Below are positions 1 through 56,834 of a stretch of 56,834 nucleotides of DNA, in pieces (within the stretch, counting starts at the first letter, position 1; every line of letters starts with the position of its first letter). Where the stretch lies: the IMG/VR virus record IMGVR_UViG_3300029708_000018, positions 1 to 56,834 of that record. One strand, written 5' to 3'. The notes under the pieces were generated by a model. It was not told the origin of the DNA, did no database searches, and saw only the letters and a list, made by a program, of their open reading frames with translations. The translations under genes were made by a program, and so were the position numbers. The DNA comes from a virus.

Positions 1-99
1 GCCATAAGGATTTTTCTCTTTATCGTACAGCTTATGGCGCTTCAAACTAAGGTCTATATGCTGTTCATAACCTACAAGGTGGCTTGCCAATCTGCTAAG
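1..99. repeat. Terminal direct repeat, left copy. Identical to 56736-56834 (circular-contig overlap or terminal redundancy).
   Basis: Read directly: gccataaggatttttctctttatcgtacag...ccaatctgctaag occurs at both window ends. Confidence 0.9.
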
Positions 100-264
100 T
101 GTATGTACCGCCTGTCCGACATACGCATACTTAAATCCGTTTTCATCTTCTCGGAGTAGGAAGTAAATCCCACTCCTGTCATTCAGCTTTGGATTCAGCT
201 TCAATAGTCGCTTTTTGTTTTCCTGTTCTATCGCCTTGGCTCTTGCTATGTTCTGATAATTCAA
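1..264 (-). CDS. GIY-YIG nuclease, N-terminal part. The gene crosses the circular junction and continues in 56400..56834.
   Basis: Minus-strand frame reads ...NDRSGIYFLLREDENGFKYAYVGQAVHTLSRLASHLVGY (GIY-x10-YVG). TTG at 264-262 overlaps the TGA of the upstream ORF and has a GGTGG RBS 5-6 nt upstream. Confidence 0.7.
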   Translation of the reverse strand, partial: MNYQNIARAKAIEQENKKRLLKLNPKLNDRSGIYFLLREDENGFKYAYVGQAVHTLSRLASHLVGYEQHIDLSLKRHKLYDKEKNPYG

Positions 265-515
265 GCGTTACCACCTGCCTTTACTATCTCAATTGCTTCA
301 TCAGTAAGCATTTCTTCCGGCTTTCCGTGCAACCGCACACCAGAATTATATTCTTTGCTTCTTTCTTCCAACTGCTCAACAACCTTATCTACATCATAAG
401 CGGTCGGATATTTATCCAGTAATAGCAATACTGTATTTGTACTGAGCAAAGTTCCATTACTTAAAGTAACCGATTCTAAATCTTTCTTTAGTGTGTCTAC
501 GTCAATCAATCTCAT
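261..515 (-). CDS. Hypothetical protein (84 aa, starts MRLIDVDTLKK).
   Basis: Internal ATG of the 261..707 ORF, with GGAG about 10 nt upstream. The longer form would overlap 502..867 heavily. Confidence 0.5.
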   Translation of the reverse strand: MRLIDVDTLKKDLESVTLSNGTLLSTNTVLLLLDKYPTAYDVDKVVEQLEERSKEYNSGVRLHGKPEEMLTDEAIEIVKAGGNA

Positions 516-867
516 TCTTATCACGCTCCAATAATATACATTCAGTTTCAAAGAGCTTTTCAGATATATCTTTTGAATTAACTCTGCTCTCAAATTCTTT
601 GATAAAATCTCTGTATGCCTGTTTTCTAACTTCTCGGTCATGCTTGGTGCAATCAAGCATGTCAAACGAAACAGCAACTCTTCTGACAGAACTGCAATTC
701 GGCACATCAGGGTTAAGATTTATGTATCTTTCGCTGCATATCGGTATAATGCCGTTTTTCTGTAATAATTCTGCAATCTGCGATGTAAACGCCCTTGTAA
801 TTACATACTCTTTCCGGTCAGCTATTTCCTTTGCAATGTTCGCAAATACTTCGTTTGTATAATCCAT
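502..867 (-). CDS. Hypothetical protein (121 aa).
   Basis: ORF track. AAAGGAAAG lies upstream of the ATG. Same strand as the neighbouring genes. Confidence 0.55.
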   Translation of the reverse strand: MDYTNEVFANIAKEIADRKEYVITRAFTSQIAELLQKNGIIPICSERYINLNPDVPNCSSVRRVAVSFDMLDCTKHDREVRKQAYRDFIKEFESRVNSKDISEKLFETECILLERDKNEID

Positions 868-921
868 TATCTTTCCTTTCTAGGACAGCCGTTATCTGAC
901 TGCCCTGTAATCAACTAACTC

Positions 922-1329
922 TTAGTTAAATGGTAATTCCTCGTCAATATCATCAGGAATTGACATAAAGCTATCATCGGGTTTTGGCTGTGGCTCTGTA
1001 CTGCCACTTGAATTTTTACTTTCGCAAAATTCCAACTTAGATATGTTGCACTCGTTGGTGTAAACTGTGTTTCCGTCTTTATTCTTGTAACTGCCTGTTG
1101 TCCACTCACCGATAACTGCTATCTTTGAACCTTTAAATACGTGCTTTTCTACTGTTTCAGCTATTTTGCCAAAAGCCACGCAGTTAATGAAATTCGCCTT
1201 ATCGTCTTTCTTCTTAAAATTCTTGTCAACGGCAAGTGTAAATCTTGCTATTGCCATTGCATTTTCGCCCTGTGAATATCTAATCTCAGGGTCTCTAGTC
1301 AATCTCCCGATTAATGTTACAATGTTCAT
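922..1329 (-). CDS. ssb: Single-stranded DNA-binding protein.
   Basis: MNIVTLIGRLTRDPEIRY...FINCVAFGK is an OB-fold SSB signature, with the acidic tail DDIDEELPF. GGAGAA RBS precedes the internal ATG. Confidence 0.9.
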   Translation of the reverse strand: MNIVTLIGRLTRDPEIRYSQGENAMAIARFTLAVDKNFKKKDDKANFINCVAFGKIAETVEKHVFKGSKIAVIGEWTTGSYKNKDGNTVYTNECNISKLEFCESKNSSGSTEPQPKPDDSFMSIPDDIDEELPFN

Positions 1330-1349
1330 TATTTTTTCTCCTGTCTGTT

Positions 1350-2063
1350 TTAATCCCAACCTTTATAAAGACTTTCAGATACTTCAATCTCTCTGCTATC
1401 TAACTCATTCAAAGCTCTAATCAGCTTTAGTTTTGTTTCTCTGCAAGGGAAATATCCGTATTTTGCATATCTCAACATTCTCTCAAAGGTACTCATAGGG
1501 AATGGGATTTTATCATCAATGACAAGCCTTTTAAGATGTAAATGCTCAAAAAACTTATCATCATATATAACCCTGTATTCAATATGAGTTTCTACTTTAT
1601 TGCCATCATCAAAAGGCAATTCTTCCACCTCTGCCCCTGTTTCATCTTCAATCTCTGCTTTGTAGTAGGCAAATTTAGTGATTGAAAAATCAAACTGGCT
1701 TATAATCTCTTCTGCTGTTCCATAGATTTTGCTAATCAGCTCAAGCCTTATCCCTGTCTCTTTGTGGATATAAGCCTTTACGTTATCATTTTCATATAAA
1801 AACTTGTACTTAGCTTCATCTTCTGAAACAGTATCTTCCATTGTTCCATCAGTATATCCGGCTGTCATACTGTCAAAATAATCAACAGCTTCGTCTCTAT
1901 CGCCCTCATTTTGAAAGAATATATCAAGGTCTTTCACTTCCTCTTGATTAAATATATTTTTGAAGCAACCGCCACATATAAAGCCCTTGTGTCCTTCCAT
2001 AAATTTATCAAGCCAGTTTAATATCCAGTAATTATCTCTGTTTTCTTTAATCAAAACGGACAT
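1350..2063 (-). CDS. Pol-beta superfamily nucleotidyltransferase. Resembles the head domain of CCA-adding enzymes / poly(A) polymerases.
   Basis: GGCFKNIFNQEEVKDLDIFF fits G[GS]-x9-13-DxD. DFSITKFAY resembles the RRDFTINA motif. The start is coupled to the upstream stop. Confidence 0.55.
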   Translation of the reverse strand: MSVLIKENRDNYWILNWLDKFMEGHKGFICGGCFKNIFNQEEVKDLDIFFQNEGDRDEAVDYFDSMTAGYTDGTMEDTVSEDEAKYKFLYENDNVKAYIHKETGIRLELISKIYGTAEEIISQFDFSITKFAYYKAEIEDETGAEVEELPFDDGNKVETHIEYRVIYDDKFFEHLHLKRLVIDDKIPFPMSTFERMLRYAKYGYFPCRETKLKLIRALNELDSREIEVSESLYKGWD

Positions 2064-2779
2064 TCATCTCCTTTCTTTAAAATCCATTCCTTATTACGCT
2101 CTGCAACATCCACATTCGCCCCACAAGCAACTTTTTTCATCTTCTCAATAAATAAGTCCTTGTCAGCATTTTCACTCGATAAATGGCACATTATGACGTT
2201 CTGCAAGCTATCTGAATAATTTGCTTTAACAAAATCGCAAGCCGTGTCAATGGATAAGTGACCTCTGAATACGTGATTGGCTTTACCTGTGTTATCTCTG
2301 TCAATTAAATCCTTGTCATAATTCACACCTAAGAGAATGTGGTTTATGTCTTTGAATCTCCACTTGACAACCTCACAATCGGTTATGTAAAGCATTCTCC
2401 CCATTTCCTTGTGAGTAATCAGAAATCCGAATATCGGGCAAGGTTCGCCATTTGCGTCTGTGTGTGTCCAATTTCCGTCTATTGTTGTTAAATCAAAAGG
2501 TTTTACAGTAAATTCGCCCATATTCATTGATTTACAGCTATTGCCTAAATATGGTGCATAAATCGGTATTCCCATAGCCTTAAAATCTTTTACTGACTTG
2601 CTGTGGTCAAGGTGTTTATGGGTGCATAACACACCCACAACATCTTTAATGTGCCAATCTAAGCCTTTTTTAATCTCCTTAATTGGTATTCCACAATCAA
2701 GGATAAGTGTTTCTCCATTGTCGGAAGTTAGCAGATAGCAATTTCCGGCTGACGATGAGCCTAAACATTTTAAGTACAT
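2051..2779 (-). CDS. Metallo-beta-lactamase-fold hydrolase or nuclease.
   Basis: LILDCG...THKHLDHS (HxHxDH motif). Confidence 0.8.
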   Translation of the reverse strand: MYLKCLGSSSAGNCYLLTSDNGETLILDCGIPIKEIKKGLDWHIKDVVGVLCTHKHLDHSKSVKDFKAMGIPIYAPYLGNSCKSMNMGEFTVKPFDLTTIDGNWTHTDANGEPCPIFGFLITHKEMGRMLYITDCEVVKWRFKDINHILLGVNYDKDLIDRDNTGKANHVFRGHLSIDTACDFVKANYSDSLQNVIMCHLSSENADKDLFIEKMKKVACGANVDVAERNKEWILKKGDECPF

Positions 2780-2793
2780 TTACATCTTCTCCT

Positions 2794-3021
2794 TTACTCA
2801 CTACTTCGCAAAAACGATAATAATTTTTCTGTACAATCAGCACAAAGGTCGTATCTATAATTCACATATGAATAGCCATCTGGATTGCCATAAAACATCG
2901 AATGAAAGCACAGTCGATTTTCTTTTTTGATACCATATTTAAAATATCCAGCCCATTTAGACAAACTGTACTCAAAAGGCTTTCCGCATCTATCGCATTT
3001 ACGGATTTCTTCGACTGACAT
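2794..3021 (-). CDS. Small zinc-ribbon-like protein (75 aa).
   Basis: CDRCGK ... CADC cysteine pairs. Confidence 0.5.
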   Translation of the reverse strand: MSVEEIRKCDRCGKPFEYSLSKWAGYFKYGIKKENRLCFHSMFYGNPDGYSYVNYRYDLCADCTEKLLSFLRSSE

Positions 3022-3023
3022 TC

Positions 3024-3368
3024 TTACACCTCGATTTCATCATCCTGTGGGAACTGAAAGTACTCTGTTGTAGCTTTCTGAAATTGTTCCTCGCTCAAAA
3101 TACTCCGTACTTCTTCAAAACACTTTGAACCGGCTATGCAATGATAAAACACATTATTTTCATATACTTTTCTAAGCATTTCCATAGCCTTAATTGCCTT
3201 TTCTTTGGTAGAATAGGTTGCTATAAGGCTGTTCATAAACACTTCCGGTGGCTCTGCGACATTTTTAACTGCAACAATTCCATAATTCCCGCCACTACTG
3301 TTTAATATTGAAAAAACAAAGTTTTCATAAGGAACATCTGTTTTTCCTGTCTGTGAAATTACTCTCAT
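3024..3368 (-). CDS. Hypothetical protein (114 aa).
   Basis: ORF track. Tightly packed in the operon. Confidence 0.5.
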   Translation of the reverse strand: MRVISQTGKTDVPYENFVFSILNSSGGNYGIVAVKNVAEPPEVFMNSLIATYSTKEKAIKAMEMLRKVYENNVFYHCIAGSKCFEEVRSILSEEQFQKATTEYFQFPQDDEIEV

Positions 3369-3754
3369 CCGTAAAACTCCTTTCTGACATCAACTACCTT
3401 GCACTTTAATTTGTAACCCCAATCATCAATCGGTGCTCTTTTACTAGGACAACAGATAAACTCTCTGCAAATTCTAGGTCTAATTGAATAAATCTCACAC
3501 TTTTCTTTTGACTTATCATCATTAAGGAACGGGCAAGTCATATCCATTGTTGGTGTAGCCATCGGATAATTATGTCTGTGCTCCTTAATATGATGTTTCT
3601 TAATGTACTTGCGGATTGCTGCAATCTCATCTTCTGTCATAGGAAGTAAGTTACTACAACAATTACCGCACTGCGTACATTCTCCGTTACAAGTCAAGTC
3701 AAAAGTACCATTATTCATATCAACCATCATCTGTTCTAAACTTGATGATTTCAT
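3365..3754 (-). CDS. YkgJ-like CxxCxxCC cysteine-cluster (Zn/Fe-S) protein.
   Basis: CTQCGNCC ... CPFL ... CEIYSIRPRICREFIC. AGGAG sits 7 nt upstream of the ATG at 3754, just after the RecT-like stop. Confidence 0.6.
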   Translation of the reverse strand: MKSSSLEQMMVDMNNGTFDLTCNGECTQCGNCCSNLLPMTEDEIAAIRKYIKKHHIKEHRHNYPMATPTMDMTCPFLNDDKSKEKCEIYSIRPRICREFICCPSKRAPIDDWGYKLKCKVVDVRKEFYG

Positions 3755-3758
3755 AGGC

Positions 3759-4823
3759 TTACTCCTGCATGAACGGTGGTAGTTCCTCTGACTGCTTTTC
3801 GGCTGTGTCAACAACTGCGCCATCAACTACATCCGCCTTATCTTCTATAAATTCAACAGTATTAGCATTTTCAGCAATTTCAGCCTGTGCAACTTGATAT
3901 ACCTCGTCCATTTCAACCTGTGCCTGTCGTGCCATTGGGTCATAATTCTTAGGGTATTTCCTTGTTGCATTGTTACACATTTTTCTCTGTATCATGCTCT
4001 CCGGAGTATCAAGCCAAGCACCGCTTATAAACGGCTTTGCAAGCTCACATTCGAGCATTTCATCTACTGTCGTGCAACCTCTCAAAGCATTAAGAATTTC
4101 TTCTTTTTTGGCTTTAATTTCGCTTTTTTGCTTTGGTGTGGCATCCCATTTATCCTTGCAAATACCAAACGTAACATTTAACAAGTTTTGCTTAACATGA
4201 GCTAAAAGATTTACCTTTACGCTATTTCTGTCTGCTGTTAGATAAGTAATAGTTCCGTCTAACAACTTAACAGGATATACAACTTTTACCGCTTTATCGG
4301 ACAATCCTTTTTCTTCCCACTCCGGCTCTGTAACTGTAAGCCCTTTATGCTTAGGCGGTATGTACTTGTCGCCCTCTTTAATTACCCAATACGGATAAAC
4401 CTGTTTAACATCTTTTCCATAGTTGGCAAGCAAAGAATCATAACCTGTACCCTCGATTCCCATTTCAACCTGTTTCTGCCATATATCCTTGCCTGTCTGC
4501 GGGTCAACTCCCGCCTTTACATTTCTTAACTGAAAATAGCACTCTCTTGGATATGCACTAGCATTTAACTTAAGGCTTGCACAACGCTTTACGATACCTC
4601 TTAAATTGCTTGTATCAAGGTTTCTCATATCAATCTTAGGGTCATTCTTAACAAGATTAAATATGCTCGTCATGGCTTCCATAGCACACTCTTTTGCGTA
4701 ATCGTCCATATCCATTCCAACAGCCTTATAATCATTGATGATAAGCCCTGTCATTGTATTGCTCCACTCACTTAATGATGTGGTAAATGCTTTCTTTTCC
4801 GCAACTGCTGTATTCTCTGCCAT
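3759..4823 (-). CDS. Putative single-strand annealing recombinase (RecT-like).
   Basis: 354 aa. NLVKNDPKI...VKRCASLKLNASAYPRECYFQLRN resembles the RecT core. Lies in a module with SSB and the Rad50-like ATPase. Confidence 0.5.
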   Translation of the reverse strand: MAENTAVAEKKAFTTSLSEWSNTMTGLIINDYKAVGMDMDDYAKECAMEAMTSIFNLVKNDPKIDMRNLDTSNLRGIVKRCASLKLNASAYPRECYFQLRNVKAGVDPQTGKDIWQKQVEMGIEGTGYDSLLANYGKDVKQVYPYWVIKEGDKYIPPKHKGLTVTEPEWEEKGLSDKAVKVVYPVKLLDGTITYLTADRNSVKVNLLAHVKQNLLNVTFGICKDKWDATPKQKSEIKAKKEEILNALRGCTTVDEMLECELAKPFISGAWLDTPESMIQRKMCNNATRKYPKNYDPMARQAQVEMDEVYQVAQAEIAENANTVEFIEDKADVVDGAVVDTAEKQSEELPPFMQE

Positions 4824-4825
4824 AA

Positions 4826-5992
4826 TTAATCCTCGCTTTCTACTTCTTTAAATTCGCCATCAACTAATTTATAGAATATATCTTCTTTGATACGTTCTCC
4901 GTCTACATATTCTGTTTTTACACACTTAGGAATCCATATATAATTACCTTTATTGTCTGTTTCATCAGTTTTAATCCATTCAGCTAACGTTATCCAACTA
5001 CCGATTTTTGCCTTTGCTATTGAATTGCAGCCTGCTGCCATAACCACAGAGTTATTACCTTCTGATGTTATCTGTGCGTAATATCCACTACTGCCTATCT
5101 TTGCGTAATCTCCACTACTGCCTATCTGTGCGTAATCTCCACTACTGCCTATCTGTGCGGAATCTCCACTACTGCCTATCTGTGCGGAATATCCACTACT
5201 GCCTATCTTTGCGGAATCTCCACTACTGCCTATCTGTGCGTAATCTCCACTACTGCCTATCTGTGCGGAATATCCACTACTGCCTATCTGTGCGTAATAT
5301 CCACTACTGCCTATCTTTGTGTAATCTCCACTACTGCCTATCTGTGCGGAATATCCACTACTGCCTATCTGTGCGTAATCTCCACTACTGCCTATCTGTG
5401 CGTAATATCCACTACTGCCTATCTGTGCGGAATATCCACTACTGCCTATCTGTGCGTAATATCCACTACTGCCTATCTGTGCGGAATATCCACTACTGCC
5501 TATCTTTGTGTAATCTCCACTACTGCCTATCTGTGCGGAATCTCCACTACTGCCTATCTGTGCGTAATCTCCACTACTGCCTATCTGTGCGGAATATCCA
5601 CTACTGCCTATCTGTGCGGAATATCCACTACTGATACCAACATCGTCTGCTTTGACTGTCTCAACTTTTGTTTTCTCAATTGTAAAATCTACGCAAGCCT
5701 TAATAAACCCTTTAAGCCCAAGTTTTGCACCAATATGGAGCTTATTTGTAGCTGTTTTATCCTTTCCTTTATAAATATCTCCAATAGCTTCAACATCTGC
5801 AAAATCTGAAATGTTGCCATCTTCATCAATAAGTGGATAATAATTCAACACATCAAATGGATTTTCACAGAAATGCATTACACCCGCTTCACATATTTTG
5901 TTTCCTTTTTCTTCGTAAGTAGTATTTTCTTCGTATTGCTTGCCTTTGCATATCATTCCTCTGTTAAATGCCTTATATCCTTTTATACTCAT
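4826..5992 (-). CDS. Repeat protein: conserved Cys-containing N-terminal domain, then 21 nonapeptide repeats IGSSG[YD][SY]A[QK], then a C-terminal domain.
   Basis: ORF track. The repeats are read in the protein and as a 27-bp DNA unit. The N-terminus is KGYKAFNRGMICKGKQYEE...GVMHFCENPFDVLNYY. Confidence 0.8.
   Translation of the reverse strand: MSIKGYKAFNRGMICKGKQYEENTTYEEKGNKICEAGVMHFCENPFDVLNYYPLIDEDGNISDFADVEAIGDIYKGKDKTATNKLHIGAKLGLKGFIKACVDFTIEKTKVETVKADDVGISSGYSAQIGSSGYSAQIGSSGDYAQIGSSGDSAQIGSSGDYTKIGSSGYSAQIGSSGYYAQIGSSGYSAQIGSSGYYAQIGSSGDYAQIGSSGYSAQIGSSGDYTKIGSSGYYAQIGSSGYSAQIGSSGDYAQIGSSGDSAKIGSSGYSAQIGSSGDSAQIGSSGDYAQIGSSGDYAKIGSSGYYAQITSEGNNSVVMAAGCNSIAKAKIGSWITLAEWIKTDETDNKGNYIWIPKCVKTEYVDGERIKEDIFYKLVDGEFKEVESED
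5071..5637 (-). repeat. Tandem repeat, 21 x 27 bp, in frame within CDS 4826..5992.
   Basis: The unit ctgtgcg[gt]aat[ac]tccactactgcctat is repeated head to tail. Variation is confined to 3-4 nucleotide positions. Confidence 0.95.
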
Positions 5993-6165
5993 CGATTCTC
6001 CTCTCTTTGCTTCTCATCTCTCCATGCTTTAAATTGCATATTCAAATCTTTCACTTTTACCTTAATCTCGTCTACCTCTTCCTCTTGTTCGACTAAATAG
6101 CCGACAAGCTCAAGCATATTGTGTAGAACATCTTCTTTTGATAGATTTGTTCTTATTTCTTCCAT
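5989..6165 (-). CDS. Small acidic coiled-coil protein (58 aa, starts MEEIRTNL).
   Basis: Internal ATG with GAGG 8 nt upstream. The longer 91-aa form overlaps a better-supported upstream small ORF. Confidence 0.5.
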   Translation of the reverse strand: MEEIRTNLSKEDVLHNMLELVGYLVEQEEEVDEIKVKVKDLNMQFKAWRDEKQREENR

Positions 6166-6169
6166 TGTC

Positions 6170-6325
6170 TTAAACCTCATTAAAAACCTGAACCGCAAAC
6201 AGTTCATTAGGTGTCTGCTTGTATAGAACTCCGTCAGATATGACTGTATACATATATCCGTCATACTTAAGCTCTACAGTGTGTTTCTTACCGCCCATGT
6301 AATAATTTCTCTTCTTAATACTCAT
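6170..6325 (-). CDS. Small protein (51 aa, MSIKKRNYYMGGKKHTVELKYDGY...). Not in the ORF track because it is under 60 aa.
   Basis: AGGAGG RBS lies 6 nt upstream of the ATG at 6325. The ORF fills the gap between two listed ORFs. Confidence 0.6.
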   Translation of the reverse strand: MSIKKRNYYMGGKKHTVELKYDGYMYTVISDGVLYKQTPNELFAVQVFNEV

Positions 6326-6336
6326 TTCTATACCTC

Positions 6337-6546
6337 CTATAATCCAAGTAACTTTTTAATCACTTCTCTCATTCTCTCGGCTTCGCCACTCAACTGCTTC
6401 TCGCTTTTATCAGCAAGTCTAATCACTGTTTTGTATTCTTCCTCTGAAACCACCTCTTTAAGCGCACGTAAAACAGCGACTGCCTCTGCCATAACATGGC
6501 TTTTTATACCTCTAAATGTAACTTCTCCGTCTTTTGATTTAATCAT
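6337..6546 (-). CDS. Hypothetical protein (69 aa).
   Basis: ORF track, operon context. Confidence 0.5.
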   Translation of the reverse strand: MIKSKDGEVTFRGIKSHVMAEAVAVLRALKEVVSEEEYKTVIRLADKSEKQLSGEAERMREVIKKLLGL

Positions 6547-6548
6547 CT

Positions 6549-7085
6549 CTATACCTCACTTTCTTCAAACTCTTTTAACTGTTCTGCTAACTTCTTGCAC
6601 TCTTCTGCTACATATTCCTCTGTGCGGATTATCAACCCATCAATGTGGAATCCGTTCTCACACTCAATCTGCATAGCAAGGCTTTTTCTGTAATTAGGAA
6701 ATCTCTCATAAGCGAGTTCAAGTTCTTTTGCGTCATCGCAATGTGCACAGTCAAATCCAAACCACCATAAATCACTTTCTATCGGATAGTTTGAATTTTC
6801 TCCACCATCCGCAAAGGTAATACCGCCGTGACATTGAAAATATGCTTCAATTCGTATTCTTTCGTCTTCATCAAGGCAAGCTCCAAGCAAAGGAAAAATA
6901 CCGCTTATTTCTCGGTCTCCGACATCTGCTTTCTTAATTTCAAGATAGTCTGAATACTCTTTACCATATAAAGGGTGGTTTTTAGGAATGCCTACATATC
7001 CGCACCTATGCCCCATCACATTGAATGTAACGACACATTTATATCCTGCGTGTTCAAACTCTTGTTCTACAATATTATCTATCAT
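6549..7085 (-). CDS. Hypothetical protein (178 aa) with HGGITF and WWFGFDCAHCDD motifs.
   Basis: ORF track. His/Asp/Cys-rich motifs hint at a metal site. I cannot assign a family. Confidence 0.55.
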   Translation of the reverse strand: MIDNIVEQEFEHAGYKCVVTFNVMGHRCGYVGIPKNHPLYGKEYSDYLEIKKADVGDREISGIFPLLGACLDEDERIRIEAYFQCHGGITFADGGENSNYPIESDLWWFGFDCAHCDDAKELELAYERFPNYRKSLAMQIECENGFHIDGLIIRTEEYVAEECKKLAEQLKEFEESEV

Positions 7086-7093
7086 TCGCTATA

Positions 7094-9043
7094 TCACACC
7101 GCCTCAATCACAAGTTCTTTGTCCTGTGTGTGCTTTAACATAATCAATTGGTTATCAATCTGTGGTATTCTCCAATCATCAACACTCTCTGTATCATCGA
7201 TGATAATTGGAAAATTAACGCTTGCCACTTTCTGAAAAGCTCGGCATATGTCAACTTCCGTTAACATCCTTGCACCATGATTGAGATTTCTCGCGTACGC
7301 TTCGCCATTGTAAACAAAGTCGCAGCACTCCTCGGTATCACCATTTAAGAGCGGTCTAAACAGCTTTGCTGTAGCAAAATCCAGATACTTATTAACATCA
7401 GCCTGTAAGAGCTCATTCTTCTTGCGAGTAAACTCTTTCAGCAAATCAATCTTTCTTTCCCAATCAGCAATCTGCTGATTAAGGTTGGCACGCTCATTTT
7501 CTTTATCTGCAATATCATTGTCGATACTCTGATTATTCTTGTTACCATCTTCAATTCTTGTATCTACAGCCGATATTTTTCTGATAAGTTCCGCTTTCTC
7601 CTGCTCAAGTTCTCTCTTGATGTCTGCAAAAGTATTTTCTTCGGACAAAGACTTTTCTTTTTCCTCGATTTCCTTAGTCAGCGCAACATATTCAGCGTTT
7701 GCGCTTATGTCCACTTCTGTAGGTACTTTGTCGTACTCCTGTTTGACAACTTCCTGCTTCTCTGTAATCTCTTTAAGCTCTGCTCTATAATCGGAAATAT
7801 CCTTTTCAGCAGTCTTTATGTCGCCCTCGAAGGTCTTGATATTACCACTCAAAAGATTTCCTTTGTCAGTAATTTTCTCAAGGTTAGCTTTCTTCTTAGC
7901 TTCAAAATCATTTCTTAGGGCTCCTATCTTATCCTCTGGCAACTTCTGACCGCACATAGGACAATCGGTGTCGGTTTCATCAAATACAAGCTGTTTTGCC
8001 TTATTCCATTCGACACGAGTATCATCAAGCTCCTTTTTCATCTGCACTACACTTCTTTCAAGTGTTTCTTTTGACTGTTCCTTTGAAGATATATCAGCTT
8101 CAAGCCTTGATTTCTGCTGCTCAAAATCATGTAACTGTGCCGTAAGTTCACTTCTCTTCCTTTCGTTTCCTGTATTAGCTTCACGTTTCATGTCGCTCTG
8201 CTTGAATTTAAGCTGTAAAATTCCGTCTGTAATTGCCTGCCGCTCCTCAAGGAATTTGTTGTTGTCAGCCAACTTGTCCTCAATTTCCTTAAGTTGTGGC
8301 TCATAGGATTTCTTCTGTATTTCAAGCTCTGCAAGGTCAACATAGCTTCTTGTAGAACGGATAGTGTCAATGGCTGTGGAAATATCGTCTCTCTCCTTAA
8401 TCAGTCCTTTACTGCCATTCCTGCCACCTGTGCCGTTTAACTTGCCACGGCATACTTTTTTGAGCTGGTCTGCGTCTCCATCATCAAACATCGGCTTAAG
8501 TTCGGCAAACTGTGGAAACATATCGCAGATTTCCTTATCAGTACGTGTTCCAAAATAGCTTGCAAGTGCTAATCTCTGCTCTGCCTGTGACTTGTTGAGT
8601 AATGTCATGGCATTTAAGCAAAATGGTAATACTCCAAGCTCTGCCATGTTGTCATTGATGTACTGATTGTAGTCAGCCATTTTATATGGCACGTCATTGA
8701 TTGAGTAATCAGTGACACTGCCTGTAATCTCACCCTTTTTGTTACGTTTCTGCCTTGTAACCTTTTTCAAAGTCTTTTCTTTTCCACCAATCTCAAAGGT
8801 AACAGCCCTCACAATGTCAACATCGTCAATCTCGACTCCGTTCTCGTCATGTGGTCTTATGCCTGTAATCTCTCTGTCGTTCTCATCGTGGCAATTCAGC
8901 ACATCAAGGATAATTCTCTTAACTGTCGATTTGCCGACTTCATTCTGACCGGACAACACAGTTTTCATCGAAAAGTCTGCGTCTAATGTGTTTTTGCCGT
9001 AGAATTTACAAAAATTCTGTGCAAAAATGTGTGTAATTTTCAT
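7094..9043 (-). CDS. Rad50/SbcC-like SMC-type ATPase.
   Basis: Walker A SGQNEVGKST, a long coiled coil with a CPMCGQ zinc-hook-like motif, and Walker B PIIIDDTES. Confidence 0.8.
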   Translation of the reverse strand: MKITHIFAQNFCKFYGKNTLDADFSMKTVLSGQNEVGKSTVKRIILDVLNCHDENDREITGIRPHDENGVEIDDVDIVRAVTFEIGGKEKTLKKVTRQKRNKKGEITGSVTDYSINDVPYKMADYNQYINDNMAELGVLPFCLNAMTLLNKSQAEQRLALASYFGTRTDKEICDMFPQFAELKPMFDDGDADQLKKVCRGKLNGTGGRNGSKGLIKERDDISTAIDTIRSTRSYVDLAELEIQKKSYEPQLKEIEDKLADNNKFLEERQAITDGILQLKFKQSDMKREANTGNERKRSELTAQLHDFEQQKSRLEADISSKEQSKETLERSVVQMKKELDDTRVEWNKAKQLVFDETDTDCPMCGQKLPEDKIGALRNDFEAKKKANLEKITDKGNLLSGNIKTFEGDIKTAEKDISDYRAELKEITEKQEVVKQEYDKVPTEVDISANAEYVALTKEIEEKEKSLSEENTFADIKRELEQEKAELIRKISAVDTRIEDGNKNNQSIDNDIADKENERANLNQQIADWERKIDLLKEFTRKKNELLQADVNKYLDFATAKLFRPLLNGDTEECCDFVYNGEAYARNLNHGARMLTEVDICRAFQKVASVNFPIIIDDTESVDDWRIPQIDNQLIMLKHTQDKELVIEAV

Positions 9044-9064
9044 ATATGTGAACCTATCCTTTCC

Positions 9065-9265
9065 TTATTTATATATAGTTTCGATTTTTGGGTTTCCCTC
9101 TAAGCTATCTTTTCTCACAATTCTCATATAAGAATCGCTGTCGGATAAAAACAACCAATCATCAGCCCTGCGGTTATTTTTGGCAACCACTTTCTTCTGC
9201 TCTAGTGTCAATGGCTTAAGCTTGTACCGCCTGCCACCAACTTTAATTCTCCTAACATCACTCAT
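9065..9265 (-). CDS. Hypothetical basic protein (66 aa).
   Basis: ORF track. Confidence 0.45.
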   Translation of the reverse strand: MSDVRRIKVGGRRYKLKPLTLEQKKVVAKNNRRADDWLFLSDSDSYMRIVRKDSLEGNPKIETIYK

Positions 9266-9440
9266 TCAGCTTCTCCATTTCCTTGTCTAGTAAAGATTGA
9301 AAATCGAATTTACTATGCTCACACTTTTTATTGTGATATAATTCAAGTAAATATTCCTTTTCGCTCTGTCTCTTCCTACTGTTTAACTGATCTATTTTAT
9401 TTATCGTTTTTAAGGTCATAATTCCATTTTTGAAGATCAA
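9258..9440 (-). CDS. Hypothetical protein (60 aa).
   Basis: ORF track. The RBS is weak and the start is uncertain. Confidence 0.35.
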   Translation of the reverse strand: MIFKNGIMTLKTINKIDQLNSRKRQSEKEYLLELYHNKKCEHSKFDFQSLLDKEMEKLNE

Positions 9441-9642
9441 GTGTTTCTTTGTCCGGTGTTCCTTTGTTTATAAGATATAAAGCAAATAAAATCGCAAAAA
9501 GTATAGCAACACCTAGACTATGAACTATACAGGTCATTTTCCACCCTATAGACAAAACGCAACCTACGACATAAGCGATAAATAAAATAACTAAAATACT
9601 CGTACCGATTAAAGTACATATTTTCTGTTTTAATGTCCTCAT
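9397..9642 (-). CDS. Small membrane protein (81 aa, 2 predicted TM helices).
   Basis: Internal ATG after AAAGGAGAAAAA. Hydrophobic stretches ILVILFIAYVVGCVL and LGVAILFAILFALYL. Confidence 0.55.
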   Translation of the reverse strand: MRTLKQKICTLIGTSILVILFIAYVVGCVLSIGWKMTCIVHSLGVAILFAILFALYLINKGTPDKETLDLQKWNYDLKNDK

Positions 9643-9652
9643 TTTTTCTCCT

Positions 9653-10366
9653 TTAAGCAAAACTCTGTTGTGCGTTTGTGTCCTGAATAAGTTCATCAAG
9701 ATACTTAGGCACGACATAGCAATCAATGAACTCATGCACATCTGCTACATATTTTCTCTTGATACTTTTATAAGTAGATACGCAACCATACTCACGTTTT
9801 AACTGTGTCCATATATCGGAAAATGTCTTATGCCTGATACTGTTATCTCTGTATGCTTCGCTTTGCTTGCCACCAAGGATATTTACAACTCTGCGCTTAA
9901 CGTGCTGTTGTATCTCATCAATATCGCAACTGTAAAGTGGTACATTTTCCTTAAGCTCGCTCACATCATCTTTAATGTCGTTTACTTTCTGCTCCAGTTC
10001 TGTGTAGCCCTGTGCCAACAACTGTATCTGACCGCCTGTTGTCTTTGGCATACTATAACTGCCTGTTTTTCTGATAGATGGAAGAACTTCTGATGTAACC
10101 CACTTACGGAATTTCTTAGCGTTGGGTTTATCACTTCTTAAGATAACTGCATACAGGCCGCTTTCTGTTATGAAATTTGTCTCTCCCTGACGCCCTAAGT
10201 CTAACTTAGTGCGTTCATCATCATCCAATCTCTGCGCAACCATTGTTGGATTACTCATTTCCAATGCCTTGCAAATATCAATTAAGCAAAACATAGGTTC
10301 ATCATTTATTACTGCTGTTCGGATTTCTCCAAACTCTTCCGAATTAAAAATCTGCAATTCGTTCAT
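9653..10366 (-). CDS. Antirepressor-type protein with a Bro-N domain.
   Basis: LQIFNSEEFGEIRTAVINDEPMFCLIDICKAL...ESGLYAVILRSDKPNAKKFRKWVTSEVLPSIRKTG is a typical Bro-N sequence. Confidence 0.8.
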   Translation of the reverse strand: MNELQIFNSEEFGEIRTAVINDEPMFCLIDICKALEMSNPTMVAQRLDDDERTKLDLGRQGETNFITESGLYAVILRSDKPNAKKFRKWVTSEVLPSIRKTGSYSMPKTTGGQIQLLAQGYTELEQKVNDIKDDVSELKENVPLYSCDIDEIQQHVKRRVVNILGGKQSEAYRDNSIRHKTFSDIWTQLKREYGCVSTYKSIKRKYVADVHEFIDCYVVPKYLDELIQDTNAQQSFA

Positions 10367-10403
10367 GTTTACTCCTTTCTATGTTATTTCTTCCTACTGG
10401 CTA

Positions 10404-10583
10404 TTAATTCTTAATCGCTAGTAAAGCAATGGTGAGAGAGTCGAGGATTTTACATTCGCTTTGTATTTTCTCGATTTTTTCACTATTTGCCACATCATCA
10501 GCGATACTTAAAGCTAACTGCTCTATACAATCTTGTAATGTTTTGAACTCGCCATCATTATTAATGGCATATGGTTTTCTCAT
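10404..10583 (-). CDS. Small protein (59 aa, MRKPYAINNDGEFKTLQDCIEQ...). Not in the ORF track.
   Basis: AAGGAGTAGGA lies directly upstream of the ATG at 10583. Same strand as the flanking operon. The listed plus-strand ORF 10429..10614 is its antisense shadow. Confidence 0.55.
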   Translation of the reverse strand: MRKPYAINNDGEFKTLQDCIEQLALSIADDVANSEKIEKIQSECKILDSLTIALLAIKN

Positions 10584-10606
10584 TCCTACTCCTTTCTTAA
10601 AAACTG

Positions 10607-10615
10607 TGTTATAAT
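10607..10615 (+). promoter_or_regulatory. Extended -10 promoter element (TGtTATAAT) for the plus-strand ORF 10647..10820.
   Basis: Read directly, about 30 nt upstream of the AAGGAGGTG RBS. Confidence 0.4.
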
Positions 10616-10646
10616 CTCCCTATCTTTTAATAAGGAGGTGAAACAA

Positions 10647-10820
10647 ATGTCTCATGATGAAATTCATGATTTAGCAATCGTATATGCAAATTCAAAGTTA
10701 GCTGAATACCAAATAGACAGCCGTAGTGCCGTAATGTGTGGCAATACTGAAATGTCTGTTGATGAAATTCAGTATCTTAAATCTGCGTATCAGTTTGCAC
10801 TAAATCATCTGACTGAATAG
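10647..10820 (+). CDS. Small protein (57 aa, starts MSHDEIHDL).
   Basis: Consensus RBS AAGGAGGTG lies 6 nt upstream of the ATG. Confidence 0.6.
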   Translation: MSHDEIHDLAIVYANSKLAEYQIDSRSAVMCGNTEMSVDEIQYLKSAYQFALNHLTE

Positions 10821-10983
10821 GTGTATATCTTTCACCTTTCAGTGCATGAGAAACAGCATTGCAAATATTAAGGTGATGTTTCTCATCATTGTTTATGGAC
10901 TTCTCAATCTTTTTTAAAGTACCGTCAATGCTTTTTAAAGTTTTGAGAAGTTCTTTTTCGTATTGGGATTGCATTTTTTTCAT
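10777..10983 (-). CDS. Hypothetical protein (68 aa).
   Basis: AAAGGAG RBS. Its 3' end overlaps 10647..10820 convergently by 44 nt. Confidence 0.5.
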   Translation of the reverse strand: MKKMQSQYEKELLKTLKSIDGTLKKIEKSINNDEKHHLNICNAVSHALKGERYTPIQSDDLVQTDTQI

Positions 10984-11009
10984 CTCCTTTCTTAAGTCTG
11001 TAGTTCAAT

Positions 11010-11213
11010 CTAATTGGATTTATCGGGTACAAAAATAAAATCCATAGGTACGCCGGATAAACGGCTCATTTCTCTTAATTGAGATAAACTAGGTTCTGTA
11101 TTTCCTTTTTCCCAGTTAACAACTGTAGAGTTGGAAACCCCAAGCAATTTAGCCCATTCTTTCTGTGTCATTTTTGCATTTACTCTTACCGCTTCTAATG
11201 AAATCTTAGGCAT
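11010..11213 (-). CDS. Cro-like XRE-family HTH regulator (67 aa).
   Basis: MTQKEWAKLLGVSNSTVVNWEKGNTEPSLSQL is an HTH_3 signature. Divergent from the CI-like gene. Confidence 0.8.
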   Translation of the reverse strand: MPKISLEAVRVNAKMTQKEWAKLLGVSNSTVVNWEKGNTEPSLSQLREMSRLSGVPMDFIFVPDKSN

Positions 11214-11249
11214 TTAATCAACTCCTTTCGTATTTGATAACTATACTAT

Positions 11250-11310
11250 AATTCAATCAAATTGAATTGTCAACACCAAAATTCAAAATAATTGAATTTA
11301 ATATTGAATT
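11250..11310. promoter_or_regulatory. Operator set of the lysis/lysogeny switch: two AATTCAA-N5-TTGAATT palindromes plus one half-site.
   Basis: Palindromes at 11250-11268 and 11280-11298, half-site at 11304-11310. TATAAT at 11317-11322. Confidence 0.65.
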
Positions 11311-11357
11311 TTTTATTATAATGGTGTAGAATACATTTTAGAAAGGAGGTAAAAGGC

Positions 11358-11726
11358 ATGACAGATGAACAGCAGAAGAAGGTGTTTGCAGAAAACTTAA
11401 ATTACTATATGGAATTAAACCATAAGCAACAAATTGACGTTGCTAAAGATTTAGGAATAAATGCAACAACATTAAATATGTGGTGTAAGGGCAATTCAAT
11501 GCCGGGAACTGGTAAATTAAGGAAGTTAGCTGATTATTTTCATGTAGGAATGACTAATCTGACAGATATAAGAAATACTGACGATGAAGACATTAGATAT
11601 TCTAATGCAATAGCAAATATCAGTATGAATGATGAACGTTTTCGCAACATAATTGTTACTTACAATGAAATGCCTGCTGACAAAAAAGAAACATTTTGTG
11701 AATTTTTCGAAAAGTTTATACAGTAA
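11358..11726 (+). CDS. CI-like XRE-family repressor (122 aa) with no recognisable S24 peptidase domain.
   Basis: HKQQIDVAKDLGINATTLNMWCKGNSMP is the HTH. AAAGGAGG RBS. Divergent from the Cro-like gene. Confidence 0.75.
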   Translation: MTDEQQKKVFAENLNYYMELNHKQQIDVAKDLGINATTLNMWCKGNSMPGTGKLRKLADYFHVGMTNLTDIRNTDDEDIRYSNAIANISMNDERFRNIIVTYNEMPADKKETFCEFFEKFIQ

Positions 11727-11730
11727 CAAA

Positions 11731-11762
11731 AGAGCAGGGTTATCTCCCTGCTCTTTCTTCTT
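11731..11762. terminator. Bidirectional intrinsic terminator.
   Basis: Stem AGAGCAGGG/CCCTGCTCT with a 6-nt loop, followed by a T-rich tail on the plus strand. Confidence 0.7.
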
Positions 11763-11856
11763 TATAGAAACTTTTAACAAAATTATAAAGTATCTTTATT
11801 ATCTTGTCATTTTCTATTTCTTTTATCATTTGTACCATCTCTTTTTTGCGATCCAT
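11740..11856 (-). CDS. Micro-ORF (38 aa, MDRKKEMVQMIKEIENDKIIKILYNFVKSFYKEERAGR) under an SOS-box promoter.
   Basis: GGAGGG RBS lies 7 nt upstream of the ATG. A consensus promoter is about 30 nt upstream. The stop sits in the terminator loop. Confidence 0.5.
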   Translation of the reverse strand: MDRKKEMVQMIKEIENDKIIKILYNFVKSFYKEERAGR

Positions 11857-11882
11857 ATGTAATCCCTCCAATTTCTAACCCC

Positions 11883-11912
11883 ATTATAGAACATTTGTTC
11901 TCCATATGTCAA
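11883..11912 (-). promoter_or_regulatory. Consensus sigma-A promoter (TTGACA-18-TATAAT) carrying a LexA/Cheo-type box AGAACAAATGTTCT.
   Basis: Read on the minus strand as TTGACAtatggAGAACAAATGTTCTATAAT. The box occupies 11888-11901 and matches GAAC-N4-GTTC. Confidence 0.6.
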
Positions 11913-12032
11913 ATTAAATATATAAGTTTGGGCGACAGACTGCCAATTAACTGCCGCCCACCGGAACTTAAAGAATTGTTCCTAAGAGACAAATCAAATA
12001 TACACTTATAAGTACAAATAATATGTCGGATA

Positions 12033-12061
12033 TTGACGATAAGCAAGGCAAAGTTTAAAAT
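12033..12061 (+). promoter_or_regulatory. Promoter (TTGACG-17-TAAAAT) for 12097..12930.
   Basis: Read directly. Confidence 0.45.
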
Positions 12062-12096
12062 AGTAGAAAAGAACTAAACTAAGGGAGGATTATTGT

Positions 12097-12930
12097 ATGG
12101 ATAATGTAGAACTGAACGACACAAAACCTAAAAACAGGAGAGAAATATCAATACTTAGTATTGTCAGCGTTATATTTCTTGTTCCGGCTGTCTTGATATT
12201 TATTCTCGATTTCGCCGCAGGGGAAAACATACCATTGTGGATAGTAATTATTCTTGCGGTTATATCTGCGGCTATCGGAATTGTAGACGTAGAAATCGGA
12301 CATTGTAAAGCTGACCGGCGATTACACTTTTTGTCTGTTTTGTCTATTGTGCTTGCAACCATAAGTATTTCGGTTGCGATCACGTTCACGGCGGCAAGCT
12401 ATTATATTAATCAGATAGGTAGTTTATTTACAACATCAATAAGTGAAGAAAGTAATGTTGATACTGAAAAAGACAGTGAGACAGAGACAGAACAAGAAGA
12501 AAAGCAAGAAAAGAAAAAGACAACCTCGACAGCTAAAAAAGATACAAGTCCAAAAACAATTACTGCTAAAGTTGGCGGCGGCGTAACATATGGAAAAGCC
12601 AAAATTTCATTTACAAATTGCTACGAATATACGGATTATGATGAATGGACAGCACCAAAAGCCGGATATAAAGTTGTTGTATTTGAGTTCGAAGTTGAAA
12701 ATGGGAATAGTAGTAATTTTGATTTTGGTTCTTACGGATTCGAGGGATATGCTGATAATGTAAAGGTTGACCCTTATTATTACATGGATTCGGTCATTGA
12801 ATTGAACTTAGCACCGGGAAGAACTGGTACTGGTACTATTGCTTTCGAGGTACCGGAAGATGCACAGAGCATACAGGCAGATTATGATTTTGGTGGAAAT
12901 AATATAGCTGTTTTCGTATATGGGGAATAA
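12097..12930 (+). CDS. Membrane-anchored protein with a DUF4352-like Ig-fold C-terminal domain. Prophage-expressed moron candidate.
   Basis: Two or three N-terminal TM helices, an acidic linker, then GYKVVVFEFEVENGNSS...LAPGRTGTGTIAFEVPED. GGGAGG RBS. Confidence 0.7.
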   Translation: MDNVELNDTKPKNRREISILSIVSVIFLVPAVLIFILDFAAGENIPLWIVIILAVISAAIGIVDVEIGHCKADRRLHFLSVLSIVLATISISVAITFTAASYYINQIGSLFTTSISEESNVDTEKDSETETEQEEKQEKKKTTSTAKKDTSPKTITAKVGGGVTYGKAKISFTNCYEYTDYDEWTAPKAGYKVVVFEFEVENGNSSNFDFGSYGFEGYADNVKVDPYYYMDSVIELNLAPGRTGTGTIAFEVPEDAQSIQADYDFGGNNIAVFVYGE

Positions 12931-12932
12931 TT

Positions 12933-12960
12933 AAGAGAGGGTGCTTTCCCTCTCTTTTTA
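12933..12960 (+). terminator. Intrinsic terminator.
   Basis: Stem AAGAGAGGG/CCCTCTCTT followed by TTTA. Confidence 0.7.
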
Positions 12961-13030
12961 TGTGCTTATTCCCCATTATTTAATTTCTTTGCGTGCGCAA
13001 ACAAAATGTAAAACACAATTTAGAAAATGT

Positions 13031-13062
13031 CAAGAGGAATTTTAAAAATATTTTTCCTCTTG
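13031..13062. other. 9-bp stem hairpin (CAAGAGGAA/TTCCTCTTG). Possibly a distal terminator of the tail operon.
   Basis: Read directly. The T tract is poor. Confidence 0.3.
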
Positions 13063-13336
13063 ACTGTGTAGGATTTAATAAACCAAAGTTTAGAATCACA
13101 TATTGATTGCGGAAACTGTTATCAATCCAATGATGTATTGTTTAGCTGCAAAGACTGGGATGATGGGTTATATATTATTTACAATATTCGTGGAGCTGGA
13201 AACGTATGTGAATTTCTCTACAAGAATGGCTCTTTGGTTACAATGACTAATATTGCACCTCAAACCCACACAATAGATGGATATAATATCACATTCCAGA
13301 CAGGCACATGGTATGCAATTATGCAAGCACATAAGA

Positions 13337-15463
13337 TTATTTGATTTTAGTTATCCACAACTGTAAATAGGATAAATTTTTTTTATCTGAAGTTTGGTTG
13401 ATTTCAAACGACACATATGTATTATTGGTTGCCTTATTAACATTTAATGTCGCACCCAGAGCTTCGTTTATTTGATCAAATTTTATTTGTGTGCCATCAT
13501 ACGAAATCCGAAGTGTAAATAGTATAGGTCGTACACCATTGATATTGTTACTGCTGAGATTATAGATAATGCCAAAATAACTTGTAGCTTTATCATAATA
13601 AAAATTAAGGTATGTCTTTGAATTACTATAATATTTTTGGGCTGTGATATCTAATACACCATCTAATCTTTGGTTTACTTCATCTAGCCCATTCTTTAAT
13701 ATTCTTCCTTGATTCGCTGACAGGGCACTTGTGGTGGAAGTACTTGTAAGATTATCTGCGACTGTAACGTGCGTGTCTGTGAACTTTGCTCCGCTTGGGA
13801 CATCTTCATTGACAGTATGTCCATTAACAGTTGCGGAATTTCCACCATTAGCCGGAAGTGAAGTAGGTTTATTTGATAAATCGTTGTATGAGCCACTGAA
13901 AGCAACAGTTTTTAAGTCACTTAAAAATTTGACGATTTTTCCAACTATGCTCGACAGTTTTTCCCCGGTTGTCGGTTTCGTTCGTGAAGTTGATTCAGTA
14001 AATCTTACTGCAGTGTTCGAGGATTCGCCATTTGTTGAAAGTGCGCCTATATCAGTTGGAGTGATGTTAACGTTGCCGGTTCTGTAGGTAGATTCTGCAT
14101 TTCCTTTTACTCCTGCGACCGGAGTTCCGGCAAGTATATCCCAGTAACCATCCGCTGTTTTGTATACGTTTGCACCCTCGGCAATAATGTTTCCTGCACC
14201 CTCTTTGAAACTTGATGTTGTTGTGAATGATGTTGACACATTGTACATATCTCCGGCAGACGCACTTGATAATGCCGGTAAGTTAGCAAATGTAACTGTT
14301 CCCATTGGCTTAAGACTGCCTTTTAGTGACTCTGATACAGCCTTAGCCTGTTCTGCATAGTATTTTGCTGAATTACTTTCTCCCACTGCATAATTGTATG
14401 CTAAAGTAGCACTCGAAGCGGCATTACTTTCGCTCGTACTCGCCAGTTTTTGGCTTGCGGCGGCAGCACTTGCGGAATTACTGGCAGATGTTGCTTTATT
14501 GCTTGCCGTGATCGCACTTGCCGAAGCAGCGCTCGCTTTGTCCGTAGCTGTTTTGGCACTTGTGGTGGCATTAGTTTCACTTGCCTTTGCCTTTGTGGCA
14601 GATACCGAAGCGGCTGACGCTTTATTCGTTGCCTGTTGACTATAATATTTTGCGTTGTCTGTATCTTCATTGGTTCTTGTACCAGTGCCACCTACTGCAT
14701 AGCTTTGAGCCTTTGTGGCAGATGTCGAAGCGGCGTCCTCACTTGCTTTTGCATTTACGGCACTTGTACTTGCAGATTCTTGGCTTGCGGCGGCGGCGGT
14801 CATTGAATCGTTTGCTGATTCTGCGCTTTGTGTTGCGCTGTCACTTGCATTTGTAGCGTTTATCTCGCTTGTCTTTGCGTTTTTTTCAGATGTGGCGGCG
14901 GCAGTTTTACTTGTTGTTGCACTTTTAGCAGCTTCACTTGCTGTCTTGGCATTGGTAGCAGTTTTTTCAACTTCTACTTTTATGTTTGACAAGTAATTTT
15001 GCTCGAGGTATTTTTCTGTGATACTGCCCTCTTTAATTTTTGCAGTTACTTTTCCGTCACTGTCGATAGAAAAAGCTATCGTGTCACTGTCAATAAACTC
15101 GTATTGAGTAATTAAAGCTGATAAGTCAATATACTGTTTTGCTCCGTCTATTAATGTAAGGATTATCTGTTGCGTAATCCTGTCATAACTAAAGTTGACC
15201 GCTATTTTTTCCATTTGCGTGTCAATGGTAATTTTTGAGCCATTCTTTTTTGTAACTGCGATTATTCCGGTTGATTCTTCAAAACTTACATCTGCTACGA
15301 GTGTCGAGACTTCTGTTTTTGTTGCTTTGCTTGAATCAAGTGATACTACTCGATTATCAATGTTATCAATTGCAACGTCCATTTTGTTTAAATTTTCAGC
15401 GTTTAAGGCTGTGTTATCGCTTGGGTAGTTCTCCCAGTTAATATTTTCATGTGCTTTATTCAT
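13337..15463 (-). CDS. Tail fibre / receptor-binding protein.
   Basis: 708 aa. Last gene of the tail operon. Long Ala/Ser/Thr-rich coiled repeats (..SA..A..SA..) followed by a globular C-terminus. Confidence 0.75.
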   Translation of the reverse strand: MNKAHENINWENYPSDNTALNAENLNKMDVAIDNIDNRVVSLDSSKATKTEVSTLVADVSFEESTGIIAVTKKNGSKITIDTQMEKIAVNFSYDRITQQIILTLIDGAKQYIDLSALITQYEFIDSDTIAFSIDSDGKVTAKIKEGSITEKYLEQNYLSNIKVEVEKTATNAKTASEAAKSATTSKTAAATSEKNAKTSEINATNASDSATQSAESANDSMTAAAASQESASTSAVNAKASEDAASTSATKAQSYAVGGTGTRTNEDTDNAKYYSQQATNKASAASVSATKAKASETNATTSAKTATDKASAASASAITASNKATSASNSASAAAASQKLASTSESNAASSATLAYNYAVGESNSAKYYAEQAKAVSESLKGSLKPMGTVTFANLPALSSASAGDMYNVSTSFTTTSSFKEGAGNIIAEGANVYKTADGYWDILAGTPVAGVKGNAESTYRTGNVNITPTDIGALSTNGESSNTAVRFTESTSRTKPTTGEKLSSIVGKIVKFLSDLKTVAFSGSYNDLSNKPTSLPANGGNSATVNGHTVNEDVPSGAKFTDTHVTVADNLTSTSTTSALSANQGRILKNGLDEVNQRLDGVLDITAQKYYSNSKTYLNFYYDKATSYFGIIYNLSSNNINGVRPILFTLRISYDGTQIKFDQINEALGATLNVNKATNNTYVSFEINQTSDKKNLSYLQLWITKIK

Positions 15464-15481
15464 TCGGTATTCTCCTATCTA

Positions 15482-17587
15482 TTACATAAAAAATCCGTCT
15501 CTTATATAAAGACAACTTACTCTGACATTTCCACTATAATTACCCGTATCAACGGTTGCTAAATTTTTGAGCCTTATATTTGTGCTGTCATCAACAAAGC
15601 TAGTCTGGTAATGGTTCATAAAAGAACTGCTCGTTCCAGATATGCTCACGTTTGCCATAACCCTTGTATATCCATCCTTTTTTCCTAGACTAGTAAAATT
15701 CCAATCATTATCTACTCCGGCACTTTGAGTTATATATCTCGCTTGTGTTCTCCATATAATAATTTGGTCAAGAGAAACATTCGCTATAGATATTGAGCTT
15801 GGGTCGCTTTTTACCTCTAACCACGTGCTATTAAGCTTTAATACTTCAGATTCAAGTAAAAGTGTTTTTAACCCTGTTTTTATTAAAAAGTCTCCAATAG
15901 AATCATCTGCTTCTATTAAAATTACGCCATTGTCTACCTTAAAGCTCTGCGTAAATTCTCCTGACGCACCAGTAATTGTTTTACCGTTTATAGTAGTACC
16001 AGTAATGTTTTCTGCGTCAACACTCCCTGCTTTAACGTTAAGTGCATTGACATATTCTGTCGTTACAGTATTCTTGGTTATAATAGTCACATCGTTAGAT
16101 GTCTGATATCCTGCTCCATTCACAAGTTGGTTGTTGTTTGTTGGAATATCGCCGCTTTTTGCAATACCACTATTTTCGGCTAAATCTCCTACTACAATAG
16201 TGCCTTTCAAGTTGATTTTGTTTGCTTCAATCATCACGGTTTCTGCTGATTGATTAATCTTCGATATAATTTCATCACTACCGACTTTTTTAGACACTTC
16301 GGATGTTATGTTTTCAGCGGTCTGTTTAATCTGTGAAGATAAATCATTTTCGACATCCGTTATTGTGGACTTTGTTTCTTCTATAGTTCTTTCAAGTTTA
16401 TTACTTCTGTTTTCAAGCTGTTTTATGCTTGTTTGTGTGCTGTTTACTTTTTCACTGTAGTATTGCTCCCCCACAGAACTAAAGCTGTCTCTAAGTGCTT
16501 GTATGCCCTTAAAATCACGTTCTAAAACGTAAGATTCAACTATGGCATTTTTTGTTAAAATCCTTATTGCGTCTCCAACTTCTAGGCATGGGTTCCCTCG
16601 TAAATCTGCCGTAAAAGGTCTGTATCGGATTTTAGATATTTTGTTGTAGATATTTTGCGCAATTGTCTGCATTTCATCGGCTGTTTTTTGATATGTCAGC
16701 ATATTGTTTTCGATGATGTATGCATTATTTCCATTGCCAATGATCGTACCTACATCGCTATCAGATGAACGTATTTGAAGCTTTGTAATCGGTTCAACAA
16801 TGTAATCCTCATAATCTGCCGTTATGTAATCCGACTTATTGATTCTGTAAGAATCCGGCGATTTTGGGTAGAGATCATCTGACGGATAAAGGTCGTTCGC
16901 AGGATACAGTCCTTGAATATCTTGTTTTAAATAGATGTATTCAAATTGTCCTTGCCTGTTAATATGACCGAAACATCCGTTAATTTCACAAATGGCTTTA
17001 ATTACTGTGCTACCACTTAATACGTTGGTCTGAACATTTCCAGTTTCTTTATCGAGTGATCGCTTGATTACCATAGAATCATTTGGTAATGTAATGTCTT
17101 TTTGTGTCACTCCAAAATGCTCAAAAAAACTATCTCTGAAATTCTTTAATGTGATTGTCGAATCAAGATTAGGCAACACAAAATCATACCATTCCATAAC
17201 ATTGGCATTAATTATGTCGTATAGTGCGTCATATGCTACTACGTCACGTTGTGTTCTGTCCGCTGTAGGTTTATCAGAATAAACCTTGTAGCGTCCGAAT
17301 TGAAATGGCTTATCAGTGTTGCCGTTAAGAGACATTGTGACTGTAATCCATTTTCCCTTAAGTGATGTAAACACATTTGACATTGTAAATTTAACAGAAC
17401 TTGCTTCGCATGAACCGAACGCAATTTCCGATTCAGAACATAAGCTTTCTGTCAATTCAAACTTTTCTTGATGTAGCTCAGTGTTAGTTATAGTCGCTTT
17501 CTTGTCGTCAGTCTGAATTATCAATTGTTTGTCTATTCCGTCTTTTTTAAATAATTCGCTTAATTCATAATCAACCATCGTATACAC
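15482..17587 (-). CDS. Tail-associated (Tal-like) minor structural / baseplate protein.
   Basis: 701 aa. Sits between the Dit-like gene and the fibre gene. Has a central coiled coil. Confidence 0.65.
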   Translation of the reverse strand: MYTMVDYELSELFKKDGIDKQLIIQTDDKKATITNTELHQEKFELTESLCSESEIAFGSCEASSVKFTMSNVFTSLKGKWITVTMSLNGNTDKPFQFGRYKVYSDKPTADRTQRDVVAYDALYDIINANVMEWYDFVLPNLDSTITLKNFRDSFFEHFGVTQKDITLPNDSMVIKRSLDKETGNVQTNVLSGSTVIKAICEINGCFGHINRQGQFEYIYLKQDIQGLYPANDLYPSDDLYPKSPDSYRINKSDYITADYEDYIVEPITKLQIRSSDSDVGTIIGNGNNAYIIENNMLTYQKTADEMQTIAQNIYNKISKIRYRPFTADLRGNPCLEVGDAIRILTKNAIVESYVLERDFKGIQALRDSFSSVGEQYYSEKVNSTQTSIKQLENRSNKLERTIEETKSTITDVENDLSSQIKQTAENITSEVSKKVGSDEIISKINQSAETVMIEANKINLKGTIVVGDLAENSGIAKSGDIPTNNNQLVNGAGYQTSNDVTIITKNTVTTEYVNALNVKAGSVDAENITGTTINGKTITGASGEFTQSFKVDNGVILIEADDSIGDFLIKTGLKTLLLESEVLKLNSTWLEVKSDPSSISIANVSLDQIIIWRTQARYITQSAGVDNDWNFTSLGKKDGYTRVMANVSISGTSSSFMNHYQTSFVDDSTNIRLKNLATVDTGNYSGNVRVSCLYIRDGFFM

Positions 17588-17987
17588 CGCCTATCACAGA
17601 GAATTTGATTGAGTTATATTTAATCGTTGTGTTGTCCGCATAATACATTTGCGGCTTAAAATCAGCCAAGTAGCCTTTTTGTGTCACGTAATCATCGTAT
17701 TCCGGTATATAAGCCGTAAAATAAAATTCTCTTCCGGCTTCTCCTATTATATTTTCCCGAATGTTGCCTAAAAGTTCATTTAAATCTGTCTGTGTGAGCA
17801 TTGCCGGAGTTTCAAATTCAACTTTACTTGCTTTCAGTTCGACCGGATTACGATGTAAATATCCGTTTGCATCCGTATAATCCTCAACATCCTGCATATT
17901 CACATACGGACTATAACTTTGTGGCTTAAAGAATTTTTTAGGGATTGTGTAATCTCCAATTTTTAACAAATATCCTGCGTAAGCCAT
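17571..17987 (-). CDS. Distal tail protein candidate (138 aa).
   Basis: Immediately follows the tape measure gene. GGAGGT RBS. Confidence 0.45.
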   Translation of the reverse strand: MAYAGYLLKIGDYTIPKKFFKPQSYSPYVNMQDVEDYTDANGYLHRNPVELKASKVEFETPAMLTQTDLNELLGNIRENIIGEAGREFYFTAYIPEYDDYVTQKGYLADFKPQMYYADNTTIKYNSIKFSVIGGVYDG

Positions 17988-18001
17988 TTTCTTACCTCCA
18001 A

Positions 18002-18030
18002 TAAAAAGAGGACAGCCGAAGCCATCCTCT
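18002..18030 (-). terminator. Intrinsic terminator overlapping the tape-measure stop codon.
   Basis: 10-bp stem AGAGGATGGC/GCTGTCCTCT (two G-U pairs), TTCG loop, then TTTTTATT. Confidence 0.6.
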
Positions 18031-21000
18031 AAAACGCATATGCGTCACGTCCTGTTCTGTTCTTGTAATCTTTTGCATAATCTCTGCTTGCCTTGCCTAT
18101 ATCGGATTTCGATATTCCATACTGCTTATTCAATATTCCGGTCAATAGTTCGATTTCTTGCCCCATGTACGCTATTTGTTGCTGTGCTGTGTCGAGTATA
18201 GCTTCTCTGATACCGGTTATCTCTGCACCACCGGCAACAGCAGTCCTACCGCCAACAGTTCCAAGCATTTCCGCTTTGCCGTTCTCGCCTGCCATAAACA
18301 TACTGTACTGGTCAGGATAACCGCCGGTTGCATAACCTGCAATATCAAGCAAACTTGTATGCCCTAAGCCGTTAAGTCCTGTCGTTATTCCAAGTGACTT
18401 ATTTTTGTACTCAAATAGGCTATCAAGACTTGCAGTAATGCCGTCTATGCCATTTTTAATATTTGTCAATCCATCCGAAGTTGCCTTTATATAGAATGGT
18501 GTCTTGACCGCATCTCGTAAATTGTCCGTTGAATCCTTTAATCCGTTTACATTATTATAAGTAGAATACAAGCTTGCATTAGAATCTTTTTTCATATTAC
18601 GCATTGAACCAGATACACTTGTGCTGGTAGCTCCGGCTGTGGTTGCAAGTCCGCCGATTGAGCCATTAAGTCCGTTTACATTATTATAAGTAGAATATAA
18701 GCTTGCATTTGAACTCTTTTTCATGCCGCCAATCGAACCAGCTACGCTTATGCTGGTAGCTCCGGCTGTAGTTGCAAGTCCACCGATTGAGCCACCAAGT
18801 CCATTTGCACTGTTGTACATAGAGTACATATCAGAGTTTGAACTCTTTTTCATACCTCCGATTGAACCAGATACACTTGTACTGGTATTTCCGGCTGTGG
18901 TTGCAAGTGAATCAAAACTGCCTTTTGTTCCACCTATATTTCCATTGACACTTGAAAGTGAACCACCAACGTTTGTTCCCATATTCGCAAATGACTTTGC
19001 TGTATTAGTGGCAGAAGTTTGCGCCGTGTTGCTAAGGTTGGATGAAGATTTTGCCGTGTTGCTTAAATCCGTTTGTGCAACATCTAATACTCCCCCGATT
19101 CCGGATACAACTGATGAAGCAGTATCTCCCACATCATCAAAATCATCCTTTATATTATCAGTGCTATCTTCTACCTCATCTTCTGTGTCTTTGGCAATCT
19201 TTGGTATGTCTACCAACGGTATTCTGTTAAGTAAGTCAATTGCGTTATTAATTATGTCAATGATTGCGTTTTTTGCATTTTTAAACACATTTTTAAGTGG
19301 GGCTAAATCTGTTATTTTGGCTAATGTTTTTCCAATATTTTTAAAGAAAACAATAACCGGCGCAAAATTAAGTCCAACTTTGCCACATATTGCTTTCCAT
19401 ATGCCCTCGAAAATCTTTTGAATTCCCTCCCATGCCGACTTCCAATTGCCGGACAATACTCCGGTTATGAATTGCACGATTCCAGAGAAAGTGGTCTTCA
19501 CTCCTTCGATAATTTTTGAGATCGCACCTACTTTTAATTTAACAGTGGATACAAAGCTTCCACCGATAAAGCTTATTATTGGCTTTAGGATGTTTTCATA
19601 AAGTTCACTAAAGATATCAATAAGTCCACCAATTATAGGAATTAACGTCTTGCTGAAAAACTCGCCTAAAACCACAAATTCTTCCTCAAAATTATCTTTC
19701 AAAAATTTACCAAAAGGCAATAACACGTCATAGTATATTTCACTAAGCATATCAGACAGCCCCTTTATTGCGTCTGACAACACTCCGCCAAGCAACCCCG
19801 CTATAGGATTTAAGACATTACGATACAATCCTGTTAATACATCAACCAGTAATGGGATTGCAGTGTTACCCATAAACTGTAATGCCGGCTTAAGAATCAC
19901 ATTCCAAGCAGAATTGAACGCCCCGGAAATAAATTCTCCCAGTGGTTTAAATGCATTAAGTAAATTTGAAAAGCCTTGCTTAACGTCCGGCAAGACTTCC
20001 TGAGACAAAAATTCAAATGCTGGGGATAATTTATCTGCTACTTTGTTCGCTAAATCATCAAAATCTTTAACGCCTAAAAGTTTGCTTAAGTTACCACCGG
20101 TTATAGCGTCAAGTGTTCCGTATGTGAGTTCGAGTGCGGCATTAAATGCACTCCACACTAATTCTGCAAGTCCGCTTAAAATTCCAACCCAGTCAACAGC
20201 TGTCAAGAACTCAACAATTTTGTGCGGTATCAGTTCCCAATCCACAGTATCGAGGAAAGCAATTATTGTATCCTCTATACCTATAATCCAAGTAGATATA
20301 GTCTCTCCAAGAAGTGCAAAATCAAAAGTGGTAAAAAATTCATTAATACCTGTAGCAATAGACACACCAAAATTAGTCCAGTCAAACGTTGTGCCGAATG
20401 AATCAAGGAAGTGTAATACTGTATTGAGTGCTCCGGCTATTGTTCTTCCCAGTGCGCCGAATAATTCCGGCGAGATCAAACCATTTAAAAATTCTGCAAG
20501 TCCTGTACCAAAATTATCAGCCGCACTATATACAGATTGCCAATTGATTGAATTTAATGAATCCGTGATAGCCTTTCCGATATATGCACCTAAGTCGTAA
20601 AGACTTTTAATTGATGATTTGTATTTTTCGACAAGTCCATCTACTTTTTTAAGTGAGGATTTTGTGCCGCTTCCAGCTCCTGCACCACTACCGCCGCCGC
20701 TATCTTTGCCTTTGCCACTATCTTTGTTAAGGCTAATGATATTCAGCTCATCAAACTTACGTGCGCCGTTTACCATGTCTTTAACATTTTTGGCGGCGTC
20801 TCCGGTACTATCCGCAACGTCTCCGGCACTATCTGCGGCGTCACTCATAGTATCATCTAATGCTCCGGCACCACTAATCTCGACAGTCCAACCGAAGATC
20901 GCTCCAAGTGCATTTGCTACAGTTTGAGTAAAACTAATAACTTTTAACATGACCGCATTAAGCGTGTGTACAAGCGGTTTAAAAGCGTTGATTATCGTGC

Positions 21001-22345
21001 CACCAATAATACTTCCCCACGCTTGAAACTCTTGCTTTAAGGTTCTGACAGAGTTAGCCCATGTATCGGCTGTCTTAGCAAAATCGCCTTGTGCGGCTGT
21101 TGTATTAGCCATAACATACTGATAACGCAACATTGTTTTTTCAGCTTGCGTCATCGACTTAACATCACTGTCAAGTCCATTAGCCATAGCCCACTCTGAA
21201 AGTGTGGCTTGCGTTAAGTCAAGTCCATATTTACGCAGTGGTACTACCATACCGGTATAAATTGCCGATAAATCTTCTGCGACATCTGCTTGGTCTTTAT
21301 CGTAAAATGATGCAATATCAGCTGTTAATTTAGTCAAGTTAAGTGACATATCGGCAAGGCTTTGGGTTGAACTATATGCTGTGTCCTTTGTCTCTGCCAG
21401 TTTGTCGTTAATCAGCTTTGTGCCGTTTGCGACTTGAGCGGAACTAATTCCCATTGCTGAACCCATAGCCTGGAATCTACTGGCAGTTTGCTTTGCAGTT
21501 AATTCCGACATTCCGAAGTCTTGAATTGATGTTTCCGTAAAATCATCAAGTTTGCCTGCCATGTTGCCAAACGTGGTATCTACTACGTTTTGAACCTCTG
21601 TTAATTGGCTTGACAAATCTACTGCATCACGCAGTTTGCTTGTTGCACGAATTACCATCCAATAAGTTGCGTAGAATTTGCCTAGTGTGCTTGCCAAGCC
21701 TTTGAATCCGCCACTGGTTGAGCTTGTTGACTTAGTCAGTCCGCTTAGTTTGCTTTTTAGCCCCTCTGACTGCGTAGATACGCTGTTAAATGTGCTTGTT
21801 ATGCCTTTTCTTGCACTCTGTACTTTTGAGCCTTGGCTTGCCAGTCTAGCAAGTGCATTTGTCATTTCAATTATATTCTTGCTGACTGTAGGTGCAGTTG
21901 ATAAAGTAGTTAATGTTTGCTTTAACGCTGTGCCTAACTCACGTATGTTATTTGCGGCATTTCCAGCTGATTTTGAGCCAAGTTTACTTATCGCCTTAGT
22001 TACCTGTACTATGTTGTCGCTTTGTTTAGATATTCCGGCAAAAGAAGCTAACTGTTTAGACATATTACCAAGTGCCGCAGATGAACTGACAAGTCTTGCA
22101 GTATCAAGGTTGCCAAGTTTTTGCATATTTTGAGCAACTTTGCTGAACGTTCTGGTATCAATGCTGCTTAAACCACGCACAGATTTTGAAAGTTCGCTTA
22201 GTCCACTTGAAAAATTATGAAGATTTGAACCATTAATTGACGATAATGCACTGCCAAGAGAACGCAATTTGCTTTCAAGATTTCCAATGGATTTTGCCGC
22301 TTGATCTGCGGTTGTCTTGATTTGAAGTTCGAGTGTTTCCGCCAT
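18029..22345 (-). CDS. Tail tape measure protein.
   Basis: 1438 aa. Helical/Gly-rich low-complexity sequence. Sits after the chaperone genes. Confidence 0.9.
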   Translation of the reverse strand: MAETLELQIKTTADQAAKSIGNLESKLRSLGSALSSINGSNLHNFSSGLSELSKSVRGLSSIDTRTFSKVAQNMQKLGNLDTARLVSSSAALGNMSKQLASFAGISKQSDNIVQVTKAISKLGSKSAGNAANNIRELGTALKQTLTTLSTAPTVSKNIIEMTNALARLASQGSKVQSARKGITSTFNSVSTQSEGLKSKLSGLTKSTSSTSGGFKGLASTLGKFYATYWMVIRATSKLRDAVDLSSQLTEVQNVVDTTFGNMAGKLDDFTETSIQDFGMSELTAKQTASRFQAMGSAMGISSAQVANGTKLINDKLAETKDTAYSSTQSLADMSLNLTKLTADIASFYDKDQADVAEDLSAIYTGMVVPLRKYGLDLTQATLSEWAMANGLDSDVKSMTQAEKTMLRYQYVMANTTAAQGDFAKTADTWANSVRTLKQEFQAWGSIIGGTIINAFKPLVHTLNAVMLKVISFTQTVANALGAIFGWTVEISGAGALDDTMSDAADSAGDVADSTGDAAKNVKDMVNGARKFDELNIISLNKDSGKGKDSGGGSGAGAGSGTKSSLKKVDGLVEKYKSSIKSLYDLGAYIGKAITDSLNSINWQSVYSAADNFGTGLAEFLNGLISPELFGALGRTIAGALNTVLHFLDSFGTTFDWTNFGVSIATGINEFFTTFDFALLGETISTWIIGIEDTIIAFLDTVDWELIPHKIVEFLTAVDWVGILSGLAELVWSAFNAALELTYGTLDAITGGNLSKLLGVKDFDDLANKVADKLSPAFEFLSQEVLPDVKQGFSNLLNAFKPLGEFISGAFNSAWNVILKPALQFMGNTAIPLLVDVLTGLYRNVLNPIAGLLGGVLSDAIKGLSDMLSEIYYDVLLPFGKFLKDNFEEEFVVLGEFFSKTLIPIIGGLIDIFSELYENILKPIISFIGGSFVSTVKLKVGAISKIIEGVKTTFSGIVQFITGVLSGNWKSAWEGIQKIFEGIWKAICGKVGLNFAPVIVFFKNIGKTLAKITDLAPLKNVFKNAKNAIIDIINNAIDLLNRIPLVDIPKIAKDTEDEVEDSTDNIKDDFDDVGDTASSVVSGIGGVLDVAQTDLSNTAKSSSNLSNTAQTSATNTAKSFANMGTNVGGSLSSVNGNIGGTKGSFDSLATTAGNTSTSVSGSIGGMKKSSNSDMYSMYNSANGLGGSIGGLATTAGATSISVAGSIGGMKKSSNASLYSTYNNVNGLNGSIGGLATTAGATSTSVSGSMRNMKKDSNASLYSTYNNVNGLKDSTDNLRDAVKTPFYIKATSDGLTNIKNGIDGITASLDSLFEYKNKSLGITTGLNGLGHTSLLDIAGYATGGYPDQYSMFMAGENGKAEMLGTVGGRTAVAGGAEITGIREAILDTAQQQIAYMGQEIELLTGILNKQYGISKSDIGKASRDYAKDYKNRTGRDAYAF
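18542..18928 (-). repeat. Three tandem 129-bp (43-aa) repeats inside the tape measure gene.
   Basis: tccgtttacattattataagtagaata recurs at 18542 and 18671, with a diverged copy at 18800. The protein repeat is GSIGGMKKSSNxxxYSxYNxxNGL... Confidence 0.8.
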
Positions 22346-22364
22346 ACTTTGTACCTCTGCATAC

Positions 22365-22401
22365 GAAAAAAGCCGGAGAATATTTCATCTCCGACTTTTT
22401 T
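22365..22401. terminator. Bidirectional intrinsic terminator between the endolysin and tape measure genes.
   Basis: Stem GCCGGAGA/TCTCCGAC flanked by A6 and T6. Confidence 0.65.
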
Positions 22402-22405
22402 CGTG

Positions 22406-23383
22406 TTAACATACTTTGTTTTTACTTATTTTGATTTTAATTTCGCCTGTTTGACTAAAATCAATGCAACCATTCTTGACATACCATATGCCGCCATCAT
22501 TTGCCGCAAACCCTGTGTAGTTGAAATCAACCTCGCCTTTACGGACATACCACCATCTATCGCCCTCTGATATCGGTTTATGTACAAGTCCGCAATGTGT
22601 AAAATCGACTCTTCCGCCTTTAACATAATACCAATGGCGCACACCGTTAATTACTCTATCCTTTAAGCCGTTGACAGTAAAATCGACTTTTCCGGCTTTA
22701 ATCCAAAACCATCCATTTTTATTCTGTGCAAAACCGGTATAACTTTTATCTATTGAGCCATTACTGTAGTAATACCAGTTGCCGTCATTTGCGGCACTAT
22801 TAGCTAATCCATTCATTCCGTTTTCCTCCGATATTGATTTATTCATAATTGCAAACGCAATAGCTTGTGAAATCTTTTGATATCCAAGCTTTGTATACAG
22901 GTTGTAATCGTCCTTATCGTCAACAAAGCATATCTCAAGTAGTATTGCTGGTGCTTTCGTATGATTTAAAAAATACAGTCCACTTGTTGTTTTAGTTCCT
23001 CGGTCTGTAAAACCTAGTGATTTCATATTTTCACGAATCCTTTCAGCAAGTATACCTTTACCATTGCCGGTATCGGTGCACCATACTTCAAAGCCGCCTG
23101 TTGAACCATCCCCTGCGTAATCATCTCTACCGCTATTAAGGTGGATTGATATATCGTAATCGACAGAATGTGCATTACACTTTGCTACAATCTTTTTAAG
23201 AACGTCGTTCTGCGATGTTCCATTGTCCACAGTGCAGTTATATACTGTATTTCCATGCGTCTGTAATATTCTTTGAATCTCGCTTGAGATTAATCTATCC
23301 TCTCTTGATTCATCAAGTAATCCTGTTGCACCGCAAGCAATTTTTCCGGCTGGGTTGTGACCACCATGTATGTTATATATCAT
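22406..23383 (-). CDS. Endolysin: N-acetylmuramoyl-L-alanine amidase with C-terminal cell-wall-binding repeats.
   Basis: The N-terminus looks Amidase_3-like (HGGHNPAG...HLNSG). The C-terminus has five or six ~20-aa repeats (GWFWIKAGKVDFTVNGL, HWYYVKGGRVDFTHCGL, ...). Confidence 0.85.
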   Translation of the reverse strand: MIYNIHGGHNPAGKIACGATGLLDESREDRLISSEIQRILQTHGNTVYNCTVDNGTSQNDVLKKIVAKCNAHSVDYDISIHLNSGRDDYAGDGSTGGFEVWCTDTGNGKGILAERIRENMKSLGFTDRGTKTTSGLYFLNHTKAPAILLEICFVDDKDDYNLYTKLGYQKISQAIAFAIMNKSISEENGMNGLANSAANDGNWYYYSNGSIDKSYTGFAQNKNGWFWIKAGKVDFTVNGLKDRVINGVRHWYYVKGGRVDFTHCGLVHKPISEGDRWWYVRKGEVDFNYTGFAANDGGIWYVKNGCIDFSQTGEIKIKISKNKVC

Positions 23384-24190
23384 TCGTTTTCACTTCTTTC
23401 TTTGGATGAGCTAAATCAAAATTCGCTTTCAATGTTTCCATCTTTAATCTATGCTCATACCGCAATCTTATAATTTCATCTTCTGTAAGCTCTTTATCTT
23501 CTTGTGCTCTTTGTGATATTGGTTTATCAATATATTTTGTTTTGGACTTCTTTCCGGCAAGGCACCTTTCCACTGCCGTAAGAGTTGCACTAAAGCCGTA
23601 ATTCCCCCACCAAATCCACATTAAAGCATCCATATTATCTTGTTCCAGCTTATAAGCCTTTGCGTAAGGCTCTAAATCTGCCGGACAAGACATATCTATA
23701 TCATGCACAGTAAATCCGTATCCTTTGGTTATCATGAGCCAATAGGGGCGAACTTCTGTGCAATACAGTTCCCATGTAAGTTCTTTTACTTGGTTGCCGT
23801 AGTTTTCTTCGCTACTGTTTTCTTTGTTTTGCTCTGCTCCTGTCGAAGCATCTTTGATAAAAAACTGTTATCTTCCAGTTCTTTTATCAAATTCTGAATA
23901 AGGGATGTCATATCATTATCTTCGAGATAATCGTCAAGAATCGCATACATCTGTTCCATTCGTTGCTCTTTTTCGGCTTCGTTATATGGGTCAAAGCCAA
24001 ATGTGTCAGAATGAAATTTCTGTAAACCTACAAGCAAAAGCTCCGGTGCAAGTATTAACATTTTGTCAAGTGCTTCGAGATCATCTGCTGATGTTTCGAG
24101 GTCGGCTACTTTTTTCAAAATTTTATTTTTAACTGTCGCTTCATATCCGAATTTAACTGTGTATTCTTTTCCATTTAATGTAATCTTCAT
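23373..24190 (-). CDS. Tail assembly chaperone frameshift product (gpGT-like), produced by a -1 shift at 23864-23858.
   Basis: The -1 frame is open from the slip site for 41 codons and runs in frame into ORF 23373..23735. Confidence 0.7.
23786..24190 (-). CDS. Tail assembly chaperone (gpG-like, 134 aa).
   Basis: Sits between the major tail gene and the tape measure region. Contains a slippery heptamer near its 3' end. Confidence 0.7.
   Translation of the reverse strand: MKITLNGKEYTVKFGYEATVKNKILKKVADLETSADDLEALDKMLILAPELLLVGLQKFHSDTFGFDPYNEAEKEQRMEQMYAILDDYLEDNDMTSLIQNLIKELEDNSFLSKMLRQEQSKTKKTVAKKTTATK
23858..23864 (-). promoter_or_regulatory. Programmed -1 ribosomal frameshift heptamer T TTT TTA.
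   Basis: The zero frame reads agT TTT TTA (S F L), which fits the X XXY YYZ pattern exactly. Confidence 0.7.
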
Positions 24191-24218
24191 AATTCTTTCC
24201 CTTTCTCCCTAATTTATA

Positions 24219-24246
24219 GGGAAAGAGGCAGTCCTAAGACCGCCTC
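24219..24246 (-). terminator. Terminator-like hairpin downstream of the major tail gene.
   Basis: 9-bp stem GAGGCGGTC/GACTGCCTC, TTAG loop, and a short TTT tail. Confidence 0.45.
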
Positions 24247-24333
24247 AAACTCTTGGCAATTAATAAGTTTCTTCAAGTTCCGAATCGGTCGTATCTACGT
24301 CAGCCGATTTGACCATTTTACTCGACTGACTTT

Positions 24334-24810
24334 TTATTCCCCCGGTGTTGGTTCTACCTTTGCTGATGTTCCTATCATCTCTTCTATAATGAGATTAATT
24401 TCCATTGTTAATAGTTCGTTTTGGCTCTTACCGGATATAGGTAAAATTGATGGTGGCTGTGCCACAAAGAACTCTGCATCTGAAAGCCCCGGTGTAATCT
24501 CTTGGAACCACATTCTCTTGCCACCTGTAAGACCTTTATATGTTGCAATGAGGTCTGTCCATTCTTTGATGGTTTCTGCCGTTCTGTTAACTGTAACTGC
24601 GACGCTGTCTGTGATTGTGTCACGACCTGCGACATTTCTTGTCTTTGAGTCCTCAAGGGCTGATGCATCTATTGACTCTGGTTCGACTGTAATCTCTGCA
24701 ATCTCATTGATTCTCGTAAGCAATTTAAATGCTGTAGGCTTCTGCCCTGCAACTGTTTCAGTTCCATAAGACAAAGTAATACCGAGAGTACTTAATCCTG
24801 CTGTTGCCAT
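24334..24810 (-). CDS. Major tail (tube) protein.
   Basis: 158 aa, starts MATAGLSTLGITLSYGTETVAGQKPTAF.... Position and size fit a siphovirus tube protein. Confidence 0.75.
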   Translation of the reverse strand: MATAGLSTLGITLSYGTETVAGQKPTAFKLLTRINEIAEITVEPESIDASALEDSKTRNVAGRDTITDSVAVTVNRTAETIKEWTDLIATYKGLTGGKRMWFQEITPGLSDAEFFVAQPPSILPISGKSQNELLTMEINLIIEEMIGTSAKVEPTPGE

Positions 24811-24872
24811 GTATAACCTCTCTTTCTACCGCCTAACTTTTTGCGGTTAGCAAACTTTTGTTTGGTTTAACG

Positions 24873-24898
24873 TAAAAAAATAAAGCCTTACGGCTTTT
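24873..24898 (-). terminator. Intrinsic terminator upstream of the major tail gene.
   Basis: Stem AAAGCC/GGCTTT followed by ATTTTTTT on the minus strand. Confidence 0.55.
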
Positions 24899-24900
24899 AA

Positions 24901-25311
24901 TCAAAGCAAATTGTCATTCGCAGAAATAATTCTGCTAAATGTGCATACGCTTCTATATATTTTGTTATCTATTGTTTTTCTCGGAAGTGTAATTTCAAAG
25001 CGCATTTGCTTAAATATTTCAGATAAAGTATCTGTAACTTCTTTGCAGTCGGCTTTTTTGTTCGCTGTAACATCCAGTTGGAATGTAGCATTAACCGAAT
25101 TAATGCTTTGACCATCAAGAGTCTTTCCTTTTTCGTTGCCACCTATCATGTGAATGTAAGCAGTAGGAAATACAGCTTCTGTACTTGTAGATTCTTCATC
25201 TGTTATTCTGATTTTAGGATATTTCTTTTTTAATCGTGGTAGGCTCTTAGCCCTGACAAGTGCTACAACTGTACTTTCAAGGTCATAAGCCCATTGATTT
25301 TCGCTTGCCAT
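24901..25311 (-). CDS. Tail terminator / tail completion protein candidate (136 aa).
   Basis: The internal ATG overlaps the upstream stop (TAATG). Sits immediately before the tube gene. Confidence 0.45.
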   Translation of the reverse strand: MASENQWAYDLESTVVALVRAKSLPRLKKKYPKIRITDEESTSTEAVFPTAYIHMIGGNEKGKTLDGQSINSVNATFQLDVTANKKADCKEVTDTLSEIFKQMRFEITLPRKTIDNKIYRSVCTFSRIISANDNLL

Positions 25312-25850
25312 TATCCGAACACCTCTTTCGCTTTGCTGATTATGTTCTTTTCCATATAGCTGTAAGCTTTGTACATAGGCATTGTAGGTGTAATGCCGTA
25401 TGAATGATGTAGATTGCCCTCTATGTCTCTCCAATACCAGCCCTCGCTATCAAATGCGTGTGTCTGCCCTGGGAAAGTTCCTTGACCGCCCCTATCATCA
25501 TCAAAGTGTGGTTGTGCTCTCCAACCGGAACCGAACTCCGACATAAGCAAAGGCGATACATCAGCTGTTTTTATTCCATCAGATGTCTGCCACTGGCTTA
25601 TTATCTTCCCTGTTTCTGTTGCTACAACAATAGCTGTGCAACCATTACTGTTTGGTTGAAGTTTTTTACTAAAAATTATGTAGTGTCCAAAATTTCCGGT
25701 ATTGTTTTTCCCTACTTCAATGCCACTGTCAGCAAGTTCTGATACTAGTCTTTCACACTTATTAAGGACTTCTTGCTTATAATTTTGCAAAGTACTTATT
25801 GCAGCCTGTATCGAATCATCTGATAAGGTTATTTTTTTTTTCATACGCAC
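25311..25850 (-). CDS. Neck / head-tail joining protein candidate (179 aa).
   Basis: Position in the connector module. Confidence 0.4.
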   Translation of the reverse strand: MRMKKKITLSDDSIQAAISTLQNYKQEVLNKCERLVSELADSGIEVGKNNTGNFGHYIIFSKKLQPNSNGCTAIVVATETGKIISQWQTSDGIKTADVSPLLMSEFGSGWRAQPHFDDDRGGQGTFPGQTHAFDSEGWYWRDIEGNLHHSYGITPTMPMYKAYSYMEKNIISKAKEVFG

Positions 25851-25852
25851 CC

Positions 25853-26311
25853 CTACTTCGCAACCGCCTTAAGCATATACTTAGTTGAATATAATGCCGG
25901 CTTAATGCCTACAACAGTGAAGTCCGCTGATGTTTCATCAACGAGACTGTCAGATGTGTATATAGGCTTGCTATCAAGCCATATAAGGTCGCCTTTTTGA
26001 ACAGGTAGTGTATTCCTATCCGTCAGTAAAATAGCGTCAAAATCAGCAGTATCAAAGCCATATTCCTTACTTTGTGCTTCTCCACCGCTGAAAGCTATAT
26101 TAGCTTTGAAATTGACCGGCTCTGAAAAACCTGTTTTTTCTTCAAGGACTTTGGGAATTTTATTTCCCTCATCATCAAGATAAGGAATGAAGTTACCCTC
26201 TGTATCCGTATATCCCTCATAAAGGATATTGCCGTCATCATCTCTTTCGTAAATAGTTACTGTCTGCCCTTGAAGTGAATACTTCATAGCCTGCTTATTA
26301 ATGTCAAGCAT
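25853..26311 (-). CDS. Head-closure / neck protein candidate (152 aa).
   Basis: Position in the connector module. Confidence 0.4.
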   Translation of the reverse strand: MLDINKQAMKYSLQGQTVTIYERDDDGNILYEGYTDTEGNFIPYLDDEGNKIPKVLEEKTGFSEPVNFKANIAFSGGEAQSKEYGFDTADFDAILLTDRNTLPVQKGDLIWLDSKPIYTSDSLVDETSADFTVVGIKPALYSTKYMLKAVAK

Positions 26312-26573
26312 TGTTCTTTACCTGTTTGTAAATCTGATTAACGCCGGTGCTTGCCATGCCTGACACAATGCCAACTGCTATTGCATCAAGAATGTTGTCT
26401 GCCGGATAACCGGGAATTACAAACATTCCAACAATACCGAGTACTCCACCGGCTACACCTACGATAATAGGAATAACATTATCTTTAACCTGTGGTATCT
26501 GCTTTGAAGCATATCCGATTAAATAAGTAATTACCATAATAGCAACTACTGTAGGTACTTGTGTAAAGTCCAT
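26304..26573 (-). CDS. Holin-like small membrane protein (89 aa, 3 TM helices, charged C-terminus).
   Basis: VVAIMVITYLIGY, IPIIVGVAGGVLGIVGMFVI and AIAVGIVSGMASTGV, ending in NQIYKQVKNNA. Confidence 0.6.
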   Translation of the reverse strand: MDFTQVPTVVAIMVITYLIGYASKQIPQVKDNVIPIIVGVAGGVLGIVGMFVIPGYPADNILDAIAVGIVSGMASTGVNQIYKQVKNNA

Positions 26574-26878
26574 CAGTTTTTACCTCCTTTGTCTAAGTGA
26601 ATTTCTTCAATCTCATTTTTCATTTTTGTTATCATGCCATTCCCACCGAGTGCGTGGTATGCGTCATACATCTCGCAAAAATTCTGATACGCATATGAGG
26701 GAATTTCGCCAAGTTTCATGTACTTGTCGTGATATTCAATAAGCTGCACTCGTAAAAGCAACATTGTGCCTTTACTGTTAGCATCCTTATCTTTTTTCTG
26801 CTGTTTCAGAAGCCAAACTATATAACCAAGTAATATCGGTAACACTATGGTATAAGTTTGTAATAAAAATTCTTTCAT
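26573..26878 (-). CDS. N-terminally anchored membrane protein (101 aa). Possible holin partner or antiholin.
   Basis: One TM helix (TYTIVLPILLGYIVWLL) followed by a basic stretch. ATGA overlap with the holin-like gene. Confidence 0.45.
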   Translation of the reverse strand: MKEFLLQTYTIVLPILLGYIVWLLKQQKKDKDANSKGTMLLLRVQLIEYHDKYMKLGEIPSYAYQNFCEMYDAYHALGGNGMITKMKNEIEEIHLDKGGKN

Positions 26879-26892
26879 TTTATATCTCCTGC

Positions 26893-26934
26893 AAAATTAA
26901 TAGGCACACCGCCCACCACCGCTTAATGTGTGCC
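26893..26934 (-). terminator. Terminator-like hairpin after the connector gene.
   Basis: Stem GGCACAC/GTGTGCC followed by TATTAATTTT. Confidence 0.35.
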
Positions 26935-26984
26935 GCCTGCTATCATAATGCCGACATCAGCAAAATGATAACGCACAATCTTCT

Positions 26985-27362
26985 TTATAAAACTTTAGCA
27001 AAAGGAAATACCCCAACAAACAAACTGTCTCTATTTCTCCAAGTTCTGTTGACACCACCCTCACTTAAAGCAGACATAAAGTTTTCGCCTGCCTGTGAAT
27101 GGTCATAGACAGTCAAATTAACAATAACACTCTCAAATTTCTTCAAGTCCTCGGTTATCATTTCATCTGTGTAGCTGTCTGGATAATTCCTCTTTGCCTT
27201 TACATCTTCTGTAGCCTGTTTAATAAGCTGTTCGATTATTGGATTATCTTCTTTGCTATCGAACACTACCACATCAGATGTTGTTTCATCATCATTTGCG
27301 ACTGTCTCAATATGAAATTGTTTAAGTCTGATTTTGACCTGTTCTAATGTGGTGTATTCCAT
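26985..27362 (-). CDS. Head-tail connector (gp6-like adaptor).
   Basis: 125 aa, starts MEYTTLEQVKIRLK.... Position and length are typical of a gp6-like adaptor. Confidence 0.55.
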   Translation of the reverse strand: MEYTTLEQVKIRLKQFHIETVANDDETTSDVVVFDSKEDNPIIEQLIKQATEDVKAKRNYPDSYTDEMITEDLKKFESVIVNLTVYDHSQAGENFMSALSEGGVNRTWRNRDSLFVGVFPFAKVL

Positions 27363-27373
27363 AATTTCAGCTC

Positions 27374-27601
27374 CTATAACCCTAATTTCTCAATTAACAG
27401 TTTCTTTAACTCTGATCCTGTAAGTTCTTCTGCGTTGTCTATACCTTGTTCTGTGGCAAAAGCCTGTAAATCAGATGTAGACATACGATTAATGGTTGTC
27501 TTGCTATAATCAAAAGAAGCCCCAGAATTGTTATTTTCTGGAACTTCTTGACCTGCGTTATACCATTTGCCGTTATGAATCACTATATATGGATATATCA
27601 T
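27374..27601 (-). CDS. Small protein with a C-terminal SAP/Rho-N-like helix-extension-helix (75 aa).
   Basis: C-terminal LTGSELKKLLIEKLGL. Confidence 0.45.
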   Translation of the reverse strand: MIYPYIVIHNGKWYNAGQEVPENNNSGASFDYSKTTINRMSTSDLQAFATEQGIDNAEELTGSELKKLLIEKLGL

Positions 27602-27612
27602 AATTGCACCCC

Positions 27613-28686
27613 CTACTCTTCGCTATGAACCTCATATACGAATGTGCTATCCATATTCTCGTATGACGGAAGAACAACCTCGGAAGCAAATGTTGACATC
27701 TTCATAGGTGGTCCGTACTCTGTCTTTGTAGCGACTGTGATACCTGTGCCGTATACTGTTACATCTACATCAGCTACCTGTCTTGCAGTTCTTTCTTCCG
27801 GTGTAGTGCCGAACCAAGTGCTACCAAGGCTGCCTTCCGGAAGAAGTGTAACCTTGTTATCTGGATAGAAGTAATGATCTTTGCCATCATCACCAGTGTA
27901 CATTTTATCGTAAAGTACGACAGTGAGCTTTGATCTCTTCTGTACTACTGAAAAAACAGCATCATCATCAACCTCAATAGTTGCCGTAAGGTTCTGCGCA
28001 AGGATTGAGTTTCTTATCTGCGCACTATCAAGCAAATACTGGAATGTATTGCTGTTCATAAGTGCATATTTAACAATCTTGCCCTTTTTCTTTAATTCTT
28101 TTCTTCCATTGTTAAGGTCTGTAAGTGGCTTTGAATTAGCTGTATCGCTCCACATACTTGTGCCGGACAACTTTACATAATGGTCTTTTGCGTATGATCC
28201 ATCCTTATCATAATCATAAGCATACTGAACGCCATCGCTTACAATGGCAATTACTGGATGACCTGCATTTGTAGCAAGAAGTGACATTCTCATACGCTCT
28301 GGAACAACTTCTGCACCGCTTACAAGATCGTTAGTATCGTCATATACGCTTGACAAAGCGCTTGCAAGGTAAGGATCGTCTGCTGACTGAATACGCTCGA
28401 TTTCAAGCATTTCCTCTTCACCGACTGTCATTCCCTCACGGAAAAATGCCATCTGTGTTTTTTCCTTGCTTAATCCCCCTCTAGCTCTAATTGTTGGGAT
28501 TGTGTCAAAGTTGGATGGTGCAAGTGAAACTGGAAGTCCTTTATGCGTCTTAATCCAGCTTAAATCAAGTCCCTGTTTCTTTCTTTCAGGAAACCACTGT
28601 AAACCAAGATAAGGTATCTGATTACTAGCGTTTTCTGTTGCTGATAATGCAATAGACTTACTGTCTAATACTTCATTAATTAACAT
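27613..28686 (-). CDS. Major capsid protein (lambda gpE-like family).
   Basis: 357 aa. Preceded by decoration-size and scaffold genes. The N-terminal motif IPYLGLQWFPERK is typical of gpE-like capsids. Confidence 0.75.
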   Translation of the reverse strand: MLINEVLDSKSIALSATENASNQIPYLGLQWFPERKKQGLDLSWIKTHKGLPVSLAPSNFDTIPTIRARGGLSKEKTQMAFFREGMTVGEEEMLEIERIQSADDPYLASALSSVYDDTNDLVSGAEVVPERMRMSLLATNAGHPVIAIVSDGVQYAYDYDKDGSYAKDHYVKLSGTSMWSDTANSKPLTDLNNGRKELKKKGKIVKYALMNSNTFQYLLDSAQIRNSILAQNLTATIEVDDDAVFSVVQKRSKLTVVLYDKMYTGDDGKDHYFYPDNKVTLLPEGSLGSTWFGTTPEERTARQVADVDVTVYGTGITVATKTEYGPPMKMSTFASEVVLPSYENMDSTFVYEVHSEE

Positions 28687-28703
28687 CTGTTTACCTCCTG
28701 TTA

Positions 28704-29057
28704 TTATTCAAATACAATCATTGGAAGAGCTGTCTTAACTGCTGCGTCATATGTAACGCCTGAGTGTGCTTCTGCTACCTTTGTGTTGAGATATGCTTTC
28801 TTAAGCAGTACGCCCTGTGGTCTGTCCTCTGTTACATCAAACCTTAAGATACCCACTACTGTAGCTGTATTGTCAGCCTTGCCGTTTGCTCCGATTGGAG
28901 TACCTGCTTTAACGATCTTCTTGCCCTGTGCGTTTTTAGTTGTTACGCCATCAAAATCAAGTGTCAGTGGGATTGCTTCGTTAGGCTCTCTCTTTAAAAT
29001 CTGAACATCTCCTGCGTATGAAGTCTTTTCGTACTGCATATTCATTTCCTTTGCCAT
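28704..29057 (-). CDS. Head decoration protein candidate (gpD-like position).
   Basis: 117 aa, immediately upstream of the capsid gene. Confidence 0.5.
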   Translation of the reverse strand: MAKEMNMQYEKTSYAGDVQILKREPNEAIPLTLDFDGVTTKNAQGKKIVKAGTPIGANGKADNTATVVGILRFDVTEDRPQGVLLKKAYLNTKVAEAHSGVTYDAAVKTALPMIVFE

Positions 29058-29070
29058 TTCTTACCTCCTG

Positions 29071-29643
29071 TTATTGCTGAATGTAATGTGATAAAACGTC
29101 ATTGTTCTTAGGTGCATTAGATATAAGGCTTTCTGCTATCTTTTCAGCATTTGTCTTATTGTCTGCACCGCCTTTATTGCTGCCGCCGCCCGGAATATCC
29201 TGATGTTTAGCAATCTCCTGTTCCTTAGCCTGTGCCGCAGCTGTTTCTTTCTCGGACATAATCTTGCCAAGTTCGGTATAATCAAGACTTCCATCATCTT
29301 TAACAACTGTCTTTGCCTGTTCCGCAGTAATCTTGAAATTAGTCATAGCTGCTTCTCTCTGGTCTCTGATAGCATTATTTTTCTGTAAATCCGCTATCTG
29401 CTGATTAGCTGTATCTAAGGCTTTATTTGCCTTTTCAAGCTCTGTCAGATTGCCAGCCTGTAAATCATCAAGCTGTTTCTGTAAGTCATCCGCTGTGTCA
29501 GCCTTAGCCTTGTAGCCGTCTGCTCTGTCTTTTTCTTTCTTTGTTTCTCCATTGACCTGATTTAGATAATTGCTTACCTGCTCATCTGTCGGCTCTGCTA
29601 CTCCGATTGAAATAAGATTTTGTTTTGCCTGTTCTCTTGTCAT
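29071..29643 (-). CDS. Scaffolding protein.
   Basis: 190 aa, helical and charged (coiled coil). Sits between the portal and capsid genes. Confidence 0.7.
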   Translation of the reverse strand: MTREQAKQNLISIGVAEPTDEQVSNYLNQVNGETKKEKDRADGYKAKADTADDLQKQLDDLQAGNLTELEKANKALDTANQQIADLQKNNAIRDQREAAMTNFKITAEQAKTVVKDDGSLDYTELGKIMSEKETAAAQAKEQEIAKHQDIPGGGSNKGGADNKTNAEKIAESLISNAPKNNDVLSHYIQQ

Positions 29644-29748
29644 AAATTACCTCCGATTCACTACGCTTTTTTACGTTGGTTGCTCAACTTGTGATTTCTG
29701 CTATTTACCGCATAGCTGCAAAATGTATAAAATAAAAGCAGCTACCGA

Positions 29749-31185
29749 TTATTCGATAACTGCCTTATTTTGCTGATTATTGTTAAGTTGATTAACTATC
29801 TCTTGCGCTTTCTTTTCTTGCTCTTCCACATCATCAATAGTCTTGTATATATTATCAAGATATGATTTTGATAAAAGGAATGTTTTTTCTGCATCTCCCC
29901 ATAATCCTACGGTTTTAATGGCTATAAGTGGATGTATACCAGCTTGCAAAAGTAAAAGCAACGTCTGCGCCTTGGTGTACATATTGTCTTGTGGGCTATG
30001 ATTTATCTGTACATCAAAATCTCTAACCGATAGTTTTAAATCTTCTCCTGCAAGTCTTAGAATATTAAGAACAACTATTGCCAATCGTTTTTCACACGAT
30101 TTAACAACAGGGTCTTTCAATTTTGCTCTTGTCTTAGAGAAATCCCATCCGTTTCTCAATTGAACCGCCCCTTGCGTATCTCCGCCGGTGTTACTTTGTT
30201 TTGTCGGAATGGCTAATATGGATAATGTGTTATCCCACAAATCTTCCTTAGCAACTTGACATTGTGTCTGATTAAGCTCCTGTGTCATAATCTCAACATC
30301 TGACTTGTTGTCTTTATTGATAGATTTAACTGTAAGGGCGTGGTTCATTTTCATTTTTTCAAATGTTTCTGGGTCAACTTCACAATTAACAAACTTAACC
30401 CAATACTCAACAAACTGCTGTATACTATCCATTCTGTTAGACTGCATATTATTAATAGCATCCAACATACCTATAACAAGCTCAATATCAGATATTCTTT
30501 CGTGATTATTGGGAAACTCAACGATAGGAATTTCGCCATATGTGTGTAGTTTTGCTTCAACTACTTTGCTGTCAACAATTCTAAAAGACATTGTGTCGGA
30601 AAAAGCCATTTTATACCAGTTTCCATCCTCGTCTTTAAGTTCTTGAACGACAAGCATAGGCTCTTCTGTGCTTTCATTGTAAACAACGTAAGTATTCATT
30701 GGCGTAGGTGCTACAATTCTGAATGGTACATCTCCATTTTTAGGTTGAGCCGCTTTGAATGATGTACCTGTTGCCGACTGCCACTCTCCAGCTTTAATGT
30801 CTTTCTCTTGCTTATTAGCATCCGTCAAAAAATCATTGAGTATATCAACCGCCTTATTGATAGCTTCATCATCTTTGCGGCTAATAAACTGGATTGGCTC
30901 ACCATACGTCTGCCCTACCTTGAATTGAACAATTTCATATGCGTGATTCTCAACAATCTTGTTTGTAATATCTTCATTGGTTAGCTTATGCCTGTACAAT
31001 ATTGGTTGGTCGCCCTTGTAGTAATGCCAAAGATACTTGATAACTGGCTTATTCCAATTAAATACACCTATAGTACTTCCAATAACCTTAACAACATTGT
31101 TAGCAGTTATTGTATCTACATTTGTGTATGCAATTTTTCTGCCATAACAACCTCTGACAAGATTTTGAAAATGCATTGTATTCAT
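29749..31185 (-). CDS. Portal protein (SPP1 gp6-like).
   Basis: 478 aa, downstream of terL. Size and position fit. Confidence 0.8.
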   Translation of the reverse strand: MNTMHFQNLVRGCYGRKIAYTNVDTITANNVVKVIGSTIGVFNWNKPVIKYLWHYYKGDQPILYRHKLTNEDITNKIVENHAYEIVQFKVGQTYGEPIQFISRKDDEAINKAVDILNDFLTDANKQEKDIKAGEWQSATGTSFKAAQPKNGDVPFRIVAPTPMNTYVVYNESTEEPMLVVQELKDEDGNWYKMAFSDTMSFRIVDSKVVEAKLHTYGEIPIVEFPNNHERISDIELVIGMLDAINNMQSNRMDSIQQFVEYWVKFVNCEVDPETFEKMKMNHALTVKSINKDNKSDVEIMTQELNQTQCQVAKEDLWDNTLSILAIPTKQSNTGGDTQGAVQLRNGWDFSKTRAKLKDPVVKSCEKRLAIVVLNILRLAGEDLKLSVRDFDVQINHSPQDNMYTKAQTLLLLLQAGIHPLIAIKTVGLWGDAEKTFLLSKSYLDNIYKTIDDVEEQEKKAQEIVNQLNNNQQNKAVIE

Positions 31186-31194
31186 GCGCTACCT

Positions 31195-31401
31195 CTAATA
31201 AAACCTTTTTCCGCTCGCTGATACTCTTGGCGGTATTTCTTTTACTTCAAATGTTTTTGTTTTTGGTCTAAACCATATCCATTTTCTACAGTTTGTGCAA
31301 GCTATTTTGTGTAGGCTGTTGTCACTTTTATTTACCCATGTAAGCAGTTTGCCACATCTAGGGCACATTACCGATTGTTTGTCTTTGGGTACAATACTCA
31401 T
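31195..31401 (-). CDS. Zinc-ribbon protein (68 aa, CPRCGK...CTNCRK). Architecture resembles Mu Com.
   Basis: AAGAGGT RBS lies 6 nt upstream of the internal ATG (MSIVPKDKQ). Confidence 0.5.
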   Translation of the reverse strand: MSIVPKDKQSVMCPRCGKLLTWVNKSDNSLHKIACTNCRKWIWFRPKTKTFEVKEIPPRVSASGKRFY

Positions 31402-31423
31402 ATCTATACCTCTTTTATTCACG

Positions 31424-31457
31424 TAAAAAACCTCACATCGTATGACATGAGGTTTTT
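31424..31457. terminator. Bidirectional intrinsic terminator in the leader of the portal/head genes.
   Basis: AAAAAACCTCA...TGAGGTTTTT, followed on the minus strand by TTTTTT. Confidence 0.65.
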
Positions 31458-31508
31458 GTAGGTGTATTTTATTTATTTTTTACATTGTATACTATAACAT
31501 ATATCCTA

Positions 31509-31536
31509 TAGGACATTCTAGGACATTTGTGGACAA
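31509..31536. repeat. Direct repeats: TAGGACAT x2 plus TGGACAA.
   Basis: Copies at 31509-16, 31519-26 and 31530-36. They lie between the stop of 31539..31961 and the leader terminator. Confidence 0.6.
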
Positions 31537-31538
31537 CT

Positions 31539-31961
31539 TTAGATATATTCTTTTCCATATTTTTCCTCAAACTCTTTCAACGCCGCACCATGATAACGAT
31601 TTATGCTTTTGTATGAATAATTTAATTCAGTAGCTATTTTTTCAAGGCTTTTCCGCTCTATGTATCTCGAAAACAAGATAACATAGCTTAATTCGTTATC
31701 AATTCCATCTATCTGCGCAATGATATGGTTTTTTCTGTCAATGAAATCATCTATTAAGGAATCGAGTTTTTCTTCCATTTCTTCTATTTTCACAAACGTT
31801 GTGCTCATTTTGTCAAAGTTTGGTGTTGATTGTACTTTTTCTTCATTGCTTACTGCCGACACATTCGCTGCCATTACTCGCAGCTGTTGAATCTCGATTA
31901 ATTTATTGTTGATCATCCGATTTAATCTACCAATTTGGCTTAAATAATCTTTCGTTGTCAT
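31539..31961 (-). CDS. Sigma-70 region-4-like / DUF1492-ArpU-type late transcriptional regulator candidate.
   Basis: C-terminal HTH: LSYVILFSRYIERKSLEKIATELNYSYKSINRYHGAALKEF. Confidence 0.55.
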   Translation of the reverse strand: MTTKDYLSQIGRLNRMINNKLIEIQQLRVMAANVSAVSNEEKVQSTPNFDKMSTTFVKIEEMEEKLDSLIDDFIDRKNHIIAQIDGIDNELSYVILFSRYIERKSLEKIATELNYSYKSINRYHGAALKEFEEKYGKEYI

Positions 31962-31963
31962 AA

Positions 31964-33838
31964 CTAATACCTCCTAAATGGGTTTATAGCGGCTTCACAT
32001 TTTGCTACAGTTCCAGTTCTCATTTCGTTTTCGAACAATGCAATGCTGTCTGGTGCATCGTCATGCTTTACTTTTCCGCTTCTTGTCATGGTTGTAAGTT
32101 CTTTCATAAATTTATAATATTGGCTCTGCCTGTCCATTTTTTTAAAATCACGAAAATAGTAATCACGAATTACATTATCTCTTGCATTTTCCATCCTTGT
32201 GATTTTGTTTGAACAATTAAATTTAAACCTTGCACTACATCTACCGCCCCTATTTTTAACAATATCCATTACATCACGTCCAAAGTACTCTCCTGCACTA
32301 TTACTTTCAAATGTAACCGTCTTTACGTTGTGCTTAATAAGCATATTGGCACATTCCGGTTTTGTGAACTGCGTTCCGGCATTGTCAAACACTACGTCTA
32401 CGATATAAACCTCGTTGCCGTATACATAGCCAATCGGCATTGAGCAACTATCTTCTCCCTTATCTGCACTGTCGCAAGCCGCCATAATTGCATCTGGTTC
32501 TCGATCAACAGGAAGTTCCTCAAAATAATTAAGTTCATTCTCCGCAAACATTCGCCCTTTTGCTTCAAATGGTTCTTGTTGGAACTCTGCCGCCCACGTT
32601 TCTTCTGATACAAGTTTTCGTTCCTTTTGGTAGTAAACGGTTGTGAATATCTTCCGTAATCCCTTTTTATCTTTTCGATAAATTTCCCAATTACTTTCAT
32701 CTGTGATTGGGTCAAGCGCCGGAATCGCAACCTCTTTCCATCTCCACTCCAATTCATCAGCTTTATTTTGTAAAGCCGTAATCGGGTCATACAGGCTGTA
32801 TTTTGTTCCTTGTATAATAATAGGTGTTCCCTCTAATCTACGTCCTAATACGTCATCTGTGACTTTTTCACAGAGGAACTCTAGGCGGTCACGATTTCTC
32901 GCTTCCTCATGGTTCTTAACGCAGTCATCAATATAGACAAGCACATTTGCTTCGGTGCATCCTACGATTGCTCCATCAATCGGTCTACAGGTAAACGTTG
33001 GGAAAATATTCTTGCTTTTAAGGTCGATTGATAGATTCTCAGCACTTTTATAGTCTTTTTCGCCTATTTTTGTTGCTTCCGGGAAAACACTTAAGAATCT
33101 ATTGTACGTGCTTTCTGTTTCAAAACCTTGCAACAGACCGCCATAAAATCGCTTAACAAGTCCTTCTCCTTTTCCAACACCGAATATACTTCCGTCCGGG
33201 TCGCGTCCACCCATCATCTGCGCCAATTTTAGACCGCCTGTTGTTTTTCCGGTTCTTTTTGGTTGCGATACAGACAGAAAATCCAATTTTCCATCATAAA
33301 TCTCCTGGTATGCTCCGACTACAGGCTGTAGCACTTTTCTTCTCGGGAAATAAAATCTCTTCCACGGATCCTTTTCATCAATTTCAATGTAATAAAAAAA
33401 GCTGTCCACAAGATAGGCTGATTCATACATCAAAACATCGTAGAATTGTTGAAGCACTTTGTATGTCGTATCATGTTCCCCGGCATACACTTCTAAGTCT
33501 GCAACTCTACCGCCTGTATATTGCTTGACATAGCTTGCTATAAGTTGCTTTGTCCTTGCGGATATTTTTAATCCATAATCAACGTCATGCTCTGTCCTTA
33601 AGGCAACCGCTACGGCTTGTATGTATGCATCTATTACCTGTTCATCAACGCCTTTTCTCTGTATGTAATTTTCATATCCATTTACTGCATTGATTAACTG
33701 CTTTGAAGCCAAATAAAAAGCACCTCCGCAAAAAGCAGAAGTGCCTTGACCTCTGCCTATAACTGTTTTAGGGTAGCGGCTACAATCAATCTGTAGCCGG
33801 TAATATGCGTAGTCAGTAGTAAAAGCTATTCTTAGCAC
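31964..33838 (-). CDS. terL: Terminase large subunit.
   Basis: Walker A SQPKRTGKTT, Walker B VLVYIDD, and nuclease motifs CDSADKG and HDDAPDSIA. The start (GTG at 33838 or upstream ATT) is uncertain. Confidence 0.9.
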   Translation of the reverse strand: MLRIAFTTDYAYYRLQIDCSRYPKTVIGRGQGTSAFCGGAFYLASKQLINAVNGYENYIQRKGVDEQVIDAYIQAVAVALRTEHDVDYGLKISARTKQLIASYVKQYTGGRVADLEVYAGEHDTTYKVLQQFYDVLMYESAYLVDSFFYYIEIDEKDPWKRFYFPRRKVLQPVVGAYQEIYDGKLDFLSVSQPKRTGKTTGGLKLAQMMGGRDPDGSIFGVGKGEGLVKRFYGGLLQGFETESTYNRFLSVFPEATKIGEKDYKSAENLSIDLKSKNIFPTFTCRPIDGAIVGCTEANVLVYIDDCVKNHEEARNRDRLEFLCEKVTDDVLGRRLEGTPIIIQGTKYSLYDPITALQNKADELEWRWKEVAIPALDPITDESNWEIYRKDKKGLRKIFTTVYYQKERKLVSEETWAAEFQQEPFEAKGRMFAENELNYFEELPVDREPDAIMAACDSADKGEDSCSMPIGYVYGNEVYIVDVVFDNAGTQFTKPECANMLIKHNVKTVTFESNSAGEYFGRDVMDIVKNRGGRCSARFKFNCSNKITRMENARDNVIRDYYFRDFKKMDRQSQYYKFMKELTTMTRSGKVKHDDAPDSIALFENEMRTGTVAKCEAAINPFRRY

Positions 33839-33909
33839 ACCAATATTGTACGCACCTCTTAGTGTTTCGGAAATTATTTAAAGACTATTTTCTTGGTCTG
33901 AATTGTTAT

Positions 33910-34191
33910 TTATTTTATATCCGCAACGCTTTCCACAAAGCAATTGTAGTAGATATATCTCTTGCCGTTAAAATCAAACTTAACATATCCACCATCGTTT
34001 GTGCTAAGGTCAATCTTGCCTTTGTATGTTGCAAGTTCTTTACCATCTGCCGTGTATACAGTAATGGTTCTCTGCATACCACCGTTTGCATCGCTTTTCA
34101 TGTCTACCACAAATCTGTCCCACGATGCGCATCCGGTCATTCCTAAGCACAATGTCAATCCTAATACAATTGCTATAATTTTCTTCTTCAT
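33910..34191 (-). CDS. Lipoprotein (93 aa).
   Basis: MKKKIIAIVLGLTLCLGMTGC is a signal peptide with a lipobox. AAAGGAG RBS. Confidence 0.75.
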   Translation of the reverse strand: MKKKIIAIVLGLTLCLGMTGCASWDRFVVDMKSDANGGMQRTITVYTADGKELATYKGKIDLSTNDGGYVKFDFNGKRYIYYNCFVESVADIK

Positions 34192-34202
34192 AAAATCTCC
34201 TT

Positions 34203-34481
34203 TCAATTCATGCATAACACTTTTTCGCAAACATCAATACATTCTTTTCTCTTCTCATCATTGGTACACTTGCCATCTGCATTGTATTGACAAGAAGTCA
34301 GATTGCATTTTTTATTTTCATAAGCATTATTTACATTATCAATCCATTCACGAAATGGAACATTATTGATCGTGGCATTGTCTAATGCTTCGTCATCCAC
34401 TTTTTGTACTATTTCTTGTATTGATATTTTCACAATTTCACTCCCTAAAACATTCTTCCAACGTTCTTCTATCAGCTTCAT
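34203..34481 (-). CDS. Hypothetical Cys-containing protein (92 aa).
   Basis: ORF track. Confidence 0.45.
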   Translation of the reverse strand: MKLIEERWKNVLGSEIVKISIQEIVQKVDDEALDNATINNVPFREWIDNVNNAYENKKCNLTSCQYNADGKCTNDEKRKECIDVCEKVLCMN

Positions 34482-34611
34482 TATTTGCCTTAATAACCGG
34501 CTTTTCTCCCAATGCGGAACAATCTATAGGCTCACCATTTCTACCGCATATTTCGTGTGATTGTGCTTCTCTAAGTGCCTCACGCTCTATTGATTTAATT
34601 ACTTCTGCCAT
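34438..34611 (-). CDS. Hypothetical protein (57 aa, starts MAEVIKSIERE).
   Basis: Internal ATG with AAGGGA 6 nt upstream. The N-terminal part of the listed 82-aa ORF overlaps a better-supported ORF. Confidence 0.4.
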   Translation of the reverse strand: MAEVIKSIEREALREAQSHEICGRNGEPIDCSALGEKPVIKANNEADRRTLEECFRE

Positions 34612-34714
34612 GCTCATTCCCTTTTTGGCATTCATAAACCGGATATTCTTCTCCTGTTTCTTCATCAAAATCAAAATCTTCATCACAATATTTGCAAATT
34701 GAGCAATCTTTCAT
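34595..34714 (-). CDS. Cys-rich micro-protein (39 aa, MKDCSICKYCDEDFDFDEETGEEYPVYECQKGNEHGRSN). Not in the ORF track.
   Basis: GAGGTG RBS. The ATG lies 1 nt after the upstream TGA, which suggests translational coupling. Confidence 0.45.
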   Translation of the reverse strand: MKDCSICKYCDEDFDFDEETGEEYPVYECQKGNEHGRSN

Positions 34715-34715
34715 A

Positions 34716-34991
34716 TCACACCTCAATCAAAGTAAATTTTCGTTTTTTAACAGTCTTTCCGCTATGAAGTGTTCCGTTCATATCTGTGTAGCACCCCATA
34801 TCAATCGTACTTACCTCACAATCTCCTAAATACACTTGATATTCTTTCCCGGCAATAGAGATAGTTCCAAGTGCATTTTCGTTTTCAAAACTTACATTAA
34901 AGCCACTGTAGTCATATGGTGTACCACAATAAGGGCATTTATTAAGTTTTCTGTCAATCGGTGCGCCACAGTTCACGCAATTTGTAATCAT
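34716..34991 (-). CDS. Zinc-ribbon protein (91 aa).
   Basis: CVNCGAPIDRKLNKCPYCGTPY. Confidence 0.55.
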   Translation of the reverse strand: MITNCVNCGAPIDRKLNKCPYCGTPYDYSGFNVSFENENALGTISIAGKEYQVYLGDCEVSTIDMGCYTDMNGTLHSGKTVKKRKFTLIEV

Positions 34992-35122
34992 TGGTTATCA
35001 CCACCCAAGGATTTTTTAGTCAGCCGCAAGCGGCTCAATCCAGTTCCCTGTGCTAAGTTTAACCGGTATATTGATTAGCACCTGCATTTCTCTAATAAAC
35101 GCACTAGGGGTGTACTGGCAAC

Positions 35123-35181
35123 ATCGCCAATGGGGAAGAGAGGAATTGAACCTCCAATGTTTACCGCTTGGCGATAGCCCT
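35123..35181 (-). other. tRNA-derived fragment. Has a tRNA-Gln-like 5' acceptor/D-arm joined to a T-arm, with no anticodon arm.
   Basis: The minus strand reads AGGGCTATCGCCAAGCGGTAA-ACATT-GGAGG-TTCAATT-CCTCT-CTTCCCCA. An 8-bp stem ATCGCCAA/TTGGCGAT encloses it. Confidence 0.45.
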
Positions 35182-35189
35182 AAAATTTA

Positions 35190-35348
35190 TCATTGCCACA
35201 TAAAGGCTATGGCAAGTATCTGACCAAACATGATAGCGATACCAATGAGCCTTGTGGTAACTGTCTCTTTTTCGTTTAATGTGGCACTTGTCATTCCCAA
35301 TGCAATTAATGCCAGCCATATTGTTGTTGCAATTTTTAAAATAAACAT
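35190..35348 (-). CDS. Small membrane protein (52 aa, 2 TM helices). Not in the ORF track.
   Basis: GAGGTG RBS lies 6 nt upstream of the ATG. Sequence: MFILKIATTIWLALIALGMTSAT...LIGIAIMFGQILAIAFMWQ. Confidence 0.55.
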   Translation of the reverse strand: MFILKIATTIWLALIALGMTSATLNEKETVTTRLIGIAIMFGQILAIAFMWQ

Positions 35349-35358
35349 AATTTACACC

Positions 35359-35532
35359 TCAAAATAAATATTTTTTCAAAAGCTGTTTCAATTCATCTGA
35401 CTTAGTGTACTTAAGCAGCTGATATTTTTCTTTTGCACTTAGCCGGTATCTCATTTTTGAAATTGCCACATCATCAAATTTTGAAAATGGATTTATTCCA
35501 TGTTTTGCCAAAATATATAAAAATCTAATCAT
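35359..35532 (-). CDS. Small protein (57 aa, MIRFLYILAKHGINPFSKFDD...). Not in the ORF track.
   Basis: GAGGAA RBS lies 7 nt upstream of the ATG. Confidence 0.5.
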   Translation of the reverse strand: MIRFLYILAKHGINPFSKFDDVAISKMRYRLSAKEKYQLLKYTKSDELKQLLKKYLF

Positions 35533-35796
35533 TGTATCGTTCCTCTATGTTTCATAAATGCTTAGTATTAGGCTTGTTATTAAGGGAAGATAGATATTAT
35601 TGCTGTCTGTATAAATATCTGTGTCATATATCTCCTTGATGTAATGTTGTATAGGGGCTTTTTATTTTTGTTGGAATTTAAGGCACTAAGTGGGGCGCTT
35701 TTTCGGTGTATCTGCAACCCCCACCCCGGTATGCACTGTCTGATCTGTTAACTGCCATTTATTGTGTTATCACTCACTTAATTATGGTGCTAGAAT

Positions 35797-35842
35797 TGTT
35801 TCAATTGTTCGTTCAATTTACCTTTTCTGTTTCAACTGTTCG
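35797..35842. repeat. 15-bp direct repeat: TGTTTCAATTGTTCG and TGTTTCAACTGTTCG, 31 bp apart.
   Basis: Copies at 35797-35811 and 35828-35842, with an extra TTCAATT between them. Located about 100 bp downstream of terS. Confidence 0.7.
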
Positions 35843-35937
35843 CTAAACAGAAGTTCCACGAATAGTTGACGTTTTAAAAAGCTCTGAAACCCTTGATTTT
35901 ACTGGGTTTATAATTGTCTTAATTTTTAAAACAATTC

Positions 35938-36573
35938 TCATGCATTATCAATCACTCTTTTTTGCAAATTATCAGTCAATTCAGCAGGCTTTTGAGCTGT
36001 CAAATCTGGCAACTGATCGGCTGTCTGCACTTGCTTCTGCCTGTTGCTGTCGGCTGTGTATGGGCTCGCCCATCCAAACTGGCGGTTAAGCACTGCTATT
36101 ACTCCGACAGGGTTTTTATTGCCTGTGACAAGCTTGTCTGATAGACTTTCTTCCCTGTACTTTGCAAGTTTTTTGGGGATGTCCGAAGCCGCAGAGCTTA
36201 GTTTACTGCCATCTTTCCAGTTATATATTATGCTATCTGGTATTCCAGTTAATGTAGTGTAACCTATAACAGATACTTCTTTATCATACCTCATACATAA
36301 GTCATATATATATATATCTAATACTTGCATACATTTATCATAGTCATAACTATTACACGTACTAGGTATTTTATTACCTGTTATATTATAATTAACTGTA
36401 CTTTTAAGTACTCCACCTTTAAACACATTTTTATAAATAAAATAAAGAGCACTATTCCAAACAGCTTGGCTCTCTTTTTTCATGTCTTTAATGCCGTTTT
36501 CTTCACAAAAAATATTAAGTTGTGCCATAATTTCGTTGTCGTAGATTTCAATGTTTTGCTGATCTGCTGTCAT
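35938..36573 (-). CDS. terS: Terminase small subunit candidate.
   Basis: 211 aa. AAGGAGGTG RBS. The C-terminal NPVGVIAVLNRQFGWASP resembles the conserved TerS ...IFxLKNxFGW motif. Confidence 0.55.
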   Translation of the reverse strand: MTADQQNIEIYDNEIMAQLNIFCEENGIKDMKKESQAVWNSALYFIYKNVFKGGVLKSTVNYNITGNKIPSTCNSYDYDKCMQVLDIYIYDLCMRYDKEVSVIGYTTLTGIPDSIIYNWKDGSKLSSAASDIPKKLAKYREESLSDKLVTGNKNPVGVIAVLNRQFGWASPYTADSNRQKQVQTADQLPDLTAQKPAELTDNLQKRVIDNA

Positions 36574-36595
36574 TTTCTGCACCTCCTTAAATCTT

Positions 36596-36653
36596 AAAAA
36601 AAATAAAAGCCTGTACACTCTAGCAACTTTTAATCACTAAAGTCATACAGGCT
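36596..36653 (-). terminator. Strong intrinsic terminator immediately upstream of the terS RBS (leader terminator).
   Basis: AGCCTGTA..ACTTTAG / CTAGAGT..TACAGGCT forms a hairpin of about 15 bp, followed by TTTTATTTTTTTT and then AAGGAGG. Confidence 0.65.
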
Positions 36654-36994
36654 AACCGGCATCCGCATATGGGCGATATAATTAATAACTATATCTGCAA
36701 CCCTCTAAGTTTTTAAATAGCAAGTATATATATTATTCTCACTGGTTTCGTTGCTCTTACAATAAACCTAAATTGTAAAAAAGTCAATACATAAATTTTA
36801 AAATATTAAATATTCAATAGCTATCTAACTATCTAATTAATTAATCATATATATAATTATCAGGTATTTAATATTTTATATATTAACTTATATTTTTATA
36901 ACTAACTCTATTTTATTGTTTGTATATTAAAAATATAAAAAGAGTATTATATATAATAATATATACAGATAACAGATGTTTACCTACTGTATAT

Positions 36995-37014
36995 ATACCC
37001 TATCGATAGGGTAT
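36995..37014. promoter_or_regulatory. Perfect 20-bp palindrome ATACCCTATCGATAGGGTAT at the edge of the AT-rich region.
   Basis: Read directly. Confidence 0.6.
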
Positions 37015-37091
37015 CTTAAATCTTTGCAATATCATGTATTTTTTATCCGCTCAATGGCTTTTATCGTGGCAAATTATCCTTGATTAATCAT

Positions 37092-37124
37092 TAAAAAGAG
37101 CCGCCCAATAATATGGACAGCTCT
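37092..37124 (-). terminator. Intrinsic terminator ending the 38619-37246 operon.
   Basis: 10-bp stem AGAGCTGTCC/GGGCGGCTCT (two G-U pairs) followed by TTTTTAAT. Confidence 0.6.
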
Positions 37125-37245
37125 ATTCTGTATACCTAATTATTTTTATGAGATTATCTCATAAACAAGTGTATTTATACGTTTTTCCATTTCGTAAAAA
37201 TCACAGGTCTCATTTTCTTTATAATCCGGCATTAGCTTATAATCC

Positions 37246-37851
37246 TCAAACTCTTTTGTCGTTCTTGCCTGCCCCATAACAGTCATAAAATGCATCCGTG
37301 AGCTTTCCAAGCTGTTCCGGTGTCAACTCTTCTATTAGTTCTCTCGGAATCCATTTAAAAGCTCCTCGGAATGTTCTTCCAAAGCATCCAACTTTTGAAG
37401 CTTTCTTGATCTGTTCAAGCTTATACATTTCCCCAAGCTCTTTTGTTGTGATTTCTCCGGATTTAACAGCCTTTTTTCCCTCGGCTGTCAAGATTTCCAT
37501 AAGGTCCTCTTTCTTTACTAATCCGATCCCTTTAACTTTTATATCACTTCCATCATTTTCTTTTTCCAATTCATTTATCAATTTTGGAACGTATACAACG
37601 ATAGTTTTATTTTTTGCGTCATAACTTCCTGCCTTTGTTGTACATTCGGAATAGTTCTCTTTGTATTCCCCGTATAACATCTCTACTTCCATACAGTTTA
37701 ACTTCTTCTCTTCTTCCTTCATGTCTTTGTAGCAGTCTGGGCATAGACAGTTCTTTTCGTAAAAAGAGATCTTTCTTTCTCTGTCCGCTGTCTTTCCAAA
37801 GAGTTCGACTGTGCCTGTATGTCCGCAGGCAAATTTTACATCATATTTCAT
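37246..37851 (-). CDS. Hypothetical protein (201 aa) with an N-terminal Cys/His cluster.
   Basis: ORF track. FACGH...CLCPDC. Confidence 0.55.
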   Translation of the reverse strand: MKYDVKFACGHTGTVELFGKTADRERKISFYEKNCLCPDCYKDMKEEEKKLNCMEVEMLYGEYKENYSECTTKAGSYDAKNKTIVVYVPKLINELEKENDGSDIKVKGIGLVKKEDLMEILTAEGKKAVKSGEITTKELGEMYKLEQIKKASKVGCFGRTFRGAFKWIPRELIEELTPEQLGKLTDAFYDCYGAGKNDKRV

Positions 37852-38099
37852 ATTTGATTTCCCCCTATCAAATCAAATTCTTTTTCAACTGGAACGTCTT
37901 TACCATTCCATGTTTTTTCGGCACCTCGAAGAAAGAACGACCAAAAAATTTTATCTGAAAGTTCGGAATTGAGTTCTTCTTTTTCGATTGGCTTTCGCTC
38001 CGCTAATTGAGAATCAAGTAGCTTATTAATGCCGTCAAGAGCAATACTTCTGTCATAACCTAGATCTGTAATTTTTTCTAAAAGTTCCAAAGTTGTCAT
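37848..38099 (-). CDS. Hypothetical protein (83 aa).
   Basis: ORF track. GAGGAGGAA RBS. ATGA overlap with the next gene. Confidence 0.55.
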   Translation of the reverse strand: MTTLELLEKITDLGYDRSIALDGINKLLDSQLAERKPIEKEELNSELSDKIFWSFFLRGAEKTWNGKDVPVEKEFDLIGGNQI

Positions 38100-38101
38100 A
38101 T

Positions 38102-38176
38102 CTATTCCTCCTCTTCAAATGTCTTTGGCTTGCTATATTCGGCTCTGTTATCTGCGTCAACTATTCTGTATTTCAT
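38102..38176 (-). CDS. Micro-ORF (24 aa, MKYRIVDADNRAEYSKPKTFEEEE).
   Basis: GGAGGT lies upstream. The ORF fills an intergenic gap. Very short, so the call is tentative. Confidence 0.25.
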   Translation of the reverse strand: MKYRIVDADNRAEYSKPKTFEEEE

Positions 38177-38181
38177 ACTCT

Positions 38182-38394
38182 TTATACCTCCTTTAAATCA
38201 AAACTACCTACTTTTTCACAAGCATTTTCCCACTCGTTGAATTGCTCGAGTGTAAGCTTATTTCCTTGGCGGTCGCATTCTCCAACTTTGAGCGCTGACC
38301 ACTCGCCGCTATTCCTAGCAATTTCGTATACAGTGTTGTTACTGTATACCCTCGTGAAATTTTTACTTTTTTCATATTTCCCTGATACTCTCAT
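38182..38394 (-). CDS. Hypothetical protein (70 aa).
   Basis: ORF track. Confidence 0.5.
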   Translation of the reverse strand: MRVSGKYEKSKNFTRVYSNNTVYEIARNSGEWSALKVGECDRQGNKLTLEQFNEWENACEKVGSFDLKEV

Positions 38395-38412
38395 TATTTT
38401 TCTCCTCCTAAA

Positions 38413-38619
38413 TTATTTTAAAATGATAGAAACAACACCATGATTGAGTCCTTGCTTCCAGCTCTCAACCTCTTCATTTAAATAATTTGGATGTACTATC
38501 CCATCCAAAAAATCGCCATACTCAAAGCTTGTATGGTCTTTGTGGGCATTGTTGTACACTAAAACAGGTGTACATTTTTCTGAACAATATACTTTCTCTA
38601 AAACGTTTTTGACTGTCAT
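38413..38619 (-). CDS. Hypothetical protein (68 aa).
   Basis: AAAGGAG RBS. First gene downstream of the operator-containing promoter. Confidence 0.55.
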   Translation of the reverse strand: MTVKNVLEKVYCSEKCTPVLVYNNAHKDHTSFEYGDFLDGIVHPNYLNEEVESWKQGLNHGVVSIILK

Positions 38620-38659
38620 AATATTTCTCCTTTCGTGATTACCTCTTTACTATAATCAT

Positions 38660-38688
38660 ATTGTATTCTAATATTAGAATAATGTCAA
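38660..38688 (-). promoter_or_regulatory. Promoter TTGACA-17-TACAAT with the 16-bp palindrome ATTCTAATATTAGAAT in its spacer.
   Basis: Read on the minus strand. The palindrome occupies 38665-38680. Confidence 0.7.
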
Positions 38689-38695
38689 TAGGTTT

Positions 38696-38923
38696 TTAAT
38701 AATATTTTATTTTTTCTTCATCCGTTGGCACAATCTCCACTAGATCGCCCGGCTGGCACTTGCACATAATACATATTTTATTAAGCGTTTCTAGTGTGAT
38801 ACTCTTTCCGGCTTTTATATTCTGTGCGGTTTGCGCCGGCAAAAGCCTTTCTTTCTGTATGCGTGCCTGATTATATCCATGCTCTTTTAATAATGTAAAA
38901 ATGTCTGCTTTGTATTTTATCAT
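38696..38923 (-). CDS. XRE-family HTH regulator (75 aa).
   Basis: ARIQKERLLPAQTAQNIKAGKSITLETLNKIC is the HTH. AAGGAGGAAG RBS. Confidence 0.75.
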   Translation of the reverse strand: MIKYKADIFTLLKEHGYNQARIQKERLLPAQTAQNIKAGKSITLETLNKICIMCKCQPGDLVEIVPTDEEKIKYY

Positions 38924-38946
38924 TTACTCTTCCTCCTTATATAAAG

Positions 38947-38975
38947 ATAGTATCATTTGCGTATCAATATGTCAA
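38947..38975 (-). promoter_or_regulatory. Promoter TTGACA-17-TACTAT of the XRE gene. Part of it forms the left arm of a 17-bp inverted repeat.
   Basis: Read on the minus strand. AATTGACATATTGATAC (38977-38961) recurs on the plus strand at 40693-40709. Confidence 0.6.
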
Positions 38976-39008
38976 TTAAAAATATTCTAATTTTTGAATA
39001 AAAAGTTG

Positions 39009-39037
39009 TTGACTTTATTCTAATATTAGAATATAAT
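39009..39037 (+). promoter_or_regulatory. Consensus promoter TTGACT-17-TATAAT with the same 16-bp palindrome in its spacer.
   Basis: The palindrome occupies 39017-39032. A degenerate copy lies at about 38983-38999. Confidence 0.75.
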
Positions 39038-39074
39038 ACAAGTATCAAATGATGTACGAAAGTGAGGTAACAAT

Positions 39075-39410
39075 ATGAAAGATTATACAAAGTTTATGAA
39101 ATGGGCGGTTGTTTACGTAACCGACAGAAAAGAACAGGACGACAGAAAGAGCAAAGTTAATGTTGAAGCACTTTTTAGTTCTCCAGTACAGGCGGAGGAT
39201 AATTATATCATCCACAACCCAGAAATTAAGCGTTATATTCTCAATGTTGATGATTTAGAAGAGTTTGAAACAGTATACAATCAATTTCAAGATTTAAGGG
39301 AAAAATATGGAGAATATGCAATTTTCCACGTTAAAGACCTTAATTTTAGTTGTGATAAGGAAAACAAATGGCGTGAGATATTAGAAGTATATACAAGTAT
39401 TGATTTTTAG
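39075..39410 (+). CDS. Hypothetical protein (111 aa). First gene of the cassette.
   Basis: GTGAGGT RBS. ORF track. Confidence 0.6.
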   Translation: MKDYTKFMKWAVVYVTDRKEQDDRKSKVNVEALFSSPVQAEDNYIIHNPEIKRYILNVDDLEEFETVYNQFQDLREKYGEYAIFHVKDLNFSCDKENKWREILEVYTSIDF

Positions 39411-39499
39411 CCGAAACGCTCCGGTTTGGAGCGTCAGCCGCGGGATGGTCTCCCGGCTCTGATGATGGCAGACCGCACAATGAAAGGATGGTTGATACT

Positions 39500-39814
39500 A
39501 TGAGAACAATTAAATTACAAGGAATACACACACCACAAAAAGCAATTCCGGCGGCAGAATTAAAGCCGGGAATGGTTACAGTTTGGAATTTTGGTTACAC
39601 TTCCACAGTTAAAAGCGTAGAGCCTACCAAGAGCGGAAAAAGCGTTAAATGCGTTATTATTTCCAACGAAAGCGGAAACGAACACACTAGAACAATGCGA
39701 GCTGATAGGCTTGTAGGAGTTAAAGAGGAAGAGCCAAAAATCCAATTGATAAGGCACTTGCAAGCAGGCAAAAAACATATAGTGGAATATATAGCGATGT
39801 CGGCACAGCATTAG
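39500..39814 (+). CDS. Hypothetical protein (104 aa, starts MRTIKLQGIH). Possibly extended by a -1 shift at an A6 run.
   Basis: AAAGGATGG lies 8 nt upstream of the ATG at 39500. Confidence 0.55.
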   Translation: MRTIKLQGIHTPQKAIPAAELKPGMVTVWNFGYTSTVKSVEPTKSGKSVKCVIISNESGNEHTRTMRADRLVGVKEEEPKIQLIRHLQAGKKHIVEYIAMSAQH

Positions 39815-39939
39815 ACACTTTTAGTACTTCGGAGCTTGCAGAGTATTATATACAACGTTTTGGTGGTAGCGCATTGCGTTATTTCCTCGAGCAAGGAATA
39901 ATTTCCGCAGAAATTAGCAAAGAAAAAGAAGCGATATAA
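39724..39939 (+). other. Open -1 frame with no start codon and a protein-like translation (…DTFSTSELAEYYIQRFGGSALRYFLEQGIISAEISKEKEAI).
   Basis: This frame overlaps the 3' end of 39500..39814. It becomes accessible from that gene at AAAAAA (39770-39775). Confidence 0.35.
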
Positions 39940-39940
39940 T

Positions 39941-39983
39941 AGCAAGGTTGGCACGCTTCCGGGGTTCGATTCCCCGGCTTGCT
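39941..39983 (+). ncRNA. tRNA top-half mimic (acceptor-like stem stacked on a canonical T-arm). It has no anticodon arm, so it is not a tRNA gene.
   Basis: AGCAAG/CTTGCT (6 bp) directly abuts CCGGGG-TTCGATT-CCCCGG, which contains the GGTTCGATTCC T-arm consensus. Confidence 0.45.
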
Positions 39984-40024
39984 TTACCGGAATGACCGGG
40001 AAATTTTAAAAATATGGAGGAATT

Positions 40025-40270
40025 ATGAGTATGGAAAAGCTGAAAAGATTACAGAAAAAGTTGTCTGCATCTGGATATAATGCAGAATTTATTACGGTTT
40101 ACAACCGCAACGGATCCGGTGAAAACGTTCCGGCATTGCGTATAAGCACAGACTACGAAGGACAGTACCCGCCGAAAGAGACATACACGGCTATAAGCGA
40201 TATTAAAAAGCTATGTAAAAATCATGTAACAGAATGCCGCGGATTTTACACCGCCATATTTATTTATTAA
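40025..40270 (+). CDS. Hypothetical protein (81 aa).
   Basis: TGGAGGAATT RBS. ORF track. Confidence 0.6.
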   Translation: MSMEKLKRLQKKLSASGYNAEFITVYNRNGSGENVPALRISTDYEGQYPPKETYTAISDIKKLCKNHVTECRGFYTAIFIY

Positions 40271-40272
40271 CT

Positions 40273-40319
40273 AACCGCCGCAGAGGATGCCAGCCGGACC
40301 GATACCGGCGGCGGTTTTT
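40273..40319 (+). terminator. GC-rich intrinsic terminator.
   Basis: AACCGCCGC...GCGGCGGTT with an inner CCGG/CCGG hairpin, followed by TTTTT. Confidence 0.65.
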
Positions 40320-40358
40320 CCTATAAGGAATAATATTAAAATACGGAGGAAATAAAAA

Positions 40359-40652
40359 ATGACAAAAGAATATCAGAAAATGCTTGGCAATCTGCCCTAC
40401 AAATCGCTTGAAGCGGCAGAAAAAGCATTAAAAAGCCGCTATGATGTAGACATAAGCACGTTAAAAAGTGCCGATTACAATAAACTGATACATGGTGTAC
40501 AATACAGCATATCAAATATTTTTCTGACACTTTCGGAAAGTGCATCCTGCGAAGAGGTTTTGAAAGAATTAGGCAACAAAAAATACCGCACAGAAGCCTT
40601 TGAGCGGTATTTAAGGCATGAAAGTTTTATGTCGATATTTATGCGGTTGTGA
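40359..40652 (+). CDS. Hypothetical protein (97 aa).
   Basis: ACGGAGGAAA RBS. ORF track. Confidence 0.6.
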   Translation: MTKEYQKMLGNLPYKSLEAAEKALKSRYDVDISTLKSADYNKLIHGVQYSISNIFLTLSESASCEEVLKELGNKKYRTEAFERYLRHESFMSIFMRL

Positions 40653-40656
40653 TTAT

Positions 40657-40683
40657 AGAGTGGTACTCGTACCACTCTTTTTA
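40657..40683 (+). terminator. Intrinsic terminator ending the plus-strand cassette.
   Basis: AGAGTGGTAC/GTACCACTCT followed by TTTTT. Confidence 0.75.
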
Positions 40684-40694
40684 ACGTATATGAA

Positions 40695-40724
40695 TTGACA
40701 TATTGATACAAACTGGTGTATGCT
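40695..40724 (+). promoter_or_regulatory. Promoter TTGACA-18-TATGCT. Right arm of the 17-bp inverted repeat. It faces a region with no ORFs.
   Basis: AATTGACATATTGATAC at 40693-40709 is identical to the XRE-gene promoter. Confidence 0.5.
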
Positions 40725-40977
40725 ATAAGTGTTTAACTTTGTATGTCCTTTATGTTGTATAAATGTTTACCAAAATCGTAAAAATATCTACAAAAATAGC
40801 AAAATGAAGTGATCTGGCAAAATTCCTTAAATTTTCGTGAATTGTCAGAAAACTTTAGTTTATTAAAGCGGCGGTCACGTTCTTTACACGTTCTCTACAA
40901 GTTTTTCCAAAAATTTATTTTTAAAATTTTCAGATTTAAATTGCCCTATTTTAGGGGGTAGGGGGGTTCTTTTTCTG

Positions 40978-41130
40978 CTAGAAATTTTTTGCGGTGCAAA
41001 AGTTTTGTTCCGTAAAAATCAGCGATTTAGCTGTATAACTGGACTGCTTCAATTCTTTTATTAACTTTTCCTTAGTCATTCCCGGATTAGTCCTTTGTAT
41101 ATATTCCAGTAATTCATTTAATTTATCCAT
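40978..41130 (-). CDS. Small protein (50 aa, starts MDKLNELLEYIQ).
   Basis: The internal ATG overlaps the upstream stop (coupling). Confidence 0.45.
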   Translation of the reverse strand: MDKLNELLEYIQRTNPGMTKEKLIKELKQSSYTAKSLIFTEQNFCTAKNF

Positions 41131-41452
41131 AGTATCTATCACTCCTAACTGCTCCAAGTACCATATCAACAATGTCAAATACTTCATCTCCATAAGTTGC
41201 TACAAAATCGCACAATATCTCTTCCTGCTCAATTGGTAAATACACATCATAGGACATACAGATTGCGTGGCATACTTCATGTATCAACACCTTGCGTTCC
41301 ATGTGTCCATGTAAAGCATTTGACAGATAAATTGTGTGTGTATTTCTATCTGTTACACCCAAGCTGATTGTGTTGTTAGACCGCCTTAATTCGCTTGAAT
41401 TTGAATTTTTATATTGTACTTGCCACATTGTGCCATTAATTGTAAAAATCAT
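41123..41452 (-). CDS. HExxH zinc metallopeptidase-like protein (ImmA/IrrE- or SprT-like, 109 aa).
   Basis: LIHEVCHAI motif. Located in a regulatory neighbourhood. Confidence 0.55.
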   Translation of the reverse strand: MIFTINGTMWQVQYKNSNSSELRRSNNTISLGVTDRNTHTIYLSNALHGHMERKVLIHEVCHAICMSYDVYLPIEQEEILCDFVATYGDEVFDIVDMVLGAVRSDRYYG

Positions 41453-41476
41453 CTGTATACCTCTTTTCTACGCATA

Positions 41477-41512
41477 ATAAAAACCACCAACTGAATATCA
41501 GCTAGTGGTTTT
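41477..41512. terminator. Bidirectional terminator.
   Basis: AAAAACCAC...GTGGTTTTT with an inner CTGA/TCAG hairpin. Confidence 0.6.
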
Positions 41513-41517
41513 TAAAT

Positions 41518-42213
41518 TCAACGCTTTTTACTTGATTCAAGCTTTATGAGATCATTCAAAAATTCTTCTGCAAGTCTGCTAAGTTCTGGGAAATAGTCTA
41601 TCATATCCATAGGATATACTGGTTTGTACCCTCTCTCATTCTCATAAATTTTCTCTGCGGCTGTCAAGTCGTATTCCTCTCCTACACGCATAAGTATGTG
41701 ATGATATAAAACTGACAACGTTGTATTAGCCATATCACACAGCTTATTTATTTTACGTCTATTTCTTATATAAAAACTTGGATTTCTCGGTACTGGTGTA
41801 CTGCTTGTATGATATACAGGCAATTCTAAAGGCTCCGCTTGAAGTACCGGCTTTTCCTGCTCCTTAACTTTGAAGTATGTGTTTACAAGCTGTCTTTGTA
41901 CTTGCCATGATAAATCATCTGTAAATGCCTTAACTATCATTAAATAACCGCTTTCCGTAAGTAAATAAGTTGTAAGATTAGGATTTCCTTTTATTTTTTC
42001 ATTAGGGGAATATCGTTCCCCTAATTCTTTTCTTGTCATTTCAAAATAATCTTCGCCTAATATAAAATGCTGTTTGTGTTTTTGAAAAGCCTTCTTTGCA
42101 GTATCTGTTTTCTTTCCGTGTATTCTGTCAATATCTTTCATGGTAACAACTCTCTGCCCATTATACTCACGGATTGCAAGCTCTGTGTTCTCAATTTTTA
42201 CAAGCTCTGCCAT
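41518..42213 (-). CDS. ORF6N/KilA-type DNA-binding (antirepressor-like) protein.
   Basis: ELAIREYNGQRVVTMKDIDRIHGKKTDTAKKAFQKHKQHFILGEDYF is a typical ORF6N N-terminus. Confidence 0.65.
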   Translation of the reverse strand: MAELVKIENTELAIREYNGQRVVTMKDIDRIHGKKTDTAKKAFQKHKQHFILGEDYFEMTRKELGERYSPNEKIKGNPNLTTYLLTESGYLMIVKAFTDDLSWQVQRQLVNTYFKVKEQEKPVLQAEPLELPVYHTSSTPVPRNPSFYIRNRRKINKLCDMANTTLSVLYHHILMRVGEEYDLTAAEKIYENERGYKPVYPMDMIDYFPELSRLAEEFLNDLIKLESSKKR

Positions 42214-42560
42214 TATGCAACACCTACCTTTCCTTTTGAGGTAAGCTCATAGCCGCCCACGACACGCCTTACGCTCTTGTCATTCATAGTGGCGGCAAAA
42301 GCTGCGATACTGTCTAAGTACTTCTCATTATCGCAATCTAAAGCAATCTGCATAATAATTTTTCTTAACTGTTCTTTTCTACACTCGCAAAGCAGTCTCA
42401 TGTTTTCCTCGTCTACCTTGTCAAATTCTTCTCTCCATTTAATTCTTGCCATATCATACCATTCCTTTCTGAAAACAATCTTGAATTTTCCGAAAGAAAC
42501 TGATAGAATAAATTTATCAATCTCTTTCGGATTGTGTTTCGAGTAGTCAATTACCGCCAA
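42213..42560 (-). CDS. Hypothetical protein (115 aa).
   Basis: ORF track. The ATG overlaps the next gene. Confidence 0.5.
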   Translation of the reverse strand: MAVIDYSKHNPKEIDKFILSVSFGKFKIVFRKEWYDMARIKWREEFDKVDEENMRLLCECRKEQLRKIIMQIALDCDNEKYLDSIAAFAATMNDKSVRRVVGGYELTSKGKVGVA

Positions 42561-42571
42561 GTAATGTTTGA

Positions 42572-42766
42572 CTACTCTTTTTTGCTACCCTTAAGTTCTT
42601 TTTCAACCAACCCTATGCCTTTCATGATGGTATCAGTTCTTGTTAATTCCAATTTATCAGCACATTTTTGAATACGATTAGCTTCATCTTTTGTTATTCT
42701 GATATTAAGATTAACATTTCTAGGGTTTTCCTTATGTGGTCTTCCTGCCGGACTGATGATAATCAC
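42572..42766 (-). CDS. Ribbon-helix-helix (CopG/MobC-like) regulator (64 aa).
   Basis: GRPHKENPRNVNLNIRITKDEANRIQKCADKLELTRTDTIMKGI fits the RHH pattern. Confidence 0.6.
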   Translation of the reverse strand: MIIISPAGRPHKENPRNVNLNIRITKDEANRIQKCADKLELTRTDTIMKGIGLVEKELKGSKKE

Positions 42767-42804
42767 TTCCTTTCAATTATTGCCCTTGCAATATTTATAT
42801 CATT

Positions 42805-42833
42805 ATAATAACTGCACGTGCATTAATTGTCAA
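42805..42833 (-). promoter_or_regulatory. Promoter TTGACA-17-TATTAT with the 10-bp palindrome TGCACGTGCA in its spacer.
   Basis: Read on the minus strand. The palindrome occupies 42813-42822. Confidence 0.55.
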
Positions 42834-42897
42834 GTACTTTTTGAAAGAATTTTAAACTTACAAATCACTAGCCGATATTCAGTTATCAATGTACTTT

Positions 42898-42928
42898 TAA
42901 AAGGCTATGAATATTGCTACTCATAGCC
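42898..42928 (-). terminator. Intrinsic terminator ending the cargo cluster.
   Basis: Stem GGCTATGA/TCATAGCC followed by TTTTAAAAG. Confidence 0.65.
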
Positions 42929-42935
42929 CTGAAAT

Positions 42936-43607
42936 TTACAGTTTAGAAACAAGTGTACTAAGTTTGGTGCGCATAAGATTGCGCTCTTCTGCTGTCATAT
43001 CGCCAATAAGCTGTGTAATATCGCCGCCAAGTTCCTTGATATAGCCGTCAAGGGCTTTCATCTTATGTTCCTTGTCCTCCGGCGTGTTGTTTTTATGCAT
43101 TTCCTTAGTCTCTGTATAGTTTCTCTTTGCCCTGTCATAGCCGCTTTCAATCGTATGTGATGAGCCGTTGTCTGATACAACAGGCTCTGTATAATACATT
43201 CGCCCCATGTCCTTGTCCATGTCACGCATATATTCAGGATCGTTGTAGTTTATCGGCATATGATAATATGGTGGTTCTTCATATCCCCTGCGGTATGTTC
43301 CTTTACCTTTAGGGGCAAATCTGCCATTAGCATAGCGATAGTGGTCGTAGTATCTTCTACCACTTTCTTCGCCATATTCTGCCTTAAGGCTTCTTAAGAG
43401 TTCTTTGTCGTACTCTTCTTCCTCTTCATCAGCCTTTTTCATAGCCTTGGAAATTATTGAATGATACTCGGCTTCTGCAAGGTCTTTAATCATATCCACG
43501 ACTTCGCCCATTTCGGAAGTGTCAACATTCTCAATGCCCTTTTCAAACTCATTGACGGCTTTTTCTGTAAGGCACTCCTGCATTTTGTGTATTCTTTCAA
43601 TGTGCAT
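42936..43607 (-). CDS. Tyr/Arg/Asp-rich charged protein (223 aa), function unknown.
   Basis: GGGGGTGAG RBS. Central YYDHYRYANGRFAPKGKGTYRRGYEEPPYYHMPINYNDPEYMRDMDKDMGRMYY. Confidence 0.6.
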   Translation of the reverse strand: MHIERIHKMQECLTEKAVNEFEKGIENVDTSEMGEVVDMIKDLAEAEYHSIISKAMKKADEEEEEYDKELLRSLKAEYGEESGRRYYDHYRYANGRFAPKGKGTYRRGYEEPPYYHMPINYNDPEYMRDMDKDMGRMYYTEPVVSDNGSSHTIESGYDRAKRNYTETKEMHKNNTPEDKEHKMKALDGYIKELGGDITQLIGDMTAEERNLMRTKLSTLVSKL

Positions 43608-43618
43608 CTTCTCACCCC

Positions 43619-44038
43619 CTACGCTTCACGAACAGCAATTAAGTTACTATTCTGCACTTCAATAGCCTGTGTAGACGTATTCTGCACTGCTACAGTACTG
43701 CAACAGCCGCAAGGTACATCAACGTATGCCTGAGCCGAAACGTTAAATAAATTTTCAACAGCGGCAGGTGTAACGACCATTCGTGTTGACTGTAAAGGCT
43801 CTCCGTCTACTGCAATGGCAAGTGATATCTCTCCAACTGTACCGCCTGTAGGTATCTGAATGTTGCCGCTATAAGATACTAAAAATCTTGCTCTACACTG
43901 ATTTGTAATACCTCTTAACTTAATGATTCCGCTTCCCTGTCTGTGTACGATACATTTTGTTCCGTTTACTGCCGTTTCTGTGAATGCAACATCTTCTCCG
44001 GCGGCAACTGTTTGTAATGCAATTCCTGTTATTTCCAT
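43619..44038 (-). CDS. Beta-rich protein (139 aa). Possibly a C1q/TNF-like (BclA C-terminal-domain-like) jelly roll.
   Basis: AGAGAGGT RBS precedes the internal ATG (MEITGIAL). The alternating-pattern sequence ends in ...VQNSNLIAVREA. The fold is a guess from memory. Confidence 0.5.
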   Translation of the reverse strand: MEITGIALQTVAAGEDVAFTETAVNGTKCIVHRQGSGIIKLRGITNQCRARFLVSYSGNIQIPTGGTVGEISLAIAVDGEPLQSTRMVVTPAAVENLFNVSAQAYVDVPCGCCSTVAVQNTSTQAIEVQNSNLIAVREA

Positions 44039-44057
44039 TATCTTTACCTCTCTTTCA

Positions 44058-44088
44058 TAAAAATAAGGGCAAACATTATAGCCTGCCC
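44058..44088 (-). terminator. Intrinsic terminator inside the cargo cluster.
   Basis: Stem GGGCA/TGCCC followed by TTATTTTTAT. Confidence 0.5.
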
Positions 44089-44162
44089 TTTGTGTTTGTA
44101 AGTAATACTGCTTAGCAGACATAATCGAGTTAAACTCAATTAAGATACTCAATTATTCAGTT

Positions 44163-44936
44163 TTAGCAATTACAGCCGGTGTTGCAACCGCATCCATATG
44201 CATAACCATAAAGGTTAGAAGCTGGGAACGATGGAACCGGTGTAGGTCTTACTGCGTCAATGATCTGATTTGTCTGTGCGCTCATTGCGGAAGTCAGAAG
44301 TGCATTTTGTCTATCCTGTGAAGCGGCTCTGCGTAAATCGTTATTCTCTGCCTGTAAGGTTGCAATCTTGTCATTTGTCAGGAAGTCAAGAATTGCTCTT
44401 GTTCCTGCCTGCTGGCTGTCAATAATATCTCTTGTATTGTTGTTCATTGTGTTCTGCAAAGCGCAAGTGTTAGTTGCCATGTTGTAGTTTACACCCTGAA
44501 TGGCTTCTCTCGTCTCACAGCAACAGTTAGCAAGCTGTGACTGTAAAGCGTTGGTATTTTGCATATTAGCGACTGTATCAGCGTTAATAGCCTGCTGTAT
44601 GCCATAGCCCGTCTGCATGATATTTGTGTTAATACCATTAAAGCCTGTGAGCATACTGTTGTTCATGGCATAAAAGCCGTCACATAAGCCGTTTGAAATG
44701 CCATCAAGTTTTGACACAACAGCCTGATTATCAAAACCTCTCTGAATCTCACTGCCGACACCGCCATTCATTCCGTTTCCTCCGAATCCGTTGCCGAATC
44801 CACCCCATCCGAAGATAGCGAAGATAACGATAATGAACCATAACCATGAGCCTTCTGCGCCCCATCCGTTGTTATTTCCGTTTCCGTCAATGTTCGCAAC
44901 AAGCGGAACGGATGCACAATTACCTGTGTTAAACAT
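44163..44936 (-). CDS. Membrane-anchored Gly/Asn/Gln-rich protein with a CCC motif and a Cys-rich tail (257 aa).
   Basis: GGAGGT RBS lies 7 nt upstream of the internal ATG (MFNTGNC). TM segment WLWFIIVIFAIFGWGGFG. C-terminus GYAYGCGCNTGCNC. Confidence 0.6.
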   Translation of the reverse strand: MFNTGNCASVPLVANIDGNGNNNGWGAEGSWLWFIIVIFAIFGWGGFGNGFGGNGMNGGVGSEIQRGFDNQAVVSKLDGISNGLCDGFYAMNNSMLTGFNGINTNIMQTGYGIQQAINADTVANMQNTNALQSQLANCCCETREAIQGVNYNMATNTCALQNTMNNNTRDIIDSQQAGTRAILDFLTNDKIATLQAENNDLRRAASQDRQNALLTSAMSAQTNQIIDAVRPTPVPSFPASNLYGYAYGCGCNTGCNC

Positions 44937-44989
44937 AGAATTTACCTCCATAATTCATTTTTATATACATAATCTTGCAAGAATTAGTA

Positions 44990-45217
44990 TCACATTCCTA
45001 ATTGACTTTTAAACGACTCAAAAGCCTTATCTGCGTCAATTCCCTTTTCTTTGCACAAATTCCTAGCCATCTGCTCTATGCCCTTGGAATCTCCATTTTG
45101 TGCCATCTGCATAGCATTTCTAGCCATTGGATTGCTCATCACACTGTTATTTCCCGCTATTTGCTGTAAAAGCTGTTGTGGGTTTTTCATGCCTTGTAAC
45201 ATCTGCATAGGATTCAT
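44990..45217 (-). CDS. Met/Gln/Asn-rich small protein (75 aa).
   Basis: ORF track. Starts MNPMQMLQGMKNPQQLLQQ. Confidence 0.5.
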   Translation of the reverse strand: MNPMQMLQGMKNPQQLLQQIAGNNSVMSNPMARNAMQMAQNGDSKGIEQMARNLCKEKGIDADKAFESFKSQLGM

Positions 45218-45738
45218 TAAGACTCACTCTCCTTTTGTGTTCGTGAAGTTTTTCTTTGTGTTCCTAAAGATTTATCAAATCTATCTTCTAACTGCCCTAT
45301 CTTCTCTGATAACTCTTCAAACTTATTTAAGAATAGCTGTGTGCTTTCGTCTGATAGGGTAAATTTAGCGTTTTCTGCATTAACCATAGAATTTACCGCC
45401 TGATTATCTTTAGGGGCTGTATAAGGTTTATACACAATCGTGTTAATAGTTCCGTCAGCATTCCAACCTTTAACATAAATCTCCGACATATCCTGCTTTG
45501 GGAAAAATGCCATTGAGCCATCCATAGGCACTTCATTTGCATTAATATTTTCAACTGCCTGTACTACCCTGCCATTAATTCCTGCTATCTGCTGTGGCAT
45601 AGGCTGCTGATTCATCTGCATAGGCTGTTGCTGTAAGCTCTGCTGATAACTTTGTAAAAAATTCATTCTATCCATATATGGATTTTGAGATTGTATATAA
45701 GGATTATTCATCATAGGTGCCTGATAAGGATTGTTCAT
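45217..45738 (-). CDS. Protein (173 aa) with a Q/N/P/M-rich (prion-like) N-terminus, a beta domain and a C-terminal helix.
   Basis: Starts MNNPYQAPMMNNPYIQSQNPYMDRMNFLQSYQQSLQQQPMQMNQQPMPQQ. Confidence 0.6.
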   Translation of the reverse strand: MNNPYQAPMMNNPYIQSQNPYMDRMNFLQSYQQSLQQQPMQMNQQPMPQQIAGINGRVVQAVENINANEVPMDGSMAFFPKQDMSEIYVKGWNADGTINTIVYKPYTAPKDNQAVNSMVNAENAKFTLSDESTQLFLNKFEELSEKIGQLEDRFDKSLGTQRKTSRTQKESES

Positions 45739-45856
45739 CTTCTTTGTCCTCCAAAACTTCCTCTATCGCTTTAATGACAAGAGATAATGTCATTAGGTCG
45801 ATTTTTTGTAACTCGCTTTTAGCAAATATTTGTTCTCTCACATCATCGTCAAACAT
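45704..45856 (-). CDS. Small acidic protein (50 aa, MFDDDVREQIFAKSELQKIDL...). Not in the ORF track.
   Basis: AAGGAGATG RBS. Its 3' end overlaps the next gene's start by 35 nt. Confidence 0.4.
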   Translation of the reverse strand: MFDDDVREQIFAKSELQKIDLMTLSLVIKAIEEVLEDKEDEQSLSGTYDE

Positions 45857-45868
45857 AACATCATCTCC

Positions 45869-45890
45869 TTATGCCTAAATTGTGGCATAA
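45869..45890. promoter_or_regulatory. Palindrome TTATGCC-N8-GGCATAA abutting the RBS of the first cargo gene.
   Basis: Read directly. Related GCATAAGG/CCTTATGC motifs recur at about 45934, 47404 and 47429. Confidence 0.45.
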
Positions 45891-45922
45891 AAAAAGAGAA
45901 GAATATTTCCATGTTCTTCTCT
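45889..45922 (-). terminator. Intrinsic terminator between attP/int and the cargo cluster.
   Basis: 9-bp stem AGAGAAGAA/TTCTTCTCT followed by TTTTTTT on the minus strand. Confidence 0.65.
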
Positions 45923-45951
45923 AATTATTGCCACGCATAAGGTTTTTCCTA

Positions 45952-45980
45952 TGTACCATTCATGTACCAATATTGTACCA
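45952..45980. repeat. Three direct TGTACCA(A/T)T repeats. Candidate integrase arm-type sites.
   Basis: Copies at 45952, 45963 and 45974. Confidence 0.5.
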
Positions 45981-46190
45981 TTTTTTATTTATTTATGTGA
46001 ATATATAACAAATTATATAAAATTAAGTTTTCATGTGAAATGCTGTAAAATTGAGGTACGTTGTAGTTTATAAGGATATAACAAACTATGTTAAATACTC
46101 CTCATGACAACAATACCAAGTTTCATTTTTGATTTTACCTGTTCAAAAACCCCTTATTTTAGGGATTTTTGCCTTTCTATTTTTGATTTA

Positions 46191-46208
46191 TGTACCAATT
46201 CTGTACCA
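46191..46208. repeat. Two direct TGTACCAAT repeats. Candidate arm-type sites next to the 3' end of int.
   Basis: Copies at 46191 and 46202, in the same orientation as the 45952-45980 set. Confidence 0.5.
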
Positions 46209-46239
46209 ATTTATTTGAATATACTATATTTTGATTATT

Positions 46240-47370
46240 TTATATTACTTTGAGTGCTTCTGCTACTCTGTCCATTTCTAAGTTCTTTTGTTCGTCTGTC
46301 GTGTGAACATAAAGATTCATCGTGATACCTATGTTTGAGTGTCCTAGGATTGTCTGCAAGGTTTTGGGTGTCATACCAGCTTCAATACATCTTGTTGCGA
46401 ATGTGTGTCTTAATACGTGCATTGAGAATCTCGGTATGTGCGCTCTATCACACGCTTTGTAAATCCCAGTATCATATGTGCTATTTTTCACAGGTGCCCC
46501 GGTCTTACACAAAAACACTATGTCTCTCCATTGAATATCAATACATTTGAGCGAAGCGTTTTTGAGTTTCTGTAATTTCAACAAAGATATTGCTTCATCA
46601 GTGAGTGGAATTGTCCTATATCCTGATTTACTTTTAGGCGGTCCCTCTCTCCATTCGCCTGTTGAATGTCTATACTCTAAGCTCCTGACTATGCTTATGG
46701 TCTTGGCTTTAAAGTCTACATCTTTCCATTTAAGCCCCACAAGTTCGCCTGTTCTTAGTCCGGTCTGCAAGACAAATCTGTATTGATACTCGTATGATGT
46801 ATCTTTGATAGCTTCGCAGAATTTTTTCTGATTTTCTATCGTTAGTGTTTCTTTCTTTGAGGACTCCTTGCCGATGTCGGATTTTACCATGCGGTTGCAC
46901 GGATTTTTTGGGATGATCTCGCTTTGATATGCATAATCAAGCATATTATATAGTGCTATGCGTGTCTGATATATTGTTGCTGTTCTGTAATCCTCGTCAG
47001 CCATATTAGTCATTATCTTTTGGCAGTGGAGCGTATTAACTTCTCGCAGTATCTTATTTCCGATAACAGGCTTTATATTGCGATTGTATCTCTCGGTGTA
47101 GTTCCTTAGTGTGTTTGGTCTTACTGTGCGCTTCTTAACGCTTATCCAGTAGTCAAACCATGCGTCAACCAACATATCAGACGGAAAATCAGGATTGCTA
47201 TGCTCATCAGTGTACTGCTCATCAGCAAGCCACTTTTTGCACTCTTGTAGTTTTGCAAATAATTTCTGTACTCGCTTTCCATTCCTCGTTGTGTATCTGC
47301 CGACATAGTACTTGTCTTTTCTTTGACTAATGCCCCTACCTAGCTCTTTACCTTTCAAGTCCTTTCCCAT
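46240..47370 (-). CDS. int: Tyrosine integrase (Tn916 / phage-integrase family, with an N-terminal arm-binding domain).
   Basis: C-terminal HVLRHTFATRCIEAGM...LGHSNIGITMNLYVH (H-x-x-R...Y). N-terminal GISQRKDKYYVGRYTTRNGKR. Confidence 0.9.
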   Translation of the reverse strand: MGKDLKGKELGRGISQRKDKYYVGRYTTRNGKRVQKLFAKLQECKKWLADEQYTDEHSNPDFPSDMLVDAWFDYWISVKKRTVRPNTLRNYTERYNRNIKPVIGNKILREVNTLHCQKIMTNMADEDYRTATIYQTRIALYNMLDYAYQSEIIPKNPCNRMVKSDIGKESSKKETLTIENQKKFCEAIKDTSYEYQYRFVLQTGLRTGELVGLKWKDVDFKAKTISIVRSLEYRHSTGEWREGPPKSKSGYRTIPLTDEAISLLKLQKLKNASLKCIDIQWRDIVFLCKTGAPVKNSTYDTGIYKACDRAHIPRFSMHVLRHTFATRCIEAGMTPKTLQTILGHSNIGITMNLYVHTTDEQKNLEMDRVAEALKVI

Positions 47371-47396
47371 ATTAAATTTTCGCTCCTTTCACTTAT

Positions 47397-47438
47397 GGAA
47401 AAAGCCTTATGCAATTTATTATAATATCACATAAGGCT
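47397..47438 (-). terminator. Hairpin plus T tract between the xis-like gene and int.
   Basis: 9-bp stem AGCCTTATG/CATAAGGCT with a 18-nt AT-rich loop, followed by TTTTCC. Confidence 0.4.
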
Positions 47439-47456
47439 GCATAAGTCCACATTTGA

Positions 47457-47855
47457 TTATATTTCTATCGTCTCTGCGATATACTTTTCAAACTCTTTTC
47501 GCTTGATTAACCGCCTTTTTCCGACATACATAACAAACTGGCACCTTGGATTGTTTGTTATTTCTCGGAGTTTATTAACTCCTATGTTGCTGTATTCCGC
47601 AGCTTCATCAATCGTCAGTGTTACTTTTTCCCATATAGGCACTTTATTAATCATCGCCCGACTCCTTTCTATCTTGTCTTTAATGTCTGACACTCTCCGG
47701 GAAGTGGTTGTTTTTGAGATTAAAAGTCTTTGTGATACCTCTTCAAGGCTTTTATCAGCAACTAACAACTTAAAAACTTCCGCTTCCTCTTCTGTAAAAT
47801 TGGCATTTTTTAAAATCTCTTCAAGTTCCGGCTTTGTAAGTTGTGAAAACTTCAT
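47457..47855 (-). CDS. Fusion of a sigma-70 region-4/LuxR-like HTH with an excisionase-family (HTH_17) domain.
   Basis: N-terminal part: LTKPELEEILKNANFTEEEAEVFKLLVADKSLEEVSQRLLISKTT. C-terminal part: LTIDEAAEYSNIGVNKLREI...VGKRRLIKRKEFEKYI. Confidence 0.65.
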   Translation of the reverse strand: MKFSQLTKPELEEILKNANFTEEEAEVFKLLVADKSLEEVSQRLLISKTTTSRRVSDIKDKIERSRAMINKVPIWEKVTLTIDEAAEYSNIGVNKLREITNNPRCQFVMYVGKRRLIKRKEFEKYIAETIEI

Positions 47856-47869
47856 AAGCCTATCTCCTG

Positions 47870-47989
47870 TTATTTTTGTTTTTTATACATACTGTGTATG
47901 CAAGTTTTATAATATTTGCACTTATCTGTACATTTTGCGCCCACAAATTTACATTTATGTGGCGCATCGCTTATTATTTTTTCTTTCAT
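47870..47989 (-). CDS. Cys-rich micro-protein (39 aa, MKEKIISDAPHKCKFVGAKCTDKCKYYKTCIHSMYKKQK). Not in the ORF track.
   Basis: GTGAGGT RBS. Its stop lies next to the RBS of the xis-like gene. Confidence 0.45.
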   Translation of the reverse strand: MKEKIISDAPHKCKFVGAKCTDKCKYYKTCIHSMYKKQK

Positions 47990-47996
47990 TTGTACC

Positions 47997-48140
47997 TCAC
48001 TTTTTGCCATAATCCGGCATATGCTTAAAACTTTCATATGCTTTCTTATTTCTGTGCGTTTCGCAATAGCTATTTATTGTGTTTTGCCTGTATTTATTTA
48101 ATCGCCGGCTTTGCAAGTCACTGTTTACATTTCTTTGCAT
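47997..48140 (-). CDS. Basic micro-protein (47 aa). Not in the ORF track.
   Basis: The ATG overlaps the upstream stop (TAATG), which suggests translational coupling. Confidence 0.4.
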   Translation of the reverse strand: MQRNVNSDLQSRRLNKYRQNTINSYCETHRNKKAYESFKHMPDYGKK

Positions 48141-48700
48141 TATACCGCCACCCCCTTGTCAATATCCCAATGCTCGTCTTCGATAAATATTTGTTTAATT
48201 ATTCTGTCATTGAGATAACCTTTGGCGTATGAATCAATAAATTTCTTTGACCATTTCATAAATTCATCAATCTTGGTATGACTAAATCTGTAATTATCAT
48301 GCAGTACCGGAATAACCAAGTACATTGTAGAAGCTAACGCACTCTCAATGTTAAAATCCGCTCCCAGTACTGCCTTATTTTTCCTCAAGTCTGCCAAAAA
48401 TAGCTTCTGTGACATTGGGATAGATTTAACCCATCCGCAGACATCAATGTTTCTTTTTGAACAATAATTCATTAAATCTCTGCTTGTCAGTTCTTTACTG
48501 TCGCTCTGCCACAATTTTCGTCTCTCAATAACCTTGTTGTAAAAATTAGTTACTTGTTTGAATGTAAAATCAAACTTGTCATACAAGATATTGATATAGA
48601 TATATCCCATGTGATTAGCTATGTTATCTCCTAATCTTGCTCTTGCTAAAGCTTTCCTATATGCCTGTTGCTGTGCTTTACTACATCTATAATTCTTCAT
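48140..48700 (-). CDS. Hypothetical protein (186 aa).
   Basis: ORF track. Confidence 0.55.
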   Translation of the reverse strand: MKNYRCSKAQQQAYRKALARARLGDNIANHMGYIYINILYDKFDFTFKQVTNFYNKVIERRKLWQSDSKELTSRDLMNYCSKRNIDVCGWVKSIPMSQKLFLADLRKNKAVLGADFNIESALASTMYLVIPVLHDNYRFSHTKIDEFMKWSKKFIDSYAKGYLNDRIIKQIFIEDEHWDIDKGVAV

Positions 48701-48715
48701 ATCCGCACCTCGTCT

Positions 48716-49357
48716 TTAGTGAATTTTATATCCCACTAACCGATTATCTTTTCGCCACCACTCATTGTCGTGAGTTTTGCCCTGCGCTTTATTTCTAAAA
48801 GCATCGGCACATTTCTTGCAACATTTACCCTTTTCGTCCGTCAAAGGCTCGCCACAGAAGTAACATAGCCTGTTTTCAATACGCCGTTCTTTTTCGTTCT
48901 GCTTATCAAATGTTTTCTGACGATGGATCAAGGCATCGTAATCAAGGCATATCTGACACTTGGTTTTTCCACTGATAGCTTTCCTCTTGCCACATCGGGT
49001 ACATACCCCATTTGCTTTTCTTTCTGCATATACGTTTTTCTTTTTGCTTCGAGAGCGTATATTCCGACTTATTCTTCTGTCTTCACTAATTGGATGTTTT
49101 GCTCTGTATTCTTGTTGTTTCATTTTGCAGTCCAAACACATCTTTTCATCGCCAAAAAGTTTATTTTTGCCACATTCGGGGCAGAGATTATGTTCTCTGT
49201 AAAACTCTCTGTTTTTTCGCCTGTAGTCTCTTTCTTTCTGCTGACAAGCTGTACAGTAACAGCCAACTCTGTCAAGTGGTTTTTGACATCTGACACATAG
49301 TCCGTTTTCCTTTAGGGCATGATAGCGATCTCGAAAATAATGTTCCGGTCTTGACAT
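48716..49357 (-). CDS. Protein made of four tandem CxxC-x(9-12)-CxxC zinc-ribbon modules (213 aa).
   Basis: The modules are LCVRCQK..CYCTACQ, LCPECGK..MCLDCK, VCTRCGK..KCQICL and LCYFCGE..CCKKCA, each followed by a basic helix. Confidence 0.65.
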   Translation of the reverse strand: MSRPEHYFRDRYHALKENGLCVRCQKPLDRVGCYCTACQQKERDYRRKNREFYREHNLCPECGKNKLFGDEKMCLDCKMKQQEYRAKHPISEDRRISRNIRSRSKKKNVYAERKANGVCTRCGKRKAISGKTKCQICLDYDALIHRQKTFDKQNEKERRIENRLCYFCGEPLTDEKGKCCKKCADAFRNKAQGKTHDNEWWRKDNRLVGYKIH

Positions 49358-49358
49358 T

Positions 49359-50015
49359 TTATGTTCGACCTCCTATCTGTTTAACACGTTCCTTAATTTC
49401 TTTTGGCATTGGAATGCCTTTAATCGGCTTATTTTGGCTTTTATTATCTTCAAGTGATAATTTAATCGTCTCACGATTTTTAGCACCGATTTGAGCCGAA
49501 TATGAGGTCTTATTAACATCCTCAATCAATGTCCGCACGTCTGCCGGCATTTTTTTGATTTCATTCTCACGATCAACAACTGCCCTGTAAGTCTTTATAA
49601 AGTTCGACTGTACTACATTTTCAATGCTGTTCGTGTCTGTCTGTGACCAATTCCGCAAGTTGTCCGGGCTTCCTACTGCTTTCTGTACCAGTGGTGGTAA
49701 ATTGTTAAATTCTTCAACTGCACCATAATAGCCATTTCGCAATGCCTTGCTGACAAGTGACCATGCTTCCATTTCGTTAAGCTCCTGCGGATTCTGGATT
49801 GCGTGAAGCTTATCAAGTAACTGTCCGATACTCGGTGCAAAACCGCTTGTATCGGTTGTTATGTATGCTTTAAATGCCGCCATGACAACATTATTATCAT
49901 ACTCGCTCAAACACATGAGCCATGCATTTACCGCCGCTTCTCTGCTTGGTGGATTGTAGTTAGGATATACAGCCTGTGTCATGGCAAGTAATTGTTTTAC
50001 TTCTTTTTCTGTCAT
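49359..50015 (-). CDS. Replicative helicase loader candidate (SPP1 G39P-like).
   Basis: AVYPNYNPPSREAAVNAWLMCLSEYDNNVVMAAFKAYITTDTSGFAPSIGQL. Follows the replisome organizer gene. Confidence 0.55.
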   Translation of the reverse strand: MTEKEVKQLLAMTQAVYPNYNPPSREAAVNAWLMCLSEYDNNVVMAAFKAYITTDTSGFAPSIGQLLDKLHAIQNPQELNEMEAWSLVSKALRNGYYGAVEEFNNLPPLVQKAVGSPDNLRNWSQTDTNSIENVVQSNFIKTYRAVVDRENEIKKMPADVRTLIEDVNKTSYSAQIGAKNRETIKLSLEDNKSQNKPIKGIPMPKEIKERVKQIGGRT

Positions 50016-50018
50016 AAG

Positions 50019-50813
50019 CTACAACCCCCAACCGCTTAAAAATTCTTTTGTGCTATCTTTCCGTTTAATCTGCTGATTCAGATAGCTTTCAAATTTAGCT
50101 CCGAACAAAGTATCGGGTCTTAAGTACTTCTCCTGTTCTGTTCCAAGCCATTCATCAGCTTTTTTGCTGATAACTGTATAAAAATCCTGTTCTGTATATC
50201 CCTCATTGAGCCTTGCATTTATGTGCTTCTTTGTATTAGGAGTATTATATCTATATCTTGTATTACATTTATTATTTAGATAGTTAATAATATTTATATA
50301 TATCTCTTTATTTTTATTATTATCTATATTATTAATAACAGTATCAGATACAGATACAGAATCAGTATCAGAATCAGAAACAGATGTCTCCATAGGGTAT
50401 TCATATGGTATATTCAAAGTGTTATTTCTAACACTCTCAACAGTATCAAAAATATATTTTTTAAAGCTTTCGTTCTTGATGTATTTTGCTACGTTGCATA
50501 CCCCTGTAAGTACTTTGTTTGACTTACTCCAATTGTACTTATACCAATTCAGCACAAGCACTTCCTTTGTACTTGGGCTAAACTTAATGACACCATGTAC
50601 CTTGTCAAATCTTTCAAGTAATCTTATAACTGTCTCTTTGTTATAGCCTGTATCGTCCGACATACTCTTATAACTTATTTCATAGCAACCACATAAGTTT
50701 GTCTGCGGATTCGTCAGCAGATACAAGTAAAAATACTTATCCTCTGGGGTAAAATCATCTAGGATTTTATTGTCCGTCCAAAATGACAACTGGACATTTC
50801 TGTATATTGCCAT
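50019..50813 (-). CDS. Replisome organizer / replication initiator (phage rep_org N domain plus conserved phage C-terminal domain).
   Basis: N-terminal YRNVQLSFWTDNKILDDFTPEDKYFYLYLLTNPQTNLCGCYEIS. C-terminal YLNNKCNTRYRYNTPNTKKHINARLNEGYT...LRPDTLFG. AGGAG RBS. Confidence 0.8.
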   Translation of the reverse strand: MAIYRNVQLSFWTDNKILDDFTPEDKYFYLYLLTNPQTNLCGCYEISYKSMSDDTGYNKETVIRLLERFDKVHGVIKFSPSTKEVLVLNWYKYNWSKSNKVLTGVCNVAKYIKNESFKKYIFDTVESVRNNTLNIPYEYPMETSVSDSDTDSVSVSDTVINNIDNNKNKEIYINIINYLNNKCNTRYRYNTPNTKKHINARLNEGYTEQDFYTVISKKADEWLGTEQEKYLRPDTLFGAKFESYLNQQIKRKDSTKEFLSGWGL

Positions 50814-50855
50814 ATCATCATCTCCTATTTTCTTCAAGTTCCGTCTTGATGTATT

Positions 50856-51146
50856 TTAATCAGCTTGAGGGCAATTTATTCTGAACAAGTTCCGCTCCTG
50901 CTTATACTTAATCCAACTGTCAATGTCCTCATCTGTAATCTCAAATACTTGTTTCAAAATCTCAATGCAAATTAATACATCAGCCATTTCCTCGACAAGG
51001 TTGTTTCTATCGTCCTCACCTCGTATCTCTTTACTGATTGCCTGTGTAAGCTCTGATAATTCTTCCATGCATACCACAAGTTGCATTCCGTTTCCATATG
51101 TATTAAGGCTTCTTGAGACTATTTCTTTGTTAATGTTGACTTCCAT
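50856..51146 (-). CDS. MazG-like nucleotide pyrophosphohydrolase (96 aa).
   Basis: MEELSELTQAISK...LVEEMADVLI (EExxE...ExxD motifs). Confidence 0.65.
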   Translation of the reverse strand: MEVNINKEIVSRSLNTYGNGMQLVVCMEELSELTQAISKEIRGEDDRNNLVEEMADVLICIEILKQVFEITDEDIDSWIKYKQERNLFRINCPQAD

Positions 51147-51200
51147 CTTCTCACCTCACTAAATCAAGTAAAATATGTATTTCCTGCTTTGTTTCATCTT

Positions 51201-52169
51201 TCATACTGTATTTTCTTGCTTTATATTCAGATTTTTAAACATAGCGCACATAACATCTACGACAATACTGTTTCCAAATTGCTTATACAACTGCGTATTG
51301 CTGTTTACTGCTGCCATTTTGTCAATATCTTCATCAGATACACCCATCAGCCGTCCACACTCTCTCGGCGTTAGCTTTCTGATACGATATTGCGTGGCAA
51401 TATGGCTATTTGCATATCCGTGTGTGCCAGCTACAAGATTGGCCGATATGCCATTATCGGAAATAACTGTACCGCATTGAGAACCATTGCTTGATATTTG
51501 ACCGACTTTTTCAATAACGGCATTATCTGCATTAAACCCAGTCATATTGCTGCGTTCGTAACCACTCAAAATTGTACTTGTAATGTCATTCTGTTTGCCT
51601 TTAGTGGATATGCCTTGTTTTTCAAGGACCAGGTTATCTTTCTGCACACTCGTCAAGCAATTACTTGTGCCTTGCATATTCACCTCTAATCTCTGCTCTG
51701 TTGGGTTTCCCACAGTTCTATCTGACGGATTATCAGGATTTCTGCCACGCATAGCGACTATGCACATATTGTCTTTGTGTGCACCTATCCCTTTGTAATA
51801 CCGTGATGTTACTGTACTTGCTGTTGGTGTATCGACATCACATATTTGGGCATTATCTAAGCTGTCCAAATGTCCTTCCGGCATTTTATTCAATTTGCAC
51901 GGAATTTGCTCTTCAAGAATTTTCGGCTCTTGATTGCCATCTTGTATTGTGCTCAATGTTGGACTCCCATCATCATAAATTCTGTTGGTACTCTCAAATA
52001 TTGCTTCAAGAGAACCTATTACATTTACATCTGTTATTACTTCAATCACTCCGCTACTTGTTTTATTGGATCTTAGGGTAGGACAAATTCCCTCCCTAAG
52101 TACCTTTTCGCCACCGAATTTTTCACTTTCAAAAAGCACTATTCCGATAGCGTCTGTTAATTTTTCCAT
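51201..52169 (-). CDS. C5-cytosine DNA methyltransferase, C-terminal subunit: several TRD-like segments plus motifs IX and X.
   Basis: RKLTPRECGRLMG (IX), QLYKQFGNSIVVDV (X), and five or six xPT[LV]-type segments. GGAG RBS lies 7 nt upstream of its own ATG. Confidence 0.75.
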   Translation of the reverse strand: MEKLTDAIGIVLFESEKFGGEKVLREGICPTLRSNKTSSGVIEVITDVNVIGSLEAIFESTNRIYDDGSPTLSTIQDGNQEPKILEEQIPCKLNKMPEGHLDSLDNAQICDVDTPTASTVTSRYYKGIGAHKDNMCIVAMRGRNPDNPSDRTVGNPTEQRLEVNMQGTSNCLTSVQKDNLVLEKQGISTKGKQNDITSTILSGYERSNMTGFNADNAVIEKVGQISSNGSQCGTVISDNGISANLVAGTHGYANSHIATQYRIRKLTPRECGRLMGVSDEDIDKMAAVNSNTQLYKQFGNSIVVDVMCAMFKNLNIKQENTV

Positions 52170-53122
52170 TCAATTACTCCATTACTTCCATAATTATCAA
52201 GGCCTTTATAATCTCTTGCCCTAAGAGTTACGGCTACATCAATCTGTTTGTCTGCCGTCTCTCCCATATCCTTTAACAACCAAGTTTCCAACTTGTTGTT
52301 GGTTTGATCTCTCTGTTGTGGCTTATTGATTGTTCCGTCAACGCATGTCTGTCTGTCAAGATTGTGTTGTGGTAAGGTGCCGTTGTCAATAAGCTGTTTT
52401 ATCAGCTTGTCAGCCTTTTCATTGTTGATGTAATACTTTTCATCTACATTATCCTCAAGATAGTCTTTCAACTTCTTTTTGAGTGGTATAGGCTGCGGAA
52501 AATGGTAATTGTACTCACCCAGAAATGAAAACATAAAACATCTTTCACGATTTTGTGCTACACCATAATTTTTAGCATTTAAGTCTTGATAGTAATTTGT
52601 GTAACCCAGGCCTTCAAGGAAGTCTAACCACTTTCTAAAATCAGGCATATTATCTTGACTATGCACCTGTGGCACATTCTCCATGAATAAAATCTGTGGC
52701 AATTCTCCGCTGCTGCCTTTGATTTCTTTCAGTATTCTTTCAACTTCCCATAACAGACCGCTTCTTGTGCCACTGCCCTTAGACATTCCGGCTTGCTTTC
52801 CGGCAACTGATAAATCTGTACAAGGGAATGAGTAAGTAAGTATGTATGTAAATGTATCTGTGTCGCAAATATTCAAATCTTCTGCATGGATCTTGGTTAT
52901 ATCCATTGTAGGAAAATCCGTACCATGCACTGCGTTATAGCTTGTAATAGCGTACTTATCAAACTCCACAACTCTGTAATGTTCAAATTTAGCACCTATT
53001 CTCTTTAGCGCCATTGCCTGACTTCCGTAGCCGGCAAATAGTTCTATCAATCGTATAGGCTTTGTTATGTTGATCGGTTCTCTTGTGAAGTCAAATAAAG
53101 ACATTTGTATTAAATCTTCCAT
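52157..53122 (-). CDS. C5-cytosine DNA methyltransferase, N-terminal catalytic subunit (motifs I-VIII plus the first TRD).
   Basis: ELFAGYGS (I), SFPCTDLS (IV), ENV (VI), QNRERCF (VIII), VTLRARDYKG. Confidence 0.85.
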   Translation of the reverse strand: MEDLIQMSLFDFTREPINITKPIRLIELFAGYGSQAMALKRIGAKFEHYRVVEFDKYAITSYNAVHGTDFPTMDITKIHAEDLNICDTDTFTYILTYSFPCTDLSVAGKQAGMSKGSGTRSGLLWEVERILKEIKGSSGELPQILFMENVPQVHSQDNMPDFRKWLDFLEGLGYTNYYQDLNAKNYGVAQNRERCFMFSFLGEYNYHFPQPIPLKKKLKDYLEDNVDEKYYINNEKADKLIKQLIDNGTLPQHNLDRQTCVDGTINKPQQRDQTNNKLETWLLKDMGETADKQIDVAVTLRARDYKGLDNYGSNGVIEWKN

Positions 53123-53160
53123 ATCTCACCTCTACATAAAGTCTTCAATATTCATCTGCC

Positions 53161-54078
53161 TTATACAAGGCTCTCCGATAAAAAATCTTCAATGCTCATT
53201 TGTCCTACTGGACAATTCATTTTGTCAGCATTTGCGGCAATTTCAAGGTTTGCAACTGCCTGTTTGTAATAGCTTTCCTTAAGTTCAAATCCTATGCCGC
53301 GTCTGCCGAGTGTAACAGCCACATATGGACTGCTGCCGATTCCGGCAAATGGGTCTAATACAATGTCGTTCGGATTCGTCCACAGTTCGATGCATCTCTG
53401 AATCACTTCGAGCTGCAAAGGACAAATGTGACGCTCGTCCTTTTCTGCTCTTGCCGATTTTTTCTGCAATGTGTCAGACTGTCTTATATCCATCCATACT
53501 GGACTTGCGTAATTCCGCCATACATCAACCGGAAATGTTTCATGCGTATGCGACACTCTTTCCGGATTTTCTCCCGGCTTGCGCATTGTAACGATATAAT
53601 CCGGTATTCCCTGTCGATTCATTGTACTGTCTTTTCTAATCTGCTTATGTAATAACCCTAAAGCCTTTGTCCTATGCATCTCAGTAACCGGATTTTTCCA
53701 AATCGTAACCTTGCTGTGATAAATAAATCCGCAATCTTCAAAAATCTGTCTGCAAAGTGCCGGAAAGTCTTTAAGACCAATAACTCCGTCTCTTTCTTTC
53801 ATGAGTGGCAAATCCATGCAATGAAATGAAAGTAATCTGCCCGGCATTGTAACTCTGTAAAGTTCCTTTGCAAGAAATTTGAAATGATCGTAAAACTCTG
53901 TATCTCCCTTGCAGTTCCCCATGTCCCTGTCGCTGTTAGAATATGTATACAGGCTTGCAAATGGCGGACTGAAAATTGTGTAGTGAATGCTGTTATCTGG
54001 GATATTTTTTATAAGTTCCACACTGTCTCCGTTATAAATTGCATACTGTTTTTCAATTGTCTGCGCTAAAACGTCCAT
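53161..54078 (-). CDS. Beta-class N4-cytosine/N6-adenine DNA methyltransferase. The SPPF motif suggests N4-cytosine.
   Basis: IFSPPFASLY (motif IV) lies N-terminal to DPFAGIGSS (motif I). AAGGAG RBS precedes the internal ATG at 54078. Confidence 0.8.
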   Translation of the reverse strand: MDVLAQTIEKQYAIYNGDSVELIKNIPDNSIHYTIFSPPFASLYTYSNSDRDMGNCKGDTEFYDHFKFLAKELYRVTMPGRLLSFHCMDLPLMKERDGVIGLKDFPALCRQIFEDCGFIYHSKVTIWKNPVTEMHRTKALGLLHKQIRKDSTMNRQGIPDYIVTMRKPGENPERVSHTHETFPVDVWRNYASPVWMDIRQSDTLQKKSARAEKDERHICPLQLEVIQRCIELWTNPNDIVLDPFAGIGSSPYVAVTLGRRGIGFELKESYYKQAVANLEIAANADKMNCPVGQMSIEDFLSESLV

Positions 54079-54094
54079 TTTTTCTATCTCCTTT

Positions 54095-55462
54095 TTACGC
54101 TGTAAATTCTTCCCATTCCGGCAAAGCCATTGTTTCATGTGGCTCATATGGGGTGCTGATTCTGCAAGTGTTTTTCAGTTCTTTCTTTGTAATCTCTTTT
54201 GTCAGTTCTGTCATTTCTGACTGCATTTTCTGAAAATCTTTCTGCTTTCTCTCAATGTTTTCTTTGACACACCCCTCTTTCGAAGAAATGATTATGTACA
54301 CATTTACTGCTTCCGTCTGACCAAATCTCCAACATCTTCTCAACGCTTGGTAGTACTGCTCGTAGCTGTCTGAAAGTCCGGTAAAAATCATATTGTGGCA
54401 ATTCTGCCAGTTCATGCCAAATCCGGCAATCTTAGGTTTTGTGACTAAGCATTTAATATCCCTATTGCTAAAATTCAACATTGAGCTTGACTTGTGCGTA
54501 TCTTTGTCGCTGCCTTGCACTTCCACAGATTCATTAATCAGTTCATGTAATTTGTGGCTTTCGTCATTCAGATCACACCATACAAGCCACTGCTCATCTG
54601 AACTGTTTACCAATTCTGCCGCTACTGTGCATCTGTCAATTAAGCTATCTTTTCTAGCCTGTCTGCGCTCTGTCAGCGTGAGTTTTTCGGTCACAGGTTC
54701 TTTTCCGTCAACAACAATTTCTTTAATGTTAATTGGCGGCAAGTTATACCCGGAAACGTCATATCCAATATTGTTTGGATTGTCCACGAACACACTGAAT
54801 GTCGCTAACCACTGCCAAAATACATCCTCTGCGTGTCCTTTTAATCTCCATTTTGATGTTTCTCCGCCATCATGAACAAAGAACATGGAAAGCATTTCTG
54901 CCCTTGTCATAACTCCACAAAATTCTGAATGATTTCCCAATTCCATGTAGTCATTCGGTGCTGGAGTTGCGGTACAAGCCAATTTGTACGGCACATCATG
55001 GAAATTCTGAATAATCGCTGTCCTCACCTTGCCGGAATAAGATTTTAAGATACTACTTTCATCAAGTACGATTCCGGTAAATTCATTTGCGATAAATCTA
55101 TCCAGTTTTTCGTAATTCGTGATGTTAATTCCGTCAATACATTGTGATTGTTCCTCAACGACATTTGCCACATATCCAAACTTTTCCGCTTCTCGTTTCG
55201 TTTGATCTGCAACTGCCAATGGTGCAAGGATAAGCACCTTGCCGCCTGTATGCACGTGAACTTGATGCGCCCACGATAACTGCATAGGTGTTTTTCCAAG
55301 TCCACAATCAGCAAAGATACAAGCCTTTCCTTTCTTTAACGCCCAACGAACAATGTCTTTCTGAAAATCGTATAACATTGGGTTTAATTCGGATTTATCA
55401 ATGTCGAATCCACTGCTTTCAAGTACGAATCTTTTATTTGCTAAAAATTCGTTATAATCCAT
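54095..55462 (-). CDS. SNF2/DEAD-like superfamily-2 helicase.
   Basis: ADCGLGKT (Walker A), VLDESSILK (DExx), and a C-terminal helicase domain. Confidence 0.8.
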   Translation of the reverse strand: MDYNEFLANKRFVLESSGFDIDKSELNPMLYDFQKDIVRWALKKGKACIFADCGLGKTPMQLSWAHQVHVHTGGKVLILAPLAVADQTKREAEKFGYVANVVEEQSQCIDGINITNYEKLDRFIANEFTGIVLDESSILKSYSGKVRTAIIQNFHDVPYKLACTATPAPNDYMELGNHSEFCGVMTRAEMLSMFFVHDGGETSKWRLKGHAEDVFWQWLATFSVFVDNPNNIGYDVSGYNLPPINIKEIVVDGKEPVTEKLTLTERRQARKDSLIDRCTVAAELVNSSDEQWLVWCDLNDESHKLHELINESVEVQGSDKDTHKSSSMLNFSNRDIKCLVTKPKIAGFGMNWQNCHNMIFTGLSDSYEQYYQALRRCWRFGQTEAVNVYIIISSKEGCVKENIERKQKDFQKMQSEMTELTKEITKKELKNTCRISTPYEPHETMALPEWEEFTA

Positions 55463-55524
55463 TTTCTCTTACCAAAAGGAAACCTCGGTTTTATGTGCGC
55501 ACAACCTATTCCTTTCTTTGATTT

Positions 55525-55731
55525 TTAGTTATTGTTATACCTTTTTCTCAACGTGTTCTGCACCTTGTTCATACCCTTGAAACCACCGACAATAAAAGCT
55601 ATCTCTGCTCTATTTTCCGTTGCCCTTGTTTCCGCTTCCATATCACGCAGTCCGTACTCTGCCTGAATAATTTCATTTGCAGTAATTCTTTTCAGAATTT
55701 CTTCACATTTCTTCTTGCTTAAAATCTTCAT
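55525..55731 (-). CDS. Hypothetical protein (68 aa).
   Basis: AAAGGAG RBS. ORF track. Confidence 0.5.
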   Translation of the reverse strand: MKILSKKKCEEILKRITANEIIQAEYGLRDMEAETRATENRAEIAFIVGGFKGMNKVQNTLRKRYNNN

Positions 55732-56146
55732 TCTGCTTCGCTCCTTTCAGCCGTTCGGCTATCTCGTCAATCTCTTCTTCTTCCAAGATTGTAAAGGCAT
55801 ATTTTTCTTTAATGAATTTTATAGTGTCATCAACACCCTTGTTATAATTATCAAGCCTAGCATTTCTATATTTCAATATCTCATTATTCAAAGTTTCTTT
55901 GCCCCAATCTCCGCTATCAAACCATTCAACAGCTTTAAATACAGGACTAAGTGCTTCAAAAAGTGTTTCTATTCGTATACTTGCCGACTTGATATACTCA
56001 ACTAGTCTCTGTGTATCTTTAGCCACATCTTTAAAACCTGCACTATTCAATCTATCAACCATATCTTGCAGTAATTCTGTTGACGAACCATTCATAAGCT
56101 CGTCAATATCTTTGCAAAACAAATAATTCCAACTTCCACCGCTCAT
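55703..56146 (-). CDS. Hypothetical protein (147 aa).
   Basis: ORF track. Confidence 0.55.
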   Translation of the reverse strand: MSGGSWNYLFCKDIDELMNGSSTELLQDMVDRLNSAGFKDVAKDTQRLVEYIKSASIRIETLFEALSPVFKAVEWFDSGDWGKETLNNEILKYRNARLDNYNKGVDDTIKFIKEKYAFTILEEEEIDEIAERLKGAKQNEDFKQEEM

Positions 56147-56172
56147 TCCGAATCACCTACTTTCTTTGAGTT

Positions 56173-56403
56173 TTAGTTAATTAAACCCTTTATATGCTTT
56201 TTGGCTCTTTCAAATATCTTATCGTGAATGTAACTCTTGATATCGTTGTAACAATCTTCGCATAAGTCACTTATCACTGTCTTATAATTAACATTTGAAT
56301 AGCCTCTTTCTGCGTAATCGTCAGGGTAAATATCAAAACCTGTTATTTTATAACAATTACTGCAAAATTTGCCACAAACATCACATTTGTACGCTTTACT
56401 CAT
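56173..56403 (-). CDS. Zinc-ribbon protein (76 aa).
   Basis: CDVCGKFCSNC ... CEDC. ATGA overlap with the upstream gene. Confidence 0.55.
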   Translation of the reverse strand: MSKAYKCDVCGKFCSNCYKITGFDIYPDDYAERGYSNVNYKTVISDLCEDCYNDIKSYIHDKIFERAKKHIKGLIN

Positions 56404-56834
56404 TCTGAATCACCCACTTTCAATAAATCCATAAACTTCTCATACTGTTTCTGCGATACCTTGTTATGCTTCTTATCGTCTCTAATTTCGATTTTAAGGT
56501 GTTTTTCTGCGATAGAGGATAATTCTCTTGCCAACGCCTTTTTGCCTTGCTGTATGCCCTGCATATAGCCTTTAGGTGCTTTTCTCTCGCCTATTGAACC
56601 ACTAGCACGATTTTCTCCTTGACCGCCTAAACTGACATTTCTAAGCTGATAACCTTTATCGGCATATAGCTTGATGTAATACTTCTCTTTCTCATCAAGC
56701 TGACTTTCGGGGAAATTCAGAAATTCAACTCGCCAGCCATAAGGATTTTTCTCTTTATCGTACAGCTTATGGCGCTTCAAACTAAGGTCTATATGCTGTT
56801 CATAACCTACAAGGTGGCTTGCCAATCTGCTAAG
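56400..56834 (-). CDS. GIY-YIG nuclease, C-terminal part. The N-terminus is encoded at 264..100 across the junction.
   Basis: The frame stays open to the window end. The repeat 56736-56834 = 1-99 places the GIY...YVG motif upstream. The TTG start in the ORF track is an edge artefact. Confidence 0.7.
   Translation of the reverse strand, partial: LSRLASHLVGYEQHIDLSLKRHKLYDKEKNPYGWRVEFLNFPESQLDEKEKYYIKLYADKGYQLRNVSLGGQGENRASGSIGERKAPKGYMQGIQQGKKALARELSSIAEKHLKIEIRDDKKHNKVSQKQYEKFMDLLKVGDSE
56736..56834. repeat. Terminal direct repeat, right copy (identical to 1-99).
   Basis: Same 99-nt string as the window start. Confidence 0.9.

Follow-up and report, generated by a model that had tools for sequence, protein, structure and literature searches.

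Organization of the locus and its regulatory sequences

The window (the whole 56,834-nt stretch of viral DNA analysed, IMG/VR record IMGVR_UViG_3300029708_000018) represents a temperate, siphovirus-like gut phage with a probable Lachnospiraceae host. Between its replication/anti-repressor region and its packaging genes lie four small plus-strand ORFs, present as the first-pass annotation had listed them (111, 104/108, 81, and 97 aa): ORF1 at 39075–39410 (111 aa), ORF2 at 39500–39939 (a 146-aa gene, here a 104-aa frameshift allele, 39500–39814), ORF3 at 40025–40270 (81 aa), and ORF4 at 40359–40652 (97 aa). The array ends at an intrinsic terminator at 40657–40683 on the plus strand (9-bp stem followed by UUUUU, z = −2.35). 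It had been described as the only sizeable plus-strand block in the late half of the genome; it is not the sole plus-strand block of the window, which also contains a plus-strand, CI-like HTH_3 gene (11358–11726) and a plus-strand DUF4352 membrane-protein gene (12097–12930).

A 75-aa XRE/HTH_26 regulator gene occupies 38696–38923 on the minus strand (PF13443, E 1.1e-10), in the place where it had been annotated, and has 128 relatives in IMG/VR. The promoter scan identified two near-consensus promoters, each matching 11 of 12 consensus positions: the cassette promoter P_cas (TTGACT-17-TATAAT, 39009–39037, plus strand) and the leftward promoter P_L2 (TTGACA-17-TACAAT, 38688–38660, minus strand). 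The likely promoter of the regulator gene itself lies at 38947–38975 on the minus strand (TTGACA-17-TACTAT with a TG extension, from the same kind of scan); its position is kept in relatives, with a different spacer.

The spacers of P_cas and P_L2 contain the same perfect palindrome, ATTCTAATATTAGAAT, as operators O1 (39017–39032) and O3 (38665–38680), respectively, and a degenerate copy with 2 mismatches, O2 (38984–38999), lies between two divergent promoters with its centre 33 bp from O1. Both promoters, both perfect 16-bp palindromes, and the degenerate copy were thus found where they had first been reported. Allowing up to 3 mismatches, the palindrome occurs 6 times in the window against 1.17 expected, a number reached in 0 of 100 shuffles. 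The match at 9120–9135 lies within an ORF and looks like chance.

Comparison with relatives revealed that the promoter-plus-operator layout is conserved: P_cas is kept, close relatives also have the 29-nt core of P_L2 and P_cas in duplicate, and the O2–O1 pair at 32–34 bp is retained in most regulator-carrying loci. The half-sites vary (TTCTAAT, CTCTAAT, CCCTAAT, and CACTAAT), with symmetric changes in both O1 and O2 that keep step with divergence of the regulator, and this joint change supports the assignment of the palindrome as the operator. Judged from sequence, the regulatory half of the earlier reading, an HTH protein with palindromic operators in two near-identical promoters, is well supported. 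A recognisable homologue of this regulator lies upstream of only 25 of the 67 independently found arrays, indicating that regulator and array are separable.

P_L2, with the same operator, precedes a second block of small ORFs on the minus strand (37097–38619; 68, 70, 83, and 201 aa). It drives only this block (four or five small ORFs, 38619 to 37246), up to a minus-strand terminator found by scanning at 37124–37097, before the terminase genes. No GC-rich intergenic elements were found in the leftward block by a GC scan of the window.

A 17-bp inverted repeat with arms at 38961–38977 and 40693–40709 is perfect and consists of promoter DNA, as first described, with a TTGACA −35 hexamer in each arm. 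The left arm is formed by the −35 hexamer and part of the spacer of the regulator promoter, and the right arm is held within an outward-facing promoter-like site at 40693–40724 on the plus strand (TTGACA-18-TATGCT). A promoter of the same type is found at this right boundary in loci L039–L041 and L049. The repeat itself is missing from all 118 related loci checked. Because it occurs in this window alone, it does not mark a module boundary, and its proposed role as a bracket of the cassette was abandoned.

RNA elements between the array genes

Three stretches 3' of ORFs 1–3 (39404–39482, 39938–40001, and 40267–40329) have a GC content of 57–59%, against a window mean of 37.8%. The earlier statement that a GC-rich hairpin follows each ORF holds for ORFs 1–3, while behind ORF4 there is only a plain terminator; the hairpins are present, and their main feature, hammerhead and tRNA-like elements of a processing type, had been missed.

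The element after ORF1 is a type II hammerhead ribozyme at 39409–39477 on the plus strand (RF02276, 63.9 bits against a cut-off of 37), the 5' end of which falls inside the ORF1 stop codon. The Rfam alignment and a descriptor match showed an intact core (CUGAUGA, GAAA, and the cleavage-site GUC) with stems I and III loop-closed and stem II open, and a GGUC/GACC pseudoknot was recognised by inspection. From the sequence, cleavage is predicted after C39435. The thermodynamic z-score of the region is unremarkable (−0.44). Of the 14 relatives scanned, 9 have a hammerhead behind the first cassette gene, and the element occurs at further loci. It has been known since 2011 that hammerheads can flank genes of prophages (Perreault et al. 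2011, PMC3088659), and tandem hammerheads of Clostridium scindens, also a member of the Lachnospiraceae, cleave in vitro (PMC3088659).

ORF2 is followed by a tRNA-like mini-helix (TLS) at 39941–39983 on the plus strand, and the first-pass annotation was correct in seeing a tRNA top-half mimic here. This acceptor/T-arm structure scores 61.8 bits with our own covariance model and has a stack of acceptor and T-arm of 12 bp, a T loop (TTCGATT) that fits the UUCRANU consensus, G53–C61 closure, a 12-nt linker where the D and anticodon arms would be, and no CCA. It is not a tRNA: ARAGORN reported none, there was no Rfam tRNA match in the window, and no cloverleaf or anticodon arm is present. Identity with mascRNA-menRNA (RF01684) was also considered and rejected, since the score of 20.2 bits (E 0.76) is below the Rfam gathering score of 42.5 and places the element outside that family.

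The covariance model yielded 45 matches at E < 1e-3, every one on the cassette sense strand. The distinct mini-helix copies number 137, with a stack of 12–13 bp and the TTCGATT T loop in 98. In the alignment, which was fitted to its own model so that pairing counts are inflated, 95.6% of cells pair and 10 of 13 pairs have changes on both sides, a result equalled in 0 of 500 shuffles. Positions 74–76 are U-rich and never CCA in the 137 copies, and the genuine, CCA-less tRNAs of related phages have 3' trailers of the same kind. In 61 of the 137 copies, the first two bases of the acceptor fall within the upstream stop codon; cleavage by RNase P would be disfavoured or costly there, because a 5' cut would remove the overlapping stop codon. 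The thermodynamic z-score of the mini-helix region (−0.15) is unremarkable. A small plus-strand hairpin (39987–39999) stands 3–4 nt 3' of the TLS and is followed by the ORF3 ribosome-binding site; by eye, its stem shows compensatory changes among relatives, and a hairpin of this type lies behind 108 of the 137 copies.

The element after ORF3, E3 (40273–40316, plus strand), is built from an outer stem of 7 bp, the linker CAGAGGAUGC, an inner hairpin of 5 bp that closes a 7-nt loop, and then a U-run. Its layout is similar to that of the TLS, and the linker is conserved (17 distinct copies); no covariation was found, the stems being invariant among these copies. E3 has a z-score of −2.1 and was flagged by the terminator scan, and its U-run also fits a leaky terminator. 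Another small plus-strand hairpin (40320–40328) lies 3' of E3 and 5' of the ORF4 ribosome-binding site, with a stem that varies in sequence and keeps its pairing, as judged by eye.

Related arrays

The same three element types fill equivalent spacers in over 200 related arrays, all of them from phages associated with Lachnospiraceae. Descriptor matches to the hammerhead, mini-helix, and E3 numbered 206, 251, and 68, respectively, against 1, 0, and 0 in shuffled controls. Median spacer lengths are close (85 nt with the hammerhead, 91 nt with the mini-helix, and 87 nt with E3), and all three elements start 2–3 nt past the upstream stop codon and end 32–44 nt before the next start codon. They occur in various combinations, written from their initials as HT, HTE, HHT, TET, and so on. 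The promoter scan found no promoter between the elements and the next start codon (about 41–43 nt), indicating that the downstream genes depend on read-through.

The first-pass annotation had proposed genome comparison to establish whether the segment is swappable. This comparison gave an affirmative answer: almost every relative carries different ORFs between conserved flanking genes. The 237 unique arrays contain approximately 210 families of tiny ORFs, and between arrays with different ORFs, DNA similarity remains only at the three RNA elements. An ORF family tends to keep its 3' element, with ORF1 accompanied by the hammerhead in 32 of 33 cases, ORF2 by the mini-helix in 15 of 15, and ORF3 by E3 in 4 of 5.

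Array-encoded proteins

None of the cassette ORFs matched any Pfam, PHROG, or PADLOC family. ORF1 is acidic (pI 4.8) and belongs to the commonest family in related arrays, with 300 homologues, none of which has a name; its AlphaFold2 model (pLDDT 86) had no fold match in PDB or BFVD. The ORF3 and ORF4 families occur in 5 and 2 arrays, respectively, and neither protein has a significant sequence match in PDB.

The 104-aa ORF2 that had been annotated is present, and the full gene encodes 146 aa in most relatives; a 1-nt frameshift in an A-run near 39736–39740 shortens it here, and the 146-aa form stops just before the tRNA-like element. The fold and homology checks that had been recommended for these proteins gave a match for ORF2 only. 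Its N-terminal domain resembles the KOW-like domain I of EF-P/eIF5A (Foldseek probability 1.0, E about 1e-3), with an rmsd of about 2 Å over 62–66 residues and a TM-score of 0.79 normalised to 5wxk_B, in a model with a pLDDT of 74.5 overall and 78–86 across most of the barrel. Sequence homology to EF-P was not detected: there was no Pfam match, no PDB profile match at E ≤ 10, and a probability of 5% by hhalign against E. coli EF-P. The modelled fold points to translation rather than defence.

Proposed mechanism and alternative interpretations

A hammerhead, a mini-helix, and a third conserved fold separate the four genes, which suggests that the transcript is cut into single-gene messages. On balance, we favour the reading that the locus is a hypervariable array of accessory genes gated by a repressor, and that the polycistronic RNA of the array is cut between cistrons. 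The events that we infer begin with the HTH_26 protein (75 aa, presumably a dimer), which would occupy the 16-bp palindrome between the −35 and −10 hexamers of both strong promoters and so switch off the rightward four-gene array together with the leftward small-gene block; the weaker O2 site, which lies 33 bp upstream of P_cas, would probably serve cooperativity or autoregulation. Once released, the rightward promoter would give a transcript of about 1.65 kb, punctuated between cistrons. After ORF1, the hammerhead would cut itself behind C39435, and after ORF2, the mini-helix would most likely be cut by host tRNA-processing enzymes, with RNase Z acting after the discriminator base as the best fit and RNase P at the 5' side as a possibility. 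E3, after ORF3, would have an equivalent function. Cutting would leave a structured 3' end on each upstream message, and each downstream message would open with a hairpin just before its ribosome-binding site. Each small gene would then form an insulated unit of ORF and 3' element, and such units may be swapped between phages through recombination at the conserved RNA elements.

A broader proposal, which we advance tentatively and at somewhat less than an even chance, is that gut Lachnospiraceae phages use a natural punctuation code for polycistronic mRNAs, in which cistrons are separated interchangeably by the hammerhead, by a mini-helix that host RNase Z or RNase P cuts, or by E3. Within this proposal, E3 may represent either a self-cleaving ribozyme or a nuclease signal of a new kind. 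Our literature search found no account of tRNA-like or E3 elements in the role of the hammerhead.

The cargo may consist of anti-defence proteins under an Aca-like HTH protein, with an early burst of inhibitor synthesis after DNA entry that the regulator then shuts off. This concerns the function of the cargo and is compatible with the RNA-processing mechanism. Tiny, extremely diverse ORFs in a fixed slot behind a strong operator-bearing promoter and next to a small HTH gene fit such a role, as do the acidity of ORF1 and the three hammerheads that flank the anti-restriction gene ardA in Agrobacterium (PMC3088659). However, there is no match to annotated anti-defence families in PHROGs, nor in Pfam, ORF1 lacks a fold match in the two structure databases, and ORF2 resembles EF-P domain I. 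The acr/aca-like locus suggested initially is borne out as far as the HTH protein and its inverted-repeat operator over the cargo promoter are concerned, but the regulator is divergent and does not lie downstream in the cargo operon, and we consider an anti-defence function plausible, though less likely than not.

It is less probable still that only the hammerhead cuts and that the mini-helix and E3 are attenuators, leaky terminators, or 3'-end stabilisers grading expression along the array. Both are GC-rich stems followed by 4–5 T, and E3 was picked up as a terminator. Yet termination needs neither the strict T-loop sequence nor the 12–13-bp tRNA geometry of the mini-helix, the 3' trailers agree with those of genuine CCA-less phage tRNAs, the elements are positionally interchangeable with a self-cleaving ribozyme, and the downstream genes lack their own promoters.

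The position of the locus, with the replication/anti-repressor region on one side and the packaging genes on the other, recalls a second developmental switch of the Cro/CI type, in which the HTH protein would act on the leftward promoter to time the early-to-late passage, the rightward genes being incidental. Three operators, one about 320–350 bp from the other two, are likewise reminiscent of looping switches, of which TP901-1 CI is an example. This idea, the alternative raised in the first-pass annotation, has lost ground and appears improbable: the leftward promoter serves only a short block closed by a terminator before the terminase genes, the genes on either side of the regulator vary in relatives, which is unexpected for core developmental genes, and the separate CI-like HTH gene at 11358–11726 is more likely to encode the lysogeny repressor than is the 75-aa regulator gene.

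Very improbably, the elements are DNA recombination sites that capture cassettes as integron attC sites do, with RNA folding secondary: although they are the sole DNA similarity between arrays with different ORFs and an ORF moves with its own 3' element as in integron cassettes, no integron-type integrase adjoins the arrays (the phage integrase, encoded about 6 kb away, is the sole tyrosine recombinase), the functional RNA cores (hammerhead catalytic core and T loop) and, through covariation, RNA pairing are kept, every copy is on the sense strand, and homologous recombination at conserved junctions accounts for the shuffling.

Comparison with known systems

Under the message-cutting reading, the closest precedent is the clusters of type II hammerheads in prophages, for which processing of polycistronic RNA has been proposed (PMC3088659). 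Those ribozymes share with ours the type II architecture, a pseudoknot that joins loop I to the 3' tail, and a location between small co-directional genes of varying identity. Here, unlike there, the hammerhead alternates with mini-helices and E3 in equivalent spacers, an arrangement unreported in the literature searched, a promoter with an operator and a small HTH regulator go with the array, and a figure is available for how large the cargo pool is.

The acr–aca operons likewise combine a small HTH repressor with an inverted-repeat operator over a strong promoter of small, fast-evolving genes, whereas their regulator is the last gene of the operon and ours is divergent, no Acr homologue was found here, and the operator here is also present on a second promoter. 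RNA punctuation elements are, to our knowledge, not a described feature of acr loci.

In tRNA punctuation and in MALAT1–mascRNA, RNase P and RNase Z cut at tRNA or tRNA-like folds in long transcripts. The mini-helix is similarly a tRNA-shaped fold within a longer RNA, with mascRNA as its weak Rfam match, but it consists of the acceptor/T-arm half alone, lies in intercistronic mRNA of a bacteriophage, and is only predicted to be cleaved. RNase P is known to cleave phage and operon RNAs (PMC11143913). Theta ribozymes, which are minimal HDV-like ribozymes, adjoin tRNA genes in gut phages, downstream of genuine tRNAs (PMC10879173), and also link a ribozyme with tRNA biology in RNA 3'-end processing; in contrast, there is no genuine tRNA and no HDV-like Rfam match here, and the 13-nt hairpin behind the mini-helix, the only structure there, is too short for an HDV-like fold.

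Integron cassette arrays are also promoterless small-ORF arrays with one promoter, a structured 3' element per ORF, and a very large pool, but no IntI or attI was found in the flanks here, and the 3' elements here are not attC sites but functional RNA motifs. Synthetic spacers (RiboJ, ribozyme-gRNA-ribozyme, and tRNA-gRNA arrays) release insulated parts by means of ribozymes or tRNAs placed between units; those are engineered, whereas the present array would be natural and would use both devices in one transcript.

The role of the hundreds of bacterial and prophage hammerheads and other small ribozymes is still called unknown (PMC6765202). If the punctuation-code proposal is true, the interchangeability of the elements tells what bacterial and phage hammerheads are for, namely to cut and insulate messages, and it explains how tiny genes, several hundred in all, can be shuffled, each ORF with its 3' element being a plug-and-play unit. 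The insulator hypothesis is directly testable, because a hammerhead and a tRNA-like fold share a slot and their sole obvious common property is getting cut. The tiny phage proteins kept under tight repressor control form a large and unexplored pool, which includes a possible mimic of EF-P domain I and is a natural place to seek anti-defence or host-takeover factors. E3 is a candidate new RNA class, and together with the mini-helix and the 5' hairpins it offers compact natural parts for multi-gene constructs in Firmicutes. An element of the hammerhead/tRNA-like kind is also present in a cultured strain, Lachnospira intestinalis CLA-AA-H89B.

Comparative census of the array

Many related contigs of 50–60 kb were present in IMG/VR. 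These relatives carried conserved flanks, with the regulator gene (38696–38923 in the window, minus strand) on one side and an ImmA-like gene and a 71-aa gene on the other, and the ORFs in between (ORF1–ORF4 at 39075–40652 in the window, plus strand) differed in almost every relative. For the ORFs between these conserved genes, the genome comparison bears out the proposal of the first-pass annotation that the segment is swappable. DNA similarity to the window persisted as three islands (39405–39475, 39957–40024, and 40269–40349), which coincided with RNA elements and remained even where the flanking ORFs were unrelated. The GC-rich hairpins reported earlier were present, three of them being specific RNA elements (a hammerhead, H; a tRNA-like mini-helix, T; and a third element, E3 or E), and only the fourth (40657–40683, plus strand) being an ordinary terminator.

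Using our own descriptors, 206 hammerheads, 251 mini-helices, and 68 E3 copies were found in 256 partly redundant loci, whereas block-shuffled controls gave 1, 0, and 0, respectively. Array types included HT, HTE (the window), HHT, TET, and HHTE. Median spacer lengths were 85 nt for the hammerhead, 91 nt for the mini-helix, and 87 nt for E3, with the elements beginning 2–3 nt past the upstream stop codon and ending 32–44 nt before the next start codon. The majority of spacers initially taken to be empty turned out to hold variant copies that the strict descriptors had missed, such as a recurrent hammerhead with a CCGAUGA core.

Lenient ORF calling in 237 unique arrays gave approximate totals of 961 ORFs (median 63 aa) in 210 families, including 85 singletons. 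The ORF1 family was the commonest, and the ORF3 and ORF4 families were rare. The element 3' of the ORF was a hammerhead in 32 of 33 members of the ORF1 family, a mini-helix in all 15 members of the ORF2 family, and E3 in four of five members of the ORF3 family. Because an ORF family is usually found with its own 3' element but with varying downstream neighbors, the exchangeable unit looks like an ORF together with its 3' element.

Hammerhead, tRNA-like mini-helix, and E3

The first element is a type II hammerhead (39409–39477) that scored 63.9 bits against an Rfam gathering score of 37. Its core is intact (CUGAUGA, GAAA, and GUC), and the loop I–3' tail pseudoknot characteristic of type II can be seen (GGUC/GACC). 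The hammerhead starts inside the ORF1 stop codon, and its predicted cleavage point lies after C39435; the downstream product would open with stem I, and the next ribosome-binding site follows the ribozyme directly. The ribozyme is very probably active. A second hammerhead subtype, in which CCGAUGA (or CCAAUGA or CAGAUGA) replaces the CUGAUGA core and which has its own loop–tail pseudoknot, recurred in related loci (L121 6884–6970, L003 at ~5588, L142, L170, and others); these variant-core hammerheads were undetected by Rfam.

The element behind ORF2 (39941–39983) had been described as a mimic of the top half of a tRNA, and this description held: a 6-bp acceptor-like stem is stacked on a 6-bp T stem with the canonical T loop TTCGATT. 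It is not a tRNA, as a 12-nt linker takes the place of the D and anticodon arms, and its sole Rfam resemblance was a sub-threshold one to mascRNA. A Theta/HDV-like ribozyme after the mini-helix was rejected, since Rfam gave no match and the sequence that follows offers just a 13-nt hairpin.

A MAFFT alignment of all mini-helices was unusable, the 5' acceptor strands being out of register, and a covariance model was built instead from a small in-register seed of ten copies. The model gave 45 matches (E < 1e-3) in ~1 Mb, all 45 on the cassette sense strand. In the mini-helix alignment, which was itself fitted to this model, 95.6% of cells paired and both-sided changes occurred in 10 of 13 pairs; these values were reached by 0 of 500 shuffles, and slid controls paired at 39–61%. 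The stack measured 12–13 bp in all 137 distinct copies. Position 73 was U or A in 122 of them, and positions 74–76 were U-rich (UAC, UUA, UUC, and UUU), with CCA in none. The window itself has no tRNA; among 215 genuine tRNAs of related phages, most lacked an encoded CCA, and their trailers opened with the same triplets as the mini-helices. Clusters of such genuine tRNAs (Gln, Ser, Tyr, Ile, Met, and a few of suppressor type) were seen in L003, L013, L039, L119–L125, and other related loci.

The acceptor/T-arm half is the part of a tRNA recognized by RNase Z and RNase P, and in Firmicutes CCA-less tRNA precursors are cut by RNase Z immediately 3' of the discriminator base. Phage and operon RNAs are among the known substrates of RNase P (PMC11143913). 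The upstream stop codon overlapped the first two acceptor bases in 61 of the 137 mini-helices, and a 5' cut by RNase P would remove it; a 3' cut by RNase Z would therefore be the more coherent model. Such a cut would parallel that of the hammerhead, both leaving a folded 3' end on the upstream message and a hairpin at the start of the downstream one. From the sequence, we lean towards enzymatic cutting at the mini-helix, for which we infer host tRNA enzymes to be the likely agents. A second mini-helix class (GCCGUUC-CUGGUGG...GGCUGG-UUCAAUU-CCAGCC-GGGCGGC) was found at the end of many arrays (L016–L019, L055, and L065–L071), where the window has a plain terminator.

E3 (40273–40316) is built from an outer stem of 7 bp, the conserved linker CAGAGGAUGC, and a hairpin of 5 bp that carries a 7-nt loop. 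Its layout is similar to that of the mini-helix, but the loop is not a T loop. Identity with a known ribozyme was rejected, as no Rfam family matched at E ≤ 10. Because the stems never vary, covariation was uninformative, speaking neither for nor against the structure. Downstream of the mini-helix and E3 alike lie U-rich sequence, a small hairpin, and the next ribosome-binding site. A cutting or attenuating role for E3 can be proposed only tentatively.

Cargo ORFs

The absence of recognized motifs in the four small ORFs was upheld by searches of Pfam, PHROGs, and PADLOC, none of which gave a match, and ten of the commonest families across the arrays had no Pfam match. ORF1 gave a confident structure model but no PDB or BFVD match at E ≤ 1e-3, and PDB sequence searches with ORF3 and ORF4 returned nothing significant.

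ORF2 (39500–39939) had been listed as a 104-aa gene. This reading frame is present, but it represents a frameshift allele of a longer gene, produced by a 1-nt deletion in an A-run near 39736–39740. In most relatives, the ORF2 product has 146 aa and its reading frame closes immediately ahead of the tRNA-like element, and other relatives have the 75-aa N-terminal domain only. Three further sequence clusters also carry the truncated 104-aa allele, their out-of-frame tails having diverged, which rules out an assembly error peculiar to the window. The predicted model of the N-terminal domain (39500–39730) matched the fold of EF-P/eIF5A domain I (Foldseek probability 1.0, E about 1e-3; about 2 Å over 62–66 residues), and by eye its invariant TKSGKSVKC loop occupies the position of the EF-P modified-lysine loop. 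The link was rejected at the sequence level, where tests failed, leaving the fold match; the resemblance is thus a lead only, under which the ORF2 product may be a translation-directed phage protein.

Promoters, operators, and regulator

The promoters, palindromes, HTH ORF, and inverted repeat of the first-pass annotation were all found where it had placed them. The cassette promoter (39009–39037, plus strand; TTGACT-17-TATAAT) and the leftward promoter (38688–38660, minus strand; TTGACA-17-TACAAT) each match 11 of 12 consensus positions and are identical to each other at 27 of 29. The perfect palindrome ATTCTAATATTAGAAT lies inside the spacer of both (O1, 39017–39032; O3, 38665–38680), and the degenerate third copy claimed between the promoters does exist (O2, 38984–38999; two mismatches). 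At ≤3 mismatches, the window contained six matches to the palindrome against 1.17 expected, a count reached by 0 of 100 shuffles. An operator-like site at 9120 lies within a coding region and has no promoter, and was treated as a chance occurrence.

The single XRE-type protein reported between the two promoters was identified as a 75-aa HTH_26 protein (E 1.1e-10), for which a PDB sequence search gave nothing significant. In relatives, the promoter always carries a palindrome in the same place, and the half-sites vary symmetrically with the regulator variant (TTCTAAT, CTCTAAT, CCCTAAT, TCCTAT, and CACTAAT), at both the promoter site and the upstream site. As the half-sites track the regulator variants at both sites, there is strong comparative support for the palindrome being the operator of the 75-aa protein. 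The centers of O1 and O3 lie near −20 relative to our own estimates of the transcription start sites, a position consistent with repression by occlusion; O2 is situated 33 bp (about three helical turns) from O1, in the interval that separates the two divergent promoters. A repressor–operator logic for the locus is, on this comparative evidence, highly likely. Of 67 arrays found independently, only 25 had a recognizable homologue of the regulator upstream, so that pairing with other regulators can occur.

Four or five small ORFs (38619 to 37246, minus strand) are under the control of the leftward promoter and are followed by a terminator (37124–37097). Because the leftward transcription unit ends there, the regulator would gate two blocks of small genes rather than the late genes. 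Searches of Pfam, PHROGs, and PADLOC with the leftward ORFs gave nothing except one PHROG without assigned function (phrog_16123), the sole match of a 201-aa ORF (37246–37851, minus strand). This ORF, the most conserved gene of the block among relatives, begins with a zinc-ribbon-like CxH...CxxC motif. One relative (L126, 3898–5091) has a DDE transposase insertion that separates the regulator region from the leftward block.

Inverted repeat and right boundary

The 17-bp inverted repeat (38961–38977 and 40693–40709) is perfect and, as previously noted, its arms are promoter DNA, each comprising a −35 hexamer and adjoining spacer. The left arm belongs to the regulator's own promoter, whose spacer differs in relatives, and the right arm to an outward-facing promoter-like site; related arrays repeatedly have sites of this kind (TTGACA-17/18-TATGCT or TATAAT) at their right end. 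Its proposed role as the boundary of the cassette failed, since the repeat was absent from all 118 relatives, and a module boundary or mobile-element end was rejected on the same ground. Our interpretation is that the repeat arose locally, when one promoter was duplicated or converted from the other. Between the array terminator/outward promoter and the convergent 71-aa gene lies a non-coding stretch of ~250 nt (40725–40977), in which ACACGTTCT is present in two close copies (GGTCACGTTCTTTACACGTTCTCTAC) along with a G-rich hairpin; L039–L041 and L049 have comparable motifs.

Comparison with known systems

Type II hammerheads that flank single genes or short blocks of variable identity in prophages were described by Perreault et al. 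2011 (PMC3088659), who also noted hammerheads around the anti-restriction gene ardA; in vitro cleavage was demonstrated for a Clostridium scindens hammerhead array (PMC3088659). A 2019 review regarded the function of these ribozymes as still undefined (PMC6765202). The locus is best filed as a hammerhead-punctuated prophage gene array of this known kind, its new features being the gating by a defined repressor/operator system and the tRNA-like and E3 elements as alternative punctuation. In the literature that we searched, which lay outside the 2015 list of untested RAGATH candidate motifs, neither tRNA-like mini-helices nor an E3-like element had been reported at equivalent positions. Weinberg et al. 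2015 is reportedly the discovery paper for the twister-sister, pistol, hatchet, and RAGATH motifs.

The observations of the first-pass annotation were confirmed, and its interpretation as an acr/aca-like locus was supported in part only. The regulatory logic is like that of acr–aca modules, but the regulator does not occupy the operon position that is one of their defining features. An anti-defense cargo, which would provide the inhibitor activity that is another such feature, is plausible but less likely than not.

Genome context and likely host

PHROG and Pfam scans indicated a temperate, siphovirus-like genome with nearly all genes on the minus strand. The cassette is not the only plus-strand block in the window: a second one (11358–12930) carries a 122-aa HTH_3 gene followed by a DUF4352 membrane protein. 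These genes look like a lysogeny module, in which HTH_3 is probably a CI-type repressor and DUF4352 a membrane or exclusion gene expressed from the prophage. Elsewhere are SbcC-like and RecT genes (3.7–9 kb), a small ImmA/SprT-like metallopeptidase (41123–41452), an Ant-type anti-repressor (41518–42213), and, at 46.2–47.9 kb, the integrase and a Tn916-type excisionase. Onward from the array locus, the gene order is small and large terminase, portal, capsid, tape measure, and tail. The region at 50–55.5 kb encodes a helicase, three DNA methyltransferases, and a DnaD-like protein; the methyltransferase genes are consecutive (51201–54147, minus strand), adjoin the helicase, and may serve in self-protection against restriction.

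In a BLASTn search with 38300–41100, the sole similarity to any of 50,697 GenBank phage records was a stretch of ~70 nt of the hammerhead, shared with two gut phages; no annotated relative was found among these records. An exact-pattern scan of species-representative genomes detected the mini-helix in 10 genomes. As these were mostly Lachnospiraceae (Roseburia, Lachnospira intestinalis CLA-AA-H89B, Acetatifactor, and Clostridium sp. CAG:510), this family is the likely host. Outside the arrays, related loci also contained matches at the Rfam gathering level to int-alpA RNA and skipping-rope RNA (L013 357–424; L047 7863–7929 and 10144–10210; L125 1618–1702).

Follow-up and report, generated by a model that had tools for sequence, protein, structure and literature searches.

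The 56,834-nt viral DNA that we analysed (IMG/VR record IMGVR_UViG_3300029708_000018, positions 1 to 56,834; hereafter the window) carries a conserved mimic of the top half of a tRNA, embedded in cis between two genes of a phage accessory operon. Judging from sequence comparison, we think it about an even call that this transcribed element serves as an intercistronic processing signal. The element spans 43 nt of the plus strand (39941-39983) and consists of a 6+6 bp coaxial helix under a consensus T-loop. Its acceptor stem pairs AGCAAG (39941-39946) with CTTGCT (39978-39983), its T-arm stem pairs CCGGGG with CCCCGG (39959-39964 and 39972-39977), its 7-nt T-loop reads TTCGATT (39965-39971), and a D-loop-like linker of 12 nt, GTTGGCACGCTT (39947-39958), stands in for the D stem, the anticodon arm and the variable loop. 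The coordinates, the 6+6 bp pairing and the 12-nt linker given in a preliminary description of this DNA all proved correct when the sequence was read. Going beyond that structural reading, the linker keeps a D-loop-like YYGG, namely a UUGG that resembles Y16 Y17 G18 G19 of tRNA, and could thereby form a tRNA elbow. The sequence GGTTCGATTCC is present only once in the window, and a covariance model scan found no second minihelix copy there; a T-loop-like site on the minus strand (35142-35152) was rejected as a second copy, being a different and non-abutting structure.

The element is not a chance hairpin. Folded alone, it reached -16.2 kcal/mol. In a 61-nt fold a competing structure was the minimum free energy (MFE) form (-18.4 versus -16.7 kcal/mol for the minihelix; z = -0.77), and in the natural downstream context (39935-40012) the MFE structure was exactly the minihelix followed by a small hairpin at 39987-39999 (-22.7 kcal/mol). 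A structural descriptor retrieved 167 instances from 1.11 Mb of related loci, compared with 3 from reversed-sequence controls. Paired cells amounted to 99.6% in the instances and 37-59% in slid controls, a statistic that is partly circular, as the descriptor used to gather the instances itself requires pairing. Joint alignment of all families with MAFFT misaligned the 5' strands, and equal-length instances were therefore used instead. Covariation, which the preliminary description had proposed to look for in relatives, was found: RNAalifold, given 23 ungapped instances, returned the exact 6+6 bp minihelix with compensatory double changes in 10 of the 12 pairs (all 6 acceptor pairs, across families, and 4 of the 6 T-stem pairs). 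With a covariance model built from relatives, the copy in the window reached 51.7 bits (E = 7e-11) on the plus strand, as opposed to 10.4 bits on the minus strand. Because the model separates the strands in this way, because G-U pairs occur in the helices of relatives, and because all operon instances lie on the coding strand, the signal is strand specific and acts at the RNA level.

The element recurs in hundreds of related gut phages. Its 25-mer core was found in at least 120 IMG/VR phage contigs, and at least eight sequence families with unrelated stems have the same architecture, most of them with a coaxial helix of 12 bp. Among the 23 diverse instances, the equivalents of G52, G53, U54, U55, A58 and C61 were invariant and those of C56 and R57 were kept in at least 90%; GG is present in the linker of 151 of the 167 unique instances (family consensus GGYYGGC(R)YYU). 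At least one operon copy was seen in 57 of 68 protein-anchored relatives; 23 carry two or three copies, every one of them placed between genes. Some relatives show intermediate forms bearing one extra arm, and deposited phage genomes in INPHARED returned generic T-arm matches only. These comparative data strongly back the earlier claim that the structure, with its two acceptor strands, forms a self-contained acceptor/T-arm minihelix, as opposed to a 3' remnant of a tRNA.

The position of the element relative to coding sequence is similarly regular. In the window it begins 1 nt past the TAA of gene B (39937-39939), a second stop codon, TAG (39940-39942), overlaps the start of the helix, and gene C starts 41 nt further downstream. 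In relatives, an upstream ORF of at least 40 codons ended no more than 20 nt away in 106 of 153 unique contexts, mostly at -2 to +3 nt from the helix, and genes abutted the element on both sides, as in the window, in 85 of the 153; the median distance to a Shine-Dalgarno sequence and start codon was 45 nt. The stop codon overlapped the first 1-2 nt of the 12-bp helix in 27 of the 106 contexts. With coding sequence so close there is no space for a promoter of its own, and the element is therefore co-transcribed with the operon. The term "free-standing", which had been applied to it, is misleading for a part of an operon transcript lying 1-3 nt from the end of coding sequence.

The immediate flanks resemble those of tRNAs that lack an encoded CCA. 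U39940 occupies position -1, U39984 is a discriminator-like base, and a U-rich trailer without CCA follows. Position -1 was U or A in 141 of the 167 instances, again with a U-rich trailer and no encoded CCA. The 122 genuine tRNAs that these phages carry showed the same flank pattern (CCA encoded in 3 of 122), which is circumstantial evidence that the element may be a substrate of RNase P, RNase Z and the CCA-adding enzyme. Furthermore, a small, co-varying hairpin started 0-5 nt past the helix in 147 of the 167 unique contexts (88%), formed by many different sequences. Its counterpart in the window, CCGG-AAUGA-CCGG (39987-39999, plus strand), lies 3 nt past the helix in the MFE fold and may, once cleavage has taken place, protect the 5' end of the downstream mRNA.

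The operon around the element is small. A sigma-70-type promoter, TTGACT-17-TATAAT (39009-39037, plus strand; 11 of 12 consensus matches in a consensus scan), belongs to it, contains the palindrome ATTCTAATATTAGAAT (39017-39032) in its spacer and diverges from a Cro/C1-type HTH gene on the minus strand (38696-38923). Gene A (39075-39410) is followed by a type II hammerhead ribozyme (39409-39477; Rfam RF02276, 63.9 bits against a gathering score of 37), by gene B, the upstream cassette gene (39488-39939), and, past the minihelix, by gene C, the downstream cassette gene (40025-40270), all on the plus strand. Gene C has a Shine-Dalgarno sequence, GGAGG (40016-40020, plus strand), 33 nt downstream of the element, and no promoter of its own was predicted for it. 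A conserved, terminator-like structured element, CCGCCGCAGAGGATGCC.GCCGGA....TACCGGCGGCGG plus T5 (40274-40319, plus strand), comes after gene C and also follows unrelated genes in three other loci (L009, L028 and L049). Gene B is frameshifted in the window: the run at 39736-39740 is A5, as against A6 in a relative of 98% identity. In relatives gene B is a single gene of about 150 aa. The A6 run at 39770-39775 was considered as the frameshift site and rejected in favour of 39736-39740. The genes flanking the element gave no match in Pfam or PHROGs, and the "anti-defence cassette" of the preliminary description is a putative label. This is a region of hypervariable accessory genes adjoining lysogeny-control genes.

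The hammerhead is a regular partner of the minihelix. Hammerhead homologues were found in 64 related loci, always upstream of a minihelix and on its strand, and in all 57 loci carrying both elements the hammerhead lay upstream on that strand at a distance of 189-1490 nt, that is, one or two genes. The pairing is not general: no minihelix was found near the similar hammerheads of two unrelated phages (MT835516.1 and Dulem virus 39). Perreault et al. (2011, PMC3088659) found single variable genes of prophages to be flanked by hammerheads and proposed that these divide long phage transcripts into mRNAs of gene length. The present arrangement follows that genomic logic, with small RNA-cleavage modules placed around single non-conserved genes of prophage operons; it differs in that the second bracket is no ribozyme and mimics the substrate of a ribozyme acting in trans, RNase P, and of RNase Z.

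Searches with models of known RNA classes placed the element outside all of them. The tRNA and tmRNA models suggested in the preliminary description identified neither in the window, and the T-arm invariants were nevertheless kept. ARAGORN predicted no tRNA gene and no tmRNA, and RF00005 gave no match there even at E <= 10. A canonical tRNA gene was rejected, since only 12 nt separate the acceptor 5' strand from the T stem; the 12-bp acceptor/T coaxial helix and the T-loop invariants G53 U54 U55 C56 R57 A58 C61 are those of tRNA. The tRNA-like domain of tmRNA was rejected on the negative ARAGORN result and the same 12-nt spacing of the halves. At gathering threshold, no Rfam 15 family matched the position of the minihelix, either in the window or in 21 related loci that carry several minihelix families; the matches obtained were tRNA, Hammerhead_II and int-alpA only, all elsewhere, and no RAGATH motif (hammerhead/twister-associated) was among them. 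The mascRNA-menRNA family RF01684 was the sole Rfam family to align end to end with the window element, with a score below threshold (20.2 bits, E = 0.15, against a gathering score of 42.5). Seven full tRNAs predicted by ARAGORN in the same slot (six "tRNA-Stop(tta)" and one "tRNA-Lys") were not real and proved to be poor models around the minihelix family AGCTAATA...TATTAGCT; other "suppressor" tRNA predictions are probably not real tRNAs either. The main text of Weinberg 2017 (PMC5737381) makes no mention of such a motif, and a literature search covering few subscription journals found no paper describing minihelix punctuation in phages.

Among a processing signal, a terminator and a decoy, a processing or stability signal appears to fit the evidence best. 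We favour it because of the position of the element, its flanks resembling those of CCA-less tRNAs, the hairpin at what would be the downstream 5' end, and the partnership with the hammerhead. These fit the processing or stability signal that the preliminary description had listed among its possibilities; the cleavage itself, with its consequences for mRNA fate, is the part that we infer. In this scheme the operon would be transcribed from the promoter at 39009-39037, and the hammerhead at 39409-39477 would cut itself upstream of gene B, after a GUC at about 39435. Host RNase P would then cut between U39940 and A39941, one nucleotide past the gene B TAA, and host RNase Z would cut after the discriminator-like U39984, as in CCA-less tRNA precursors of Firmicutes. 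The two cuts would free a tRNA-like RNA of about 44 nt, which may be a by-product or an effector and could be extended by the CCA-adding enzyme. They would also place the new 5' end of the gene C mRNA a mere 2-3 nt ahead of a protective hairpin, with the Shine-Dalgarno site of the gene beyond it. In this way each cassette gene would come to be expressed from an mRNA of its own, with a stability that could be set individually.

As counterpoints to processing, we note that, wherever the stop codon overlaps the helix (27 of 106 contexts), cutting at the canonical position would take some of that codon away, and that an RNase P cut would leave the 3' end of the upstream mRNA unprotected. In addition, the helix is identical in more than 120 phages though other sequences evidently work, which could mean that it has a sequence-specific partner and is not a purely structural signal; recombination and a short time since divergence would likewise be expected to keep the helix identical.

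An alternative to cis processing is that the operon carries the minihelix for the sake of the RNA released from it, a small tRNA mimic that would work in trans, may be CCA-tailed or even aminoacylated, and would sit between genes merely in order to be expressed. As a decoy or sponge, such an RNA could bind proteins that read the acceptor, T-arm and elbow, such as tRNA-targeting defence nucleases or nucleotidyltransferases, host enzymes of tRNA processing or modification, or EF-Tu. Its appeal lies in the extreme conservation of the 25-mer helix amid a variable linker and variable flanks, in the retention of the elbow-forming GG together with all T-loop invariants, and in the location of the element in a hypervariable accessory region by lysogeny control, a typical seat of anti-defence genes; mascRNA and t-element RNAs are, moreover, stable and CCA-tailed (PMC1920247). 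We nonetheless consider it unlikely. An RNA without an anticodon arm cannot decoy anticodon nucleases, families with wholly different acceptors occupy equivalent slots, sometimes three per operon, which speaks against one sequence-specific target, and both the downstream hairpin and the tight stop/start coupling would be superfluous for a decoy. It would also need the same RNase P and RNase Z processing, so that it overlaps with the processing signal that we favour.

A second alternative places the function in DNA, with the element as a recombination anchor or cassette boundary, comparable to integron attC sites or to the boundary sequences of mosaic lambdoid phages, and with an RNA fold that is incidental or ancestral. 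Across 141 loci, 26 upstream and 37 downstream sequence clusters in 76 combinations are joined exactly at the element. One locus (L143) is a chimera in which the 5' half of family 2 is fused within the T-loop to a 3' half of the main family, two others (L200 and L201) carry the 3' half only, and unrelated upstream genes are enriched, within their final 40 nt and in varied frames, for a TTAGCA-like copy of the 5' strand. Against this stand properties of RNA, as compensatory changes maintain pairing in both helices, strand specificity shows both in the G-U pairs and in the score of the covariance model, the loop that is conserved matches the RNA tertiary motif of the tRNA T-loop exactly, and the orientation is always that of transcription. 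No dedicated recombinase lies nearby (the tyrosine integrase is 6 kb off), and any conserved intergenic RNA element would become a passive recombination junction. As a primary function we therefore hold recombination to be quite improbable. Nevertheless, by design or as a by-product, the element also serves as homology where cassettes recombine, because no other sequence is conserved between the genes, which reassort freely.

A wider proposition seems just as doubtful to us, namely that Lachnospiraceae gut phages use previously undescribed, minimal, anticodon-less tRNA mimics together with hammerheads as a modular RNA punctuation of hypervariable accessory-gene cassettes, in which CCA-tailed mimics act in trans and 45-bp modules form recombination joints analogous to integron cassettes. 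Each cassette would then consist of a gene with its own cleavage module, the freed mimics would act on host tRNA-directed machinery or defences, and the same 45-bp modules would let cassettes swap between phages.

It is somewhat harder still to credit an element that remains uncleaved, as an intrinsic terminator or attenuator, or as a 3' stabiliser of the upstream mRNA against 3'-5' exonucleases. A consensus scan does flag the T-arm hairpin followed by CTTGCTTTAC as terminator-like, and a helix of -16.2 kcal/mol directly follows the stop codon. The apparent U-tract, however, is the paired 3' strand of the acceptor, whereas an intrinsic terminator combines a GC-rich hairpin with an unpaired U-tract and has no dependent gene downstream. 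Sister families have no U-tract at all (GCAAGC-A-UUAAGC, GCGCGG-ACUAC and ACCGCU-AUUCG), gene C has a strong Shine-Dalgarno sequence and no promoter of its own, and a canonical terminator comes after gene C. On these grounds the "elaborate terminator" of the preliminary description is disfavoured, and neither role explains the invariant T-loop, the GG of the linker or the 12-bp length. Finally, a decayed tRNA gene, or an attP core copied from the 3' end of a host tRNA, is largely refuted and very improbable: the T-arm and acceptor 3' strand are indeed the part duplicated by tRNA-targeting integrases, the phage is temperate, with a tyrosine integrase at 46240-47370, about 6.3 kb away, and relatives show the one-extra-arm intermediates, but the 23-mer comprising these two parts was found in just 4 of the 185,579 species-representative genomes, each time as a minihelix context in prophage-like DNA and never in a real tRNA, it is shared by 0 of 122 phage tRNAs, the 5' acceptor strand is present and co-varies, up to three differing copies stand in one operon, the site lies within an operon, 6 kb away from the integrase, and a neutral pseudogene would not have been conserved in more than 120 genomes. 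Reviving this reading would take a tRNA gene from Lachnospiraceae that ends, where it borders a prophage, in ...CCCCGGCTTGCT.

If RNase P and RNase Z do cut at the element, it would be, in the literature that we searched, the first natural case in a bacterial virus of tRNA punctuation by a minimal, non-decoding mimic. It would also bear on a question dating from 2011, the role of hammerhead ribozymes in prophages: as a ribozyme and a mimic of a host RNase substrate bracket the same variable genes, segmentation of accessory-cassette transcripts becomes directly testable. The element also ties a structured RNA to the exact joints of phage accessory-gene reassortment, and, as a compact 43-nt natural processing tag with a downstream stabiliser hairpin, it could serve polycistronic expression in Firmicutes.

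Several known systems share features with the phage element. Punctuation by tRNAs was reportedly described for animal mitochondria by Ojala and co-workers in 1981, and the tufB operon of E. coli yields a bacterial tRNA-mRNA co-transcript. In both, tRNA structures between coding regions are cleavage signals for RNase P and RNase Z; those tRNAs are full-length and functional, whereas the phage element has no anticodon and cannot decode. An acceptor/T-arm minihelix suffices in vitro for RNase P, RNase Z and the CCA-adding enzyme; model substrates of RNase P are said to go back to McClain, Guerrier-Takada and Altman in 1987. Engineered tRNAs, as in tRNA-gRNA arrays, are used to cut polycistronic RNAs; synthetic minihelix tags are laboratory constructs of which the phage element would be a natural counterpart. 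The module known as mascRNA or MEN-beta (RF01684) likewise sits inside a longer transcript, where RNase P, by cutting, generates the 3' terminus of the RNA upstream, while a small CCA-tailed RNA is freed by RNase Z; it belongs to a vertebrate nuclear lncRNA and has D- and anticodon-like stems, and the phage element is not a member. The tRNA-like domain of tmRNA and the YrlA Y-RNA (PMC4201824) are bacterial mimics of acceptor, T-arm and elbow without an anticodon arm, which differ in being stand-alone genes with their halves split by large functional domains, and no Rfam match to tmRNA or Y-RNA families was found in the window.

The closest functional analogy appears to be with the t-elements of plant mitochondria. 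These non-canonical tRNA-like structures have the same GGTTCRANYCC motif in a perfectly conserved T-arm and adjoin coding genes in long transcripts; RNase P and RNase Z cleave them at mRNA ends, their ends match mRNA 5' or 3' termini, and the RNAs gain non-templated C or CA after release (Forner et al. 2007, PMC1920247). The phage element shares a conserved T-arm tRNA-like structure that stands next to a protein-coding gene and is co-transcribed with it. The t-elements differ in being organellar, mostly degenerate cloverleaves of about 74 nt, and scattered single copies that form no family, whereas the phage element is a 43-nt, two-helix minihelix without an anticodon arm, repeated within operons, present in hundreds of phages and paired with a hammerhead.

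On the plus strand of the window, the stop codons TAA (39937-39939) and TAG (39940-39942) lead into the acceptor-stem 5' strand AGCAAG (39941-39946), the 12-nt linker GTTGGCACGCTT (39947-39958), the T-stem 5' strand CCGGGG (39959-39964), the T-loop TTCGATT (39965-39971), the T-stem 3' strand CCCCGG (39972-39977) and the acceptor-stem 3' strand CTTGCT (39978-39983), exactly as the preliminary description had read them; GGTTCGATTCC occurs once in the window. A 61-nt excerpt, which truncates the downstream hairpin, gave a competing structure as its minimum-energy fold and an unremarkable energy (z = -0.77). When 39935-40012 was folded, the minimum-energy structure (-22.7 kcal/mol) matched the minihelix exactly and added a hairpin at 39987-39999. 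ARAGORN found no tRNA or tmRNA genes in the window, and the sole Rfam match there at gathering thresholds was a type II hammerhead ribozyme on the same strand as the element. No Rfam 15 family matched the element; at E <= 10 mascRNA-menRNA was the only family aligning to it (20.2 bits, where the gathering threshold is 42.5).

At least 120 contigs of IMG/VR, mostly of about 57 kb, contained the 25-mer CCGGGGTTCGATTCCCCGGCTTGCT, and every contig found with it carried the 5' strand (A/G)GCAAG, followed by a variable linker in which GG is kept. On the 3' side came U/C-U-(U)-ACC, a small sequence-variable hairpin, an A-rich stretch and GGAGG. The element was not found in INPHARED phages. A descriptor (T-loop TTCRANY, T stem of at least 5 bp directly abutting an acceptor stem of at least 6 bp, linker of 4-30 nt) gave 167 matches in the 25-mer loci and window (1.11 Mb) versus 3 in reversed sequence. 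The 25-mer loci also held sister families with the same architecture and unrelated stems: GCTTGC-..-GGYTGG-TTCGATT-CCAGCC-GCAAGC, TTCGCGT-..-TTCCGG-TTCGATT-CCGGGA-GCGCGGA, AGCGGT-..-ACAGGG-TTCGATT-CCCTGT-RCCGCT, ATCCGTT-..-GCAGGG-TTCGAAT-CCCTGC-GACGGAT, AAGTGACG-..-GGCGG-TTCGATT-CCGTC-CGTCACTT, GCAACC-..-GCCCGG-TTCGATT-CCGGGC-GGTTGT and AGCTAATA-..-GCCGG-TTCGATT-CCGGC-TATTAGCT. We also fetched 80 loci through a conserved protein encoded nearby, that of the M78/ImmA-like gene at 41123-41452, which avoids sampling by the element itself. At least one minihelix lay in the operon in 57 of the 68 loci with enough sequence, and two or three in 23, all on the coding strand; the exact 25-mer was found in only 33 of the 80, the others having variants that included T-stem swaps such as TCCCGG/CCGGGA. 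On its transcript strand, the operon region had 119 T-loop motifs, of which 84 showed the full architecture; many of the remaining motifs were single-mismatch decays or recombinant halves, and the rest lay inside coding sequence. In one locus (L009) small genes are separated by three different minihelices, at 0, +495 and +858 nt, and L028 and L049 have two each.

RNAalifold returned exactly the 6+6 bp structure for 23 equal-length instances, which MAFFT left ungapped, with changes on both sides in 10 of the 12 pairs. Pair counting gave a covariation score of 0.596 versus 0.154 in shuffles, and 99.6% standard pairs compared with 37-59% when partners were slid by 1-3 columns. Since a descriptor demanding pairing had been used to gather the instances, this percentage is in part circular; the 167-to-3 contrast, the independent families and the survey anchored on the nearby protein are free of that circularity. 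Among the 23 instances, the counterparts of G52, G53, U54, U55, A58 and C61 were invariant, and C56 and R57 were kept in at least 90%; all of these residues are universal in the T-arm of tRNA. The linker has the consensus GGYYGGC(R)YYU, which is D-loop-like (cf. Y16 Y17 G18 G19), with GG in 151 of 167 unique instances; the element probably forms the elbow in addition to the coaxial helix. With a covariance model made from the 23 sequences, the window copy scored 51.7 bits (E = 7e-11) on the plus strand versus 10.4 bits on the minus strand, and no second copy was detected in the window. Because the score is strand-specific and G-U pairs are present, the constraint is on the coding-strand RNA. 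Taken together, the consensus fold, the covariation of pairs and the independent families in relatives bear out the earlier proposal of an acceptor/T-arm minihelix, and it is close to certain that the element is a genuine, conserved, strand-specific mimic of the tRNA top half.

The best-supported mechanism, with roughly an even chance of being correct, is that the element serves as a signal for processing by RNase P and RNase Z. In 106 of 153 unique contexts, the element lies within 20 nt of the end of an upstream ORF of 40 codons or more; this end is usually at -2 to +3 nt relative to the first base of the 12-bp helix, the stop codon is TAA in 80 of the 106, and a Shine-Dalgarno sequence and start codon follow at a median of 45 nt. 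A promoter would not fit into this spacing, so the element is transcribed within the operon RNA. Position -1 is U in 77 and A in 64 of 167 unique contexts; the first base after the helix is mostly U, and the trailer begins UUA, UUC or UAC with no encoded CCA. The tRNAs of the same phages have U or A at -1 in 102 of 122, U-rich trailers and an encoded CCA in 3 of 122. CCA-less tRNA precursors of Firmicutes are cut at the 5' side by RNase P, itself a ribozyme, then after the discriminator by RNase Z before CCA is added, and acceptor/T-arm minihelices suffice in vitro as substrates for all three activities. A Firmicute host would agree with the Lachnospiraceae host range and with ribosome-binding sites of the form GGAGG. 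A hairpin begins 0-5 nt past the helix in 147 of 167 contexts, its stems having many different sequences, and the 32 nt after the helix have a mean minimum free energy of -6.0 kcal/mol versus -1.9 when shuffled. Following an RNase Z cut, this hairpin would stand 2-3 nt from the new 5' end, which in B. subtilis mRNA decay is the geometry of 5' stabilisers blocking RNase J1, and it could act in that way here.

Among the main alternatives, a released mimic acting in trans would need the same processing. Another is that the element is a DNA-level recombination joint. When 300 nt upstream and 300 nt downstream of 141 main-family loci were clustered, 26 upstream and 37 downstream clusters occurred in 76 combinations, the window's upstream cluster being paired with six different downstream clusters; homologues of gene C followed the element in only 4 loci and homologues of gene B preceded it in 8-14. 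One locus (L143, about 8170-8240 and nearby) has a GCTTGC-family 5' half fused within the T-loop to a main-family 3' half, and L200 and L201 have the 3' half only; among these variants, one hammerhead 3' end runs directly into a 5'-truncated minihelix. By the clustering and the chimeras, the element is the conserved joint where accessory genes reassort, a role that we regard as a consequence of conservation, which places about 45 identical bp between genes that are otherwise unrelated, and that may also be selected for. The acceptor 5' strand further recurs as TTAGCA(A/G) within the final 40 nt before the element in 24 of 61 distinct upstream contexts (L001-L204), about 10-fold enriched at the 3' ends of unrelated genes and in different reading frames; this copy may reflect past recombination or offer CTTGCT another strand to pair with.

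The last main alternative is an uncleaved stabiliser or terminator. The suggestion of an elaborate terminator is not convincing: the T-rich CTTGCTTT, for which a scan flagged the T-arm, is paired acceptor strand, sister families lack a U-tract, and gene C needs read-through, a canonical terminator being located after it. An attP site or host tRNA fragment was rejected. Only 4 of 185,579 species-representative genomes contain the 23-mer that spans the T-arm and the acceptor 3' strand, and none has it in a tRNA: all four copies sit in minihelices within prophage-like DNA of Lachnospiraceae or Clostridium sp. CAG:510, one genome being probably a mis-binned Treponema MAG. The 23-mer is also shared by none of 122 distinct tRNAs of these phages, and the element lies 6 kb from the tyrosine integrase (46240-47370). 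ARAGORN calls of 'tRNA-Stop(tta)' or 'tRNA-Lys' in the operon (L131, L135, L151, L152, L156, L160, L163) were rejected as poor cloverleaf fits imposed on members of the AGCTAATA...TATTAGCT minihelix family, which automatic annotation could wrongly label as suppressor tRNAs.

The window is a temperate siphovirus-like phage with genes for portal, major capsid protein, tail fibre, methylases and helicase. Nearly all its genes are on the minus strand, and the element lies within a short plus-strand operon that runs from a promoter found by scanning (TTGACT-17-TATAAT, 39009-39037) through gene A (39075-39410), hammerhead, gene B (39488-39939), minihelix, hairpin, GGAGG, gene C (40025-40270) and a terminator-like element to gene D. 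Because genes A-D had no Pfam or PHROGs matches, the label 'anti-defence' is putative only. Gene B is frameshifted in the window (39488-39814 and 39724-39939), with A5 at 39736-39740 versus A6 in the 98%-identical L116; relatives have one ORF of about 150 aa ending directly 5' of the element, and the short A-run could be an assembly error, pseudogene or slippage site. The terminator-like element at 40274-40319 (+), CCGCCGCAGAGGATGCC(A/C)GCCGGA(CCGA/TCAC)TACCGGCGGCGG plus a T-run, is nearly unchanged after unrelated genes in L009, L028 and L049, so that the cassette region has two conserved intergenic modules. A Cro/C1-type HTH gene (38696-38923), divergent from the operon, is flanked on both sides by the perfect palindrome ATTCTAATATTAGAAT (38665-38680 and 39017-39032, the latter in the promoter spacer), with a partial copy near 38984; the palindrome is likely the operator of this repressor, which would place the minihelix operon under repressor control. 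In Dulem virus 39 from lemur faeces (PP511791.1, 2735-4262), a Cro/C1 HTH gene likewise diverges from an operon of small genes, in which a similar hammerhead lies between two genes and there is no minihelix.

Phage tRNA arrays lie about 5 kb from the element on the opposite strand in L009, L013, L036, L046 and L057; int-alpA RNA motifs (RF02996) directly adjoin their tRNA genes, and the arrays end in an anticodon-less minihelix, AGCGGT...ACAGGG-TTCGATT-CCCTGT-RCCGCT. The window has no array. At the site where relatives have theirs, 35124-35185 (-), it has a tRNA-like remnant directly 3' of a small ORF, ATCGCCAA-GCGGTAAACATT-GGAGG-TTCAATT-CCTCT-CTTCCCCA-TTGGCGAT, with a D-arm-like start GGGCTATCGCCAAGCGGTAA, an outer stem not abutting the T-arm and no Rfam match.

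The hammerhead between genes A and B (39409-39477, +; Rfam 63.9 bits) was recovered by an nhmmer profile in 64 sequences among the 206 fetched loci and the window. Wherever both RNAs occurred, the minihelix lay downstream on the same strand (57 of 57), at a spacing of 189-1490 nt, and therefore one or two small genes are bracketed; the hammerhead was still present in 3 of 11 protein-anchored loci lacking a minihelix. Cleavage is predicted after GUC at about 39435 and would give the gene B mRNA a structured leader with a 5'-OH end, made up of most of the ribozyme.

No description of phage elements of this kind was found in Rfam 15 or in the searchable literature, whose coverage is incomplete. 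Prophage hammerheads have been reported to adjoin single, non-constant genes, and were proposed to cut long phage transcripts into gene-length mRNAs (Perreault et al. 2011, PMC3088659); here, in contrast, one bracket is a mimic of an RNase P/RNase Z substrate. We class the element with the tRNA-like processing elements previously known from organelles and vertebrate lncRNAs. It shares the motif GGTTCRANYCC with plant mitochondrial t-elements, which were found with that motif, direct RNase P and RNase Z cuts that create mRNA ends, and are excised as RNA bearing non-templated C/CA (PMC1920247).

Follow-up and report, generated by a model that had tools for sequence, protein, structure and literature searches.

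A conserved six-gene phage accessory cassette beside the attachment site of an IMG/VR virus

Introduction

Between a candidate attP site and a terminator, IMG/VR virus record IMGVR_UViG_3300029708_000018 (positions 1 to 56,834, all 56,834 nucleotides of which are here called the window) carries six adjacent ORFs of unusual composition. A first-pass annotation had viewed them as a loose six-gene cargo with a possible spore-coat or exosporium role, or as a self-assembling surface matrix. We find that the six ORFs constitute one self-contained, widely conserved phage accessory cassette and are not host-derived cargo; this is well supported, as is an invariant core of P2, P4 (a bitopic membrane protein with conserved Cys clusters), and P5. 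The cassette, which thousands of phages carry, is among the commoner uncharacterised gene sets of human and animal gut Firmicutes phages, with thousands of protein clusters, and we found no literature on it. All features located by coordinates below lie on the minus strand.

Gene content of the cassette

The six ORFs are all present with the features described for them previously: P1 (45704..45856; 50 aa, acidic), P2 (45217..45738; 173 aa), P3 (44990..45217; 75 aa, M/Q/N-rich), P4 (44163..44936; 257 aa), P5 (43619..44038; 139 aa), and P6 (42936..43607; 223 aa, with a Tyr/Arg/Asp-rich centre). P4 is listed as a 262-aa ORF (44951-44163), and a start at M6 gives 257 aa (44936-44163); the shorter length, as originally annotated, is correct, because the homologue alignments begin at M6 and a GGAGGTG lies 7 nt 5′ of that ATG. 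Substitutions relative to related sequences are in excess at codon position 3 in P1 to P5 (248/95/1070 in P4 and 340/198/1460 in P5), and on these sequence grounds P1 to P5 are judged to be real genes under purifying selection, beyond chance. Homologues of P6 exist at the protein level, including one with 45% identity in Dulem virus 39, and P1 is 42% identical to its homologue in that virus.

None of the six had been placed in a known family, and Pfam, NCBIfam, PADLOC, and PDB sequence searches likewise gave no named function. Three of the six proteins match PHROGs, P2 (phrog_21718), P4 (phrog_16490 at 5e-54), and P5 (phrog_20016 at 4e-66), all annotated as "unknown function"; no structural PHROG or Pfam family matches a cassette protein, the scaffold PHROG scoring E = 0.25 with P6. 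The one PADLOC match is that of P4 to the ZorA tail (E = 9e-4, 16 bits), a similarity at the coiled-coil level only, and nothing matched the other cassette proteins; none of the components looks like an exclusion or defence protein already known.

A fixed-order, movable module

Rather than a loose cargo, P2, P4, and P5 make up a phage module of fixed order, together with P3, P6, and further small genes, and gene co-occurrence places it at ~80 loci in Lachnospiraceae, Oscillospiraceae, and Selenomonadaceae. P2, P4, and P5 are found together in ~69 of 92 mapped loci, with the P2 family present in 72 of the 92, and gene order and adjacency are kept even though the proteins have diverged to 30-50% identity. 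We also considered that the ORFs could be unrelated neighbours, either small independent morons or ORFs that arose by chance, sharing no function, as might be supposed from the lack of any protein of known function and the very short P1 and P3; however, the conserved order at such divergence, the codon-position bias, and the conserved intergenic RNA described below all speak against it, and with the synteny data effectively refuting it we give it next to no credence.

The neighbours of the module vary. In many loci endolysin or holin genes lie upstream and integrases downstream, and in ~15 the module comes immediately after CHAP, GH25, amidase, or holin genes; elsewhere it lies beside head or baseplate genes, or early genes, and this variety identifies it as a movable cassette. 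In locus L086 the major capsid gene immediately precedes it; in L066 it has a gp7-like head protein on one side and, on the other, genes whose size and order alone would fit scaffold and capsid; and in L067 it comes ahead of a Gp10_C baseplate protein. In crAss the P4 homologue belongs to a tail block and carries a spike or fibre annotation, the homologue in crAss cr52_1 is two genes from a LysB/FtsL-like protein, and early or replication genes surround P4 in CPD1 and Bacteroides phage C3_41T2LP. In the window, attP and a terminator enclose the cassette, which is ~9 kb upstream of the terminase gene. P5 and P4 proteins that are 85-96% identical adjoin very different phage backbones, including MAGs labelled as siphovirus, myovirus, and podovirus, and HNH genes are inserted in the module in Ceridwen, L007, L064, and CPD1. 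A second architecture, variant B, opens with F4, a 127-aa protein whose conserved Cys, His, and Asp positions look, by eye, like those of a papain-like peptidase.

Butyrivibrio is a non-sporulating genus, and the module is present in Butyrivibrio phage Ceridwen. This phage was observed in lytic growth only, and its authors consider it virulent. The presence of the module in a virulent-looking phage argues that the cassette is not purely a lysogeny function and, taken with the host, argues against a spore-coat role.

Attachment site and integration

The attP core or overlap region (46108..46126), ATGAAACTTGGTATTGTTG, mimics the first codons (MKLGIV) of host ychF. Contigs that share the integrase of the window at 97% identity end, or pass into host ychF, at 46126-46108, which substantiates the candidate attP, and many IMG/VR contigs end at this core. 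Integrated relatives (L096, L097, L104, L118, and L110) match the window as far as the attP core and then continue into a host protein, which we take to be the P-loop N-terminus of YchF. Two TTGGTACA arm-type repeats (46191..46209) lie on the int side of attP and three (T)TGGTACA arm-type repeats (45952..45980) on the cassette side, the first of the three overlapping the -10 of a promoter-like site. The tyrosine integrase gene (46240..47370) is followed by its own terminator at 46170-46145.

Since the attP core corresponds to the 5′ end of host ychF, integration leaves int and the cassette at opposite prophage ends, with the cassette a short way downstream of the ychF promoter; the attP/ychF junctions thus agree with the position proposed previously for the block, between attP and the terminator. 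Three different integrases adjoin the same cassette, namely tyrosine integrases with 97% and 51% identity and a serine recombinase, and close relatives with the large serine recombinase split sigG, right after spoIIGA-sigE. The integrated cassette is directly downstream of, and co-oriented with, a host promoter in both situations, that of ychF for this phage and that of sigG for the serine-recombinase relatives.

Promoter-like sites, terminators, and a conserved RNA element

Two sigma-70-type promoter-like sites (45972..46039), TTCACA-16-TATAAT (11/12) and TTCACA-18-TGgTACAAT, precede the cassette; these are consensus matches only, and promoter-like sites in the region are no more numerous than in shuffled sequence. 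A leader hairpin of 9 bp followed by U7 (45889..45922; MFE -33.1 kcal/mol, z = -3.9) lies 33 nt upstream of the P1 start, and part of the P1 Shine-Dalgarno sequence is base-paired in a stem that encloses this hairpin; the hairpin sequence is not kept in the serine-recombinase relatives.

Directly 3′ of the P4 stop is a structured RNA (44056..44126) comprising AUGU, hairpin B, AUUAC, and a GC-rich hairpin C with a U-run, the last of which is terminator-like (44090-44065). Internal terminators had been claimed in the plural, and of these one conserved intergenic terminator-like site stands, not several. Compensatory changes occur in 14/14 pairs of this RNA, and paired cells amount to 92.5%, compared with 73.5% in shuffles (0/500 shuffles). 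The covariance model recovers the window with 51.7 bits and also 28 loci that are not part of the model, with one match each at 31-67 bits, and the matches begin just 3′ of the P4 stop wherever P4 was mapped; an Rfam search of 42500-46500 gave no relevant match to this RNA at E <= 1. The cassette is made up of two parts, P1-P4 and P5-P6, divided by this conserved, covarying RNA element.

The closing terminator, annotated earlier at 42898-42928, is found after P6 at 42928-42899 as GGCTATGA-N10-TCATAGCC followed by TTTT; a generic terminator scan missed it, probably because its 10-nt loop is longer than the 3-8 nt limit of the scan. Beyond it, at 42833-42805, is a strong promoter-like site for the next genes.

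Proteins of the core and their partners

P4 has the TM segment, GNGFGGNGMNGG, the CCC motif, and the GCGCNTGCNC tail that were previously reported, arranged as an acidic N-tail, a Gly-zipper TM helix, a ~160-residue helix, a Pro-rich linker, and a Cys-rich tail. The AF2 model, of low confidence (pLDDT 58.6), has a TM helix at 30-43, followed by one helix that spans 71-229. The CCC and tail cysteines are conserved in 88-98% of family members, and the acidic N-tail has 2.9 D/E versus 0.4 K/R, a weak bias. The family has 1,625 clusters at 50% identity and at least 7,900 at 90% identity, and includes C. perfringens, Bacteroides, and crAss-like phages.

P5 had been likened to C1q/TNF-like BclA C-terminal domains, and its AF2 model (pLDDT 91.4) is indeed a C1q/TNF jelly roll. 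The nearest structures by Foldseek are F-BclA, ExsFA, BxpB, and BclA (9h38, 7r1m, 8d02, and 1wck; TM 0.6-0.72, E 4e-8 to 8e-6), at 8-18% identity, and stand-alone phage homologues have TM 0.8-0.86; a cyanophage A-1(L) tail-fibre domain, the cyanophage A4 portal-tail complex, and the phi812 central spike knob are further PDB structure matches. The P5 family has >5,000 clusters at 90% identity, and C112/C113 are invariant. P5 resembles the BclA C-terminal domain, F-BclA, ExsFA, and BxpB in fold and size (~135-150 residues), and these Bacillus exosporium proteins have no signal peptide, like P5. It differs from them in being phage-encoded, including by a phage of a non-sporulating genus, and in having a membrane coiled-coil protein as its partner in place of the ExsY/CotY basal layer. 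P5 has neither a GXX collagen-like repeat region nor an extra N-terminal domain or exosporium-targeting motif, and there was no Pfam BclA_C match at E <= 1.

P2 combines a Q/N/P/Y-rich N-terminal tail, described as prion-like, with a small conserved domain at its centre, in which hydrophobic and aromatic residues are abundant, and a short C-terminal coiled-coil helix; profile comparison gave, at best, weak matches to trimeric coiled-coil families. In P6 an R/G/Y/D-rich low-complexity centre lies between helical N- and C-terminal regions, and P6 is the long form of a family whose 144-aa short form is phrog_28802 (unknown function). A similar 72-aa protein, F5, takes the slot of P3 in other lineages, and P1, P3, and P6 are lineage-variable small or low-complexity partners of the P2/P4/P5 core. 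A 109-aa HExxH protein (41123..41452), with a weak SprT-like match, is a homologue of family F8, which comes after P6 in 18 loci, although its membership of the cassette is uncertain. By eye, none of P1, P2, P3, P5, and P6 has an export signal, and a secreted form of the surface matrix initially suggested is unlikely because five of the six proteins lack one.

Discussion

Our overall best reading, with a probability of roughly 0.4, is that this phage accessory cassette builds a membrane-tethered stalk-and-knob complex. Once inserted, P4 would expose its short acidic N-tail on the outside and project its stalk and Cys-rich tip into the cytoplasm, an orientation suggested by the weak charge bias, and would there dock a trimer of the signal-less P5, possibly via the conserved cysteines of both proteins; P2, P3, and P6 may serve as adaptor or matrix proteins of the resulting tethered assembly.

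In its genomic behaviour the cassette is like a large moron. Lambda bor/lom, HK97 gp15, and staphylococcal immune-evasion genes are morons or lysogenic-conversion cassettes situated between lysis genes and attP, and the cassette shares with them upstream promoter-like sites, end terminators, an att-proximal slot, a variable, movable position, and swapped integrases, to which the inserted HNH genes can be added. Unlike typical morons it is much larger (5-7 genes), far more conserved, and also found in an apparently virulent phage, and it lacks homology to any known moron product. From the moron-like behaviour together with the presence in a virulent phage, our view is therefore that the cassette works at the cell membrane for the benefit of the phage. 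Its most likely role would seem to be to exclude competing phages or to take part in another membrane-linked infection step, with host spore or cell-surface conversion seeming less likely.

Several observations count against the stalk-and-knob reading, among them the low confidence of the P4 model, the weak charge bias, the lack of likeness to known exclusion or defence proteins, and a number of promoter-like sites that does not exceed that in shuffles. In addition, coiled coils, a TNF-like knob, and low-complexity tails resemble structural parts more than defence enzymes, and the presence of the module in some head/tail operons and in the crAss tail block fits a role in the virion or its assembly equally well. 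P4 and P5, with P2, could be an optional trimeric fibre, needle, decoration, or ejection protein, with the Gly-rich hydrophobic segment of P4 inserting into the membrane during infection. A TNF-like knob on a coiled-coil or collagen stalk is a standard phage fibre design, the cyanophage and phi812 matches conform to it, the absence of signal peptides is typical of virion proteins, and the capsid, head, or baseplate neighbours in L086, L066, and L067 point the same way, as does the spike/fibre annotation in crAss. The Sf6 tail-needle knob and the PRD1 P5 spike are trimeric needles or spikes with TNF-like knobs, and from general knowledge of them, as opposed to a comparison made here, they have the same combination of a long helical stalk and a TNF-type jelly-roll head; however, the cassette encodes its stalk and knob as two polypeptides, anchors the stalk by a TM segment, shows no similarity in sequence to PDB entries, and in most phages lies outside the tail modules. 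Fibres and receptor-binding tips co-vary with the particle and diverge fast, unlike P5 and P4, which are nearly identical across differing backbones; the usual site is after lysis genes or beside att, set off by terminators; P4 is among early genes in CPD1 and C3_41T2LP; and no baseplate or capsid anchoring domain was detected. We thus consider a virion role possible but rather unlikely. An accessory role in lysis or egress, in which P4 acts after holin and endolysin or times lysis, is suggested by the ~15 loci that directly follow lysis genes, by the LysB/FtsL-like neighbour in cr52_1, and by the peptidase likeness of F4. Superficially, P4 resembles i-spanins (Rz/LysB type) or lysis regulators, sharing with the former an N-terminal TM, a coiled-coil body, conserved cysteines, and a frequent site after endolysin, but it is about twice their size and has no o-spanin or other lipoprotein partner, no lipobox ORF being seen in the cluster. 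The hosts are mostly monoderm (Lachnospiraceae and Oscillospiraceae), for which we know of no spanin step, the spanin PHROG matches are insignificant (E = 0.4), and no recognised lysis gene is near the cassette in the window and its relatives, where it follows attP, all of which makes this explanation improbable.

A related intracellular structure of a hitherto undescribed kind, with membrane-anchored trimeric P4 stalks, P5 caps, and a low-complexity P2/P3/P6 matrix forming an exosporium-nap-like layer at the inner membrane face or, in sporulating hosts, on the forespore, might be switched by the RNA and act as a novel superinfection barrier or couple the phage to host development; we regard this too as improbable. 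The proposal that the cassette is lysogenic-conversion cargo assembling a coat- or exosporium-like layer on the lysogen spore or cell surface draws on GerQ-, CdeC-, and BclA-like features, of which the P5 fold and the compositional likeness stand and family membership does not. The nearest solved structures to P5 are exosporium proteins, in composition the proteins bring to mind Q-rich GerQ, Tyr-rich CotC-like, and Cys-rich coat proteins, the missing signal peptides would fit assembly in the mother-cell cytoplasm, and both the att-proximal position and the sigG insertion of close relatives, which puts the cassette behind the sigG promoter, are in keeping with it. Nonetheless, besides Ceridwen on its non-sporulating host, the module occurs in Selenomonadaceae contigs and inside some head/tail blocks, and P4 in Bacteroides and crAss-like phages; Pfam and NCBIfam gave no Spore_GerQ and no CdeC-related Cys-rich family for P2 and P4; and P5 lacks a BclA_C match, collagen repeats, and an exosporium-targeting N-terminus. 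Moreover, sigG is specific to the forespore whereas it is the mother cell that makes coat and exosporium proteins, and this phage integrates at ychF, which is no sporulation gene. A coat or surface role is accordingly very doubtful for the cassette in general, although a sporulation-linked role may exist in this sublineage, given the sigG integration of its relatives.

What began as six odd ORFs is now a defined module with a P2/P4/P5 core, two architectural variants, a mapped attachment site, and a conserved regulatory RNA. Should the cassette turn out to work in exclusion or defence, or as an assembly bound to the membrane, phage biology would gain a new class; should it belong to the virion, a recurrent dark-matter block in gut viromes would be explained. 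Cultured lysogens carrying the module include Lachnospira intestinalis CLA-AA-H89B and Lachnospiraceae bacterium JLR.KK009, and with the module so defined and these lysogens named, its function is directly testable.

Prophages that interrupt sporulation genes include skin in sigK and SPbeta in spsM (PMC4191935, PMC5595907), and the intervening elements found in our literature search sit in sigK, spsM, gerE, and yabG. The close relatives of the window phage are similar to such prophages in that they split a sporulation gene, in their case one for a sigma factor, and carry a large serine recombinase; they differ in that the interrupted gene is sigG, and the window phage differs in its use of a tyrosine integrase and ychF. 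The splitting of a forespore gene, sigG, by these relatives is a side observation worth following up.

Organization of the phage genome and the six-gene cassette

The first bases of the window (at least 50) recur at position 56736, which implies a 99-nt terminal overlap (1-99 vs 56736-56834) and hence a complete, circular phage genome of ~56.7 kb. An IMG/VR record of exactly 56,834 bp codes for an integrase 97% identical to that of the window, and its permutation differs. Among annotated phages, megablast gave no match to an 18-kb portion of the window. Read along the minus strand, the gene order begins with replication and methylase genes, including a helicase, N6/N4 and C5 methylases, a Phg_2220_C protein, and a G39P-like loader. 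These are followed by a 132-aa protein (47855-47457, minus strand) in which a GerE-like HTH (GerE/sigma-region-4-like) and a Tn916-Xis domain share one polypeptide, and then by the tyrosine integrase (47370-46240, minus strand); relatives have a separate 70-aa GerE-like protein directly upstream of the recombinase or of the cassette itself. Downstream of the integrase on the same strand lie a 383-bp spacer, six ORFs (P1-P6), and a terminator. Another promoter-like site follows, ahead of RHH and ORF6N antirepressor-type genes, with the terminase and structural genes last. A cI-like repressor and a divergent antirepressor are at 11.3-10.4 kb. A conjugative-transposon origin of int and xis was considered and rejected, as phage replication genes stand to their right.

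All six ORFs of the first-pass annotation (50, 173, 75, 257, 139, and 223 aa; 45856-42936, minus strand) are present with the features it described. In P1-P5, substitutions that distinguish them from relatives are concentrated at codon position 3, and P6 has clear protein homologues; the start of P4 is M6, where homologue alignments begin and whose ATG is preceded by GGAGGTG. Two sigma-70-like sites lie upstream of the cassette (46039-45972, minus strand), one of them overlapping an integrase arm-type site, with its -10 over the arm-type repeat. The leader upstream of P1 contains a 9-bp hairpin followed by U7 (45922-45889, minus strand), and the segment as a whole (45850-45975, minus strand) has a nested fold (z = -3.9) in which an outer stem that takes in part of the P1 Shine-Dalgarno sequence encloses this hairpin. 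A terminator-like hairpin separates P4 and P5 (44090-44065, minus strand), and a terminator closes the cassette (42928-42899, minus strand), beyond which a strong promoter-like site lies ahead of the next genes. Promoter-like sites are no more numerous than in shuffled sequence, and these promoter and terminator signals are sequence features only.

Integration places the cassette behind a host promoter

The attachment site came to light only through a scan of IMG/VR for the integrase, which yielded 77 loci, 54 of them with an integrase ~95-97% identical to that of the window; a nucleotide search with the int-attP region against the first 92 loci mapped gave no match. On the 3′ side of int, some loci continue as the window does (the circular form), and others stop or change DNA at one point. 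In five loci (L096, L097, L104, L118, and L110), GGTAAAATCAAAAATGAAA is followed by sequence coding for a 25-residue stretch that we recognize as the N-terminus of the GTPase/ATPase YchF. The phage core, ATGAAACTTGGTATTGTTG (46126-46108, minus strand), mimics the first codons of ychF, with the attP mimicry spanning the ychF ribosome-binding site and first six codons (46091-46139, minus strand), and TGGTACA arm-type repeats flank the core on both sides. From these junctions the prophage layout is ychF promoter, core, cassette, rest of the phage, int, core, and ychF body, and the cassette thus lies at the prophage end opposite int, as had been proposed. Once integrated, it is co-oriented with, and just behind, the host promoter. 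The ychF gene is parted from its own promoter and placed behind int and the int terminator, and attL retains an 11-codon remnant ORF (MKLGIVVMRSI*).

In close relatives, a serine recombinase of 453 aa replaces the tyrosine integrase, and the phage is integrated inside sigG, which is forespore-specific. On a 385-kb bacterial contig (L006), such a relative is inserted in sigG after ...FSTYAVPM, directly downstream of murD-ftsW-murA-ftsQ-ftsZ-spoIIGA-sigE, and the cassette starts ~110 nt past the sigG junction. Comparison of this junction (L006 7693-8100) with L005 and L010 (7860-8110), by alignment with the circular phage form, gives CCCATGG as the crossover. The skin and SPbeta elements split mother-cell genes, whereas these relatives split a forespore gene.

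The cassette is a conserved and mobile phage module

The six genes, a cargo cluster in the first-pass annotation, are no set of odd neighbors but one conserved phage module, whose gene order, established by local iterative HMM searches and clustering, is fixed across loci. Scans of all six proteins against Pfam, NCBIfam, and PADLOC returned nothing meaningful, nor did PDB sequence searches with P2, P4, P5, and P6 singly or with P2 and P4 profiles; P2, P4, and P5 match PHROGs, every one listed as of unknown function. The families are very large. At 90% identity, P5 exceeds 5,249 clusters, to which the branch typified by Butyrivibrio phage Ceridwen adds at least 8,000, and P4 has no fewer than 7,908 (1,625 at 50%). 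A scan with a P5 profile, taking one genome per species, gave 80 loci, mostly on contigs assigned to Lachnospiraceae, Oscillospiraceae, Acutalibacteraceae, and Selenomonadaceae. Two of the loci belong to cultured lysogens, Lachnospira intestinalis CLA-AA-H89B (L016) and Lachnospiraceae JLR.KK009 (L020). P2, P4, and P5 are all present in ~69 of the 92 mapped loci, and the remainder are mostly contigs cut at the module.

Two arrangements were found. The window-like variant has P1-P2-P3-P4-P5-P6(long), in most cases with a small HExxH protein (F8; 41452-41123, minus strand, in the window) behind it, and the majority variant has F4-P2-F5-P4-P5-P6(short)-F11, in which F4 (127 aa) has conserved Cys/His/Asp positions and by eye resembles papain-like peptidases, and F5 is 72 aa. 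Among named phages, Dulem virus 39 has all six genes directly after an integrase, Bajarodcaudo virus 5 has P2, P3, and P4 downstream of a holin and peptidase, and Ceridwen has F4-P2-F5-P4-P5-HNH-P6(short)-F11 downstream of a lysin. P4 without the rest of the module occurs in Clostridium perfringens phages, a Bacteroides uniformis phage, and crAss-like phages, with CPD1 adding P2 and P3. By profile comparison, the gene after P4 in Bajarodcaudo virus 5, crAss cr52_1, and CPD1 shows no detectable relation to P5, so the P4-P5 pairing is confined to the Firmicutes gut group.

On its upstream side the module often adjoins endolysins (CHAP, GH25, Amidase_2/3, ELLD) or a holin, and on its downstream side it often adjoins an integrase (10 tyrosine, 2 or 3 serine), which is the classic accessory-gene slot between lysis genes and attP. 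Exceptions are L066, where a gp7-like head protein and the following head genes flank the module; L086, where it comes immediately after the major capsid gene; L067, where it stands ahead of a Gp10_C baseplate protein; and CPD1 and C3_41T2LP, where it is among early genes. HNH endonuclease genes break it up at differing points (L002 9097-9960; L007 8027-8908, minus strand; L011 4095-4745), with an HNH-type gene between P4 and P5 in L064, which suggests homing-endonuclease traffic through the cassette. Within the window's own lineage, the same cassette stands beside three recombinases: a tyrosine integrase at 97% identity, another at 51%, and a large serine recombinase. The varied positions, HNH insertions, and swapped recombinases together mark a mobile, self-contained cassette.

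A membrane-anchored helix and a jelly-roll protein

The module core consists of a membrane-anchored long helix with Cys clusters (P4), a C1q/TNF-type jelly roll (P5), and a protein combining a low-complexity tail with a coiled coil (P2). An AF2 model of P5 from a two-clade alignment is an all-beta jelly roll (pLDDT 91.4, pTM 0.85), whose best PDB matches by fold are the F-BclA C-terminal domain, ExsFA, BxpB, and BclA, followed by the TNF-family ligands EDA and 4-1BBL, C1q, and phage tail-fiber and spike domains. The resemblance to BclA noted earlier is therefore right as to fold, but the same fold is also found in phage fiber tips, and unlike BclA, P5 has neither collagen repeats nor a Pfam BclA_C match. 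Its best BFVD matches are stand-alone proteins of 130-145 aa from siphovirus, myovirus, and podovirus MAGs, some labeled "BclA protein". C112 and C113 are invariant in the two-clade alignment.

The P4 model is poor (pLDDT 58.6), too poor to justify a fold search, and has a TM helix at 30-43 and a single helix at 71-229, as is usual when an oligomeric coiled coil is modeled as a single chain. Its N-terminal tail is acidic (mean 2.9 D/E vs 0.4 K/R), and C85, CCC138-140, C158, and tail cysteines are conserved. P2 has a Q/P/Y/N-rich tail, a conserved central segment (WVxGE..A..YxVAP...V.L.D......Y.KS.D..G.P), and a C-terminal helix with weak matches, exclusively to trimeric coiled-coil families; a Pfam scan (E <= 1) of 64 P2 family members yielded nothing beyond sporadic coiled-coil noise. 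P6 has helical ends and an R/G/Y/D-rich center. By inspection of the N-termini, without a predictor, a hydrophobic segment occurs only in P4, and P1, P2, P3, P5, and P6 have no signal peptide.

A conserved RNA element follows P4

The spacer after P4 is ~85-130 nt in many lineages and has a constant layout of a variable hairpin A, AUGU, hairpin B, AUUAC (AUACU in other lineages), hairpin C (10 bp, GC-rich, then a U-run), and the P5 ribosome-binding site. The element is present in 26 aligned loci. RNAalifold gives 14 pairs with compensatory changes in 14/14, and 92.5% of cells are paired, compared with 73.5% in shuffles (0/500 reach 92.5%) and at most 58% in slid controls. A covariance model recovers the window element (44126-44056, minus strand) at 51.7 bits, the window sequence being included in the model, and matches 28 further loci outside the model once each at 31-67 bits. 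At loci with mapped P4, the match begins just past the P4 stop, even where extra genes precede P5 (L018-L023). Covariation and the covariance-model matches thus establish that the internal terminator predicted from the single sequence is real and conserved, and it probably serves either as a regulated boundary that separates P1-P4 from P5-P6 or as a 3′-end element. No match was found in Rfam and no description in the literature. A small ORF behind the conserved ATG of the element was rejected, since its reading frames differ among relatives. Three additional matches score below 26 bits and resemble generic hairpins, two of them away from P4. In the window, a weak second match (11721-11814, minus strand; 22.8 bits, E ~0.01) lies beside the end of the repressor gene, which is probably a mere terminator hairpin.

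Possible roles of the cassette

The cassette is in kind a phage accessory (moron-like) unit of fiber-like stalk-and-knob design, rather than a proven new system, and we found no study of its proteins in the literature. We infer a membrane-tethered assembly in which P5 would form the knob and the P4 stalk would lie in the cytoplasm, a placement based on the lack of export signals in P5, P2, P3, and P6 and on the acidic P4 N-tail; the conserved cysteines of P4 and P5 are candidate contact or metal sites. The moron-like behavior, extreme conservation across unrelated backbones, and occurrence in a virulent phage suggest a membrane job for the phage itself. Competitor exclusion or another membrane-linked step is our first choice of function, a guess to which we give modest probability.

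A virion component, such as a fiber, needle, or ejection part, would fit the P5 fold and the positions of the module in some phages, but it sits poorly with conservation across morphotypes and with the usual module position; an accessory role in lysis is a further candidate. The spore-coat or surface-matrix role put forward in the first-pass annotation is weakened. For this sublineage it can draw on the close serine-recombinase relative in sigG, after spoIIGA-sigE, but phages of Selenomonadaceae and Bacteroides are also involved, the site of the present phage is ychF, and, weightiest, the module is carried by Ceridwen, whose host genus, Butyrivibrio, is non-sporulating. Only lytic growth has been seen for Ceridwen, and it is considered virulent (PMC7372960). 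A membrane-linked role for the phage remains our preferred reading, and the cassette, being both common and well defined, deserves experimental study.

Other features of the window

No endolysin or holin was recognized among the ORFs scanned across the whole genome. Unexplained ORFs include a 52-aa two-TM-like protein (35190-35348), a lipoprotein (33910-34230), and a 277-aa plus-strand ORF (12097-12930). At 51201-53122 (minus strand), two adjoining ORFs with a slight overlap each match C-5 cytosine methylase, one covering profile positions 2-251 of 324 and the other mainly the C-terminal part (192-322), and may represent a split or duplicated methylase; the N6/N4 methylase follows at 53161-54147.
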